Made by a program: the position numbers and the translations under genes
DNA from: Klebsormidium nitens
Lineage: Eukaryota > Plantae > Klebsormidiophyceae
DNA length: 64,000 nucleotides
NCBI GenBank assembly: GCA_000708835.1
Contig: DF237032.1
Span: forward strand, 124,001-188,000
Direction of reading: 5' to 3'
Notes under the pieces: generated by a model
Databases searched by the model: none
What the model was told of the DNA's origin: nothing
The model's input: the letters and a program-made list of their open reading frames with translations, nothing else
Part shown: positions 1-64,000 of the stretch, piece after piece
Position numbering within the stretch: position 1 is the stretch's first letter
How the letters are laid out: every line of letters starts with the position of its first letter

Positions 1-26
1 AATAAATCGTTCTTTCTCCACTTACG

Positions 27-227
27 CTGCACAGTATAGCTGGTCTTGAGCACAGGTTTTGAGAATGCCATGGTGAGACTCTGCGCCCACATCTACCAGC
101 ATGGAAGTGACCGCCATAGTCCATCTAAATGTCAAAGACAGCAGGAAAAGGAAAAGATAGGATGAAAACAAGCTCTTCTCACCAGGACCACAACAGCATC
201 TGTGTGCCCTTCGTGGGCCTTATCAAC
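27..227 (-). other. Partial spliced transcript (two short putative exons, ~227-183 and 125-27), product unidentified; continues off the left edge
   Basis: Minus strand shows GT donors (CTG|gtgag at ~182; AGC|gtaagt at 26) and a pyrimidine-rich acceptor (gacatttag at 126). A phase-0 reading gives VDKAHEGHTDAVVVL-MDYGGHF..., which I do not recognise. Confidence 0.25.
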
Positions 228-1630
228 CTGGTAGCCCCCACCCGCCCTTCGATCAACCGCTTCCAGCAAAATGGTGGCGAATATGTTGATGCAGCAGTCG
301 CGAGGAAAAGAAGAAGGAGACGCAGAACCTTGTGGACAAAGAATGAAGGCTTCCTTGCAAGTTGAACTTGCAGCGCCTTCCGTCCCGCGCCAAAGCTGGT
401 GAGAAGAAAGAGGATTTTTGAAGGCTTGCGAAGTGGGCACTTGGTGCACACTGGTTCAGTCATGATGATGTAGCTCTGGTAACTTAGTAATGTGAAAATC
501 AAGCAAAAAATCTCAAGCAGTGTCATATAAGCGGTCTAGATACCCTGTATATAATTCAGACGCAAAGTTTGTCACCGTGTTACGGTAGAGGCCCTGCGCC
601 TACCTACCGTTGACTCTTTATGGGCAGGGTTTAACCGCAACGAGCAGGTACGAGGTCGTCAACAAGGCCCCTTTTGGCTGTCAAGTTGCCAGTTTTGAGC
701 TGCTATATCCAGGCTTTGTTTTCTGGAAGTTCTTGTGGATATTCAAGGATGCCAAATTAGGGTTCTGAGCTTCAAGTTCTCTTTCTTCCTCTCCAACTAT
801 CTAGCTTGAAGTTCCACTGAACTCGATCTGCGCTGAGGCTGAGCAATGGGGCGAAGGCTGCAATGGTGCTGCACCATTGACAGATTCCTCGCAGCTTATC
901 AACAACGATGTGGCTTGTGCCTCTTTCAGATCTTAGTTACCTAGCGCTTCTACCGTGGAGGATCTCAGCGTGCAACACAACACAAATGCTGCACCTTTCA
1001 TATCAATGGGCTCAGCTTATCCACACAACTTCCCGCTTTGCTGAGAACTGCAGTTCAGCCACCACCACCTGGAATCTAACATCGCTGGTTCCAGGGCAAA
1101 GTGGCACCTTTTGGCAGCTGCCCTTCATGACTCCTGGACACATGCCGTCCAGGGGAATCCCAAGCTTGACAAGTTTCTGCTCAGGCAATATACTGCATGA
1201 AAACTAGGTGGAATCAAAGAGTGCCGCTCTGGTCCTCGAACCAGTGGTGGCAATTGACCTTTTAACTCTATGAATATGCTGCTGAATCGGTGGGCTAGGG
1301 CTGATTTGAATGTCGTCTGAGCGGTCTCAGCTTCCTTCTTGAGCACCATAATTCAGACAAATAGTACGCTCACGCTGTACCCCCAAGGGTGTCTTCATGC
1401 TAAATATCTGCAACGCCGTCAAAGGAAAGAGCTTTTTGGGCTTTGCCGGCTCTTTGGATAGCCATTTTCAGTGTGAGGGTGACAAGACATCTACTCTATC
1501 AGGGCCAAAGACAGCCCTGCCCCTGAGGATGATCACTCCTGTTATCGCCTTGACAACGTGAGCCTCCAACTGTTTATAGCATCAAGTATAATCTCAGCAA
1601 GGTATCGCCTGTCCCCCTTTCGCCCATCCT

Positions 1631-3303
1631 ATGGCAGCACTTTCTCCAACAGACTTTGCACGAGGGGCCCGGTACTTTGTTGATGTTTGGAACACCTTCC
1701 GAGATGAGCAGGCAGAGTGGGTGGAGTTCCCCCTGGATGTGGCGGCTGTGCATCAGGTAAGTGACCACAAGACTCAAGCTGGTGTAATGCCAAGTAGAGA
1801 GTAGAGTGTGATTGAGCATTGCTTCAGCATAACTTGACCTATTTGCTTCAGGAGAACATCGCTTGCAAAAAGAGAGCCTCTCCACACATCGTGCCTTCTC
1901 TGCAATAACATTTTTGAAGTGGGACAGCACTATGAGGGCTATGGTTTATTCAAGGCCAGAATTTTACATATGTTCTGTCGATCGTCTGAGCGCCACCATC
2001 ATCTACAACAACCATGCTAAGTTTCATGTTTTGCTTCCTCTTCGCACAGGTCAGTGGTTACGTCGCCCTGTCGAACATTCCAGCAATGAGCGCAACACCG
2101 TCAGAGATCGCCGCTGAATCATCCATGCTTACTGGTCTTGAAGAGCCCTTAGATGAGCTTGATGAAGACACAGCCACCCTGGTGTTTCCCAGCACCGCAG
2201 CAGCGCACACGTACGACTTCCATATGGTGTACAGCCCAGCGTACCGAGTACCGTTTCTGCTTCTGAGGGGGCAAAGACTGGATGGTACGCTGCTGACAGA
2301 GGAAGAGATGGCTGCTGACCTTCCGGCTCAGACAGCGGAACTTGTGAACGATGGCAGAAAGTGGCTGTTTCTGACCCGCCAGGTAAGGTGCTTGACGAAC
2401 ATACTACATTCTCTGAAGTATTCACCCAATATGACTCTGCATTGACTGGGAATGTGTTATGAATTTCGCATGAAGCAGTACAGGCTGGGTACTCAGCTGC
2501 AGAAGATTCTATCGACTTTGGAAACGACTGCTGGTGCAAATGCCGAACATAGGAAACGTTTTCAAGAGAAACGTCAGAGAGTGTCAGAAAGATCGTGGGG
2601 TGTCAAAAAGTGGCGGCAGTGGCATCAGTGGTCAATTGGCTTCTTGATGTCTCTTGCGCCTAATTTTGGGGTCGTGCCGTTTGATGAACCGAGAATGAGG
2701 CCTATTCTACAAACCTGGTGAATCAACACATAAGATTGCGCCCCAAAACCCGAGAGGATAAGGACGATCGTTTTCTTCCGTTCTGCTGCTTCCCATGTTG
2801 GCCGCTATGCTGTCTGTCCGCAAATCTATCTTACCTGTATGATATATGAGACACCACAATCTGCTGTGCGACCAAAGTCTTCTCAAGCGTGCGCGTTAAT
2901 TGAATCGTTTGCTAGACCGACGCCCCTAAGCTTTCCCGGCTTAACAACGGGCGCCTGCCAAACGATCTTCGGGAAGGGGAAGCAAACCCAATGTTTCGAG
3001 GAGCTAGTTGTACGGGGCGTTGTTTTGATGGGCGTGAAGAGCTCAAACGATTGCCATTTGTTGCCTTCTGAGCAGGATCACCCCTATCTAAACCAGCCCT
3101 GGTCGGCTCTTCATCCTTGCGAAACCGCTCAGATGATGAAACTTTTGATGGGCCAAGAGTCCATACAGACAAGCGGAGAGAACGAAGAGAAGACGAAGTC
3201 TGGTGAGATAAGAGCAGCAAAGTACTTCTTAGCATGGTTCAGCGTTGCCGGTCCAGTCGTAGGGCTCACCTTGCCTCTCGACGCCTATCGTTTCCAACTG
3301 TGA
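1631..3303 (+). CDS. ATG10: Autophagy E2-like conjugating enzyme ATG10; exons 1631-1756, 2050-2382, 3076-3303
   Basis: MAALSPTDFARGARYF start; YDFHMVYSPAYRVPFL and DHPYLNQPWSALHPC (catalytic HPC Cys) motifs; C-terminal YFLAWFSVAGPVVGL. All introns GT-AG, phase 0. Confidence 0.95.
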
Positions 3304-4150
3304 TCGATTGGAGCAAGAACGTGCAGAGATGCTATTACCGACGAGTATCTCTTAGACCAAAAAAGAGTTTGGATTCCAAGTACGTTGCTTCGGATCTCAA
3401 TATTTTGAACTGTACGTACGGTAGTGCGCAGTTGGACATGCATCTTTGGGTGCAACGCGGGCGGCCGGGGGCCATCCAGTGAGATTGCTATCATTGTCCT
3501 CAGGGCCGGCCGCGCGGCCAGCTCTATTTCCATGAGTGCAGGTTATAGACAGCTAATCAAAGTGCATGTGCTCGGGGCTTTTGAGTCTCATGTGCGTACA
3601 TATGGTCTCATGCAGTGTATATTATACCCGCATCCGATCATTCTACACTTGCTCCCGCGCGCCCCAAGACCATGCATGCATGCAATTTTCGAGTTGTGGC
3701 ACATGGTGACCGTCAGCTAGCATGCATGCATGTCATGCATGCCAGGCGGCTGACAAGAACCAAAACTTTGAGCCCGAGTATAGCTATATACCTAGGCTGA
3801 TCCGATGCTAACTTCTCAATTATTTAGTAACGCCCTTAGCTACATAAAAACCATGCAGCACGGTATTCGGCAGACCACGATCGATCGATCATCGAAAGCT
3901 AGCTGCATCTCATCCGTACTTCATGACCTCTCAAGGAAAGGCTACTAGCTATATTGCACGCATTTCACATGCATCATCGTTACCTGATGCCACAAGCATA
4001 GATGTTGCCAATCGTAGAACGGATGGTCACCATCGCATCCGAACGGTCAACCGAGTTGGGACGCAGACTCTGCTAAAGCAGAGGTTCTCATTCACTTTCG
4101 ACTAACAAAAGTCCGTTCGTAGTCTTCTTGCAGAAACGTTAAGCAGACTA

Positions 4151-7100
4151 TCATTTGTTGTATAAGAAGACGACCCCAAAAATGACAAACGCGAACAACT
4201 GCAAAGAGGAGAGCAGTTCGTCAGATTCGGGCAGACTAGTGACGCCCTCGTATCACAGCTCTTGCAAAGATGCACATGTGCTCCTGCACATGTACTTCTT
4301 TCAACGGACATCCAACGGCAAATCTGTTGCGAGACTTCAAAATAGAGTCTCCGTCAACCTGCTTAACAGAACGCTGCAGCCTTACTTTTGATTTGCGCAG
4401 ATAAGGGGTGCTTACCAGTGAGAAGGCACTGGAATAGTAGGGGTAGGCGGCCCCAATAAACCTCTCATACTCGTTGTGTTTGAATGGTCGTACTGGAATC
4501 TGCATCAAGAAGCATCTCAGATTTTAGTTTGAAAATCAAAAACGAGAGCACAAGTTTCTTCTTCATGATATTGGACTTATGGTCGTCAGGAACGGCCGCA
4601 TCTACACACCGCCTCCGCCCTGCGCTCAAGAGAAGACCCAAACCCGAATGCCAGATTGTTAGTAAAGGTCGCCTTCTGGAAGCAGTGCAAACATGGATGC
4701 AACCTATATCCTCTCGACCGTTGCCTAATACAGAAATTTAAAAATTCGATAAGGACACAGGGGCACGTGCCTGCTTAGCGAGGTTGAGGTCGGTGTAGCC
4801 CAACCGGTGGTAGTCGACCTTGAACTGGAAGACGCCATATACGTCTGGAATCTGGAAGGTCGTCGAGAAGTGGCCCTGGACGCACATTGAAACGGGCGGG
4901 GTCATCACACAACGCTAATAAACACCAATCGGATGCGCAGAGTTTTAACGAGCAGAGAAAGCCTGCAATCGATGCGGTAGTAAGGACCCTCAGAATTGTT
5001 GCGGGACCAGAGCCCGGAAACTTTTCTTGATCAACTTGACCGCGATTCTAGGAGCGAACGAGAGCGTGGGGAATGGTACGGATTTCCCGCTTTTTGCTCC
5101 CAAACTTAGCATTGACGCCCAAAAAGGAAGGAAAAAGGAGCAAGCACAACTCGCAGAGCCATCCTTCGCCCGCAGCTTCTCGCCTGCATTTCAAACGGTG
5201 TGCCACGCAATCATAAGAAGTTAACGAGTTCAAGAACACGGACCTTCCCCTTTCGCAACTTTCGATCTTATGCGCGCGCGCTCTCACCTTCTTGTTCGAG
5301 GTTAGCGCCTTCCTGACGTAGGGGCTCATGAGGAAGAACTGCAGCTGGACGTCGTCCGCGTGATACGGGACCCACTTGGCGCCGTCCCACTCCTGGATGT
5401 CCAGCGAGTACTCCACTTCGTCCCTGATGCGGTACACGGCGCCCTCGGCGACCTCGTCGACCTTGTGGTGCCGCACGTTGGTTGCCTGCCATGACAAATC
5501 AACACTTGGGTTCATGTGCTTTGAGAGTTTGTTACCCTCGGCAGATCAAGTTGGAATATGGTGCCTGAACCTTGGTGAAAAGGAGAACGTCAAATAGAAA
5601 CTGAGTGGAGCATCGGACAGTAAGAGCCAGAATAAAGAATCGAATTGCAGCGGTTATTCATTTTCCAAGTCCGAAGATGGCACACTCATTCTCTTTGAAG
5701 GGTATAGTATAAGACTTGATAGGAGGGTTCGCAGTGCCACTTGGAGGGTCAACGTGTACCTATTGCGCCAAAGGCTGGCCTCCAAGTAGAACCACTGTTA
5801 TCAAGCTGTTTAGGCGTCCAGTAGAAGCGACGATTATCTGTTACGGATCTTGTTTATCCACATCCCCTTGACGTACTGCTGACACAGCAAGGTCTAGGGG
5901 TCTCGCATGTGCATCAGTGCATGTGGCATGATTTTTATTGTAAGGACCGCTCCCTCGTAGGCCTTTGAATTTTGAAACATGCGAGGAAGAATTGAAGCGT
6001 ACCCTGAGGTGGCCCCGCTCGTGCAGCGTCCACTTCGTCGCCTCAACCGCAAACTGCTCGTTGCCCGACTTCTCGAAACTGACAAAGAGCAACGACACAA
6101 ATGTTTTTAATGCAAAGAGGCCTGGACCTTCGACCACTGCCTTTGAGATCGTTTTCTTGCTCAAGGAAGGAGCATCAACATGAAAGGTTAGTTGGAAGCA
6201 AGAGGGGAGGTCGGCATATTTACTTCAAACCACGTAAGCATTAATGAAGAAACTCGAGCATCCCTCAAATAAACGACTATAAAGAAAGAAAGAAGTCGGG
6301 CACAAGAGATGACTCTGTGTGGATGCTAGACCGTATGCTTACTTGGTGGGTGCCGCGCCCGGGGTCTTCTTCTCAACGGACGCCAGGAAGAACCTGCATA
6401 AAATGCACAGGGAAAGGTGCTCAGACGCAGTCGAAGCAATTATGTGGACCACAAGCATAAAGGAACCTACTTCATCATATTCTTATTGTTCCAGGTATGG
6501 AGACTTACAAAGGAATCACAGTTTTACCGAGGAGACACACCAGCGCTCGATCGCCTGAATAGCGCACAGTCGGATGGAAGCACGGGTTCAACGACCAGGC
6601 GTGCTGAGGAAGCATACGAAGGTAGTCAGACTTCGAACGTGCTTCTCCTTGAAACGAGAACCAATCAAAAACTCACTTGTCACTGAAAAGGTCCAGAGAT
6701 CCAGAGACGAGGACACGGGCGTGGTTCCGGGCCTGTAAGCAGGGACGTTGATCAGTTGTGAATGGACACGGAAGCATACAATGGCCCCAGGCAAAGGAAG
6801 AAGCAATATGAATCTGGTCTGCATCGCTGCCCCGGGGTTGCTCGCGGGAAACACACATCCTGGCCATGACTTTGGACGAAACAAAAATGCAAACCTGACC
6901 CTACCCAGGTATGCCACAACGGTGTTTTGGAGCTGCAAATCAACACGGGACTGGCTCCTAGGGAGCCGAAAGTATGACGAAGTCTGATCTGGCATTCGAC
7001 ATTCCTGCTTCACCTCATGCACGGACTCATCATTGGCTGTGAACCAGCAAGTATGAGCACCACAGATTGCTAAGAAAGAACATGGTGGATGACTTACTTG

Positions 7101-9164
7101 CAAAGCTGCCACAAGGACGAGGTTCCTGCCATGGGCTGTGGGGACCTTGGCTACCTTGGCGGAGGGGGAGCTCGAGAAAGTGGTGGGGGGAGCCGTGAGC
7201 ACCTTGACCACCTGGAGCGACAACAAGCAATTAACTTTGAGACGTCCGTTATCTTTCTGTGAAGCATTCCAATATTTGTGGTTTCTTTGACATTTTGGAT
7301 CTTACTTTGATTAGTCAGCTGCAGATGTTGCAGGAAAGAAGGAACGGTTGGGGAGAGCTGAATCAAGGGAAGAGAGACAAGCTGGGAGACAAGCAAGAAG
7401 CGGTCGTTATCATTGCGTAGGCTCAGTGACTCATCAGCTGGGGATTCTGCAGGGGGAGACTTGTCGAGAAGGCAGAGACTTAGGTATCAGGAGGCACTCA
7501 TCATAGGGCTTCACAACCACTGAAATAGCTATACAAGATAGTTCCCTTGACACTGGCATGGTTTTGAGAAAGTGTCCAACTTACAAGCTCGTTGGACGGG
7601 TTTACACTCATGCCCAGCCCCCGGAAAAGGACAGGCGCCTGCAAGACAACGGGAAAACAATGTGAGATCCTTGATCAGCCTGAAACGGGGTTCGCCAAAA
7701 CAAGACATCAGTGGTCAATTCAGCTTTCAAACAGAGCATTCAGAAGGTGCGCCACATTCAGGCATCCCTCACCTCAATCGTTTTCGGCCCCAGAATGGCC
7801 TTCGATTGGATGAGGTCACTGGCTGCAACGATGGTGTGGTCTGCATCGAGGCTGGAGTGATTGACGTGATCCACCACCACGGCGTTCTCCTCCTGCACAT
7901 TCAAAAGAAACATTCCAGTCTAGTTGCAAACACAAGCAAAGGGTAAGTAACGGGCCAATGAACTAGAATTGCAATGGGTACTGACTTTCATCAACAGCAG
8001 CTTTGGCGGCATCTAACAAAGGCAGCCTTCTTTTGGTTGATTGCAGTGTCTGCTCTTGAGATCAACTGCAAGAAATTCACCACAATCTGCACTCGTTAAA
8101 GAGTCCCATTTATGAGACTGATAGGAAGGAGGATTTGACGCCGGCTGCAAAGTCTGCGCTCACCTCTTCAAGGTCTACTCCACACTCGGTGGCAATGTCT
8201 CTGACAACGTCAGAGGCACCGCCCTCTGCTGCCAGCACGACATCGTGACCGCTGTCGATGAAATCCAGGATCACCGCCACGTCCAATGATCCCCCCAGGA
8301 CTGCATTTGACATCCGCACATTTCCTTATCAACCCATTGCACACCGACCCATGACATCCTGGGTTGTGAACCCGGATCAACTTGCGGCGCCGTATGAGAA
8401 AGGAAGAATTCTGAACGTATGTTACGTGCAACCTGGTGGATCTTTGCAGATGTCTAGTGTGTTGGTCTCTCCTGAGCTCGTACAGGTTGCACGGCAGTCT
8501 CACCATCGAAAGTAGGCGCGAAGAAGATGAGGGCGTCATACAGGTACGCGCCGTACTTCTGGAGGGCCAGGCTGGCGTCATCGGCCAGCTTGAAGTGCAA
8601 GTCATACCCGCGATCTGTGAAAGGCATATGCAGCAATTTAAGACATGAGTGGTGTGCAAGCTCCAAAGAGATCTGAGAGTTGAGGGACTCGCAAGGAAGT
8701 GCTCAAAGCATTGTAAGCAATGAGCTGACGGACGAGGTCTTACAATGTGATCCATGGGTGCATTCAATTATTTAGAGCCAAATATTAGACTATGCAATTC
8801 TCCGCCCTTGATAATCCACAATCACACGCATTTGAACATAATGAGCAACCAAGGAAAGCGCTGAAAACCTCTGCAGAATAACCCTTCGATAACTTCACAA
8901 GATTGTTCGAGCAATGAGAGCTATAATTGGCGCCTGATTGTATTGGCAACCTTCCTAATTGGGAACGATGAACCAATGGATCAGTTAATACTCACCTGTC
9001 AAGCTCTTAAAATACATTGAGTGCGTTGCTTTGATCCCAAAGTCATCGAGAAGGACAAGTATCCGCTGATCAGTCGGCGTTTCCTCAGAGAAGGCTCCAA
9101 CTTGATGCACAGCAGCAACTGCCAGGAGAACCACCAGCAGGAGGGGTTTCCCAAGAGCCGCCAT
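4151..9164 (-). CDS. OST48: Oligosaccharyltransferase 48 kDa subunit (OST48/DDOST/WBP1), about 14 exons
   Basis: Signal peptide [18 protein letters not shown]; [92 protein letters not shown]; C-terminal [16 protein letters not shown]. Confidence 0.96.
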
Positions 9165-9592
9165 GGCCTCAGCTCAACGTGTAGCGCCTTGGAGCTGCCC
9201 TGCTCCAACTTCTTGCGAACACTGTGGTTCAATTTTCCAAGGGAAGGCTTCACCATTTCTTATTTTTGCCAAGTGTTTCTTGACTGTTAGGTTAAGGTAA
9301 GTCAATCCATAACCATTAAGGTCGGAGACTAACCCATCTTATCAGGGCGTACTTGTAGGGTTAGCTGCGACGGTTCGATTGCGGGTTAGGTTTTGGCAAC
9401 TCAGACCAGCTTCGAGACCACGGTGAATTGCTAACAAGAGACTTGGATTTTCGACCACTTCGATCAGCAAGTGGTGAGCGCTCATGGCGGCAGGCGTTGG
9501 AGGCTGCTAATGCAGCAAGGGCTTTGAGTCAATAGGATGGTCAACACCTTCCAGTATCAAACCGTGCATTCTGGTTTCGATACAAGGTGAAG
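9165..9592. promoter_or_regulatory. Divergent (bidirectional) promoter region between OST48 and ATAD2-like start codons
   Basis: Head-to-head ATGs at 9164(-) and 9593(+), 428 bp apart. Inferred from geometry only. Confidence 0.6.
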
Positions 9593-12500
9593 ATGGCGGG
9601 AAGATGGCCCACCCGCGGTCAGTCCAATGGAATGCAACTTCGTGAGAGGGGCAATCAGGATGGCAAGTACGAGGAACCGTCTTCCGATGAAGACTTTGAA
9701 CGGAGACACACACCCAAGAAGACCAGGTCCTACAGGGCTCCTCAGCTGCGCAAGCACTTGGCAACCACTTTTTTGTTTCAGTCAAAGGAGGCAAGTCGCT
9801 CTTGTAACTTAAGAAGTTACTGTCCTTTACAAGTTTGAGCTTTCTGTCTGATGTATGCTGTGCTTGCCCCCCTCCCCTACTTCCGTTCTCGGAACACTCT
9901 GTTCAACGTGGGATCTTCTCAGCCCTACCCCACCAATGAACAACGTTGTGGAATCTATAGTTGGTGGCATCTGGGGGCATGATTGAGTTTCTTTGTTTCT
10001 TCAATGAACAGGGGACCCCTTTACCAGGTGATATTGAAAGGCATGGTGGTGTTTTAATGACTTGGCTCGAGATCTAGAGAATGAGGTTTTGAAGTTACTG
10101 GAGCTTCAAAAGGGGACGAAGGTACTTTCCAGCGCTCTTGTTTGTATTGCGAAGGAGGGGATTTTACAGGTTTGTTGCAGATGTGGACAATCACTAAGTT
10201 GTGACCTGTCTCAAGTGTCATGGGATGAAAAGCTTGTCTGTCAATAGTCCAATCTTCTCATCGACATTCATAATGGAAGATCTGATGACTTTTCCTCCTA
10301 ATGGCATATGATGAGTGGTCACTTTTTGTTCTTATATGCTAGAGATGTACTGCTACGTCATTCTTTTGACCAAAAGTTTGTCAAGTCGCTCTTGAGGTTC
10401 AAAGGCTGCATGTCTTCCACTTGATTGTACCTCTTCTTAGGTTCTCGCGTTTGCGCAGGCATTAAGCTTCGCAAATCATCAGGAATCGAGAAGGTCTGAC
10501 AAAGGTTTCCTGCGCCAGTCTGATCATATCCTAAGCCAAAACCGATGGTGTCTGCAGGAACATGCCCCCCAACGTCGGTCATCTCGGAAGAGAAAGCCAA
10601 GCATGCGTACGGATGAGATCTACATAAGCACTCGGAGAGTTCAGCAGGCAAGGATATTTCATTTTCTTGTGACCCTTTGCAGTTGTTGCAAACACAGGGA
10701 TCTATGGTGCTTGTGTAAAATTTGCGATGAACCCCTCAGCAATAATTGCACGCTGAGTAAGTTGAATATCTACAAGCATCTGGAATTGGCACGACCCGAA
10801 CTGAGTGCCAGAAAAGGAATCCAATATTGTTTGTTTGACCTGGTTGCTTTGAAGTTTTGAAGTGATTCTGATGCACTGGCAGGACACTGATGATGAAGAC
10901 GTCGTTGGATTGGGCGGAGATGTCGAAGGGGAGGCTGATGACGAGGATGACGACATGGAGGAACATGACGATGACTTGGAGAATGAAGATGAGATGGGAC
11001 GAGGAGAGGGGGAAACGGGCGCCATCAACGGTGGCGAGAACGGTGCAGCTGGGGGAAATGAGATTGGGGAAGAAGGCGCGGAAAAGGCGGAGGGAGGTGG
11101 GTGCACACAGTGTGGTTGAGAGCATTGCTTTGTGAAACACAAAACATCAACGCAGGTATCAGGCATGGGGCGTTTTTGTCGTTATAGAATGGGCAGCTTG
11201 TTATGGAAAGCCTGTTAGTGTTGACGCATGATTGATGCGTGCTGATGTACTACTGAGATCTTTTCAAGTTTACGTACCTCAAAGCTGCACTCTCAAAGCG
11301 TGTCGCTCAGACTGGGGCGCATTGTGTCCTCTCAGGGTCCCTGGCGGATGCTGTTATTTGGAGGCAGTTGGTGTTATGCAATCCTTTTGCGAAGCTTCGC
11401 AACCTTATTGGCAGGTGATGCACCAGAAAAGGCCCCAGACGAGAACGGTCACGTAAAGGAGGGCGAAGAGGGACCGCAGCCCCTGAGGGCAGGCCTCAGA
11501 CCCAGGCGGGGAGAGCTAGACACAGAGGAACAGCAAGAAGAGGCCGGGTTCTCTGGACGGGAAAGGTGAGGAGCGGCTAGTTACGCGCAACCTCCTACAC
11601 CTTTGATGCACACTCCTCAACAAAGAGCTCGTAAGAATAGTTTTGATCGTTACAAATGCAAAAAGACAGGTCCTGAAGATCTCTTTAGATGATTCATGAA
11701 CTTGGACAGGCAGCTGACGTCGTCTCTTTCAAAAGTTGGTCTCTGTATGTCGCTGATAGCTGTTGGTAGGAAGGAGCTAAGTTCTTCGGTATCTCCAGAC
11801 GTGTTTGTCGACCTTTTCAGTATCCTGTTTATTGAAGCTTTCTGACGAGAGGAATGTATTTGACTTTACAGCAACTTGCAACTTTCTCGAAACAGGTCAC
11901 CACAGATTTTATAAGCAGCCATAAGCAAGCACAAAAGAAAGGAATGAGAAATATTGAAAAGGAGAAATGAATCAACTTCCAATCTTAGATATCCATTACT
12001 TATGGCACGGGTTTCCATTTGCTCCCCATGGACTCGCGTCGTGACTCCGCCTTCACTTGCAGTGGAGAAGGCGAAGAAGGGGAAGAAGGCGAGGAGGGCG
12101 AGGAGGGGGAAGAAGGGGACGGCGCTGAAGAGGAAGACGGTAGCGATCGTCGGGAGCGGCGGTACGCCCTCCGGCAGCGTACCGAGGTGCAGCGCTTCTC
12201 GCCCCGGCGAAAAGAGCAGCCGGCGCGCCTGTCTCCACAGGTGAGGAATTGTTCGTATTCGAAGCGAGGAGTATTTTTCCGCCTCTCCCGTTTAGCAGGG
12301 GCGCACACGATTTGAGTTGTTAGTTTCGACCTTGGGTCTATTTGCGTTTCTTGGCCGTTTGCCAGAAGTCTGCATCTACCGAGAAGACGTGATCGTAAAG
12401 CATGCTTCATACGACTATCGTTCAACTAAAAAGCGTCCCCCCCCAGGTGGCCAACGGGCGAGGGAAGAAGCGGGGGCGCGAGGGTCGGCATCGGCCGACC

Positions 12501-15500
12501 TCGCGCTCGGGTAAACGGCGGCACACTCTGAGGGCGGACGACTCGGACAACTCGCTGTTGCTGGACGAGGTCGAGAGGGGGTGGGGCCGGCATCCGGACG
12601 GTCCGTACGTTCCCCCGGGGGAGCCGACCGCGGCGGCGGCGTTTGTTCCGCCTGCCAGCGGGTGGGCGAATCGGGACGTCGGAGACGAGGACGGGGCGCA
12701 GCCGGCTACGGCCGGGGGGGCGCTGGCGAAAGCGGGGGCTGACGTCCAACCGGTTGCGGTGGACCTTTCCGTGGACTTCGATCAGGTCGGAGGGTTGGCG
12801 AACTACGTTGACGCCCTCAAGGAGATGGTGTTTTTCCCGCTGCTGTACCCCGACTTTTTTGCCAACTACCGCATCACCCCCCCTCGCGGCGTCCTGCTGT
12901 GCGGCCCCCCGGGGACGGGAAAGACGCTCGTGGCGCGCGCGCTGGCGGCCGCGGCGTCTAAGGCCGGGCAAAAAGTAACCTTCTACATGCGCAAGGGGGC
13001 GGACGTGTTGAGCAAGTGGGTCGGGGAGGCGGAACGGCAACTGAAGATGCTGTTTGAAGAAGCGCAGCGCAACCAGCCGTCGATCATCTTCTTCGACGAG
13101 ATCGACGGCTTGGCTCCCGTGCGGTCGTCGAAACAGGAGCAGATCCACAACTCGATCGTGTCGACTCTCCTCGCGCTGATGGACGGTCTAGATTCGCGGG
13201 GGCAAGTCGTGGTGATCGGCGCAACGAATAGAGTCGACGCGATTGACTCTGCGCTGCGTCGCCCGGGGCGCTTCGACCGCGAGTTCACGTTCCCGCTTCC
13301 AAACGCCGACGCGCGAGAGGAGATCCTCAACATCCACACGCGCAACTGGGCCAGACCGCCGACCAAACCTTTGCTGGAGGAGGTAAGCTTTGGAAATTGC
13401 GTGGAAGAAGCAGGGTCTAAATGTTGGAATGGTATCTCGTCAAAGCACGCTCGTTGGAGCTCGTGACACGAGCAGAAATACTGAGGCCGATTCTCCGTTG
13501 CCCCAAGTATGCTGCCGACAAAATGTGCTGACGAACTCTCCTTTTTCACGGTTCTGCTGGAAAGGTGCTTCGAATCGGATTGTGTTCGAAGCACCATAAA
13601 ACCAGGACATCTTTGCAATTCTGGAATCTCTATTGTGCTTTTTGGCAGAGTATAAGATCCACGTTTCAATGCAAACCTGGCGGCCACGTGCATCGATTTG
13701 TCGGCACGAACTCGAAAGGGCTGTAGGGTAACCCATGTCACCGCATTTATAGACCCACCAATGGCATCGTATCTCTCACGAGCAATCTACTCCCTTCTGT
13801 ACAGCTGGCGGCGACGTGCGTTGGATACTGCGGAGCGGACCTGAAAGCGCTCTGCACGGAGGCAGCCATCCGGGCGTTCCGGCACAAGTACCCGCAGGTT
13901 TACCAGAGCGACGAGCAGTACGTGATCGACGTGGACTCAGTCGTCGTGGAACGGCAGCACTTTGTCGAGGCCATGGCAGCCATCACGCCCGCCGCACACA
14001 GGTACGGCCGGCAGACCCCTCCCCCCTTTTGTGCTTCATGGAATAGTGCTTCGAATGTCGTTACGCCGTTTTTTTGTTGGTTGATTGGGCTTACGGTGTG
14101 CCACTGGCGACTACCGTCTGCCTTTTACCGCGGACTTCCCTGTCCATTGACTCTTCCTTCTTGTGGTCGTAGCCTTGTATTCAGCCGACTCATCCAGTGT
14201 TGTTTCCGCGTGAACAGAGCTGTCTGCCGTTAAGATATTTTCGCGATCGACAAAATGAGCCTGCCAGGGTACCTCTCTGGCTTCCGGTATCTTTTTACCA
14301 GATTTAGCTTCGAGACCGCTTGAACCTGGGCTGTTCGAACATGGTTAAGCATCCACTCCTGTTCGCTCATTTTGAGCAGCCCCTGCCTCTGAAACGCCGA
14401 CTCCGCTCGGGCATTGTTCAGTGGATCTCTTTTGTTGAGTAGAATCCGTTTACGGCTGAAGTCATTGGTAAACCCCTCTTCACAGGTCCGCCGTAGTGCA
14501 TGCCCGCCCCCTGCCTCCCTTGGTCCGTCCAATCCTGGACAGCCACCTGGCAGCCCTCCTGGCCGCCACGAAGGACATCTTTCCCGCCTTTGGAGCAGAC
14601 TCTACGGCGGACGACTCGCTCTCGTGGGAGGGCGACTTGGAGGGAGAGAACGAGGCGGATTTAGGGCGACTCTTCTCCTCTGTGCCGGGCTCGAGTGTCG
14701 CCTTCGTACAACGGCCACGGCTGCTGCTGTCGGGAAGACGAGGGGCGGGCCAGGTACGGGTTTCATTGTTGACACTGCTTCTGGTTATCGACGTGCTGGG
14801 CATCGGACTTTCCCCACTTCGCCATTACAAGAACAGGTCGATGTTGATGCAAGTCTGTGTCTTTGCCCTGCTCCCTTGATTTTCTCCGTTGGCGGCAATT
14901 GAATGTTGACGCTTCAAATTCTAGAAACGTCAGAAAATGAGTTCACTTCGAAAGCTCATCCCATCAAACCTCAGCACGTGGACCGCACTCCGCTACAGTG
15001 ACTGAGGCTGCTTAATTTGTTTTCGACGCCGCCCCTGTGTCTGGATTTTGCAAAACTCTCATCCAATCTGCATGAACTGCGGAGCTTAAACACGGAGGGA
15101 GGCCTTCTAAATCGCTGACATATTCCTCCTGTTCAGGACCATTTGGGCCCTGCGTTGCTGCACGAACTGGAGCAGTTCCCGGTGCACTCCCTCGGCCTCC
15201 CGTCACTCCTCTCCGACCCTGGCGCCAAGACCCCGGAAGAAGCGCTCGTGCACATCTTCGGCGAGGCGCGCCGTACCACGCCCGCCGTGCTCTACCTGCC
15301 GCACCTGCCCCTCTGGTGGAGCACGGTGAGGATCTGTTTATGGTTGGATCAACGATTTGTCCGTCGTCATTCATACCCGTGGAATGGACTCTTTTTTTAA
15401 GCTTCCTTCTGAATTACTCCATCAAGGGTGCACTTCTTCTCTTGGGCGTGCAAAGAAGATTCGTTGCCTGTGAATCTGTCTGCACATTGCCGAAGCGACT

Positions 15501-18500
15501 ACCAACCAAAGTGGGTTGCTTTCTTTCGGCCCTCGGCCCTGTGCATGCGCTTTAAAGTTTCGTACTCGTGTCTCAGATAATAATATCTCGTCGCCTGACC
15601 CTTCGAACATACCGAAGGAGAAGTCAAGGTTTTGTATCGCTTTCACGCTGATAGATCTCGCCGCGCTTTACCCGCAGGCGGACGACTCTCTGCGCGCCAC
15701 CCTGGTAATGCTCCTCGCCGACCTCCCCCCCGCCCTGCCTCTGCTTCTCCTGGGCACTTCCGATGTACCGGAGGAAGAGCTAGACCCCGAAGCACGCGCT
15801 ATCTTTGGCCGTCACATGTAAGCCGTACCCTTATCGTAAGATTCTCTGTGTTTGTGCTATCCATGTATCGCACAGGATAGGCACAAAGTCCTATTGTGTG
15901 CCTATCTTGTGCCTATCCTGTGCACTCTTGAGTTCGATTGCTGGGGTCTGCAAACAGCTTGCATGGGTTGAATGTGCTGCTTTCTGCGCCATTTCTCTAA
16001 ACCAGGTGGTCTGCAGAAACGGCTATCAAACCTCTAAAGGTGCCCTTCCCATCAAGGTCCTGGTTTATTCATCGCTCGTGGGGGCTGGGGACTGCAACGA
16101 GGCCGCCTTCAAGTTTCACGTTGTATCTTCTCGCCCTCTCTCTGCATCTCCTCGCCCTCATAAGTGACTGAAAACCTCACGCTCATTTTCGCAGACACTC
16201 AATCCGCGCCAGCACCTCCTCCGAGCGCGAGGCGTTCTTCGACCCCGTTCTACGCGCCGCCGCTGCAGTCCCCCGACTAATACGAAATAAGAAGCCCGCC
16301 GCTCTTCCAGAGCTTCCGAAAGCCCCGCGGCAGCCGCGAGAGCCCACCGAAGCGGAGCTGGCAGCGAAAGCAGCGGACGAGGAACAGGCGTTACGAAGAC
16401 TGAGAATGTGCTTCCGGGATGTATGCAATCGGTGAGTATCTGCAGTGTTCACAGCAGTCCCTTGTACTCTGCTCATCTTCAAGAATGCAGAAACAGCAGC
16501 CGAAGTATGTGGCAAGAGCCATTGCCGGGGCTTTAACAAAGACATGTAACCTGGTGCTAGTCTCATAGCGAATTAGACAGATCCAAGGATCCTCCTTCTG
16601 TGAAACATATTAAGAGCCGTTGCTAGAACGACATACGATATTTGCTGCCGATTTTCTATCAGAACACGGTGCCTTACTTTTAGATGCCAGTACTAAAGCC
16701 CTTTGAACGCTGTCTTTCAGAATTAAGCAGAAACTCCATCAGCAGCCACTCCCGGCAGGGGACTCTCGAGTCCTAGTACGAGAACGAAGCACGTTCAAAG
16801 AGCTATTCAGAGCCCATATTTTCGCTTCCCAACTGGGTCTTTGTCTGAGATTGTATAAGCTTGGGTCCATTCCGTATGAAGCCTAGTCCTTATTTTGAAT
16901 CTTGGGCTGGGCTTCTGGAAACACGTCTTATTTCTTGCTGCCTGGGCACTGCTTAAAGCTGCGCTCCACTCTACCTTAGAGGGAGACATTCCTTTTCCCG
17001 CCCCAGGCTGCTGCTGGAGAAGAAGTTCGCTGACTTCCACTACCCCATCACCGAGGAGGAATACCCCGGGTACCGGGAGGTGATTGCCCGCCCCATGGAC
17101 GTGGCCAGTCTGCTGCGCGGGGTGGACGGGGGGGAGTACCCGGTCAAGGCTTTTTTTCTGGCGGACGTCGACTTGATAGCGGAGAACGCCAAGGTGGGCG
17201 ATCGTCCGTGCCCGTGTTCAATCTGCTTGGCCTCGTCTTTTCGTCAGCAGAAGTCTCTTGTTTGGATGTATCCGTTGCGGTTGTTATACGTTCTTGCGAT
17301 TGTGCGACGCTACGAAGGGGCAGCTTCCGAGTCTAGCTGGTCTTTTCTCGAAATCGAAACGATTTGTTGACGAACCACTGGAAGTATGGCAATACGTAAT
17401 TTTGTCTCGCGACAAGGAAAGCTGCTTCGTCTAGGCGCTGATGACTCCTTAACTATCGACCCTGCTAATGCGGTCCTTTTCACCTTCTAAATGATGCCCT
17501 CAAGCGTTCCTTTGTTGACAAAGCAGACGCGCCTGCAGTCTTATGACCTTCTTCCAAACTCTGCAGGCTTACTTTGGAGAGTACCCTCAGGAGGCCCGGT
17601 ACATTAGCAGAGCGTTTGCGCTCAAGGATGTGGTAAGCGCTCCAAGTTCTGCCTTAAGAAGCGCTCCTTTTTGGACGTCGGACCATTCACAGCTTACAAC
17701 CAAAATTTGAGAGTGTTTGCTATTCGGCCTCGTTTTATTGAGCTCGTAGCATTTTGGGCGGTTTTGGGTCCATCTTCTCGCTTAGTTCTGCACCCCGAGA
17801 GGAACAAGAAGCATCTGAGACAGTGGTTTGTGACCGAGTGATAAATGAACCTGGATCGTGTACCAAATGAGTTGGTCGGTTCTAACTTCACACTTGTTCC
17901 TTCGCAGGTGTACAGTATGCTGTCCCAGCTGGACCCGAACTTAGTAAAGCAAACCGACGAGATAGCAGCACGCGGCGGCCCCGTCGCGGCCCCACCGTCC
18001 AAATTTAACATTCCCGTTCACACCCGGTTCGCACCCCCCCCGGTCGCGCGCACAAGTGCGCGGTTACGGGGCGTGCAGCCAAACGTAGATATTCACAACT
18101 CGCCGGAGGTGCGGCGGGTGCGGCGCGGGAGCGAGGGCGCGAGGATGGAAAAAGGAGCGATGGCGAATGGGGAAATTGCGGACGGACTGGATTCGCAAGG
18201 GGTGCCGGAAGCGGAGAATGTGGTGAGTAAAGAGGGCGGGGCGGATGAGCCGGCGAGTCAGCCGGAGGAGACTGGTGAAGCGATGGACGTGGATCCGGGG
18301 GAGCCGGTGGCGGCACCGATCGAGCCGCCAGAAAAAGAAACGGAAGTGGTCAAAGAGCAGATTAGAAATGAGTCGGGAGCAGCGGGTGTGGCGGCAGGTG
18401 AGGACGCGGGTCCGAGTGCCAGTGGTAAAGCAGGCGAAGCAGTTGTAGAAGTAGAGGAGAAGCAGCCGGAAGTGACCCCAGAAATGAAGGCGGAGTATGC

Positions 18501-18696
18501 TCGGCGAGTGGCGGAGATAAAGGTGGCGCTGATCAGGCAGACGGCGCGGTTGACGGTGGATAGGTTGGAGGGGGTGAATGCGTGCTTGTGTCGATTAGTG
18601 CACAGCCATCGTCGGAGCGTTGACAGGACACCGCTGCTTGAGGCGCTGGATGTGTTTGTAGGAGAGGACAACAACTTTCTTGATGACGAGCAATAG
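9593..18696 (+). CDS. ATAD2: ATAD2/Yta7-like AAA+ ATPase with bromodomain, about 14 exons
   Basis: Acidic/disordered N-terminus with RRSSRKRKPS. AAA1 in exon ~12447-13382 with GPPGTGKT, IIFFDEID and SRH ALRRPGRFDREF. Degenerate AAA2 (RPRLLLSG, VHSLGLPSLLSDPGAKTPEEALVHIFGEARR). Bromodomain YREVIARPMDV...DVDLIAENAK (~17006-17191). Stop at 18696. Confidence 0.94.
15870..15923. repeat. 16-bp perfect inverted repeat in an ATAD2 intron
   Basis: gcacaggataggcaca (15870-15885) / tgtgcctatcctgtgc (15908-15923). Confidence 0.85.
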
Positions 18697-19688
18697 CGGG
18701 GGTCTTATGCTTGATCAAATCTTTGCTTGTCATCAAATCGTATTGGCAGCATCCGATCGACTCATTTGATACGAATAATTTCGAGGCGCGGCAACCTACA
18801 GTCGTGATTTGCTGCCTTGAATTTAATGATTGCATGCGGAGTATGGTAAAACACTGCATGTGCACACGTGAAGTGGCATGTGGTCGGAAACGTATCATGC
18901 ATGGGCTGCAAATCTCGGCATGCGCCAGCAAAAACCACTCCAGAGGGAATCATTGAGATATATTCTCATTGGCCGGCGGGTCGTTCATTCAAAGCACGGT
19001 GGAATCAGTAGATACTTGGATACGATGTTCAGCTACTAGATGCTCCTTTCAGCCGAAGCACGGGCCATTTGCAGGTACATGCAGGGCAGAAGACACTAAA
19101 CTAGTAACCGACAACCTTCAATGTCAGCAGATTGAGGGCTGCAGTTGCACGATCCTCACACATGCTTTTCCTGCGTATCAAAAAAGGCATGCACCGTCGC
19201 TGCAGCCAGCACTGCTTTTTCGTCAAAGATATCCGATCATTGAACAGTCATCTTTGAAAAAGATTGCACGCACAACACACAAAGTCGTTGCAGATGACAA
19301 CGCTAGCTACTTAACCTGGCTGCTTGCACCTGCTTTGCCATTCTGTCACAGTGATAGCCCCGCTAGCGTGTCCTGCATCGTCACAGGCCGCCAGATTGGG
19401 GCACCTAGACCGGCATGGTTCTAATTTTCTAAACCTAGACCTAAACGAGCATACACACAGGGAAGGCCAGTCTCGCATTACTGGTTCCCAAAGCCTGTTC
19501 ACTACCAGGCCCGCTTGAGCAAACCTCCGGTGCTTTGCACCCCCCTTGCCCTTCAGCCCACTACTGAAGACGACCCCACCCACTCAAGGGGATCCCCCTG
19601 CATGAGAGCCCCCCAGGGAGGGTCGGCCACGCCCCCCCCTGGAGGCTGCTACCTCCACCTTCCCCAGGAAAGTCTTCCACTGAGCACC

Positions 19689-22600
19689 CTACTTTTGCTT
19701 CAGGCACTCCCCGGTGGGCTCGGTGATCGCATCCTTTGCGCCGGTGTCGACGGCCTTGGTCGCACCCATCATGGCGAGCTGCGAGTTGGAGCGGTTGAAC
19801 TGCATGTGGCTGCGCACCAGCTGGCCCGCCGCCAGCGCTGACATCAGCGACAGCTCGCCCGCCAGCACCGCGCCTGCAAAGAGGGGCAAAGCAAGCAGTT
19901 AGACGGGGAGCACAGTTTGAGAAGAAGTGATTCCGAAAAATTTGATGTTTCTTCAGCTTAAAGACATGCCACCAAGCAAGCAGCCGGATGAAGGTTTCAA
20001 AAAACGTGGACAAGTCCGTCCAAGACCAAAGACTGCCTGAATACTGAGACTTTTGGCATGCAGGTTCATGCCGTTTCGATCCCACAAGTGAGAATTTCAT
20101 ATGCAGGTTCGTTTCGTTTTGATCCTACAGCAACACTATCCATAGCACCTCTGGGAAAGTGGTGTGGTTTTGATCCTACAACCACACCCTGCAATAGATG
20201 CAGCAACATATGCACAGAAGCGCCAAAGCCTTCTCCATGCAATCAGGCGGGACTGAAAGGTTGTGTCCTCACCAGCCACAATCCTGGCCAGTTGCTGTGC
20301 GTTTGCCCCGGGCCGATCCAGGTTCGCGCCTTTCACCCCCAGCAGATTCAGCGCCGCGCTCTGCGCCGCGAGGTGCGTCCCGCCCCCCACCGTGCCCACC
20401 TCGAGCGAGGGCATCGTCACTGAGACGTGCAGATCGCGCCCCCCGTTTGCCGCCTCCATGAGCGTGATGCACTGGCTGCTCTCCACGTTCTGGGCGGGGT
20501 CTTGGCCGGTTGCGATGAAGAGCGCCGTGACGATGTTGGAGGCGTGAGCGTTGAAGCCACCGATCGCGCCAGCCATCGCGGAGCCCGTCAGGTTCTTGAG
20601 CATGTTGAGCTCGACGAGGGCGGGGATGGTCGTCTTCAGAACCTTTGACACCTGGCAGGGGAAAAGGACAGGTGGCGTGTGTTAGAGGTGATAAGGGTGG
20701 ACGGAGTTCACATCCTGTCTCAGCGAGGGGCCAATTTTAAGTGTTAAGGTGAGGCAATATGTTTTCATCATGGGACTCCACCTCCATGGTGAGTGATGAC
20801 AACAAGCAGTACAGTTTTACCTGGAAAGCAATTTGATTGTTAAAGCTGGGTGGAACATCATACGCCAGCTGCCAAGCTCCTGACACTTCAGCGCAGGGGG
20901 GGAGGGGATTAGCAATCTTCAGGCTATTGCTATGTGATCAGGCCCTTCTAAATCTACATAACTTGAGGCAGCAAACAAGCAAAAGCACGCACAGTTTGGC
21001 AGTAATAGAGGATGCTTTGACCCTCCACTTCAAAGCATACTAAGCAAGTTAATCCTCCCTAGCAGAGCCAATTCTGGCAGGATGTTGCGCAAGATATTGC
21101 ATTCCCAAATTTGCTCATACTCACCGAGCAAGCAAACTCTAACAGAGAAGCGGTTTTGATTTCATTCCTTCAGTCCACTTCCATCCAACTGCATTCAATA
21201 CAAAGTGTTTTCAATCAATTCAAATTGAATGAATATGGAATTCAGACTCACCACTGCGCCGCTGATGGTCGCCTCGCAGACGACCGACTTGCCGCGGCCC
21301 TCGATCCAGTTGATCGCAGTCGGTTTCTTGTCTGAGCAGTAGTTTCCAGAGATGCTGATAATCTCCATGTCGGGAAAAGCCTTGACCAGGTAATCCAGAA
21401 CGTTGTTCACGCCCTTTGACACCATGTTCATCCCCATGGCGTCCCCTGTCGTGCAGCAGAAGCGCATGTACAGGTTGCGCCCGGCCACCGTGCATTTGAT
21501 GTCCTGCAGGCGCGCAAACCTGCGAGCAAAGTGAGGGATAACAAAGTTAGAACCCTAGCTCAAAGAACAGACACTATCAGGAAACCACATTAATAGTCTC
21601 TATTGGTATAAGGCTCCTGCAGGGAAGAGAGCATCATATCCGACTTGCAAAAGACAATTTGTGGAAGAAGAAGTCTGCAGAAGTTGCTATCCGGGTCAGC
21701 TTGTGCAAGAGGTCTCAGCGTACAATCGAAAGCACGTACCTAGTTTGAAGTACAACAGGAGGGAGTTGTAAGAAAAGCTACGGTCATGCTAGCTTTGAAT
21801 GGAAGGCTAATAATCAGGTGATGCTTGAAGGAGTACGAAACCACCAGTACTCAGGATAGCAATCCAAACCAGCGTGCATTAATGATGTTTATCTGCACTG
21901 CCAGCTTTTCAGTCCACAGGAGTCAAAAAAGCTCTTTTTGGCTCGGATCAAAAGAAGCTGAGATGTTGCATTAGCTTTGCGCGAGTCAAAAGTAATGACA
22001 TCTGCTGATTGCTTAGGTTGCTAGAGATTGCCTTTAACTGAGGAAAAGTAATAGAAGAGACTGATTGCGTTTGATTCATACTCCAATCGATTGATAGCTC
22101 TCAAAATGAAGCAGGTGAGGCCTGAGAGAGCCCTCTTCACCTCTGTGGAACCTACATCAGGCGGCTGCATGTGCAAATGAGCCCTAAGAAGAGACCAAAA
22201 ACCGAAACAAGTACTCGAGGTGAAGTGACAAACTTGCCACATCTGGAAAAGAGCAAGCCTTGGAACTCAAATCAGCCATCCTTTGATATTTCCCTGGACA
22301 ATCCTCTTTCGTCATCTTCGTCAGACCATAAGGCATCTGATTCATAGGTTGTATAACTTCACGCTTCTGCAATTGATCTCCCAAAATTCAGAGACATACT
22401 TGACCAGACCACTTGCATTCGATACCACAATACGCAGCCCTGCAAGCAAGCCTCTGATTTGACATGTTGTCGGAAGTATTGTCAGAAATTTTGCAGAGAA
22501 CACAGCCTACAGCAAGATCAAACCTTCAGCAAGAACAGGCTCAATATTCTAATAACTGCTGTCCTACTACATGCCAACTTAACCCGGCGTGATCATTCCA

Positions 22601-23638
22601 AGAACGCAGGTCAGCAAAAGATCAAGTCTTGGTCACCAATTGGCAATGCAAGGCAACAGGATGCTGCAGATCAAATGCATGTTTGCCAAGCCCTCGCACA
22701 GCAACACATGCATCGACCCCACACCTGCTTGTCCGGTTGAACTCCTCAGCAACCGTCATGAAGTGCTCCGAGTCCTCCAGGAAGAACTTGAGCGCCGCCG
22801 CGCGCTGCGCCGATTGGAACCGCACAACAGGCGCGCGCGTCATCCCATCCCCCAGCAGAACGCTGCGGGCCCCTCCTGACTGGTGGATTGCCTTGCAGCC
22901 CCTGTTGGTACTTGCTACCAAGCAGCCCTCTGTAGTGGCCATCGGGATAGTGTATTCTACGCCGTCTAGCAACAAAGGTCCTGCCACACCTACTGGGATC
23001 TGTATATGTCCAATCACCATTTCGCAGCATGCGCCGATGACTGTGGAATAGTCCATGCCGTCTAGGGGGAGTCCGGAAAGCGACCTCCCCGTCCGCAGCT
23101 CTGCAGACCGTTTTCGGACCACCACCGCCCGCTGGCAGTCCCCGAGCTCCGTCTCCAATGTGTGAGAGGGGAGCTCCCCCACAGCAACCGCGCGTGCGAT
23201 CCGCTCATCCTCCTGATCTACAAGAGTCCTCCCATCTAGTTGCGGTGGAGAGCGCGCTACTTTGTGCAGCAAGACTGGTTCTTGGTGCCCCGCTGCGATG
23301 CCCTCATCCAGATCCTCGCTCGTTGACCTACCTATCGCATGCTCTACATAGTAAATGCCAAAGAAGCCAATCAGGTAAACAAACGACCCCAGCTCCGTAA
23401 CCAGAGCTAGCACGTCCTTCCAATTGAAGAGGATGAACGGCGTGTTGGTGAGATCCTTCTCCTTCCACCGGATCAGGAGGTGCCAGGTCGCGAGCAGAAA
23501 CGTCACGAAGAAGATGACGTTTGTGTACCGGATCGGTAAAGGAAGCCCATCGCTCGCCAAAGCCTGGGAGCGCCTCCGCTTTCTGCTGTCCTTAGAGTAG
23601 CTCTCAGGGCTGTAGCTTTGGGGCTGCGCCCAGGCCAT
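19689..23638 (-). CDS. HMGR: HMG-CoA reductase, class I, plant-type; exons ~23638-22725, ~21519-21250, ~20652-20270, ~19875-19689
   Basis: N-terminal KRRR, two TM helices, [45 protein letters not shown], catalytic His in SHMQFNRS. Confidence 0.97.
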
Positions 23639-24789
23639 AGCTCGAGGCCCTTGCGATAGATGGAATTACGGTCCAGATCTCATCTGGTTTTGGCACAATT
23701 CGCGGCGGCACCAATCCACGGAAAGAGCTCAAAGAAGCAGTTGCCGTGAAACAACAGGCAGCTGAATTCAAACAGATCAGCCCTTCCAAAGCTAGACAAG
23801 ATCGTGCAGAAGGCGAGCCCGTGTCTTTGAGAAAAGGCGTTTCTTGAGCTGCAAATGTGTTGGCTGTGCCCTGGCCCTCTTCGTGCTGAGGCTGCAGAGT
23901 GTGCTTTTCCGAGTCTTCTCGTCAAAAGGCGCGAACGGAAACTTTGAAACCGTAACGGAATGATGGGATCCGGCGTCCGCCTTCTGCTTTTGTCGTTTCC
24001 GCTGCGGATCTCAACCGCTTCTGACAATGACGTATGCATGACCATCTGCATGCTCTTGCCATGATCCAGGGCCGTCGATGGTCGGCATCTTACGGCTAGC
24101 AGCTACTCCTTCCATCTGGGAAAAGTCGAAACCCTGGCCAATTCAAAAGTAAAGTAAGAGGCGGGGCGCGGCCGCGCTGTTGCGGCGGCCTCGACGTACG
24201 TGACGGTAGGGACACGTTTAGTGGCGATCACGGCTGTATTGAAAGGTGCAAGAAAGACATTGAGGAATTTGTTGCTTCACTGTACAGGCCGACCTTTGCC
24301 GACTCAACCGAGAAGCGCTTGCCTCCTTAGTGGGTCGCTCTCACGTGCCTTGTGCCTTTCTGCCTTCTGAAAGCGTTTCAGCGTTTCAACATAATCCATG
24401 TAACCCGGCATTCCCCCTTCTCGGCAAGGAAAAAACACTGCCTATGTTTATGAGAATTCTTTCCAGCTCGAAGGATCTTCAAGACGTTCGTTCTGGAACG
24501 TAGTCGAAACGATGGCATCGGTAACCTTATCTTCTTGCACTCTCAAGCTGGCAAACTCATTGATGCGGCACCCCGTCACTCAAGAGCACAAAGGGCACCT
24601 AACACATATACATTGTTTGGCATTCAGCAACTGTAAAACCCTCGCTTTCACCTCTAAAGCCCTTCTTCTTGCAAGCAGTGCTGCAGACAGCAGAAGAGCA
24701 TCTACTAGCTGCACGGTAAGCTTTGGATGTGTGACCAGTACTTGAAGCCGCGAAGGCATGTGAACTCTTTCCAACTGAGCAACTGCTAT

Positions 24790-27700
24790 GATCGTCATGT
24801 CAGCTCAGTATGATACAGTAGATGGTAGTCGTTGCTCAGTATGATACAGTAGATGGTACTCTTTTCGACAGTAAGTGCTCAGGAAGAATGAAACTTTCAA
24901 TTAACACTCTTCTCTTTGCCAAGTTGGTCGTGTATGTCAAGCAGGGTCACTCGCATCATTTTGCTCTGGTTGCTAACAGAACAGCTGCACGTTTTTGCAG
25001 GACTCGTCCATGTCACAATTAACGGAAGAACTTCCATTTTCGGAAGTGAGTCTCTGCGACTTGCTTTTGTTCAAGTGATGCTTCGAACTTTTGCTTTCAG
25101 CTTTCTGAGATGATGTAAGTGGTGATTCTCTGAGTACTTGACTTCTCCTTATAGTGTGTCCAAATTGACCTTGGACGAGCAGTACATAAGCTCTGGTTCT
25201 AAGCCTTCTCGTCAGGTTGCAGGATGAGGAAGAGGTGTTTGCCTGGGCTCTAAGACTGCCTTGAAGAACGCTCTGAGAAGAGGTGCGACTTGTTGCAGTG
25301 GTGGTTCCCAGGAAAGGAGGAGCGGCAAAAGGACGAGGTCGTTTTCCGACTAGTGGAGGTTGAAGTGAGGCATCAGTCAAGACTAAGGACAAGGCTTTGG
25401 CTTCTTATGTGAGGTACTTGAGGTTGTTGTGGTTAGCAGTAGGATCAAACCGGTCAGCTTAAACGGAGCAACAACTTCGAACACTCCATTCACTTGAGCC
25501 ATACTTTGAAAATCTTCGTCAACTACACGAGCTCAAAAATCGTAGTTTCTCGCTGTCCAAACAAAGTTACCGTGCATCTCGAGCATCCTGCCAGACCTTT
25601 CGCCATCTTGGTGTCAGCCTTTCTGCATTCGCTGCGTTTTGTGCAGGCTCTCGGCGCAACAAGTCGACAAGAAGCAATTATTTTCCTCATCAGTCTTCTT
25701 CAAACCTTTTGTGGTCGTTTCAAGTTAGCTTTGGTTCGCCCATATCAGCTGGTTGTGAACGCAATGGAGGTGAGTCCTAAAATTCAGCCACTCTTTCAGC
25801 TCCCTAAACCTGCCTTCCATTTGATTCATGCTCGCCCTTGCTGTGCCTGTAGCTCTGCAAAGACGCCGATCTTGTGCAGCTGACAGGATCTGCAGACAAA
25901 AATCGTCGCAAGACTCTTCTCAAGCAGAAGTGTGTGATGGTTCTTTTCTTCTTTGCAGCTCCACGCTGAGAGCGTCGTAAATGGTAAAAGGCTGGACGAT
26001 TATCAGACCATCGTGCCGGTCCTTCAAAAGGGTGGTTTACCACCTGACGCAGCATTCTTAATTGCTCTTGAATACGTCGGCATGCTATGCTGCAGAGCCC
26101 CGGACACGAAGAAGCCCCCGGCAATCCTGACAGGGGTATGACCCGTGATCTCAATAACGCGTCTAGCAACATCTGACTGAGAGGTTTCGTCGTAATTCGC
26201 TGCTGCCTTTGTCTTTCTTCTCCTTGCACCGTTTTCGGTGGATTCTTTGCTTGCGAGCCGCCGTAACATAAGGGACTACTCTCAGCGTGTCGCTTCGTTG
26301 AAGTCTTGCAGTTCGCCAACATTCTGTTGTCTACGAGCTCCGGCGCTGCACTTTCGTACAGCCTCCAGGAGGGGAGTGATCGTGAAATATATCTCTTGCT
26401 CGTCTAAGTAGTTAAGGCGCTCTTCTCGTTTCACAGGACGTGCATATAGGAAACCAGATTGCTCTGGCCTCTGTAATAACGGAAAAGCGCATAATCAGAT
26501 TTCCATCTTGATGACTGTGACCTTTATAATTGCAAACCGCTCAACTTCCGGACCAATTGCTCGTCTATTCAATAATGCTTATCCATCTTGTGACCTAGGT
26601 TGTGGCCGGTCTGCTCGAACAAGCTTCGGTGAGTCCCTCGTCTTCTCCATTGCTAATTTTATATGCGGCTGCGTACCGCATCACATCATTCACTTTAGTT
26701 CAGAGGATGGTGACATGCGAAACCAGTCAGGTTTGAACGAAGGTTGCGAGTCATTCTGCATGGACACCAGTCCATCTTTCTTTCTGACCTGCAAGTTATC
26801 AAGCGGACCTCCAAATCTGCGGCCTAGTTTTAGACGTGCAAGGTCGGTACTAACTCTCAGCCCGAAGTTTTCCTGTCCAGTTGGTGGACTTGAAGCACCA
26901 GTCAAAGCTCCTCGCTCAAGCGGAAGAGGAGAGCGAGGCAGCTGTGCCGGTGATTAGTGCTCACAAAGCAGCTGTGATCGGCAGGCTGCGGGAGCAGGTA
27001 CTGGTAAGGGCCCTGATGTCAGAGTAACCGTGCAGTTGAGGAGATAAGGGTGTCTCTTTGTTTGGTCGGCTTCAAATCTGATCAAGGAAACACCTTTCAA
27101 GAATCCGCAAGTGCAGGCATCGTGTGATCTTTTCATGTGCTTTGAATTCGGGTGCTGTGTGGAGGGTTCATCTCTTCCCCGAACAGTCTCTTCCAGCTTT
27201 TCGCGAAAGAGAATGTTTCATCTTCCGTCCCGCTTGGACGAAAACAGAGTTCTTGTTTTTCAGATATGTAGACGTCAAAGAATTCAATCATCAGAAGAGC
27301 GGGATCTTGTCTCCGGGGGGACTTCGACATTCACGAATGAACTTCTACATGTGAACGACGAAGTGATCAACAAGCTCATTCTGTACTTCCAGCCACCCTA
27401 GGAACAGAACTGTACTGGATTGACCAGCGTTTTTGAGTTTACTTCTGTAAACAGACTCTCGAGAAGTCTCGAATCGTGTTGAATCACGGCTACGTCATGC
27501 GAGGGGGGTGGCGTTGGTTTGGGGGTTTGGGGTGGGTACGTGTGCGGAGCATGATGACGTTGGGTCTAGTATTCTACTCTTTCGACTAATCTAAATAGGC
27601 CTAACCCAACATAATCTCGAGACTTACAGAAGCTCGAGGCGCGGGCGGTCGAGGCAGAGGCGAAGGTGCTCGAGCTGCAAGAAACGCTTCGGACCGCCCA

Positions 27701-27827
27701 AGCGCAGCTGGCAGAGCACGAGCTGCTCCCGAGAGAGAAACCGAAGAACCGCGGCCTCTGGGGAGCCTCGAAGCCCTTTGTTCCGAATGAAGTACCGGTA
27801 GTCGTTCAGCGTGTTTCACTCACTTGA
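24790..27827 (+). pseudogene. Uncharacterised multi-exon gene, probably degraded; C-terminal coiled coil
   Basis: Exon-like blocks with canonical splice sites: GLVHVTINGRTSIFG (~25001-25045), ALGATSRQEAIIFLISLL...NAME (~25648-25769), LHAESVVNGKRLDDY... (~25959) and last exon 27630-27827 (KLEARAVEAEAKVLELQETLRTAQAQLAEHE...*). An in-frame TGA (25361) and a 31-bp duplication disrupt the 5' part. The model is incomplete. Confidence 0.35.
24803..24858 (+). repeat. 25-bp direct repeat x2 (period 31)
   Basis: gctcagtatgatacagtagatggta at 24803-24827 and 24834-24858. Confidence 0.95.
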
Positions 27828-28836
27828 GTACCTGATTGAAAGCCTCCTGTAGAATAAGCCCTAGACGGCCTCAGAGTACAACAAAGGCCCTCTGCTAGGC
27901 AAAGCAGGAAGCGAAACGAGTCCGGAGGCGCAACTTCGGATCAGGGTACTATTTGGGTCAAAACGGGTCATTGTTGTCATAGAACGACTCTTCCTGGAGC
28001 CCGTGGCAGACATGCTGCCCTCTCAGAACCATTTGTGACTTTTCTGCTGGATCATTCCGACAGTAAGATACTTCTTATTTGAAGTATTGAGTAATTTCAC
28101 CTCAAGCGGGCCGACCTTCGATCACTGGCCTTGTGAATCCGTCGTTTCCAACTTGAGTTTCGAAACATGTGTTTTACTGGGGAAGAAAGGTGGCACGTGT
28201 TGGAATGTTCGCAAATTTCATTGAATGGCTGATGAAGCTGATCCTTCTCATGACTAGGCTTTGATCGACGGCCGCGGGCATATATGGGTCATGGACATGC
28301 AATGACGCGACGTACGGCGGCCATGGGTACCATATATATAAAAGCTAGCACTAGCTTTACCAAGCAATCTTGTTTCGACCCCCGGCCAATATATAGGCTT
28401 CATGCACTCGCGGCTTAGTAGCGTTAAATTTTTTGGGGACGGTGTCGGATATTTCCGGCCATGCATGCCTGAAAAATATAGCCGGTCATCATAATAATTT
28501 GGCACGCGCGAGTGACTGGCGCAGGCCACATGTATGAAATATCGATTTGCAAACACAACTTGGCTGAACTTCTCAATCACGTATAGCATGGGGCCGTTGC
28601 AATCGAGATTGCGTCATGGTCGCATAGAGCTTCAGTCACGAGTCTTCTTCATCCGGATTAGGCAATCGAACCACATGGTCGCCTGAAACAATGTTCTGCA
28701 TTGGCGGTGCATGAGTCGGATAGTGATGCTTTCAGAGCAGGAAATGCGGCGTTCCGAGCGTACTTGATGCAGCGGCACGCGTGCAATCGATTATTAGAAG
28801 CACCCTAATTGCTTGCCAATGTCGTAATATGGTGAC

Positions 28837-31800
28837 TCACTTCCGCTTGTATCGTTTCTTGCTTTTGAACGCTTTCCGCGGCTTCATATGCTCTTTCTTC
28901 TTCAGGCCGCCCGCCGGAGAGGGCCCGCCTGACCCCGCTCCCGACTCCTGGCCCCCTTCCTGCCCCTCCGGCCTAACCTTCTTCTTAACCTTCTTCCCTT
29001 TCACCCCTTTCATGGCTGCTACCTTTCGCGGGTCAAGCAAACCCGCCTCCTTCAGCTTCATGATCGACTTCGCGCCCTTCGCCTTCCGATACCCCACGTC
29101 GACCATCGACGTTTTTGGCGTATCGTCGTCTTGTTTCGATCTTTTCCGTTTCGGCTCGTCGACTTGACCGTCCATCTCCGCCTGGTCGTTTGCGATCTGC
29201 CGCTCCGCTTCCAACCGCCGCCGTTTCTTTCTGCATGATCCAAGTTCTTATTTCAGGCACCTCTCAAAACTGGGTTCTGCTCGAGATGTCTTACAGACCA
29301 CATAATGCAGACCTAAGTCTGCTTTTAGACCACTTTGCGGTCTAACCCACTCTTGATACGCCAACATACTACAGGAATCAGAGGGCAAAGGTGGCCAAAT
29401 ACCGAGGATCGGACATAGTGGCCCGTTCGCAAGCGCTATCTAAGGCGGAAGGAAGAAAGCAACGAAATACCACGGTCTCTCAGCACTGTCGCGACAACGA
29501 CGAGGAAACTGTTCGACATCGACGAAGAAACTGTTGTCTCAAAACAACGCTAGATAGCAAGACGAACGTCTTTTCCTTCTCGATTTCAGAACCACCGTAA
29601 CTCCAAAAGCCAGAAGAGCAACAGAAAATCACGGGTCTTACCTAGGCAGCCGCTTCTCCTTCTCCGCCTTCTTCTTCTCAAGCGCCCGCCGGTCCTTGGC
29701 GCTGAGCGCACTCTCGACCTGCTTTTCCCCACCTGCCCCGCCCTCCGCCGCCTTCTTCGCCGTTTCCGCCGCTTGTTTCCGGTCCTTGGGCGATTGAAAC
29801 CACGTCTTCGGTGGGCGCGAGTAGATCTCCGCCTCGTGCTCCACCATGTTGGACGCCTGGAGAGGCAAGCAACGCATAAGTTCGATTTATTTCTATCCGT
29901 GCTCCGCACCTAAAAGGACCCTCATCCCCAAGCCGACCCCACCCGTCCCAAGCTGACCTGATTATCCATAGACCTTATCATTCGTAAAATCGAGAGTTAT
30001 CAGGAACGTACCATCAGGTGACAATCATCGCTTCGTGCAGCGCGTTGAAGAGAACCGCAAGGGTGAAGTGCAGACCCTAGGGAGTCAGGGTATGTTGATT
30101 CTCAGGAATACACCATTGAGATCCGTGTTCAAGAACCCTGAGGATCTTTGAAAAATCCATTCCATTAACCATCTCGTAAGTTGCACAGATCAACCTGATG
30201 CATGACCTGCCAAAATCCTGACCCCCATTTTTCAACTTCGCTGACCATAACCCTCATCCAGCTGTTAACCCGAAATCAACACGCCTGCCTTCATTTGACA
30301 ACCTAACTTAGTGATCCTAACCCACCTTGTTAACCTCCATCTCGGCCTTCCTCAGCGCGCGCTCCTCCTGCTCCTCTTGCATCACCTCCCGAATGTCCTC
30401 TTCCAGCCGCTCAATCTGGTCGCGACACTTGGCAACAGCTGCTGCTGCCACCTGGCGGCTCCGCAGCGAGCGGCCCGCCTGCTTGACCACCGCCTTGAGC
30501 AGCGCACGGTCTTTCTCCGTGGCAAAAGTCACGGCGCATCCGTTTTGTCCCGCACGCGCGGTTCGCCCTACTCGGTGCACATACTTGGTTATATCCTGTA
30601 TGAAGAAAAAGAGAGTTCCGTTAAGACGGCTATGGTGGATCCAAACCCGGAGCGAAATGATGGGGCGCCCATTTTGGGAATTCGCCCCGTATTCGATACG
30701 TTTTGGGCAGAAAAAGGATTCCGGACGCACAGATTAGAAAAGACACTCACTTTCGCGACCCTCTTTGTGATCCATTGAGGCTTTGTGATTCCGGAATCCA
30801 GATCCAGGTCATGGGCTTCTTCACTTGCCCGTAAAACAACCAACAGGGCTCGTTCTTGATTTGTCGCAACCCACCAAAAGGTACGCAATGACCTCTCTTC
30901 TAAGTTTTAACATCAGGGGCCAGCGTCGACCGCAAAGAGAAGGACCTCGGGATTTGTACATCATGCCGACGTTACACTGCGCAATCCTTCGAAAGCTCTG
31001 ACCTCTCTTCTGCAGACAAAATAAGGGGTTAGCACTGATTGCTAAGAGGTGAATCTCGGGATTTCACATCATGCCGACGTTACACTGCTGCAATCCCTGG
31101 AAAGCACCGAAACCGAGTAGCAACCCGCCGGTTAATGCAAAACCTAACCCGTTGACACCCTGGTCTGCTCACCTTGGGGCAGTCGAAGTTGACAACTGTC
31201 TCCACGCCCATAATGTCCAGCCCGCGTGCGGCCACGTCAGTGCAGATGAGGTAATCGGCTTCCTGCTGACGAAAAGTCTCGAGCGCCTGTAGCCGCATCG
31301 CCTGGGTCAGGTTCCCATGGAGCTCCGCCGCGCGCAGGCCCGCCAAGCCAAACAGGATCTTCAGCCTGCGCAGCGAATTGCAGACGACGCTGTTAGTGGA
31401 GCTTCTACTTTCAGCGAACTTCCTTGCCAAAAGCTGCACTTCGTCCCCGAAACCGCGAGTTACCGAAGAGAAGCAGAGGAGTTAAGAAGGCGTATGTTTC
31501 AAGTGAAGGTGTCTCGATTAAAGCAGCTCGCCGAGCAAAGCGGAGCCCACAAGAATTACGAAGCCTAGCTTGTGGACTGTAAAAGACTGGCACTTTTCCT
31601 ATGAACCCGTTTTGGTCTACAGAACAACGTTTCCGAGCCATAGATTGCCCCGTCCCAACTGAAGAAGCGGCCGTAGAGGAGATAAAAGGCGACAGACAAG
31701 AGGACGGATGTATCGAAGCTTGCCACGAGGAATCCTTGAGTGATCCGTGTACGCGATCATTGCAGAACAGAAGACCATCCGGGAGATTGACGGACCGACG

Positions 31801-34800
31801 GACGCACTGCTATGGCTTGTTTGGCTTCGACTTAGACATACCATCATGTTTGGTTATCAGACCCACGCGATTCAGGAGACTGCCAGATGTAAAAAGACTG
31901 TGAAACGCTGCTGGGGCAACGACAGAAGCAGTACTCCTTTCTCCAGTCCCGGAGACTCAATTGTGGACGTAAGGACTGTTAAACTCCACAATCTGGTTCT
32001 AATGCGAACCCAACACGAGACGAGACAGTACGAAAAGTGAGTCAATTTAAACAAGCCGCTTTGCACAACTATCGACATAACAAGAAAAGCCTCAGACAGC
32101 GGTTGCCCGCGGGTTGTGCAGCACTACATACGGGTTGCTATAGCCCGAGGGTTCTCCCTGGTGATCCAGGGTTCGGGCCAACACCCAGCTGGCGCTTTCA
32201 AGGTCTGCATCATTGGCCATTCTTTGAAAATTCTTCGGTTAGCGGCCAGAATACTACCATCGACAAGCTGACGTAGTGCAAAAGGAGATTGTTGCTCGCG
32301 ATTTCGATGTTTGGGTGAACGTCTCAAGTCATATGTGCGCAACCTCTGCAAACTAAAAAGCCGACATAAGGAGAAGATGTCATTGCAGATCAGCGCGGGT
32401 GAACGGTAAGTGGCACTCTGCAGAGCCTGCACGAAAAGGCAACCGACGAACAAGATGGAAGACGCAGCAAGAGGACCAAAAAGCCCAGGACAAGTGTCGA
32501 AAGATAATAAGACTACTTCCGCCGGGTGCTCACCTATGCGCCTCTGACTTCGTTGCGCTAAAGATTATCGTTTTGCTGCGGAAGTTGCGTGTGCACAGCG
32601 CCAGCAGAAGTGCTTCCTTGTCGGCTTCCTGGCTGGGTTTCAGCTTAACCACCTCCTCTACCAGCGTCCCCGGGCGCCGTGTTTTCGGGTCAGCTGATAA
32701 CCGAACCGGGTTACGCAGCGACATGGTGATCAGCTGGTTAACCTCGTCGGTCATCGTGGCACTGCAAGGGAAGAGGGAACAGAATGAGCCGCAGCGCCAT
32801 TCCTGATATAATGGTGCAATTCCTCGAAGCTCACTGACGAAATGCTTTTCTTGCGTGATGAGCTCGGTCAACATGAACAGGACCTAGCAATACACTCTGT
32901 AGTATCCAAAAAGTATGGCAGATCTCGTTTCCCAAGGACGAGGGAAACTGTTCCAAAAGATATTACCAGACTACCAAAGAATTGAAGGCGCTGTTTCATC
33001 TTCCAGAAATCTACCAAGCAACTGTCAACCGCAGTGTCTTTATCGAGAGTCAGACCTCCCCCCCCATAGTGCACAATTTGAACTCGTCCCTCGTCCTACC
33101 CCTTGTTTGAGCATTCTGATACCAGATCCGTGAGCTTCGCCTACCTTACAGCTCTGTACTCTCAAGGTCGTGCCAATCACTGTCCTTGACCTTTTCGGAC
33201 AGCTTTGTAAACGAAGACAGCGGCTGCCCTCCCGACAGGATCTTTTTTCATGCTTCCCTTGATCTAATGAGCAGCATCCGCTCCTGTTTCAACGACTTTC
33301 TTCCTGATCACTACCAAGAAAGAGAACACCTGACTTCCGAAGACAAGCCCTGTTCAAAAGACGGCAGCCCCAGAGTCCCCTTCGAAAGTTTCGAACAGAC
33401 TAGTTGACCTCTCTTTTCAATTTCAATCATTCTACACTTGAAAGAACAAAAAAGTATAATCTTAAGGAGCATCTGCCGTCAATAATTATTTCTGCGTCAG
33501 TCTTTCTCAGAGGCTATGATTTCCACTCTAATCACAAGAGAAGAAACACCCTGCACTTCGAGTAATCAGTAGCGTCCGCTTCTACAGACAGGCAAGAATT
33601 TTCTTGACTTGATACAGGCATTCGCCTTTCCCATCTAGGCCTTTTGTGCGGTCCCCGTTCTACCCATGATAAAGAACTTGCCTTTTGCCTCTTTTTGAAC
33701 AATTAGCAGAATGTTCGGCATGCCCTTCGCCAAAAGCGCAGCGTCTGCCTTTCCTCAGTACAATTTCGGACGGTCTTTATGAACAGCCCTCACCTGAGAG
33801 CAGCGTCTGCCTCTTCCCCAGAAGATTCCGAACACTCTATATAAAATATCCCTCACCTGAAAAACCGCCTTTGCCTCTACTTCGAAAAATTCCAAACGTG
33901 ACCAGAAATCGGCACCCTCTTCCTAGAAGAAGGACTTTCGCAAAACCCCTCACCTGAAGAGCAGCGTCTGCCTCTTCTTCGGACAGTTCCGGACAATCTC
34001 CTTGACCTCGTCCACAAAGCCCATCTCCAGCAGACGGTCCGCCTCGTCCAGCACCAGGATCGCCAAATCCTCCAGCCCCACCGACTGTGTGTTGCGCACG
34101 TGATCGATGATGCGCCCGGGGGTTGCGACCACGACGTCGGGGTGCAGGCGCAGCGCCGTTTCTTGCACCTGAGCGCAGGATCAATATGGAATCTTAGTAG
34201 GTGGAAGCGTGTGACATACAAAAATAAAGAATGCACACCACTTAAATTGACCTGGGAAAGGAGACCATGAGGTCTGAAGTCTGAATCACGCGCCGTTCTG
34301 GCACAACTAAGGACAGGGTTGGTAAATCGCGCAGGACATGAAGCTGATCCTCCTGGATTACAAGGCAGCTATGCAACTTCGGAGCATGCGAGCAAAAACC
34401 GTGTTTGCAACTGGAGAACAGGCGACACGCCCTGGCCCACAAATGTGAACAATTTGAAGACTTCAAGGCTCGGAAGAGTGTTTTGTGGACTTCAGAGACG
34501 AAGCAGAAGGGAGACTCGAAGCATGATCCAGTAAATGGCTGTCTCCTCGATCCTGGTGCAGATACATAAACAAGAAGCCAATGACAATTCTGATTACAAT
34601 CAAACCCTGAATGGACAGAACCCAGAAGTGACCTTTGTGGTCGCTGATCGCCTGACTGAAAACGCTATCAGTCGCTTTGGCTGCCTTTCAAGCCTAGTCT
34701 TCAACGATGTCAACAATGCGATATATGAAAAAGGCCTCAGACAGCGGTTGCCCGCGGGTTGTGCGGCACTACATACGGGTTGCTATAGCCCGAGGGTTCT

Positions 34801-36270
34801 CCCTGGTGATCCAGGGTTCGGGCCAACACCCAGCTAGCGCTTTCAAGGTCTGCATCATTGGCTTTCATAGATCACCACCAGATTACTTCCGCGCACATTC
34901 GCAACTTTTTGAGCATCAAACAACCACCACATTGTCAGAATGAGGGGACACGAGTAGAAGAGGCGACACTTACAATGCAGGTCGCTTTTCTGCAAAAACA
35001 TAGTTTCCAAGATGGAAGAACAAACTTAAGCTCCGCAACCACCACCAGCCATCGACAATAAACTCATCTTAAATGTCACCAACACAATTTATTGGTGTCA
35101 AACTTTCACAACAAACAATCCACTATCTGACAATCCCCCCGCCCAGCAATCATGCTTGGAGAGCCCACGTCTGATTGAACAAGAGTCTTTTCAACCTGCT
35201 CTCAATATCCCAACTTGTACCACCACCCATCAAGCAGAAAGCCACATCAAAGTACAAGAAGATGACTAGAAACTCCCCTCTAAATCCCTCAAACCTAAAC
35301 CCTAAAACAGAAACCCTAATTGCTTGACACACATTGTAGACGCACAGGGACCCACCTTGTTTGACAATCCTCCCACCACCAGGCACGCCCTGATGTCCGT
35401 AAACTGCGCCAGCTTCTCAATCATCGAATGCACCTGAACTGCCAGCTCGCGCGTCGGCGTAAGAACCAGTACCCTGGTCGCGGGCACCCGGCGGGGGCGG
35501 TATAGTAACCTTTCTAAAATGGGCAGTGCGAACGCGGCCGTCTTGCCAGAGCCAGTGATTGCACTCCCGCAAATGTCGCGGCCAGTTAGTGCGAGGGGCA
35601 CACACGCTGACTGGATCGGCGTGGGCTTTTCGTAGCCCAGGGCTTGACAGGCTTTGAGCAACGGGCGGGAGATGTTGAGCTCGCCAAAAGAGCGCGCTGT
35701 GAAAGAGGCGCCCTCAGAGGATGAGAAGAAAGTACCCTTCGATGATGGCCCGCCCTCATTCGTCTCTGCTCTGCCATTCTTCCTTCTGACCTGTTTGTCT
35801 GGAAGAGCCGGCTTGCTACTCGTTGCCTCCGCATGAGACCGCGCGCGCGCCTTCTGCTCCCACTTCTCCTCCAGCTCATCGTTCTCGTCACTTGAATCCT
35901 CATCATCGCTGCTCTCCGCCTGCTCACTACCACCGCCTACACCATCATTACCATTCCCTTGTAAACCATTACCATTTGCCTCCAAAATCTCAGCCTCTTC
36001 CTCCTCTTCCTCTTCATCGCTCTCCTCCTCAATCTGGTCCTCTTCCTCTGACTCTTCCTTTGCCCCACCACCCGAATCCTTGAAACCACTTCCCCTCACA
36101 ATTGTCCTCCTCCGCAATTGCTCCCGGATCTTGTGATCGATGGACGTCGTCCTGTGCTGTGAATGCTCCTCATCCACCAGCTTGGCAGCATTGCCAAAGT
36201 CCCAAGGAGACTGCGCGGGGCGGGCTGGTGGTGCGTCATCGCCCAGGTCAAACACGAAAGAGGGATCCAT
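28837..36270 (-). CDS. DDX27: DEAD-box RNA helicase DDX27/DRS1/RH28-like (60S biogenesis), 7 exons
   Basis: Acidic N-terminus; Q motif GYEKPTPIQ; AITGSGKT, PTRELA, VATPGR, LVLDEADRLL, SAT, LHGNLTQAMR, TDVAARGLD, YVHRVGRTAR; EMEVNK-ASNM...RPPKTWFQ; basic end KAFKSKKRYKRK*. Confidence 0.95.
32089..32217 (-). ncRNA. Candidate intronic box C/D snoRNA-like RNA, copy A (DDX27 intron 3)
   Basis: Sense to host. Terminal stem gcc/ggc, box C-like ATGATGC (32213-32207), box D CTGA (32095-32092), internal hairpins. 127/129 identical to copy B, with unrelated flanks. Confidence 0.65.
34734..34862 (-). ncRNA. Candidate intronic box C/D snoRNA-like RNA, copy B (DDX27 intron 1)
   Basis: Same C/D boxes, terminal stem and hairpins as copy A; two substitutions. 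Confidence 0.65.
35291..35318. promoter_or_regulatory. Two telo-box motifs (AAACCCTA) plus a degenerate copy in DDX27 intron 1
   Basis: aaaccta-aacccta-aaacag-aaacccta; perfect AAACCCTA at 35297-35304 and 35311-35318. Confidence 0.5.
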
Positions 36271-36848
36271 TGCGACAGGGTGACTTTCCAGGAGCTCAAA
36301 TGTTCTCCTGTCAAAAAGTCACGGTACAACACCACCCATTATGATGACAACTCCCTTCTCAGACCAATTGTCAGGCGCCCCTCTTCCCCATTTGCTTCCC
36401 TGAAAGCCACTACTTTCAACACTTGAAGTTGTACAGATGACAAATGTTGTAGGCTTGAAGGAGCGGCAGGAAGGACGAATCCTTGGGGAAGCACTTCGAT
36501 TAAAGCAGGCCGAGTTCTCATTCCAGAAACATCGACTTTCAATCAACTTTGCTTTCTGAATTTGCCCAAACCAATGTTCAGAAACAGGTCCCCACTACTT
36601 CACCAGTTGGCACAAGATGTTCGGGCGCCTTTTGTGGTGCTGGCAATCTCCTCCGCCAAGCGCCAGCTTTTCAATGTCATTCATCTTGAGCTCTCCTCCG
36701 TCTTGATTGTGACCTGGAGGCCTTCTTGACGGCACTATTTCTTGCGAAGAGGCGCACATTACCGCAGCTTGTCAATTTGGTATCCAACTGAAACAGAAGT
36801 TGGGGCCCCTCTTACCCCAGGGCCAGAGAAGACACTCATAGCAGCACA
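36271..36848. promoter_or_regulatory. Divergent promoter region DDX27/RRP40
   Basis: Head-to-head ATGs at 36270(-) and 36849(+), 578 bp apart. Confidence 0.6.
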
Positions 36849-39800
36849 ATGCTGCAATCAAGCGGGCAGGGCGACGGCCCCAGTACGAGTGGCAGCGAGC
36901 AGGCCTCTTCCTACGTGGGCCAGATAGTGGTACGGCATTGCTCATTTTTATTCTATAAAGTCCATCCCTGCTGTCGCCAGCCGAAACGGACACGGAGGGC
37001 AGGTTTGCAGGATACCACCCGACCCATCGCAGAAGATAAGGCAGCATGGGCAAAATAGAACCCCCCGCATGTGGCCCTTCCGTCAAATGTTTTGAGACTT
37101 GACGCTTTCCTGGTTTCTGCTATTGCACCGTAGTGTTTGGTTGGTTTCTCCGCTTATTGGCATGAAGCCATAGGGCATCAATCTGGTCATTCGCTCTCAC
37201 ATTAGGAAGGGGCCTTTCATTCTCACCCATCAACGTCGCAACTTTTAAAGCAATCCCCTGTGCCAAGCTGATCACAATCACCAGTGTCTGGTCATCAAGG
37301 GGGCTCTGGAAGTTGTGCACTTTAGAATACAGCATACGCTGCGCCGTCACTTACTTGCACGTCTTAAGAAACTGCCAATCTGGATCGACGCTTCAGTTTC
37401 TCATCTGGGTCAGCTTCTCATAGAAGGTTGCTGGGTCCGCTTGACTATCCTGAACGAGGAGCTACAGGCGCTAACTGTTTGGTGCCTGTGTGCAGGCTCC
37501 AGGGGACATTGTTCTGGATCTGACGCAGGCAGGCAAACTGGTCAGGATTGGGGGGGGCTTGCAACAGGTCGGTAGCAGCATTCTTTTCATGGCTTTCTGC
37601 TAGCTTCATCTTGCGATGGTTTGAGTGGGCTTTCTTCTCAACAATCTCTCCCAGCTTTTTTGGGCATCAGCTTTGGAGTGTTGTTCTTTCCGGGAAATCC
37701 TGTCCAGCTTCTTCTATGTATTGACCTCAGGTTGCAAAGCTAGTGAGTTGGGAGTTCACCTGCCCCTGTTAGTCAAATGGCTACCTGTCTCTAGGCATCA
37801 CTTTTAGCAAAGTGGGCCGTGTTGAAGTACAGAAGGATAGGTTTCTGCAGTGCAAACCCGTGCCATGAAAGGAGCTTCGGGGCGGACTTTCGCAGAAAGT
37901 GGATGCTCTTATTCTGGCAGTCAGGTCTGCCAGTCTGTTTTGCCAAGCATCTAGCTTGCAAATTCCTGTGAAGCACTTGATGAATGTACAGAGTTCAGGG
38001 CGTAGCCGGCAGAACACTGGTTGTGCTCGTGTGCAGGACGGCACGTCCCTAGTTGTCACGAAAGCTGGGCGGCTGAGGCATACCAAGCCAAGCAAGTACT
38101 GGGTGGAAGGCAGCCAAAGACGGGTATGCCCCTCCCTCCGGTTGTCACCCTACACTGTCCTGTTTGGAGGCTGACCCCTTGTAGTTTTCGCTCTCCCCTC
38201 TCATTACGATGCCAATAACCCGGTTTTTGAACTGCCGGCGATGTGACTTGCAACCAAAACCAATAGATTCGAATATGGAATTAAGGTTTTCTCCGCCTTC
38301 TGTCCAGTACGTACCGGCAGTGGAGGATGTTGTCGTGGGCGTTGTGGTGGAGCGCTATGCCGAGGTAGGCACGTCACCTGCGCCCTTCTGTCTCTGTTGT
38401 CGTTTTCTGCCGCCTGACTCTTGTTGCCCACTTTAGGCCTTTCTCGTTTCTCGGGGTTTCTTAGAGAGAAGGTTTTACTTTCAGGAGAGAACATAAAGCA
38501 CTTGTTTCTCGTGAGGAGCAGGTGAAACGAAGATCGGCTTGAGTTTCGTAATGAACCAGAGCTTCGTTGTTTTCAACAAGACCAAAGACCGTTCCAGTCG
38601 ACTTCAAAATGCGTAACACGCATGCTGTGAGTCTTGGTTCCACAAGACGCTCCCCGCCCTCCCTTGCGCAGCACTTGGTCATCGACATTGGCGGTCCCGT
38701 GACCGCGCTGCTGCCGGCATTGGCGTTTGAGGGTGCCACTCGACGAAACAAGCCGAACTTGAACGTAAGCTTTGGGTAATCTCGCCACTTATAATCCTTT
38801 CAGCAGCTTCCTCGACTTTGTGCTACCACATGACGCGAAGTCTCTGATTCGTTTCATACATCAAAGAAAAGTGTCCTCGTTTATTGTGTGTCGGCCTCCC
38901 TGAAGGCGAAGCGAACTGCCACCTGATGGGTGGTGCTAGTAGGATCAGGAGAGCTACTAAGAAGTTTCCATCAGGCTTTGCTAAACGAAGTTCACGAGTT
39001 CGGAAGGGCAGCCCTAATCGACTCGCAATCTGATCTAGAATCTAAGCAAACGAGCTGGTATCGTAAGTTACATTGAACCCCTCGAACTACTTATCAGAAG
39101 GCCTGTTCTTTCACCCGAGGGTAAGTTGCACTGCCTGATTGTGTTCCCGTCTGCTCACTTTTCTCCGATTGCATGGCTGCTTCTCATCACGGACGCTTTA
39201 CCCGCTCGTTCTCTTATGCTCTTTTTTGCACCCGTCTGCTCACTCGTCTGCGCCTCAAGAAAACAACCCCTTGGATCCCAGGAGCCCCACTTTCTCCCCA
39301 CGATTATTGTAGATCGATCGGCCACTGCTGACCGACTCCTTTCATCCCTTCGTTGCAACAGATTGGCGACTCTGTCTACGCCCGGGTTACAAGTACCAGC
39401 CGAGACACAGAACCGACGCTGGCGTGTCATGACGCCAGCGGTCGGGCCGCAGGCTTTGGACCCCTCGCAAAAGGTTACCTCTTCCAGTGTAGCACGGGCC
39501 TGGCACGGACGTAAGACTGCGAATGGCTTTTCTTCCTATTCATGGTCAAACTGCTCCTGGACTTTGATTTTGAGTGTTGTTGTGCTTGTTGTGCTTCTTG
39601 TGCTTACAGCGAAAAGTGCTGAGCTCAAGGGAGATTTCTGTCACTCTGCGTGGGTAAGGTCACACCCCCTTGCGGAACGCCCTCTTACCATACCTTACAA
39701 ACGTATCTGTCAAATGCGCCTTTTCTCTTCTGCTCGTTGATAAAGCATTATCTACGTTCGGCAAATAAAACAAACCGTCGACGTTCAAGGTTGTAAGAGT

Positions 39801-40609
39801 GCCAGATGACGCCTCGACCTCTTGAAGTGCACAGCCGCAAGTTGGTTGTCTTACTTTCCAGGAACAGCTGACCAACCGAACGTCGTCGACAATGCTCTTA
39901 AACAGAGATTCTTACGACGTACGCGTTGTCAATCCCGTATGCCAGGACTTTCCGAGAACAGTCCGTGTAAACCCCCGTTGCTCTATCTGCCACGTGCAGC
40001 CTTCTGAGCCGACCCACGTGCGCCGTTCTGGAAGCATTAGGCGGCGGGCTTTCCTTCGAACTGGCCGTGGGCATGAACGGGAAGGTCTGGGTAAGGCCCT
40101 GACGCATGACGTCACTTCGCTGCTGACGTCGTATGATGATGGACCGCTGCCGCTGGTCATGGCGCCTTAAGAAGCATGACTCGTCTAGGCCGTGATGAGG
40201 GCGTGCGGTCGAAAGAATCATAACGTGAGGTCCACCTGAAAGTTCAAAGTTTCCTCGTTAGTACTCGAAGACAAGTGGACGCTCTTGGGAAACCTCCGTG
40301 CACTATGTTCTGGTTTCACCGATTAGCACTGCCAGCTTTCACTTGGGGAGATTGTTCTCACAAGCATGAAGCTTGTTCTTCTAGTCTGAAATCGTGAAAC
40401 GTCAGGGGTTTTCTCAGGACCGAGCAGGTATTTGTTCTTATTTTGTTTTCTGGCTCGATCCTTACCCCTGACGTGTCGTTCAGGTCGACGCGGCTTCAGC
40501 AGCAATCACTGTTCTGGTCGCCAACGCCATCATCAATTCCGAGTTCTTGTCTCCAACGCAAGCGAAGATCATGGTAAAAAGCTTGCTGAAGCAGGTGCAA
40601 CAACCGTAG
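36849..40609 (+). CDS. RRP40: Exosome complex component RRP40 (EXOSC3), 8 exons
   Basis: SSYVGQIV|APGDIVLDL...IGGGLQQ|DGTSLVVTKAGRLRHTKPSKYWVEGSQRR|YVPAVEDVVVGVV|VIDIGGPVTALLPALAFEGATRRNKPNL|GDSVYARV...CSTGLAR|LEALG...FELAVGMNGKVW|VDAAS...*; all phases consistent. Confidence 0.94.
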
Positions 40610-41885
40610 TGTCCCTGTTTAGTTGTTAGTGAAACTAGCTGCGATGACGCGTTCGGACTGATCCGCTCCTGCTGTGTTTGAGGAAGTATTCTTCATCATT
40701 CGTCAAGTATGCTGTGTCCTTACGTCCTACCGCACTAGGGGGCCTGACGTACATGTCACCAAGATGCAGCTCTGGCCAGCTCCAAAAAAGACCAATAAGA
40801 CCAACAAGCACGATTTGTGCATACCCTTGCTCCAAACTTGAAAGCGCAGGGGATAGATTAGATTTGGAGGGCCGAAAATGTTTCGACAATGTACATGGTC
40901 CAGTGTAAGATGAAGGCGTGTTGCGTTCAATGATCTAGCGAATGCAGCAAGAGCGGCCGGGCGAAGAGGGGGCCAGTTATTAGGCACATGTAACAATCAA
41001 CCTTGTCGGTAATCCAAACTCGGCCGATCTTTGAGTTTGCAACAAGAGTTGAGGCCGGCTATTGTCATGTTGAGGGCCGTTGCCCACGCCTCGCAACGAC
41101 AGAATATATGTCCATTCTGTTATCATTGCATATATAATATGCATAAGCCGGAATGGATCTTATAAAAGACAATATCTATGCACGTGCCCTAGGCTAGCTA
41201 GTTTCAAGAATAACGGCATGTCAACGGTGGTCATGAAACATATATAGGCCGAAAAAGCTTTGTTATAATGGACTGACCATTACACCTAAAAGCAATTACC
41301 TTCGTAATGAATACGACACTATATCAGCATTGAATCCGGATAGTTACCCGACGTAGGCATCATGAGTCATATAAGTTACTCGAGCATGTACTATATGGTT
41401 GCTTAGCGCCGGCTTCGAAAACGCCGCCGCGGCCGCGCCCAAAGCTAAGCGAAAAAACCGGACGGGCGGTCAAAGGGTTTCGCTTAAACCCTGCTTGAGC
41501 TCGCCAGTGGCGGCGGCCGCGTGCGACGGCCGGCCGCGGCGCGCGTATCGGCGAGTACTGTGCGCTAACTAAGTTGCGCTCACTGGCAAGAGAAAGCCAT
41601 AAGAAATGTAGTCTTCTTAGGAGCGCTCACTGGTGCGTGACCAACTTTCAAGCTTTGAGTCTGCACACAGGTCGCAAAAGCTTTGCTTTTTCTCCTTGGT
41701 TTCGCTGGCTGGCCTTAGCTGCGTGCAGCGCCACCGGAGTATACCCGCCGGGCAGGCACGGAAGTTGGGGGCGGTCATCGGAGGACCGGCCTCTGCCAGC
41801 AATCGTAGCATCAAAGCGTTCTCCACCATCCGAAGGGGTACTGATTGCGCCTTATTTGGACTGCTCACCTTCCTCAACTGGTACA

Positions 41886-44135
41886 ATGACGCCGCGCGCA
41901 GGGACCTTTCTCAGCGAAGAGCAGCGATTCGGCGGTTGGCCCGTCAATCATACTAGAAATGAGACTGGCCCCACTCCGGTCGACACGTCCTACGAGCTAG
42001 GTGAGACTTCGACATCTGTTGACCACGAAGCTTTTTCAACCAGATTCAGAAAGCCTCTTGAAAGTGGAAAGTCGCTGCAGACAATTGTTTGTTCAAGTTG
42101 GCAGATTTGAAGGGCAGACATGATATGTTTGTTCATATTTCCCACGATTTGGCAGAGGTTGTGTGTCAGATGAGTCAATAGCTTTTGGCAGGCAGAGCAG
42201 AGGCGTGTGGCGGTCTTCGTTCTTCCCAATCCTCAGCGAAGCCGCTTCGTCCAAGCATGGATGATTTGTCGGCGTTAAGGACTGATAACTTGACATTGTT
42301 CTTCCAGGAAGCCTCGACGACCGGATCGCTCGCCAAGTGCGCCAGCAGACAGCGCACCTGGAGGATGCAGTACTCCACTTTGAGTTGCGGCTGAACAATC
42401 TGCAGGTGCAGCAAATCAAGCTGTGGACCGACATGAACAGCTTGCAAGTCCAGCAGAACAAGCTACGAACCGATATCAGCAGCTTGCACGTTCAGCAGAA
42501 CAACCTGCTAAGCGACCAGAACAACCTGCGGATCCAGCATGAAGCACTAGAGCAGTACGTTCTTGCTGAGACCTTCTGGTGGAGGATTCAAAAGGTGCGT
42601 CATCCCCAAGTTAGTTCGTTTCATCAAAGCTTCGTTAATGCTGTATCAAGAAAGAATTAGGGGGCTGAGGTGTCGTTTTCTGGTAAATTCTGCAGGCACG
42701 ACCAGATCAGTCCTTATCATTGAGCACTCTTTGGTTCATCTGCCACTTGGCGTTCTGGTGCCTGAAGAAATGGCGTTAGTAAGACAGCATATTGTATGCA
42801 ACAACAATAAATGGATGTGGATTCATGGACTCGCTGAGTTGGGTTTGCAGCTTGTACTTTGTTCACTCGATCGTGAGGGAAGCGTTCTACAAAACAAACA
42901 TGACCGCCGGAGGACCCCATAAGGAAGCACGCAGCTTGAATAGACCAGCCCTGTTACCACTTTCATAGCCGTGATCTGGTGTCTCAAGTGCTTTTCCAAA
43001 TTTCTTCATCTGAGCCTAAGTCGTTGCCTTAATGGATTGATCCATCATCTTGGACTCTCAGCCACAGAAGCTGACCAAAGCGCATCGACGCTGTTCTTTT
43101 TACAGGAAGAACTCGAGTCCCGAGTGTATGCGGAGATCTTTCAGGGCCAGCTCAATATTCTGAATGGTGGAATGTAGGACTTTCTCAAGGCACTAGACGC
43201 GGCGAGGCGAAGCATCCTGGAGACGCAACTCGGCAGGTAAGTAACAAATGCTGCTGTGCCCTGTCAATCAGGACCTTGACCAACAGAACATAGTCCTAGT
43301 TGTTTGGAGAAGTCATCTTGCAAGTGTTGATGACTCTTTCTCTACTGGTGAGACTCGAGAGGGTAACGACTGGCTTAGGAATACGGGGTACAATTAGTGG
43401 GCAAGGAGCAACACATTTGTTACTTGTCCAAGAGAAGAGTTGATTTAACGCTGTGCTTGGCGCTTGTCAGCATCCAGTCCCCGCAAAAATCTGATCTCCA
43501 GTTTCATCTTCCATGCCTGTTGACATCATCTCAGGGGGGTTTGTTGTATTGCATGTTTGTGTATACGTTTCTGTCAAAAGTCTGTCCTGAACCCGTCCTG
43601 AACCCATCAGTAGGTCTGGTTGAATTAGGGGACTGACAGTGTTACGTCACCCAAGACTCGAGCGTGGTGCAATCGGAACAGCCTGCAGGTCGATCGGTCA
43701 CAGCCTTGCTTAAATTGTTTGCGATTGAGGGCCGCGTTTTTCAACCTCATACGGCCCCTGTCACCTTTTCCATCTTTTCACTGAATTTTGCGGTTTTATT
43801 GCAGGCCACTGGAGGCGTACGACGACTACTATTCCCTTATCAAAATCAACGGATCTATCCAGCTTCATGGATCCCCGCTCGACGACGCGCTCAAGGCGGG
43901 CGAGACTGCGTTCCAGCAAGCATACGAGGCTGCAAAGACGGTGCTGCGCTCGATGTCCCTCCAGGTCTTCCCGCAGGCACTCCCGGTAGGATTAAGCAGC
44001 GCGTATTGCGTTGAAGAGGGCGTGGCGATACGACAAAATCGCAGCGACAATAAGAGTGAGAAGGATGATAATTGGTCGCTGGATGATACCACGTGGTCAG
44101 TGGTTGATATCATTTCCCGGCGACCTTTGATCTGA
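41886..44135 (+). pseudogene. Uncharacterised coiled-coil protein gene with in-frame stop
   Basis: Exon-like blocks ~41886-42000, ~42195-42270, 42308-42594, 43107-43216, 43804-44135 with mostly canonical splice sites. A 14-aa (42-bp) repeat lies at 42400-42549. TAG at 43175-43177 interrupts an otherwise open exon. Confidence 0.45.
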
Positions 44136-46544
44136 TATTCGTGGCTGTACGTCGCTCTTGACGTCACTACGGACGCGTCCGCGTCCGCCAACGTCCTCTT
44201 TAAGCGAGACGTTTCGCGGCCGCCCTTTCCTCTACCGGTTCGTCGGAACTTAGTCAAGGCATGCGTTCACAACCTGCTATATTGGTAAAAAGCTTCCCAG
44301 CATGTTGCGTGGTTGGAGAATCGACATTTGGTTCTGTGTTGGGACCTCACGCCGTGCTTGTTGTTGGCCATTCGCGTGACTGGTCTTTTCGGCGAACTCA
44401 TAATGGAAGGTGTCACCCCGGCTCGCTTGCGGTCCTCGTCCAGTTGTCTGCTCCTTTTCCCAGGCGGTAGGTATTTGCGCCTCAGTTGCTCCGATGTTGT
44501 GTTGAGCTGCTCTTCTTTGGGATTACGTTTTTACTTTGTTTGAGCCCGGGGGATTGGTCCAACTCAACTTAGACTTCAGTTATCTGCGCCTCGTCCACCG
44601 CGGCCGCAAACTTTACTTTTCCTTTTCTCCAGGCACTGGCGTTACGCAAGCTCGTTTGCGGGCCGGTTACCCAAACCCTGGAACGCTGGCACGACACGAC
44701 TCACTTGCTGGAGCGCATCGGGCCAGCCCGCGCGCCGTTTATACTTGATGACATCAGGGTCAAGATTGAAAGTGGCGACCCTTCTTTACGGACTCGCCGG
44801 TGAGGCTGTTTGCGAGCTTCTTTTGACCGACCTTGGTTTTAGATGGCTTGTGTATGGTGCGCTCTTGAAGAACGGAGGATCCTATTGCGTTGCGCCAAAA
44901 GGGCGGGCAAAAGGGCCTTCTCTGCGAAAGCGCATGGCCTTCTCCAGGGAGCGTGTGATCCTTGTCTGGAACACTTCCATCTGCGTACTTTTGACTGAAA
45001 TACGCAGACGGATACGCAGACGAGATACGCTTTCTGACGACTGAAAACGTTTGGACTCTGCTCTTATGCAGGACTTCGATCGAATGGTTCTACTTGGCGT
45101 AATCATGGGCCGCGCGTGCATCAAGATGTTCAACGCGTTCAGCTGCCACGACTACACGAGGCTGTCTGCTATGCAAATTTCACCACAGTACATCCTCCCA
45201 GCCCGACTTTGATCCCCTCCAGCCCGCATGCTTTTCAGCTGAAGCAGGGACATAAGAGCAGCCCACGGCTGATAGTTGATCCAAGACAGTCAACTCGTTT
45301 CTTTTAGCGGAAGCAGTTGGTGAACAGAGACTTGATCTGTTCCAATGGCCATGATTTTATGTTACACTGTTTCTCTCACCCACGTGCATGATAAGTTAAC
45401 AAAGTTATTTGTAGCTGGTTCTGCGATGGTGCGCAAGTCAGTCTTTATGCATCGGTAAGGGCTTCTGGAACGATGCGCAACGTGTTACGAGGTTCCATCT
45501 CAACGAAACCATGCGGCACCAGATTTTGCCGCACGTACATCATAAGACATCATGTTGACTTCTCAGGTGCCTACACAACATCATGACACAATCGTTTATA
45601 TGGCATCGCTTTAAACAAGGAAGATGTCGAGCGCAACATTTCTACAATCAGTACTCGAGAACATCGAAGGGAACTTAAGTTCAAGTTGTATCCTTGTGTC
45701 CAGTTCCAAATAATCAGTCTACTCATGCAGGCCAACTAGGACGTGTTGCGAACGTGCAGCAAAACAGCTTCTCATCAAGCCTGCATCCCGGCTGATCCGA
45801 CGATTGATCAGGCATATGGCAGCCGTATTCTTCAGATTGTTGTAGTAATAATTTGACGAGGCGATCGAAAAAGTACGTGTACTTTCAATTTCGATGTGCG
45901 TATCACTTGAAACCGCTGCGCAACGCTTTGCTACAATGATGATAACCGCGCTGTATTATCAGCTGATCGCCCGGAACTCCGCGGCGGTGCTTGTCCAGTA
46001 AGTTCGCCAGCCTGTCAAGGCCGACCGACGAGGCGCCGCCGCGCTGGCCTGCTGGCACTCTCATGCACATATGCAAGATCCGGCCGTGGACAGCTCAAAA
46101 AGCTCATATGGCGGCAGATGAGCACGTCGACCCCTTGAATGTTCGCTGCATATGATTTTGTATGCATCCGCATGCCAGTGATTCCTTGGAGCTTTCGGCC
46201 CCGCTATAAGTTTGGATCTTATGTTGCATCTTTCATCTGTTTCGTCGGCTATCTCGCGGCGTGCAAGCCTTGTGGAATTTTGCATAGACATTGCCTCTGT
46301 TAATGTCCCTGGCGTAAGGTTTGCTTGCATGTCACGCAGCTAGGTCGCTTCGTGTACTAGCTTTCAATTAAGGTATTCATACATTGACAATGTTTGGAGA
46401 GGCACATGTAATACCTTATGAACATCGACGGTTGCTCGTGGTGCCAGTAACATCCGATCTCATCAACAGAAAGCCCACACTTACAAGATGCAACGGTTTT
46501 ACACGATCGACCGCTATACAATCATCCCGTTCCGAGTCCTCACC

Positions 46545-49543
46545 TCACCTCGAAACGTAAGCCAAACTGACCGCGAGCAATGTAACAGCCAGAGCACCGA
46601 CTGCGGCTGCGAGCGTTGTTTGACTGCACACTGCTTCTTGCTTTCCTTTCACACTGCTGCTCCCTGTTCTGACACCTTCTAATACCGTGCTCTTTTGGGG
46701 CTCGCTCTGCTGTTGGGCCGTTTTCTCCGGAGCTGCTGGCCTCTCGACTTCGACCAAGTCGCTCCCGCTTGCAAAGCTCGGCCCAAGCATCTCTTTACAC
46801 CTCTCGGCCGCCTCTGCGACGCTCTCGCTTCCTATCAGATACTCTGACAGCCGTACTCCCTCTAGCCAAGGGACAAGAACCCGCCGCGGCATCCCCTCTC
46901 CAAATCGCCGGACTGCGTCCTCCAGCAAAGCATGCCGAGGTTGAGACTTCTCCGCCCCAGAAGCGCCCTCCCCAGGTGCTGACGTGGCAGCTGACGTGGC
47001 GGCGTGCTCGCTCTCTTCCTCCGCCCTATCCGCCTCCTCCACCAAAAGCTCGAGCCTTGCTCGCAGGCTGCGGGCGACGTCCGTCTTAAGGTCCACGAGC
47101 GCCTCTCCGACCGTCTGCTTCGGATGCGAATACGTCCTGACGTGGACGGCCCCGCTGAGTGCCACGTGTCCGACCACCGCCCCCGGCTTCTCCCGCAGCT
47201 CCTCGCCCATCTTTGCGCCGGCTTCGGACGCCCAGGAAGGGCGGGCGAAAAAATGGACTTGGTGCGTCGGAAGCGACTCCGCGGTTTGGGAGTCCGGCTC
47301 GGGCTCGGGGGAAGGGGTTCGGAGGGCTGCTACAGTTTGTGTCGAGTCTGTGAGCGCGCCGTCTACCGTGCATTCTGCGGCGCCGAGCCTAGTTGTCTCG
47401 GAGGAGATGGCGCCCTCGACGCTCGAAACGAATAATGTTGAGCTTCCGGAGCGGATCGGAAGCCTGTAAGAAAAGAAGTGAGAAATTGGTTTTTGAGAGG
47501 TCCTCATGCAAGGAGCTTCGCCTCTAAATCAATCTCCGTTCGCTGTGAAAGTGCATAACCGTAGTGGCTGCCAATTGATGCCTACGTCATGAACAGAACC
47601 GTTAACTTTTCCCAACCACTAACGGTAGGAGTCAGATCATTTTGATCTGGGGAAAAGAGGCAATCTGCATCTTACGCATGTTCGAGGTCAGCTGAATGAG
47701 ACTGTTGGCTGCAAGCCAATTGGTGAACTGTTGTCCTCCAATCCGGAATATGTCGAAAACGACCTTCTCTTCTAACCAGGAGATAGGCCCTGAGACACTG
47801 ACCGTAAATCGATGCGATAGACAGCTTGTAGGCAGTGTAGAGTGTTGAGATTGTGTCCGAACTTGAGCTCGCAGGGGCGGAGGGACTGGAACCCAGAGGC
47901 CGAAGGAAGGCCCACGGGACCACTCCGACAAGTGCACCTGCCAGACAGGCAAAACAAGTCAGCTTTTGAGATTGCCCTAACTTTGGTTCCTGTACTTTCT
48001 GGGTCTAGGACCAGATCTTTGCAGGATTGAGAGCTTGGCAGAACTTGCATCTAGTATTTGAAGGAAGCGAACGTGACGTGAGGTGCTGGCGGCCGACCCG
48101 CCAGGAATGGCTGTGTGAAGCCTCTAGGACTAGAGTGCAGCGATCCCTGCTTAGTCAGAAGCTGCCGCTGAAGAAAGTCAACAGTGACTCTAACTGTGCA
48201 AACCATCGAGATTGCATGCCAGCGTCAGTAGAAGTGACACACAACGAGCTTGACCAAACATGCTGGAACCTGCGCACGCCTCAGATTGAAACTAGCACAA
48301 TCTCCAGGGCTTACTGTTCAACGCCGCAGACCTTCAGACTAGAGATTTCAGGAACAAACATACCAGTGAGGCGGTCAATTTGTATGACATGATCTGAGAA
48401 AGTCCGATTGTGTGGAGCTTTCCTAGTTCACTCACTTGCGGGGCTGCCGTGATACATGCAAGAGGAGCCACTCTGCTCCTGCATCCTGTGATATTATCCT
48501 GGGGCTTGCTGAGGTGGCGGTGGCAGTCAGAGCCTCCCACAGCGCAGCGCCAGCAGCCTTTAATGCTGCCTCAGAGCAGATGGCGTAGATCCCCAGAACA
48601 GCCAGACCCCCTGGAAGCATTCTGGACACCTGAGGGGAAACGCTTGGCATCTCAGATCAAGTGTACTGTGTGTTCTCTTGCTACCATGTGTTCTCTGGTG
48701 GTCTTTGACACGCTTGGAGACTGTCAAAGCGGGGTGCTTTTGCCTCTCAAGAACCAAGGCACACCAGGCCGGTCAGAAGACCAGGCCGGTCAGTAAAATA
48801 CTCCTTGGATTGCTTGTCCACCACGCAATGAGGTCAGGAAAAGTAAAATTCTTCGGGGAGTTGGCCTTGTCATTCAAATTGTGGCAACCTTGTCATTAGA
48901 ATGATGGCATCATGAGACAATGCCAGTGGCACACCACGGTTAAGCTCAGCTCTGGAAGTGCACGCAAAGTTCCGCACCTGTCTCGTGTGTTCTCCAATCC
49001 ATTCGGGGTCAACCTGCAGTGGCGCCTCTCCCTTGCCTCCTTTCTTGCTTGCGCCACTTGTATCGACCACATTGGTTGTGCTTTCGGATGGTGGAGTTGG
49101 CAGCAGAGCGTAGACATGGTCGCGGTATGCGACACTGACTTTGCCGACCAGGAGACCAGTCTGCAGTAAATTAAAGCAAGATCAGATGGCTGAAATGGTG
49201 GTGGTTGGAGGCGATATGTGGAGAGGCTCTTTGTTTGCATGCCAGACAAGATCTGACCCGTAGTAGTCGACTAATTATGAGCACCACCAGTCAAGATCCT
49301 CTAGACTTTGCTATCAGCCCCGCAGCATTCTTTGAGCAGCCTGGTTATCCATCTGAACCATTTTTCAAGGCAAGTTTTATCAATATGTACACAACAGGAT
49401 ACAGAAGAACGATGCGTGAAGGATCATTGCTGGTGTGTGATTGGAAATTGTCGTGCACCTACCTGCGTGGCTGTGGACTGCTTGAGCAACCTCTCAATCT
49501 CGTTCTCCACATGCTCCACCTCTGCAAGGACAGATCTCACCAT
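46545..49543 (-). CDS. ODR4: Protein odr-4 homolog (ER membrane, tail-anchored), 5 exons
   Basis: MVRSVLAE...|TGLLVGKVS...ALLPTP...VDPEWIGEHTRQ|VSRMLPGGLAVLGIY...LLLHVS|...LRPCELKFG|LPI...DVARSLRARLELL...PRRVLVPW; C-terminal TM LAAAVGALAVTLLAVSL. Confidence 0.9.
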
Positions 49544-50454
49544 GGCGGCAATCTTCAACGGCACCCTCTCAGCAACAATCACGATAGACTCGATTTCAAG
49601 TTCTAGATTCCTTCACGAAACGAAATGCGGCAGCGCTTGGTTTGCAAGCCTGCAGCTCCCCTCAAACCCTTTCCAATGCCCGGCCAGCACTGGCAGCCAT
49701 GCGTTGGAAAGGCAGAAAGGCGCCCCTAGCCGCGCGCGGCCGCCGGGGGCCTCCAGTTTGGCGCGGCCCGGGCTGGCGGCCGCGCATATGCCACTGGCAT
49801 CCGATGTTCCAACATTTGATGCCGGATTCATGCACGGCGTAAGGGTTTGGTCACTTTGGTCTTGGGTTACTAGCTAGACACTGGTTTAGCTGACCGTGGA
49901 CCACAAACCTTGAGATGATGCAGTATATGTAGCCAGCCATAACTCTCTGTTGGTTCAATTTGAACCTCGAAAACCCATCGTCCAACTACCTACACGTACG
50001 GTACTGCAGAAGCATTCATACATTTCCAAAGCAAAGGACTGCTCTTGCCAGGCCACTCAACATACCCGGCACTTCTATCATTGCTGGTTACATGAACGTT
50101 GGGTCATTTGCAAGATCATGCTTGGCAACACTTTGAACCATGAAAGGACTGTCAAATGAGCCCTGGCAAGGTCCCGGCAAGGTGGGCAAGGCGGGCGACC
50201 GAGAAGCCTGATTAACACACATCAATGACGCAGCTCAAATCCTTTATTCCCTTCTCAGTCCTATGCTTGGATTATTGACCCGCATCTGTGGTTAGAGCAT
50301 ACGTATGTATGTACAAGGTATGTAGTGGTGGCTAGCTACGAGCCTGACTGGATGTTGTACCAACTCTCAAAACTCTCAAGACGTTCCAACGCAACAAGAG
50401 GCACAAGATCTAGCCGAGCTTGAAAGTTCCCAACGCGTGCACCCACACATGACG

Positions 50455-53400
50455 TCAGTCATCTCCAAGATCAATCAAGATCCGTGGGCGCTTCTCTGGG
50501 GGGTGCGACGAGGTGGCCGCATTGTTGGGGAGAGTGCGGGCATTGGTTTCCCTTTCTTTCAGGACGTGACCCTGAGGAGTCGAACCCTGCATCATCAGGC
50601 CGCCCACATCAGCAATTTGAACGGCTTGAAATAACGCGGTAAGTATAAGGGCTCGGGCAAAGGGATTGCGCATGTCCTCATCTTGTAGCCGCAGGCTTCC
50701 TCTACAGACAAGGTGCTTTGGTCACGGACAAGATCGCTCTGAAATTGTTCACAGATGGAGACTTAGAGGGGATGATCGAGAATGAGAACGAGTGCGGGGC
50801 TCGTAGGTGCTCATCGAAAAAACGACTCTTGTAGCACTCGAATTCCTTCAGGCCCTCAGGGTAGCATTTATATATATGTACTCCTACTGTCAAACTCAAC
50901 ATCCTTGACAACAAGGGAAACCAATCCGTACATGAACGTCATTCCTGCGTACCGCCTTACTTTTTGTTGCGCGCTCGGCTTCCTTCTAGTTGGCCAGATG
51001 ATGAGCGCTACCTGATGGTACCACCGCTCCATGGTGCAGCCAGCGTTCCCGGTCGCTTCCTGGACCTTGCCGTTCGTCCACTCAAGGCCGTCGCATTCGA
51101 GATAGTCTTCCGGAAGCAACTCTGCATCACGGCGGCCATGATTCGGAGATCAGCCGTGAACTGGCAAGGAGCTCTTCTCGTATAGAATAATGAGGCGTGA
51201 AGTCCCACCTTGAGATTGTGGCTCCACGCACCAATTTCCAAGGTCGAGAGGTCTTAACTTTTCGTGACCGAGCGTACGGTACAAGAGCGATGAAGCCAAT
51301 AGGGTCTAAGTCAGCGCCTGACATCACACCAAAGGAGCGGCTTAATCAGATCCCTGCGGATCTTTTCAGGTCGCAAAGGATTGTTGCGCCTCTTTAAGTA
51401 CGGAACGGGTTCCTTACCCGACTCGTCGAACGTGAAGTCAGGAACTCGGTCGTCTTCGGATGGCGCCACGATGTTCGTGAGCTCCGTTTCCGAATCCTCG
51501 ACGTCTACCAGACAGCCTTCGTCATCTCCGTAATGAACTTCGGCAGGCCCGCTTTCCGTCTTCTTGAGCATTCCCAGGTAGCACTGGATCCTGATACCTT
51601 GGGGGGCCTGAAAAGAACCAGAGAAAGTCTCAGCTGTTGGATACGAAGCGTCTAAAGCACGAGTTTCGATTCACCTGCGGAACGCTCTCGAGATTGCCGG
51701 CATTTTGTGCGGGTTTCTCGTAATATTGAAGCCGGAATGGGGGGCCAACCGAATATGGGCTTTCATCTGACTGTTGCAAGGCTTCGGACATGCTTCCATG
51801 GAAAAGATTAAGAAGCTGATTGAAGATTGACCTGAGGTGCGTTTTAAAACCGGTATAGATGCATCCACGAAGCTTTATGAAATGTTCAAGGACCGTCTCA
51901 AACATATGCAGACCCCACCTTCACGGCAGCCTGCCGCAGGACATCCGCCGCCGCGCAGTCCTTGCCCTTCAGCTTGTCGAAGGAGAAGCTCTGCTCACAA
52001 TACTGGTGCTCCAGGGGAATCACCAGCTTCTGAGGGGCATCGGGATCTTGAAGCCAGGCAGTGATAGCTTTGAGGATCTTCTGGACGCTCCGACTGTTGT
52101 CTGCTGGCGTCAGACTTCGCATGGGACCTTGTCCGATCAGATTATAGACAAGGGCTAGTCGGTACCCCTCTCGCACGGGCAGGATCTCATGCTCACAGTC
52201 AGCGTAGAACGAGGCATAGAACATGTTGAAGAGGCCCTGGCTTCCGAAGTCGAATCTTTCCTCATTGCCCGCGTGCCGCACCAGAAGCTCTCCTGCAAAA
52301 AGAGTCGGAAGTGATTGGCTCATGCACAAAGCTAATTGACCGCTCACAAGATTCCGAAATTCGAGTAAAGGTGATAGACAGAACTCTTGAGGAGCCCTTT
52401 GATCCTCTACGAGGCTTCTCATTGTAGGCAACTTTGTTGGTACGTCAGATGCCTGATATCGCATTGAGCTTTCAGAAAATTTCGTCAATAAGTGCTTCAA
52501 GACCATCTCAGAGGGGCTACCGCTCCACTGGAGAAGTTTTGATTTGTGCGTTGCCATGTAACACGGAGGGCCCAGCAGTAAGACGGGCTTGACAGTACTT
52601 ACACTTTGGCCATTTGCCGTACTCTGCAACCATCGTGATCGAAGCCATTCTTGCTGCAGCGACAGTTTTCCACCAGAGTATGAGCGCATTAAGGACTTTA
52701 TATATTTGAGACAAGCCAGAAAGCCTATCCTGACAATCAACGGCCTTTAGAAGTTCTACTTACCTCCAGCATGAGGGGACGGAAGAACTATGACCAGGGT
52801 TGCAAACATCCCTGCCGCTTTCTCTGTATCCCTGTGCGGGGTGAAGCGGCCGCCAACCTCGTAAAGTAGGAGCTTATAGAGTTCCGGCACAACTTTCAGA
52901 TTTTCAGGCAGGCCCAACCGCTTGCGCAATTCGCCGTTGGCCAACCGGTCAACCATCAGGTGCCACTCAGGATTTCTAAGGACAATCTGCTTCGGTCCCA
53001 GCTGTAAGCATTTCCGGACATTCTCATCGTATATGGTGGCCTCCCTGCAACAAGAAGAAACATGAGTAGAGACTCTTTAAAGTGGACAAATGTTTTGGAA
53101 CTCGGGATCCAAGCTGCCTGTCTAATATTTAGCTAGGAAACAGGTAAGCAAGTGCCAGTCGCCGCCCTGTCAGAGGCTGATTGCTGTTGGTCTTTCTCTG
53201 CTTTCAAGTGGGTTTTTTGAAAAGAAGTGCACTCAATAAAGATTCCACATGATGCTGAGAAGAACTACTTATGCTGAACAACGGGTTTTTTGGCTGATTG
53301 ACCTTGGAAAGATTTTTATGAAAGAACAACAGATTCAAAAGGGGCACTCTGTCACTCCGATTCAAAAGCTATCCAGGACATACGACATGTGACATGTAGC

Positions 53401-53680
53401 TTATGCTCATGAGGAGGTTTTCGAAGATTCCAACTTTTCAAAGCGGTGGTGGTTGCGCTTACTTGCGCCCAAAGGGAGCAGCATTGCAAATGCTCGCCAG
53501 TTCCTTTGCCTGAGAGGGCAGAAGCGGCAGCGCCACTTGGCCCCCACCTCCCAATGCAGGGACGCAAAGGCCTGGCAAGCATGTCTTAAGGATGCCACCA
53601 GCTGCATAACTCCCCGAACGCGGTATGCTTTTCAGAGCACTCAGCAGTTGAGCTCTGTAGGTATTTTCTTCCTGCGCCAT
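50455..53680 (-). CDS. 2-oxoglutarate/Fe(II)-dependent dioxygenase (P4H-like fold), about 6 exons
   Basis: LPLLPSQAKEL...APFGRK; LYKLLLYEVGGRFTPHRDTEK (HxD); MFATLVIVLPSPHAGG; FYADCEHEILPVREGYRLALVYNL (distal His, Arg); EATGNAGCTMERWYHQVALIIWP. The last exon (50589-50455) is tentative. Confidence 0.85.
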
Positions 53681-54607
53681 GGCTCAGCCAGAGAAGCCTG
53701 GAGAGGCAAGAGGGCCAGAAGGTTCAGCGCAAGCGTCAAGAGCGACGTGGCACTGCGATGAATGCAAGAGATGCACTGTGTAGATCTTTTCGCGCAAGAA
53801 AACGCTGCGCCAAGCGGCCGATCTATCTTCCTATCGGTTTGCAATTGGCATGTGCCGAAGTGAAGGCGGATACGAATTCCGAATGTTCTATTAAACTTCT
53901 GACCATGTCAACCAGTCAGGTAGAGCTATTAGGTAGGTATCAAGCAGGCGTAGGATAGGTAGGATACCTAGCGTACGCAAAGCCTGCGCAAAGCGTTCAA
54001 ATTCATACCTACAGAAAGGGCGCCAGTGCGATCCAATCAGGGCCCGCTGTCGTTGCCAAGGTGGCAGCTTCCGGAACCGTACGATTGGCTTGGACTGGTA
54101 CACATGTGCGCGAGCGAGAACGACCAGTCCTTCCCCCCGCGCGTATCAATATCATGCACAGAAGCTTGGTCAACAAGTTCAAGTGAGCTGCGCATTGGCA
54201 TGGCTTTAGCTCTGCAGCTTGCAGCAGGCAGCGAGTCTCCTTCTGCAGCTGGCATGCTAGTTAGCTGTGGTTTTCGCTCGAAAATGCTTGAGTACCCTGA
54301 ATTAATCATGCAGGGCCGTCCAGCGAGTCTGCTGACCATCGCACTTTTGTTCCTCCAGAGGCAACATATCTAGCAAAGGGAGCGGCAGCTGGCCATTTGT
54401 GCAGTCTTGCAAATGGGTTCAGTTTCAGGAGTTAGCCGTGGCAACTAGAGAGTGGTGAGTAAGGTCATCTTGAGCTGCGACTGTATCTGGAATAGGATGC
54501 ATAAGCCGCAGCTCGCTGACAAAACGCTCAAGGTTTGACCAGTGAACTGCTGCACTAATTGGGCTTACCTTTATACATGAGGACGTGCGCAGAGCTTCCT
54601 CGGCACA

Positions 54608-57600
54608 ATGCTTCGGAGAAAGTCAGCGCGGCTTGAAGGCCCAAGCAAGGTATGCACAAAGGGCGGTTTAAGGGACCGCCCTTAAACCGATGGTTACACT
54701 CAGCATTGCATCATCGTTGGCCCTGTGATCCCACCATGCAAAGCAAAGCGACCTATTGTTCTGCAGTGCATTGGCTAGAGCGTGTCTTGTCTCTTGGTTT
54801 CCAAATTCTGATTTCCTTTCCCCCTTCACAGCTTGAGCTGCGGCAAGTGATTGGCCACACAGCTAGCAATGGCAACGGGCTGGCCTCCTGCCCCGCCAAT
54901 GAGGACGTGGCATATGCTGCCGGCTGTGTGGTTGTTGTCTACAATGCTGCAAACAACAGCCAGACGTCCTTCTACACGAGCTCCAAAGCGAACAAGGCGA
55001 TCGCAAGCGTGGCCTACTCACAGTCAGGGAGGTTCCTGGCAGCTGGCGAGGTAAGGGAACTCTTCGTATTGAGTAACATACGCGATGCTGTCGGAACTCA
55101 AGTAGCGCTCAATCCGTCTGAGCGCACAATTTCGTTTGAAGCCAGAGGGAACACTGCCTGAAGCAGACGCGCTTGCCCGCTCGCTTAACTACAGCTGTGA
55201 AGTGCATGTAGCATGATCATCTGCCAACTTAGCACTGGTTGGCTCTCGAACAACGACTTTGCTGAAACTGGTGAAGACACGGTGAGACAGCATTCTACCA
55301 TCAGGGGCTGTCAATGACTGTCAACTACAGTCATTGACAGCCCTGTTTGAGTGAGGCAAGCTAAGTGCCGTGCAACAACTTGGTTACAACCGCCTGTCGG
55401 GTGTGCCTTTCACCTTCTTCCGCACCTCAGTTGCGCACCCCTCAGCTCTCAAAACCAGCGGGTAGACAGAAGGGTTTGGGTAACTCACATCGTTTAGGAC
55501 ACAAGATCATCCAATCTTGCAGGCAGGCCACCAGCCTGGAGTCCTCGTCTGGGACACCACGACAAAGGCCTGCGTCGCAGAACTCAAGGGGCACCGCTAT
55601 GGCATTGCCTGCCTCAGCTTTTCCCCCCCTGGAAAGCATCTCGTCTCCGTCGGCGCCCCCCACGACGGCCAAATCTGCATCTGGGACTGGAAGAACGGGG
55701 TGCTCCTGGCAAAAGTGCGTGCGGCAGCGGCTGCAGCACCGATCTCCACGCTTGCGTTCTCTGCTGACGGGGCATTCTTTGCTACTGGGGGGGTCAAGCA
55801 CGTGAAATGCTGGCCGGTGGGGGGGGTAGCCTGTCAACGCCTGAAGTCTGCTCCAGGCGGGGGGTTGGAGAGCCGGGCGGTGGCGCTGGGGGCGCAGAAG
55901 GAGGCGGACATTGTGAGCTTAGCAGCAGGTCCGAGTCCAAACTCTCCCGGGGGGAAAGTGATAGAGGAAAATGGAACAATGTACGGAGTCACCGCCCCCG
56001 GCATTCTGTGTCTGCTGCGGGGGGGAAAGGCGCTTGAGAAATGGGTGGATCTGAAAGTGCAGGCGGCCTTTTGTGTCAAAGTATCCAAGCAGTACTGCGC
56101 ATGCGCATGCGCCGGGGGGGTTGTCCGGCTGTTTGCGGTGAACACGCTCACCTACGTTGCCACGTTGCCGAAACCCGTTGCTCTCAAGTATCATCTTGCG
56201 GGAGGAAACGCGCAACCGTCAGCACCGGAGGCGTTCCCGGACGCCGTTGGGTGCTCGTATATCGGAGAGAACAAGCTGGGTGAGAATACGACCCGTCTGA
56301 ATTGATCCTCTTTTCAACGTCCGCCGTCGCTTGCTCTAGCATCGCTCAATAGCTCTAGGTTGGTTGCGAAGATTCCCAGAGACTTTCGCCGTTGAAATCA
56401 CAGTTTGAAATGCGTAAAGGCATGCTCTGCCGGCTGTGCTGCGAGATTTAGCTGCTGATCTATGCGTGATCTCAGGAGAGGCAGCAGCATGGCTTGCATC
56501 CGACGTATTGCGAATCAGGCGGTTGTTGTCGAAGAGAGTGGACGTTGACTAAGCACTGACGACTTCTGACTTGTGATCTTCCGTTCGCCAAATCTTACAC
56601 ACGTCTGAAAGTCACTCCGTCTCTGTGGAAGATATGAAGTTCGTTGGATGTTCGAATCCAACCTGAAACTATCTTTTGACCATTCCATTATTGCAATCAA
56701 ACCTCCGTTCCCGAGTGTCGAAAACCCCCTTTTCCATGCCGGCAGCCGTGGTCTACTCCGACCACAGCCTCTACATTTGGGACCTGTCCACCGTTTCCCA
56801 CATCACGCTCGTACGCTGCTTCCACGGTCACGGGGCTTGCATCTGGGACGTCGCCAGTCTGCCACAAAGCGCTCCAACACAGCCCGGGGAACGCTCCCCC
56901 GGGCTCGCGACGTGCTCGGCGGACGGGAGCATTCGTCTTTGGAATTTGGAGGAGCGGGGGGGGCAAGGGGGTGCGTTGGTGCCGGGGTGTCAGGTAAGGG
57001 AGTCAAGCGGTGGATTTTGAGTTTGGGTTCGTTCTGGGCGTCTGCCATTGGTGTGTGCATTTCGTGAGCGACGATGCGGGATCAGAATTTGACCAGGGCT
57101 CCCTTGGTAAGTGTACGGGCAAGCGGGAAGTCCGGTGAACGTTTTAAAGGAGCGAGAAGGTCAGCTTCCAAAGATTCACGAAGCTTGACTATCGAAGCTC
57201 GACGTTTTTCCAGCACACGGTGACTCTTTTTCAAAGTCACTTGAAACAGCTCGGTAACACATAGAAGTGACACTGTTCTCTCTAAAAGCTCTCTCGTATG
57301 CTTCTGCTTTCTCGTTGTCCAACGGTGCGCACGCCCACTTGATCAGTGGCAAAATAAGCATTGTCAAGCCGCCTCGATTCTTACAAGCGGCGTTTCTGCT
57401 ACAGGAGCTCCTCGGCGCCTTCCACCTGGACGGCCCCGCCGTTCTGTCCGCCGGGGACGCCGTCCGTCCGTCCGGGTTCCGCTCCCTGGCAGCCCGGCCG
57501 GACGGGCGCCACGTAGCGGCTGGAGACCGGAACGGAAACCTGCGCGTGTATGATCTGGAGACCGGAAAGCTAGTGAGCTTCCAGGAAGCCCACGACTCCG

Positions 57601-60600
57601 AGATACTGACGCTCAACTATCTCGAGAGCAGCTCCGGGGGCCAGAACGACGGCAGCTTGCTCGCGTCGGGGGGAAGGGACCGGCTGATCCACCTGTATGA
57701 CGTCAGCAGGTACGGGCTTACGTCTTTCAAAGGGAGTCCTCTTCGCTGGTTACGACGCCAGGCGTTATGAATCGTGGGTGTTACACTTGAGACGTAGCAT
57801 GCTGCGCTGTTGTGCTGTTCTCAGTGGAGGTCTTCTTCAACGTGAGAAACTTCAGAAACCCATCTCGCCTTCTGACAAGGCCCACAAGCAGATCCGCCCG
57901 CTGCTTGTGCGCGCCTCTGCCAGAAAAGGATTATTTAAATTCACCGTATGCGTTTTAAGGACTTGCGAATGCAACAGCTGTGGATACCCGGTCTTGTCCC
58001 CCGAGAAGAGGGAAGAACTTTCGTTGCAGAAAGCGGGTCCATGCAGCCCTTTTTATTAACCGTCGCCTACTTTTTTCAGGAACTATGACGTCATCGAGAC
58101 GCTGGACGACCACTCCGCGTCCATAACGGCCGTCCGCTTCGCATCCGACGGCTCCCGCCTGCTCAGCTGCAGCGCCGACAAGTCCATCGTCTTCCGGTCA
58201 CTTTCGCCGGGCGCTTCCGGGGTCAAGTCCATACGCTATCACCAGGAAGTTGCCTCACGGGGAAGCTTATACGATTTGGACGTGGACCCGGGGGATAAGC
58301 TGGTGGTGACGGCCGGGCAGGAGAAACGGCTGACGTTGTACAGTCTGGCGACAGGCAAACCGGTGCGGAGCTTCCGACCGGACAGTGACGCCGGGGAGCC
58401 GATCAAGGTGCGTTTACCAAGGCTCGATACGCCAGCAACGATTTTCCATCAAGAGGACGGCAGACTTTTGCATGGTGGTATAGCGAGAACTCTGCGTTGG
58501 TGATTTTATGGAGTAATGTAAGGAAAACATCGCGTCAAGTATGAGTTGTCAAGAGAACCAAGGATTGGTTGTGATGAGCCGTGATCGCACGCTCCTGTGA
58601 TTCCGTTTCTGTTGGGCTGCTTGGCTGGCATGGAAATAAGTTACAGAAAGCCGTTTTTGTCCAACCCGTCAGTATATTGGTATATCCAGCGCTTTCCAGT
58701 ACAGAAAATTATACGAACGACTCAAGGCTAAAACTCCTCATTATCTGGGTTAGTAAGCTGCATCGGTGCGGGCGAAAATCACAGATTGGGCTTGCCCTCC
58801 AAAAACCCCGATATCCCAAAACCCTATGAATCTAAAAACTGAAATCTAACCTTCCTCAACCGGTCTCCTGCAGGTGAAGATGGACCCCGGGGGAGTCTCC
58901 CTTCTGTGCAGCCACTCCGACAAGTCCATCCGTATCTTCGACGTCCAGTCGGGCGACCTCCTCGCGAAAGGCACCGGCCACTCGGAGGTCTGTACCGGGC
59001 TCGTCCTCAGCCCCTCGTGCGCCCAGCTCATATCCGTAAGCGGCGACAGCTGTATCTTCGTCTGGCAACTGCCCGGAGATCTCACCCGGGCGATCCGCCG
59101 GAAGGCGGCCGCGTTCGCGCGCCCATCGGCACCCCCCCTGCCCCCATCGCTTATGCCCATTCCCCCGGATACGAGCTCGGTTGCGGTGGGAAAGCCGTCG
59201 GTTGAAAAGCCGGGGGCGGAAGCCCCGTTCACTTTCCCGGTTCCAGCGGAAGTTCTTGCGGAAGCGCGGCCGGCGGTTGGGGAGGAAGAGGCTGACGTGG
59301 AGGATGACGTCAGCGCCATCGATTTCAAGATGAGCGTGTCGAAGCTGCCGTCGTGGGCGCGGCCGCAGGGCGCGGCGGGCGCGGCCGCGGGCGGCAGGGG
59401 CGGTCAGCGCCCGGTCGTGGTGCCCGGGGAATCGAGATGGGCTCAGGTACGTCGGCGCCCGCTCTAGTTGCTTCTCGCTTCGTCATTTTGATTTCTCCTC
59501 TGAGCGAGCTGATGTCTTAAGACGGCGCAGACTTCGATGCGGGGATGGTTCTCCCACTCGAAAGCTGAGGCAGATAATTCAGAAGCACCGCGAAAACGAG
59601 CGCTCTCTTCCCAGGTTCCTCTGAATCTCCTCGCTTTTGACTCGCGCAGTACTTCCGTGAAAGCGCTCACTGCAAAAGAACAGACTTTGCGCTCGAATCA
59701 AAACAAGCCTCACGCAGGTATATGGTGCTGCAAATTTCTTCAGTCCCTTCGGCTACCAATTCAACAAAATTTTCTTGCTCATTCCCGCAGCGCATTGGTC
59801 AAAAGGGATACCGGCTCTTCTCAGAGGGCGCCGAAGACAGCAACTGCCCAGGGAGTTCTACCGTGCGCACAACGCTGTTTCCGAAAGCAATTCCAATAAT
59901 TTTCCTCCGCTCGCAGCGCATTGGACAAGAGGGTTACCGGCTCTTCTCAGAGGGCGGCGAAGACCCCAACGGTCCGGGGGGTTCTACCGTGCGCGCGAGC
60001 GGGTTTGGCCAGAGCCGAAAGTTCACCACGGAAAAGACCGCCGGGCCCGCTCTGATGGAGAGCTTCAGCGAGAACGACGCGGAATCCGGCTTACGTCGGC
60101 ACAGCTCGGATGGCGTCAGCGACGCGGCCGCGTATCCCGGCCGCGGGGCGCGGCGCGCGAGCGAGGGGGACGGGACGAGCTACATTCTGGAAGGTGCTTC
60201 GAGAGGTGGGGTTCAGAGGACGGGCGGAGAGAAGGGGGGGGAGAGAGAGGAAAAAGAAGAAGGAGAGTACAGCTCTGACAGCGACTTTGACGAAGAGGAA
60301 TCCCCTAAAACTCAGGAGAAGGAAGACTCGGAATCGGAGAAGATAAAGAGAGTGGATAGAGTGACGGGAGCTGAAATGGCAAACGGCGGTGTGAACGGGC
60401 TCGAGGTAGGTGTAAACGGGACTGGGGCTGGTGTGAATGTCCCCGAGGGCAGTGCGAATGGGCCGGATAATGGTGTGAACGGGCCGGAGGCGTGGGACGA
60501 CGGCGATGAGGTGGAGTTGGGAGAGGAGATGGAGGACAGTCCGCGGACGGACCTGTTTGCGGACCACTTCGACAGCCTCAAGCGGCAGACTCCGGTGAGC

Positions 60601-63600
60601 GCTTCGAAAGCTTTCCAGGAATCTCTAGGAAAGTACGTTAATTTGAGCCCTGCGTCGACTAATTTGTACCAAGTATATATCAAACGCGTCACGACGTGGG
60701 ACGTTGAATCGCCTCATCGTGAACGCGTCGTCTGCAGGATCCTGAATTCAAAGTGTAGCGAGAATCGTTGTAGTGCTCGTAGGTGTGGTTCTCGTAGGAG
60801 AACTTTCTCACATCGGGTCTTTCACCGTTCTTTGCCGTCAAAGATCCTAGCCACGTGAGCTTCTGCGCCTTCACCCAAAACGGAGTTCTCGCGGGCTCCG
60901 GCGAGGGGGCTTGTATATTGCTGGCAAGGGGCCCCTGCATGTGCCCAAGAAAACGCCTTTTTTAAGAAAAAGGATGGAAGTTACTTCAGCCAACCATTAC
61001 CTTCTCCCGCTTCCGCTTCGTGAACCTTTTTCTGGGATTGTCACAGGGGAATCAACTCACGCTCATCTATCCCCCTCAGGTTGACACAAATCGTCAGAGC
61101 CTCTCCGCCCGCTTCTTCGCCCGCCTCAGCCTCAGCCCGCCACCCCCCTCCGACGCCCCCGCATCGGACCCCCCCGAGAGCCCGTCCGCCGGCGTCCAGA
61201 TCGACCTCTCCGCGGACGATGACGACAGCCTGACGTCACAGCGCGAGCGCCTGAAGCAGCGCGACCGCGCGAGCCGCATGGCGGCCGAGGTCGCGCGCCT
61301 GCGCGCGCGCATGTCCGGCCTCGGCATCGCCGTCCTGCCGCGGCAACCGGCGGACGCCGCGGTGATGTCACCTCCCGCGTCACTACCGGCTGATGTGACG
61401 TCATCCTCCGGAGGCGAAGTTCAGGCTTTGAGCGGCGGCGGAGGGACGGACAGTGGGGCGTCGCAGAAACTAGAAGTGGGAGCTTGGATGGTATCTGACC
61501 GGGCGGGAAAAGCGGTTACTCCCCCGGGGACTCTGGACGAGGCGACACGCAATTCTTCCTTCCAGGGGGGTACAGCCAGCGCAGAAGACTCCGGTATTGC
61601 GACCCCCCCGCGAGAAGCATCTTCGCAATTGGAGGGGAGCAGCAATAAGGGACCGGAAGCTGGCGTCTTGCCTCACGCTTCGAGAACTAGAGGTGGGGAA
61701 ACTAGAGGTGGGGAAGAAACCGCGGAAACTGTTCCCCCTCGGCGACTGAGCCCCTGGGCTGCGCGCACCAACCCGCTCTTCGATTCGGAACACGCCAGGG
61801 GGGAAAGCCCACCAGGCCCGGTACCCCCCCTCAACGCGGCCGCGCGCCTCGGCACCGCGGCCGGCTCCGAAACCCCAAACCCTGAGGCCCTGGAAGGCGC
61901 TGACGAAGATGAAGCGTCCCCTTGTGACGAAGAGGTCAGGAGGAGGAGCCACTTGTCGCCTCGCGACGGCGGCCACGTGTCCCCGGGGACCCCTCCCCCC
62001 GAGCGGTCGCAGTCCCCCGACCTGGATCACGAGCGGAACCAACGGACGGAACCCCCCTCGGAGCCGCTCATTCTGGACCACACGAAAAGGAACAACACTA
62101 CCCGGACAGCCTTAGATGCTCGGTTTGGATCGCCGAGCTTGGCCGAAGGCATCCCGACCCTTCCTATGGCTGGCCAGAAAGTAGACCGGGAAATTTCACC
62201 CGCTCTGTCGACTGAGTTGTCCTTTCCCCGGTTGTTAGAAGCGGGGAGTGAGCCATCTCCTCGCTTGGCTTCTCCGAAGGCGGAAGTGTCTGACTCAGAA
62301 GACGACGCCGAAGAGTTGCAAACGGTGGCTCTTTCCGGGGAGGCACTTAGGGTGGCATCCAAGGACTTTGAAGAGCCCAATGAAAATAAGAAAACGATTG
62401 CGGCAGACGGTTATGAAGGAGCGGTGGCTTATAAGACTAGAGGATCGGGTGGAGAGGATGCAAACGATGATATCCAGAGAGTTCCGCAACGAAAAACATC
62501 AGGCGAGGAAGCGCAGAAAGTCGAGAGTAGAGCTGCATCTGACGCAGGTATCGCTCCGCGCTTTGCGCTCGCGGAAGGTCACTCCCTCGGTGATCTTGCC
62601 TCCGTGTCGAGCGAAGACACGGCTGAAAGAGAAGCCGAACGAACGGCTGCAGATGGCCCGGAGCGAACGGATCGAACGGCTGTGGACGCTTCCGAATCAG
62701 CCGACGCTTGCGGCGGACAGAAGACAGTACCGTCCGAAGCACGAACGGAACGCAGCGGAGATGCGGATGTATGGAGCGGTGCCCCAGAAGCTAGAGAACC
62801 GGTGCAGTCACTTAGGAACAACCGGGGGCCTTCCGCGCTTGGATCCGTCGACGAAGACTTGGAGACGGTGCAGTCGGACGGGCCGGAGAGCTTGCCCCAA
62901 CTGCAAAGCCAAGGTGGGATGCAGTCTCTTGTTACTGCGCAACGTTTTCTGCATTCCTCCATGCACCCAGGAGCGTTAGATTGAGCCATCACAGGGCCAC
63001 TGTACCTCATCTCAGCGCAGACTATTGCGCTTCTATGGATTTACCACTCATCCGATGCGGCTGAACGTTTCCTGGCCTGTTCTGATGAGGTGATGTGTCA
63101 AAATCCTGCTAATGGCAGGGGAAGACTTATCGACGGCTGACCCGAAACAGAAGCATCAGACAGAATGTACACCAACGGGGAAGTGCGGCACTCTTGAACT
63201 TTTAGGATACTCTACGCCGGTGGACATGTGTACAATCAATCAAGCCCTCTCGGACGTGATTTCTTTCGTGGGTGCTCGCGACAAAGCTTGCGTAATATTG
63301 TACAATGCTTGAACATGATGTCAACTGGCTTGATCAAGACAGAAACTCGTAGAGATTCACACCAGCTGTTCCCACTCTCGGCAGGCTTCGCGCCCCGGGC
63401 CCCTTCCCCGGACGCCCCTCTCCGGCCGCCCCTCCCCGTCACGGAGTCGGTGGAGCTCCCCCGCCCGACGGAAGAATACCACTCCGCGCTGCGCGCGCTC
63501 GTCGACGCGGCCGACCGCGCGTCGCTCCTGTTTGAGGAGCTCAAGGCCTTCAAGGTGGGCGTCCAAATCTTGGTACCCCTCTCCCCGCCTGTCAGTCAAT

Positions 63601-64000
63601 TTCAACGATTTATCTCAATGCTTATAAATCTTGTATTTGTTATTCCGAAAATCGCGAGGACCAATCGGTCTTTTGCTCTCCTTTCACTGCCTCTGCTTGT
63701 TCAAAAACTCAGCATAACCGGCTCGTTATCCGAGCTTGTTTCACATCAAGAAAGTGTTCTAGTCTAGGATTCTTCGTCCTGTTTCACCTTGAGTTTGAGA
63801 AGCAGATAACGGAAGTCGTATTTCCGTACTTAGAAGCCTACGATGCTCACGGAGTCAACCATTGTTAAGAAGACTCGTAAAACTTTCCTTTGCTGCCTCC
63901 TTTTCTCGCCTTCTACAAACAGTTCCGTTCTCACAGGACGGGGACGCGTTGTGCCATGTGTTTACAAGGATGCACTCATCATCTCTCGCTGATCTGCTGA
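54608..64000 (+). CDS. WDR62/MAPKBP1-like WD40-repeat protein with long disordered C-terminus; 3' end probably outside the window
   Basis: MLRRKSARLEGPSK|LELRQVIGHTASNGNGLAS...AGCVVVVY; ELKGHRYGIACLSFSPPGKHLVSVG; FATGGVKHVKCW; LATCSADGSIRLWNL; LAAGDRNGNLRVYDL; TLDDHSASITAVRF; LYDLDVDP; GHSEVCTGL...LISVSGDSCIFVWQL. Exons continue to at least 63552. Confidence 0.9.
59750..60003 (+). repeat. About 126-bp tandem duplication spanning an intron-exon junction of the WD40 gene
   Basis: cgcag|cgcattggtcaaaagggataccggctcttctcagagggcg... (59791) versus cgcag|cgcattggacaagagggttaccggctcttctcagagggcg... (59917). Confidence 0.9.

Follow-up and report, generated by a model that had tools for sequence, protein, structure and literature searches.

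The 64,000-nt stretch of Klebsormidium nitens DNA analysed here (the window) raises the question of what kind of RNA is encoded by a 129-nt unit that occurs twice within one gene, DDX27, and what that RNA may act on. Copy A (34734–34862, minus strand) lies in DDX27 intron 1, its ancestral position, with an ortholog in the same intron of the related-alga loci L001, L002, L003 and L006. Copy B (32089–32217, minus strand) lies in intron 3. The intron-3 copy is absent from L001, L003 and L006, so that copy B is, as judged from these relatives, a recent duplicate of the intron-1 unit. A sequence-only reading had described the copies as 127/129 identical, with similarity ending at a terminal stem. 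Both descriptions hold: the copies differ only at RNA positions 27 and 98, and no relationship is seen between their flanks (11/60 and 15/60 positions identical). As that reading also stated, both copies read GCC-A-AUGAUGC...CUGA-GGC on the host (minus) strand, and the flanks lengthen the terminal stem in each copy, as seen in the sequence and in the predicted fold. BLAST and a covariance model both failed to reveal a third copy in the 64-kb window, and copies A and B are the sole long repeat within window 25–42 kb.

The host gene was delimited by protein similarity and by splice joints in RNA contigs, all of its exons lying on the minus strand. The coding part of DDX27/Drs1/RH28 exon 1 (35356–36270) and exon 2 with the DEAD motif (33954–34168) rest on both kinds of evidence, each exon matching DDX27/RH28/Drs1 proteins when searched separately. 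Exon 3 (32534–32761) and exon 4 (31173–31365) were placed by splice joints, exon 5 (30325–30595) by homology and splice joints, and exons 6 and 7 (about 29642–29856 and 28837–29233) by homology. Introns 1–4 are skipped exactly in contigs of four presumed RNA runs; since these contigs join the exons across introns 1–4, both units lie within introns, in the sense orientation of DDX27. The DDX27 introns themselves appear in the same RNA contigs as low-depth fragments (depth 3–9), a contig type that cannot reveal a small RNA.

Other features of the host locus and its surroundings were recorded in passing. Intron 4, which is retained in a contig of one RNA run at depth 9, contains a 108-nt tandem duplication with an exact 23-nt copy (window 30909–31088, minus strand); one copy of this duplication resembles a small unit, ~52 nt long, running from a box C to a box D, and the duplication has no match in L001/L006. 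Intron 2 (window 33735–33999) and L001:12660-13230 hold degenerate copies of the neighbouring exon end or start with its splice site, and these exon-like intron copies are pseudo-exon fragments that arose via local duplication, in K. nitens and in relatives. In L001, the gene for the exosome subunit RRP40 stands head to head with DDX27 (L001:5993-6316). An ORF at window 38209–38436 (minus strand; region 38209–38500) resembles, by eye, part of L001 RRP40.

Each copy of the unit is bounded by the two boxes of a C/D RNA, both on the minus strand. Box C, AUGAUGC with a deviant last base (copy A 34852–34858; copy B 32207–32213), contains a UGAUGC that is invariant in every homolog covering it, while the preceding 5′ base varies (AUGAUGC/GUGAUGC-type). 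Box D, CUGA (copy A 34737–34740; copy B 32092–32095), is invariant in homologs. Together they show kink-turn geometry, comprising a 3-bp stem, a 3-nt bulge, tandem GA, U-U and G-C, with a stem of 3–4 bp in all homologs. No D′/C′ pair with K-turn/K-loop geometry was found by inspection, and no strong D′ guide. D′/C′ boxes are often degenerate (PMC3116282), so that the missing pair does not remove box C/D membership. The terminal boxes and stem, the spliced host intron and the above-neutral conservation described below are those of a box C/D snoRNA, bearing out the earlier call of an intronic box C/D snoRNA; we consider it nearly certain that this is a real gene of that kind. The Rfam check proposed with that call returned no family at gathering, and raising E to 10 added nothing meaningful, for either the window copy or the L001 unit, and snoR121, U49 and SNORD5 as sequence families gave no match over the same range. 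That the sequence-only reading found no match to U3, U8, U13, U14 or U22 was likewise borne out by the lack of any Rfam match at E 10 and of conserved antisense to their 18S/5.8S/28S sites, with no U13- or U14-type 18S complementarity above chance. The homology of plant snoRNAs fades between land plants and algae (PMC5122169). The RNA is most likely a new member of the established box C/D class, forming a snoRNA family without annotation in a streptophyte alga.

Conservation was assessed at the DDX27 loci of related algae (L001, L006, L003-5 and L002). The unit is found in DDX27 intron 1 of these relatives at 85–90% identity, and the surrounding intron does not align. Between K. nitens and L001, the RNA is identical at 110/130 positions (85%), as against 65/149 four-fold degenerate exon sites (44%; p 6e-13). 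Because of this difference between RNA and four-fold sites, the unit is, on the comparative evidence, under selection. Neither Closterium DDX27 nor the more distant DDX27-like loci yielded a homolog with the covariance model. Metagenome contigs contained no exact pattern match to the RNA, and a metagenome scan with DDX27 exon 1 gave no additional close relatives. The relatives' DDX27 introns, which had been suggested as a source of covariation, yielded orthologs; the two effective lineages show no double compensatory change. Five positions vary in the inner, 3′ and terminal stems, and all are one-sided changes, mostly C/U opposite G. The Logan contigs of some relatives stop inside the unit (L002:2016-2064, L003:1-102), pointing to either mixed strains or another nearly identical copy in the samples concerned.

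The search for a target drew on rDNA from eukaryotic contaminant contigs in bacterial assemblies, with more than 110 assemblies (L007-L120) carrying plant, yeast or fungal rDNA. Plain scans were negative: seven segments were run against angiosperm rRNA as contiguous duplexes and with RNAduplex, and none exceeded the controls, the site in question being missed because of two mismatches in angiosperm rRNA. A D-anchored scan of all rDNA loci produced a 25S candidate that matches seven ascomycete 25S sequences perfectly over 9 bp, and sequence context places its target C at Arabidopsis 25S C1518. The D guide comprises 11 nt (RNA 112–122; copy A 34741–34751, copy B 32096–32106, minus strand), in which the D+5 base is a G (34745 in copy A). 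Cytidines were ranked, on condition that D+5 forms a Watson-Crick pair, in the rRNAs of two angiosperms, yeast and an ascomycete. With the 20 nt before box D, the target C ranks 1st of 1285 and 1296 (angiosperms), 1038 (yeast) and 616 (ascomycete), although this 20-nt window was picked after the site was known and the plant rank at 12 and 15 nt is 5th and 4th. The 20-nt pairing amounts to 16/20 in both angiosperms and 17/20 in both yeast and the ascomycete. With the 11-nt guide alone, the target C ranks 3rd and 2nd in the angiosperms and 1st in yeast and in the ascomycete. In 2000 trials with shuffled guides, the yeast score was reached 3 times, and the top sites of plant and yeast were homologous, at such scores, 9 times.

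The quality of the duplex depends on the two bases that follow the target C, which are AC in angiosperms, AG in yeast and GG in the matched fungi. The 11-nt guide forms 9/11 pairs at the angiosperm site, with mismatches at D+6 and D+7, and 9/11 at the yeast site, with a mismatch at D+7; ten contiguous pairs occur only with the ascomycete variant. Validated Arabidopsis guides require at least 9 consecutive pairs, a length reached with the ascomycete variant and not with angiosperm or yeast rRNA. At least 9 consecutive pairs would form in K. nitens only if GG follows the target C in its 25S, and since the angiosperm site has two mismatches beside the target, the guide assignment predicts GG at this place in K. 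nitens 25S. In the relatives, an A-to-G change in the guide and a C-to-U change in the extra-pairing element retain G·U pairs, and one extra base present in these relatives must bulge. This extra-pairing element (RNA 103–108; copy A 34755–34760, copy B 32110–32115, minus strand) is complementary to rRNA 10–15 nt downstream of the target C, and many guides of plants and yeast have extra pairing next to their primary duplex (PMC8053127, PMC3116282). A further 7 nt (RNA 93–99) match the angiosperm form of the same target site perfectly, possibly by chance. Arabidopsis 25S C1518 carries a measured methylation (MethScore 0.93) assigned to U49 and snoR121 (PMC8053127); snoR121 reaches the 25S site through box D, and the site is equivalent to human Cm2409 (PMC2685112). 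In Arabidopsis rRNA, methylation affects only 21 of about 1300 cytidines. On these sequence grounds, the RNA is probably a guide for the equivalent of Arabidopsis 25S Cm1518/human Cm2409.

The guide must be accessible for such pairing, and here two folds compete. The nested stems and the hairpin with a GCAA loop noted in the sequence-only reading are both present in the predicted fold; however, the GNRA hairpin is specific to K. nitens and is not kept in relatives. Two partners are available to the central GCGG: pairing with the downstream one locks the guide, and pairing with the upstream one leaves it free. In K. nitens, the locked fold is predicted to be favoured by 3.5–5.4 kcal/mol, whereas the predictions for L001/L006, in which the tetraloop is lost and the loop is 5 nt, favour the open fold by 3.9–4.7 kcal/mol. 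Thus a pre-D sequence tied up in a hairpin is not the conserved fold, as L001/L006 favour the upstream hairpin. In the open fold, 11 nt are single-stranded ahead of box D, and the extra-pairing element forms the loop of the upstream hairpin. Folding z-scores of the units are modest (−1.1 to −2.4). It was also observed that RNA 44–50/64–70 and 97–100, 108–111 and 116–119 (window 34744–34819) contain two motifs, each present twice around one partner; the doubling yields two pairs of mutually exclusive helices, of which the 3′ pair decides guide accessibility.

The inner hairpin (RNA 29–95; copy A 34768–34834, copy B 32123–32189, minus strand), recognised from fold and conservation, has an invariant 7-nt bulge. 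Within RNA 28–100, blocks of 27 and 18 nt are nearly or fully identical in homologs, and this ~70-nt hairpin is conserved more strongly than one guide requires. No convincing second rRNA site emerged when a hypothetical D′ was placed at every RNA position, and an H/ACA-type pocket in the hairpin had no rRNA target above shuffles (best 14 vs 15–28). The hairpin may have a structural role, as in U49 and other long guides, or it may have a second function. One form of the latter would be a bifunctional RNA that combines methylation of the Cm1518 equivalent with chaperoning of pre-60S domain III by the hairpin and a ~20-nt helix-invading pairing. In this extension, which seems to us rather unlikely, the hairpin would act with its invariant bulge and two switchable helix pairs, and the RNA would be co-expressed with DDX27, a helicase of that same particle. 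Among other candidates considered, a 7-mer present more than once, with complementarity to 18S about 374–380 and to tRNA T-loops, was set aside as chance, being partly in a stem with no adjoining box, and resemblances to U22, U6atac and U1-guiding scaRNA pockets found no support from any tool. Antisense of the RNA to the host pre-mRNA was limited to 10–11-nt matches at different places in two species.

Three other accounts of the locus were weighed against a Cm1518-type guide. A non-functional duplicated fragment or a MITE/SINE within introns would explain two near-identical copies with sharp ends, and no discrete transcript appears in poly(A)-type contigs, which are unable to show a small RNA. 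However, the unit occupies the same intron on the same strand in relatives, at 85% identity where neutral sites are near saturation, its similarity stops at the terminal stem, and the 64 kb contain no more copies. The SINE/MITE signs that had been named as refuting a snoRNA are thus missing from the window, which has two copies on one strand, at an orthologous position, with no target-site duplication in the flanks of A or B. Orthologous conservation largely refutes such an element, and we regard it as extremely improbable. A guide for an snRNA, a tRNA or a lineage-specific rRNA or spacer, possibly a composite with an H/ACA-like hairpin, would accommodate the long hairpin followed by an ACA 14 nt from the internal loop, and long, intron-encoded RNAs are frequent among plant snRNA guides (snoR127, 138 nt; snoR130, 120 nt). 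The RNA sequence contains no H box, CAB box or GU repeat, as would be sought in a scaRNA or composite, and the pocket lacks an rRNA target beyond shuffles; we give this account a slender chance.

The sequence-only reading had preferred an orphan RNA of processing or chaperone type. Such an RNA, similar in mode to U22, U14 or snR190, would bind core C/D proteins and act through its inner hairpin or by keeping pre-rRNA unfolded, and the Cm1518 match would be a relic or chance. The length of 129 nt, the near-invariant inner blocks, the deviant box C, the lack of a canonical D′/C′ pair and of a second rRNA target, the guide occluded in the lowest-energy K. nitens fold and the ribosome-biogenesis host all agree with this. 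However, the D+5 register falls on a measured methylation site with the top rank in four rRNAs, Rfam yields no match to U3, U8, U13, U14, U22 or snR190 at E 10, and U13-/U14-type 18S complementarity is not above chance. With a pre-D hairpin that is not conserved and a D+5 rule that gives the Cm1518/Cm2409 equivalent, the orphan designation is weak, and we consider it unlikely.

For the preferred reading, a methylation guide, a pathway can be outlined from the observed gene structure, conservation, motif geometry and best-ranked complementarity. Splicing of the DDX27 pre-mRNA followed by trimming would release the intron-encoded box C/D snoRNA as a discrete RNA. Boxes C and D would then form the kink-turn that is bound by Snu13/L7Ae, leading to recruitment of NOP56, NOP58 and fibrillarin, a kink-turn protein recruitment that is established for the box C/D class. 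The 11 nt before box D would pair with large-subunit rRNA, in a duplex whose exact form in K. nitens is presumed, and about 6 more nt would pair just downstream as extra pairing. Finally, fibrillarin would 2′-O-methylate the cytidine equivalent to Arabidopsis 25S C1518/human 28S C2409. The predicted guide is one overlooked by standard homology search, and 'orphan' calls in the K. nitens genome can stem from tests on angiosperm rRNA, which differs at the target. Only the inner hairpin could raise the RNA above a routine guide.

Comparison with known RNAs helps to place it. U22/SNORD22 is an intronic C/D RNA required in 18S processing, and the K. nitens RNA presumably resembles it in length, the long inner stem, the small pre-D hairpin and the AG-rich inner segment. 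However, Rfam shows no similarity to U22 at E 10, conservation does not extend to the pre-D hairpin, and the K. nitens RNA has a candidate methylation target whereas U22 has none. U22 has also been reported with U5 snRNP proteins (bioRxiv 10.64898/2026.04.02.716167). Plant U49, about 250 nt long, guides 25S Cm1518 and Cm2880 (PMC8053127, PMC7464842). Both it and the K. nitens RNA are long C/D RNAs that share extra pairing and the Cm1518 target (predicted here); in contrast to U49, the K. nitens RNA is half as long, with no second guide found (no D′/C′, no strong second rRNA site). Vertebrate mgh28S-2409, which directs 28S Cm2409 and which we take to be SNORD5, lies in an intron of a housekeeping host and is about 70 nt long and unstructured. 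Its target is homologous, according to PMC2685112, to the one predicted here; the K. nitens RNA gives no Rfam match. Arabidopsis snoR121 is an 85-nt box C/D RNA that guides 25S Cm1510/1518 via box D (PMC2685112). It has the predicted target nucleotide, the use of box D and the class in common with the K. nitens RNA, which differs in being 44 nt longer, in lying in a DDX27 intron rather than being intergenic, in its long inner hairpin and in having no Rfam family match, so that the likeness lies in the predicted function. These parallels suggest that a methylation common to Arabidopsis (Cm1518) and human (Cm2409) is guided in an early-branching streptophyte lineage too.
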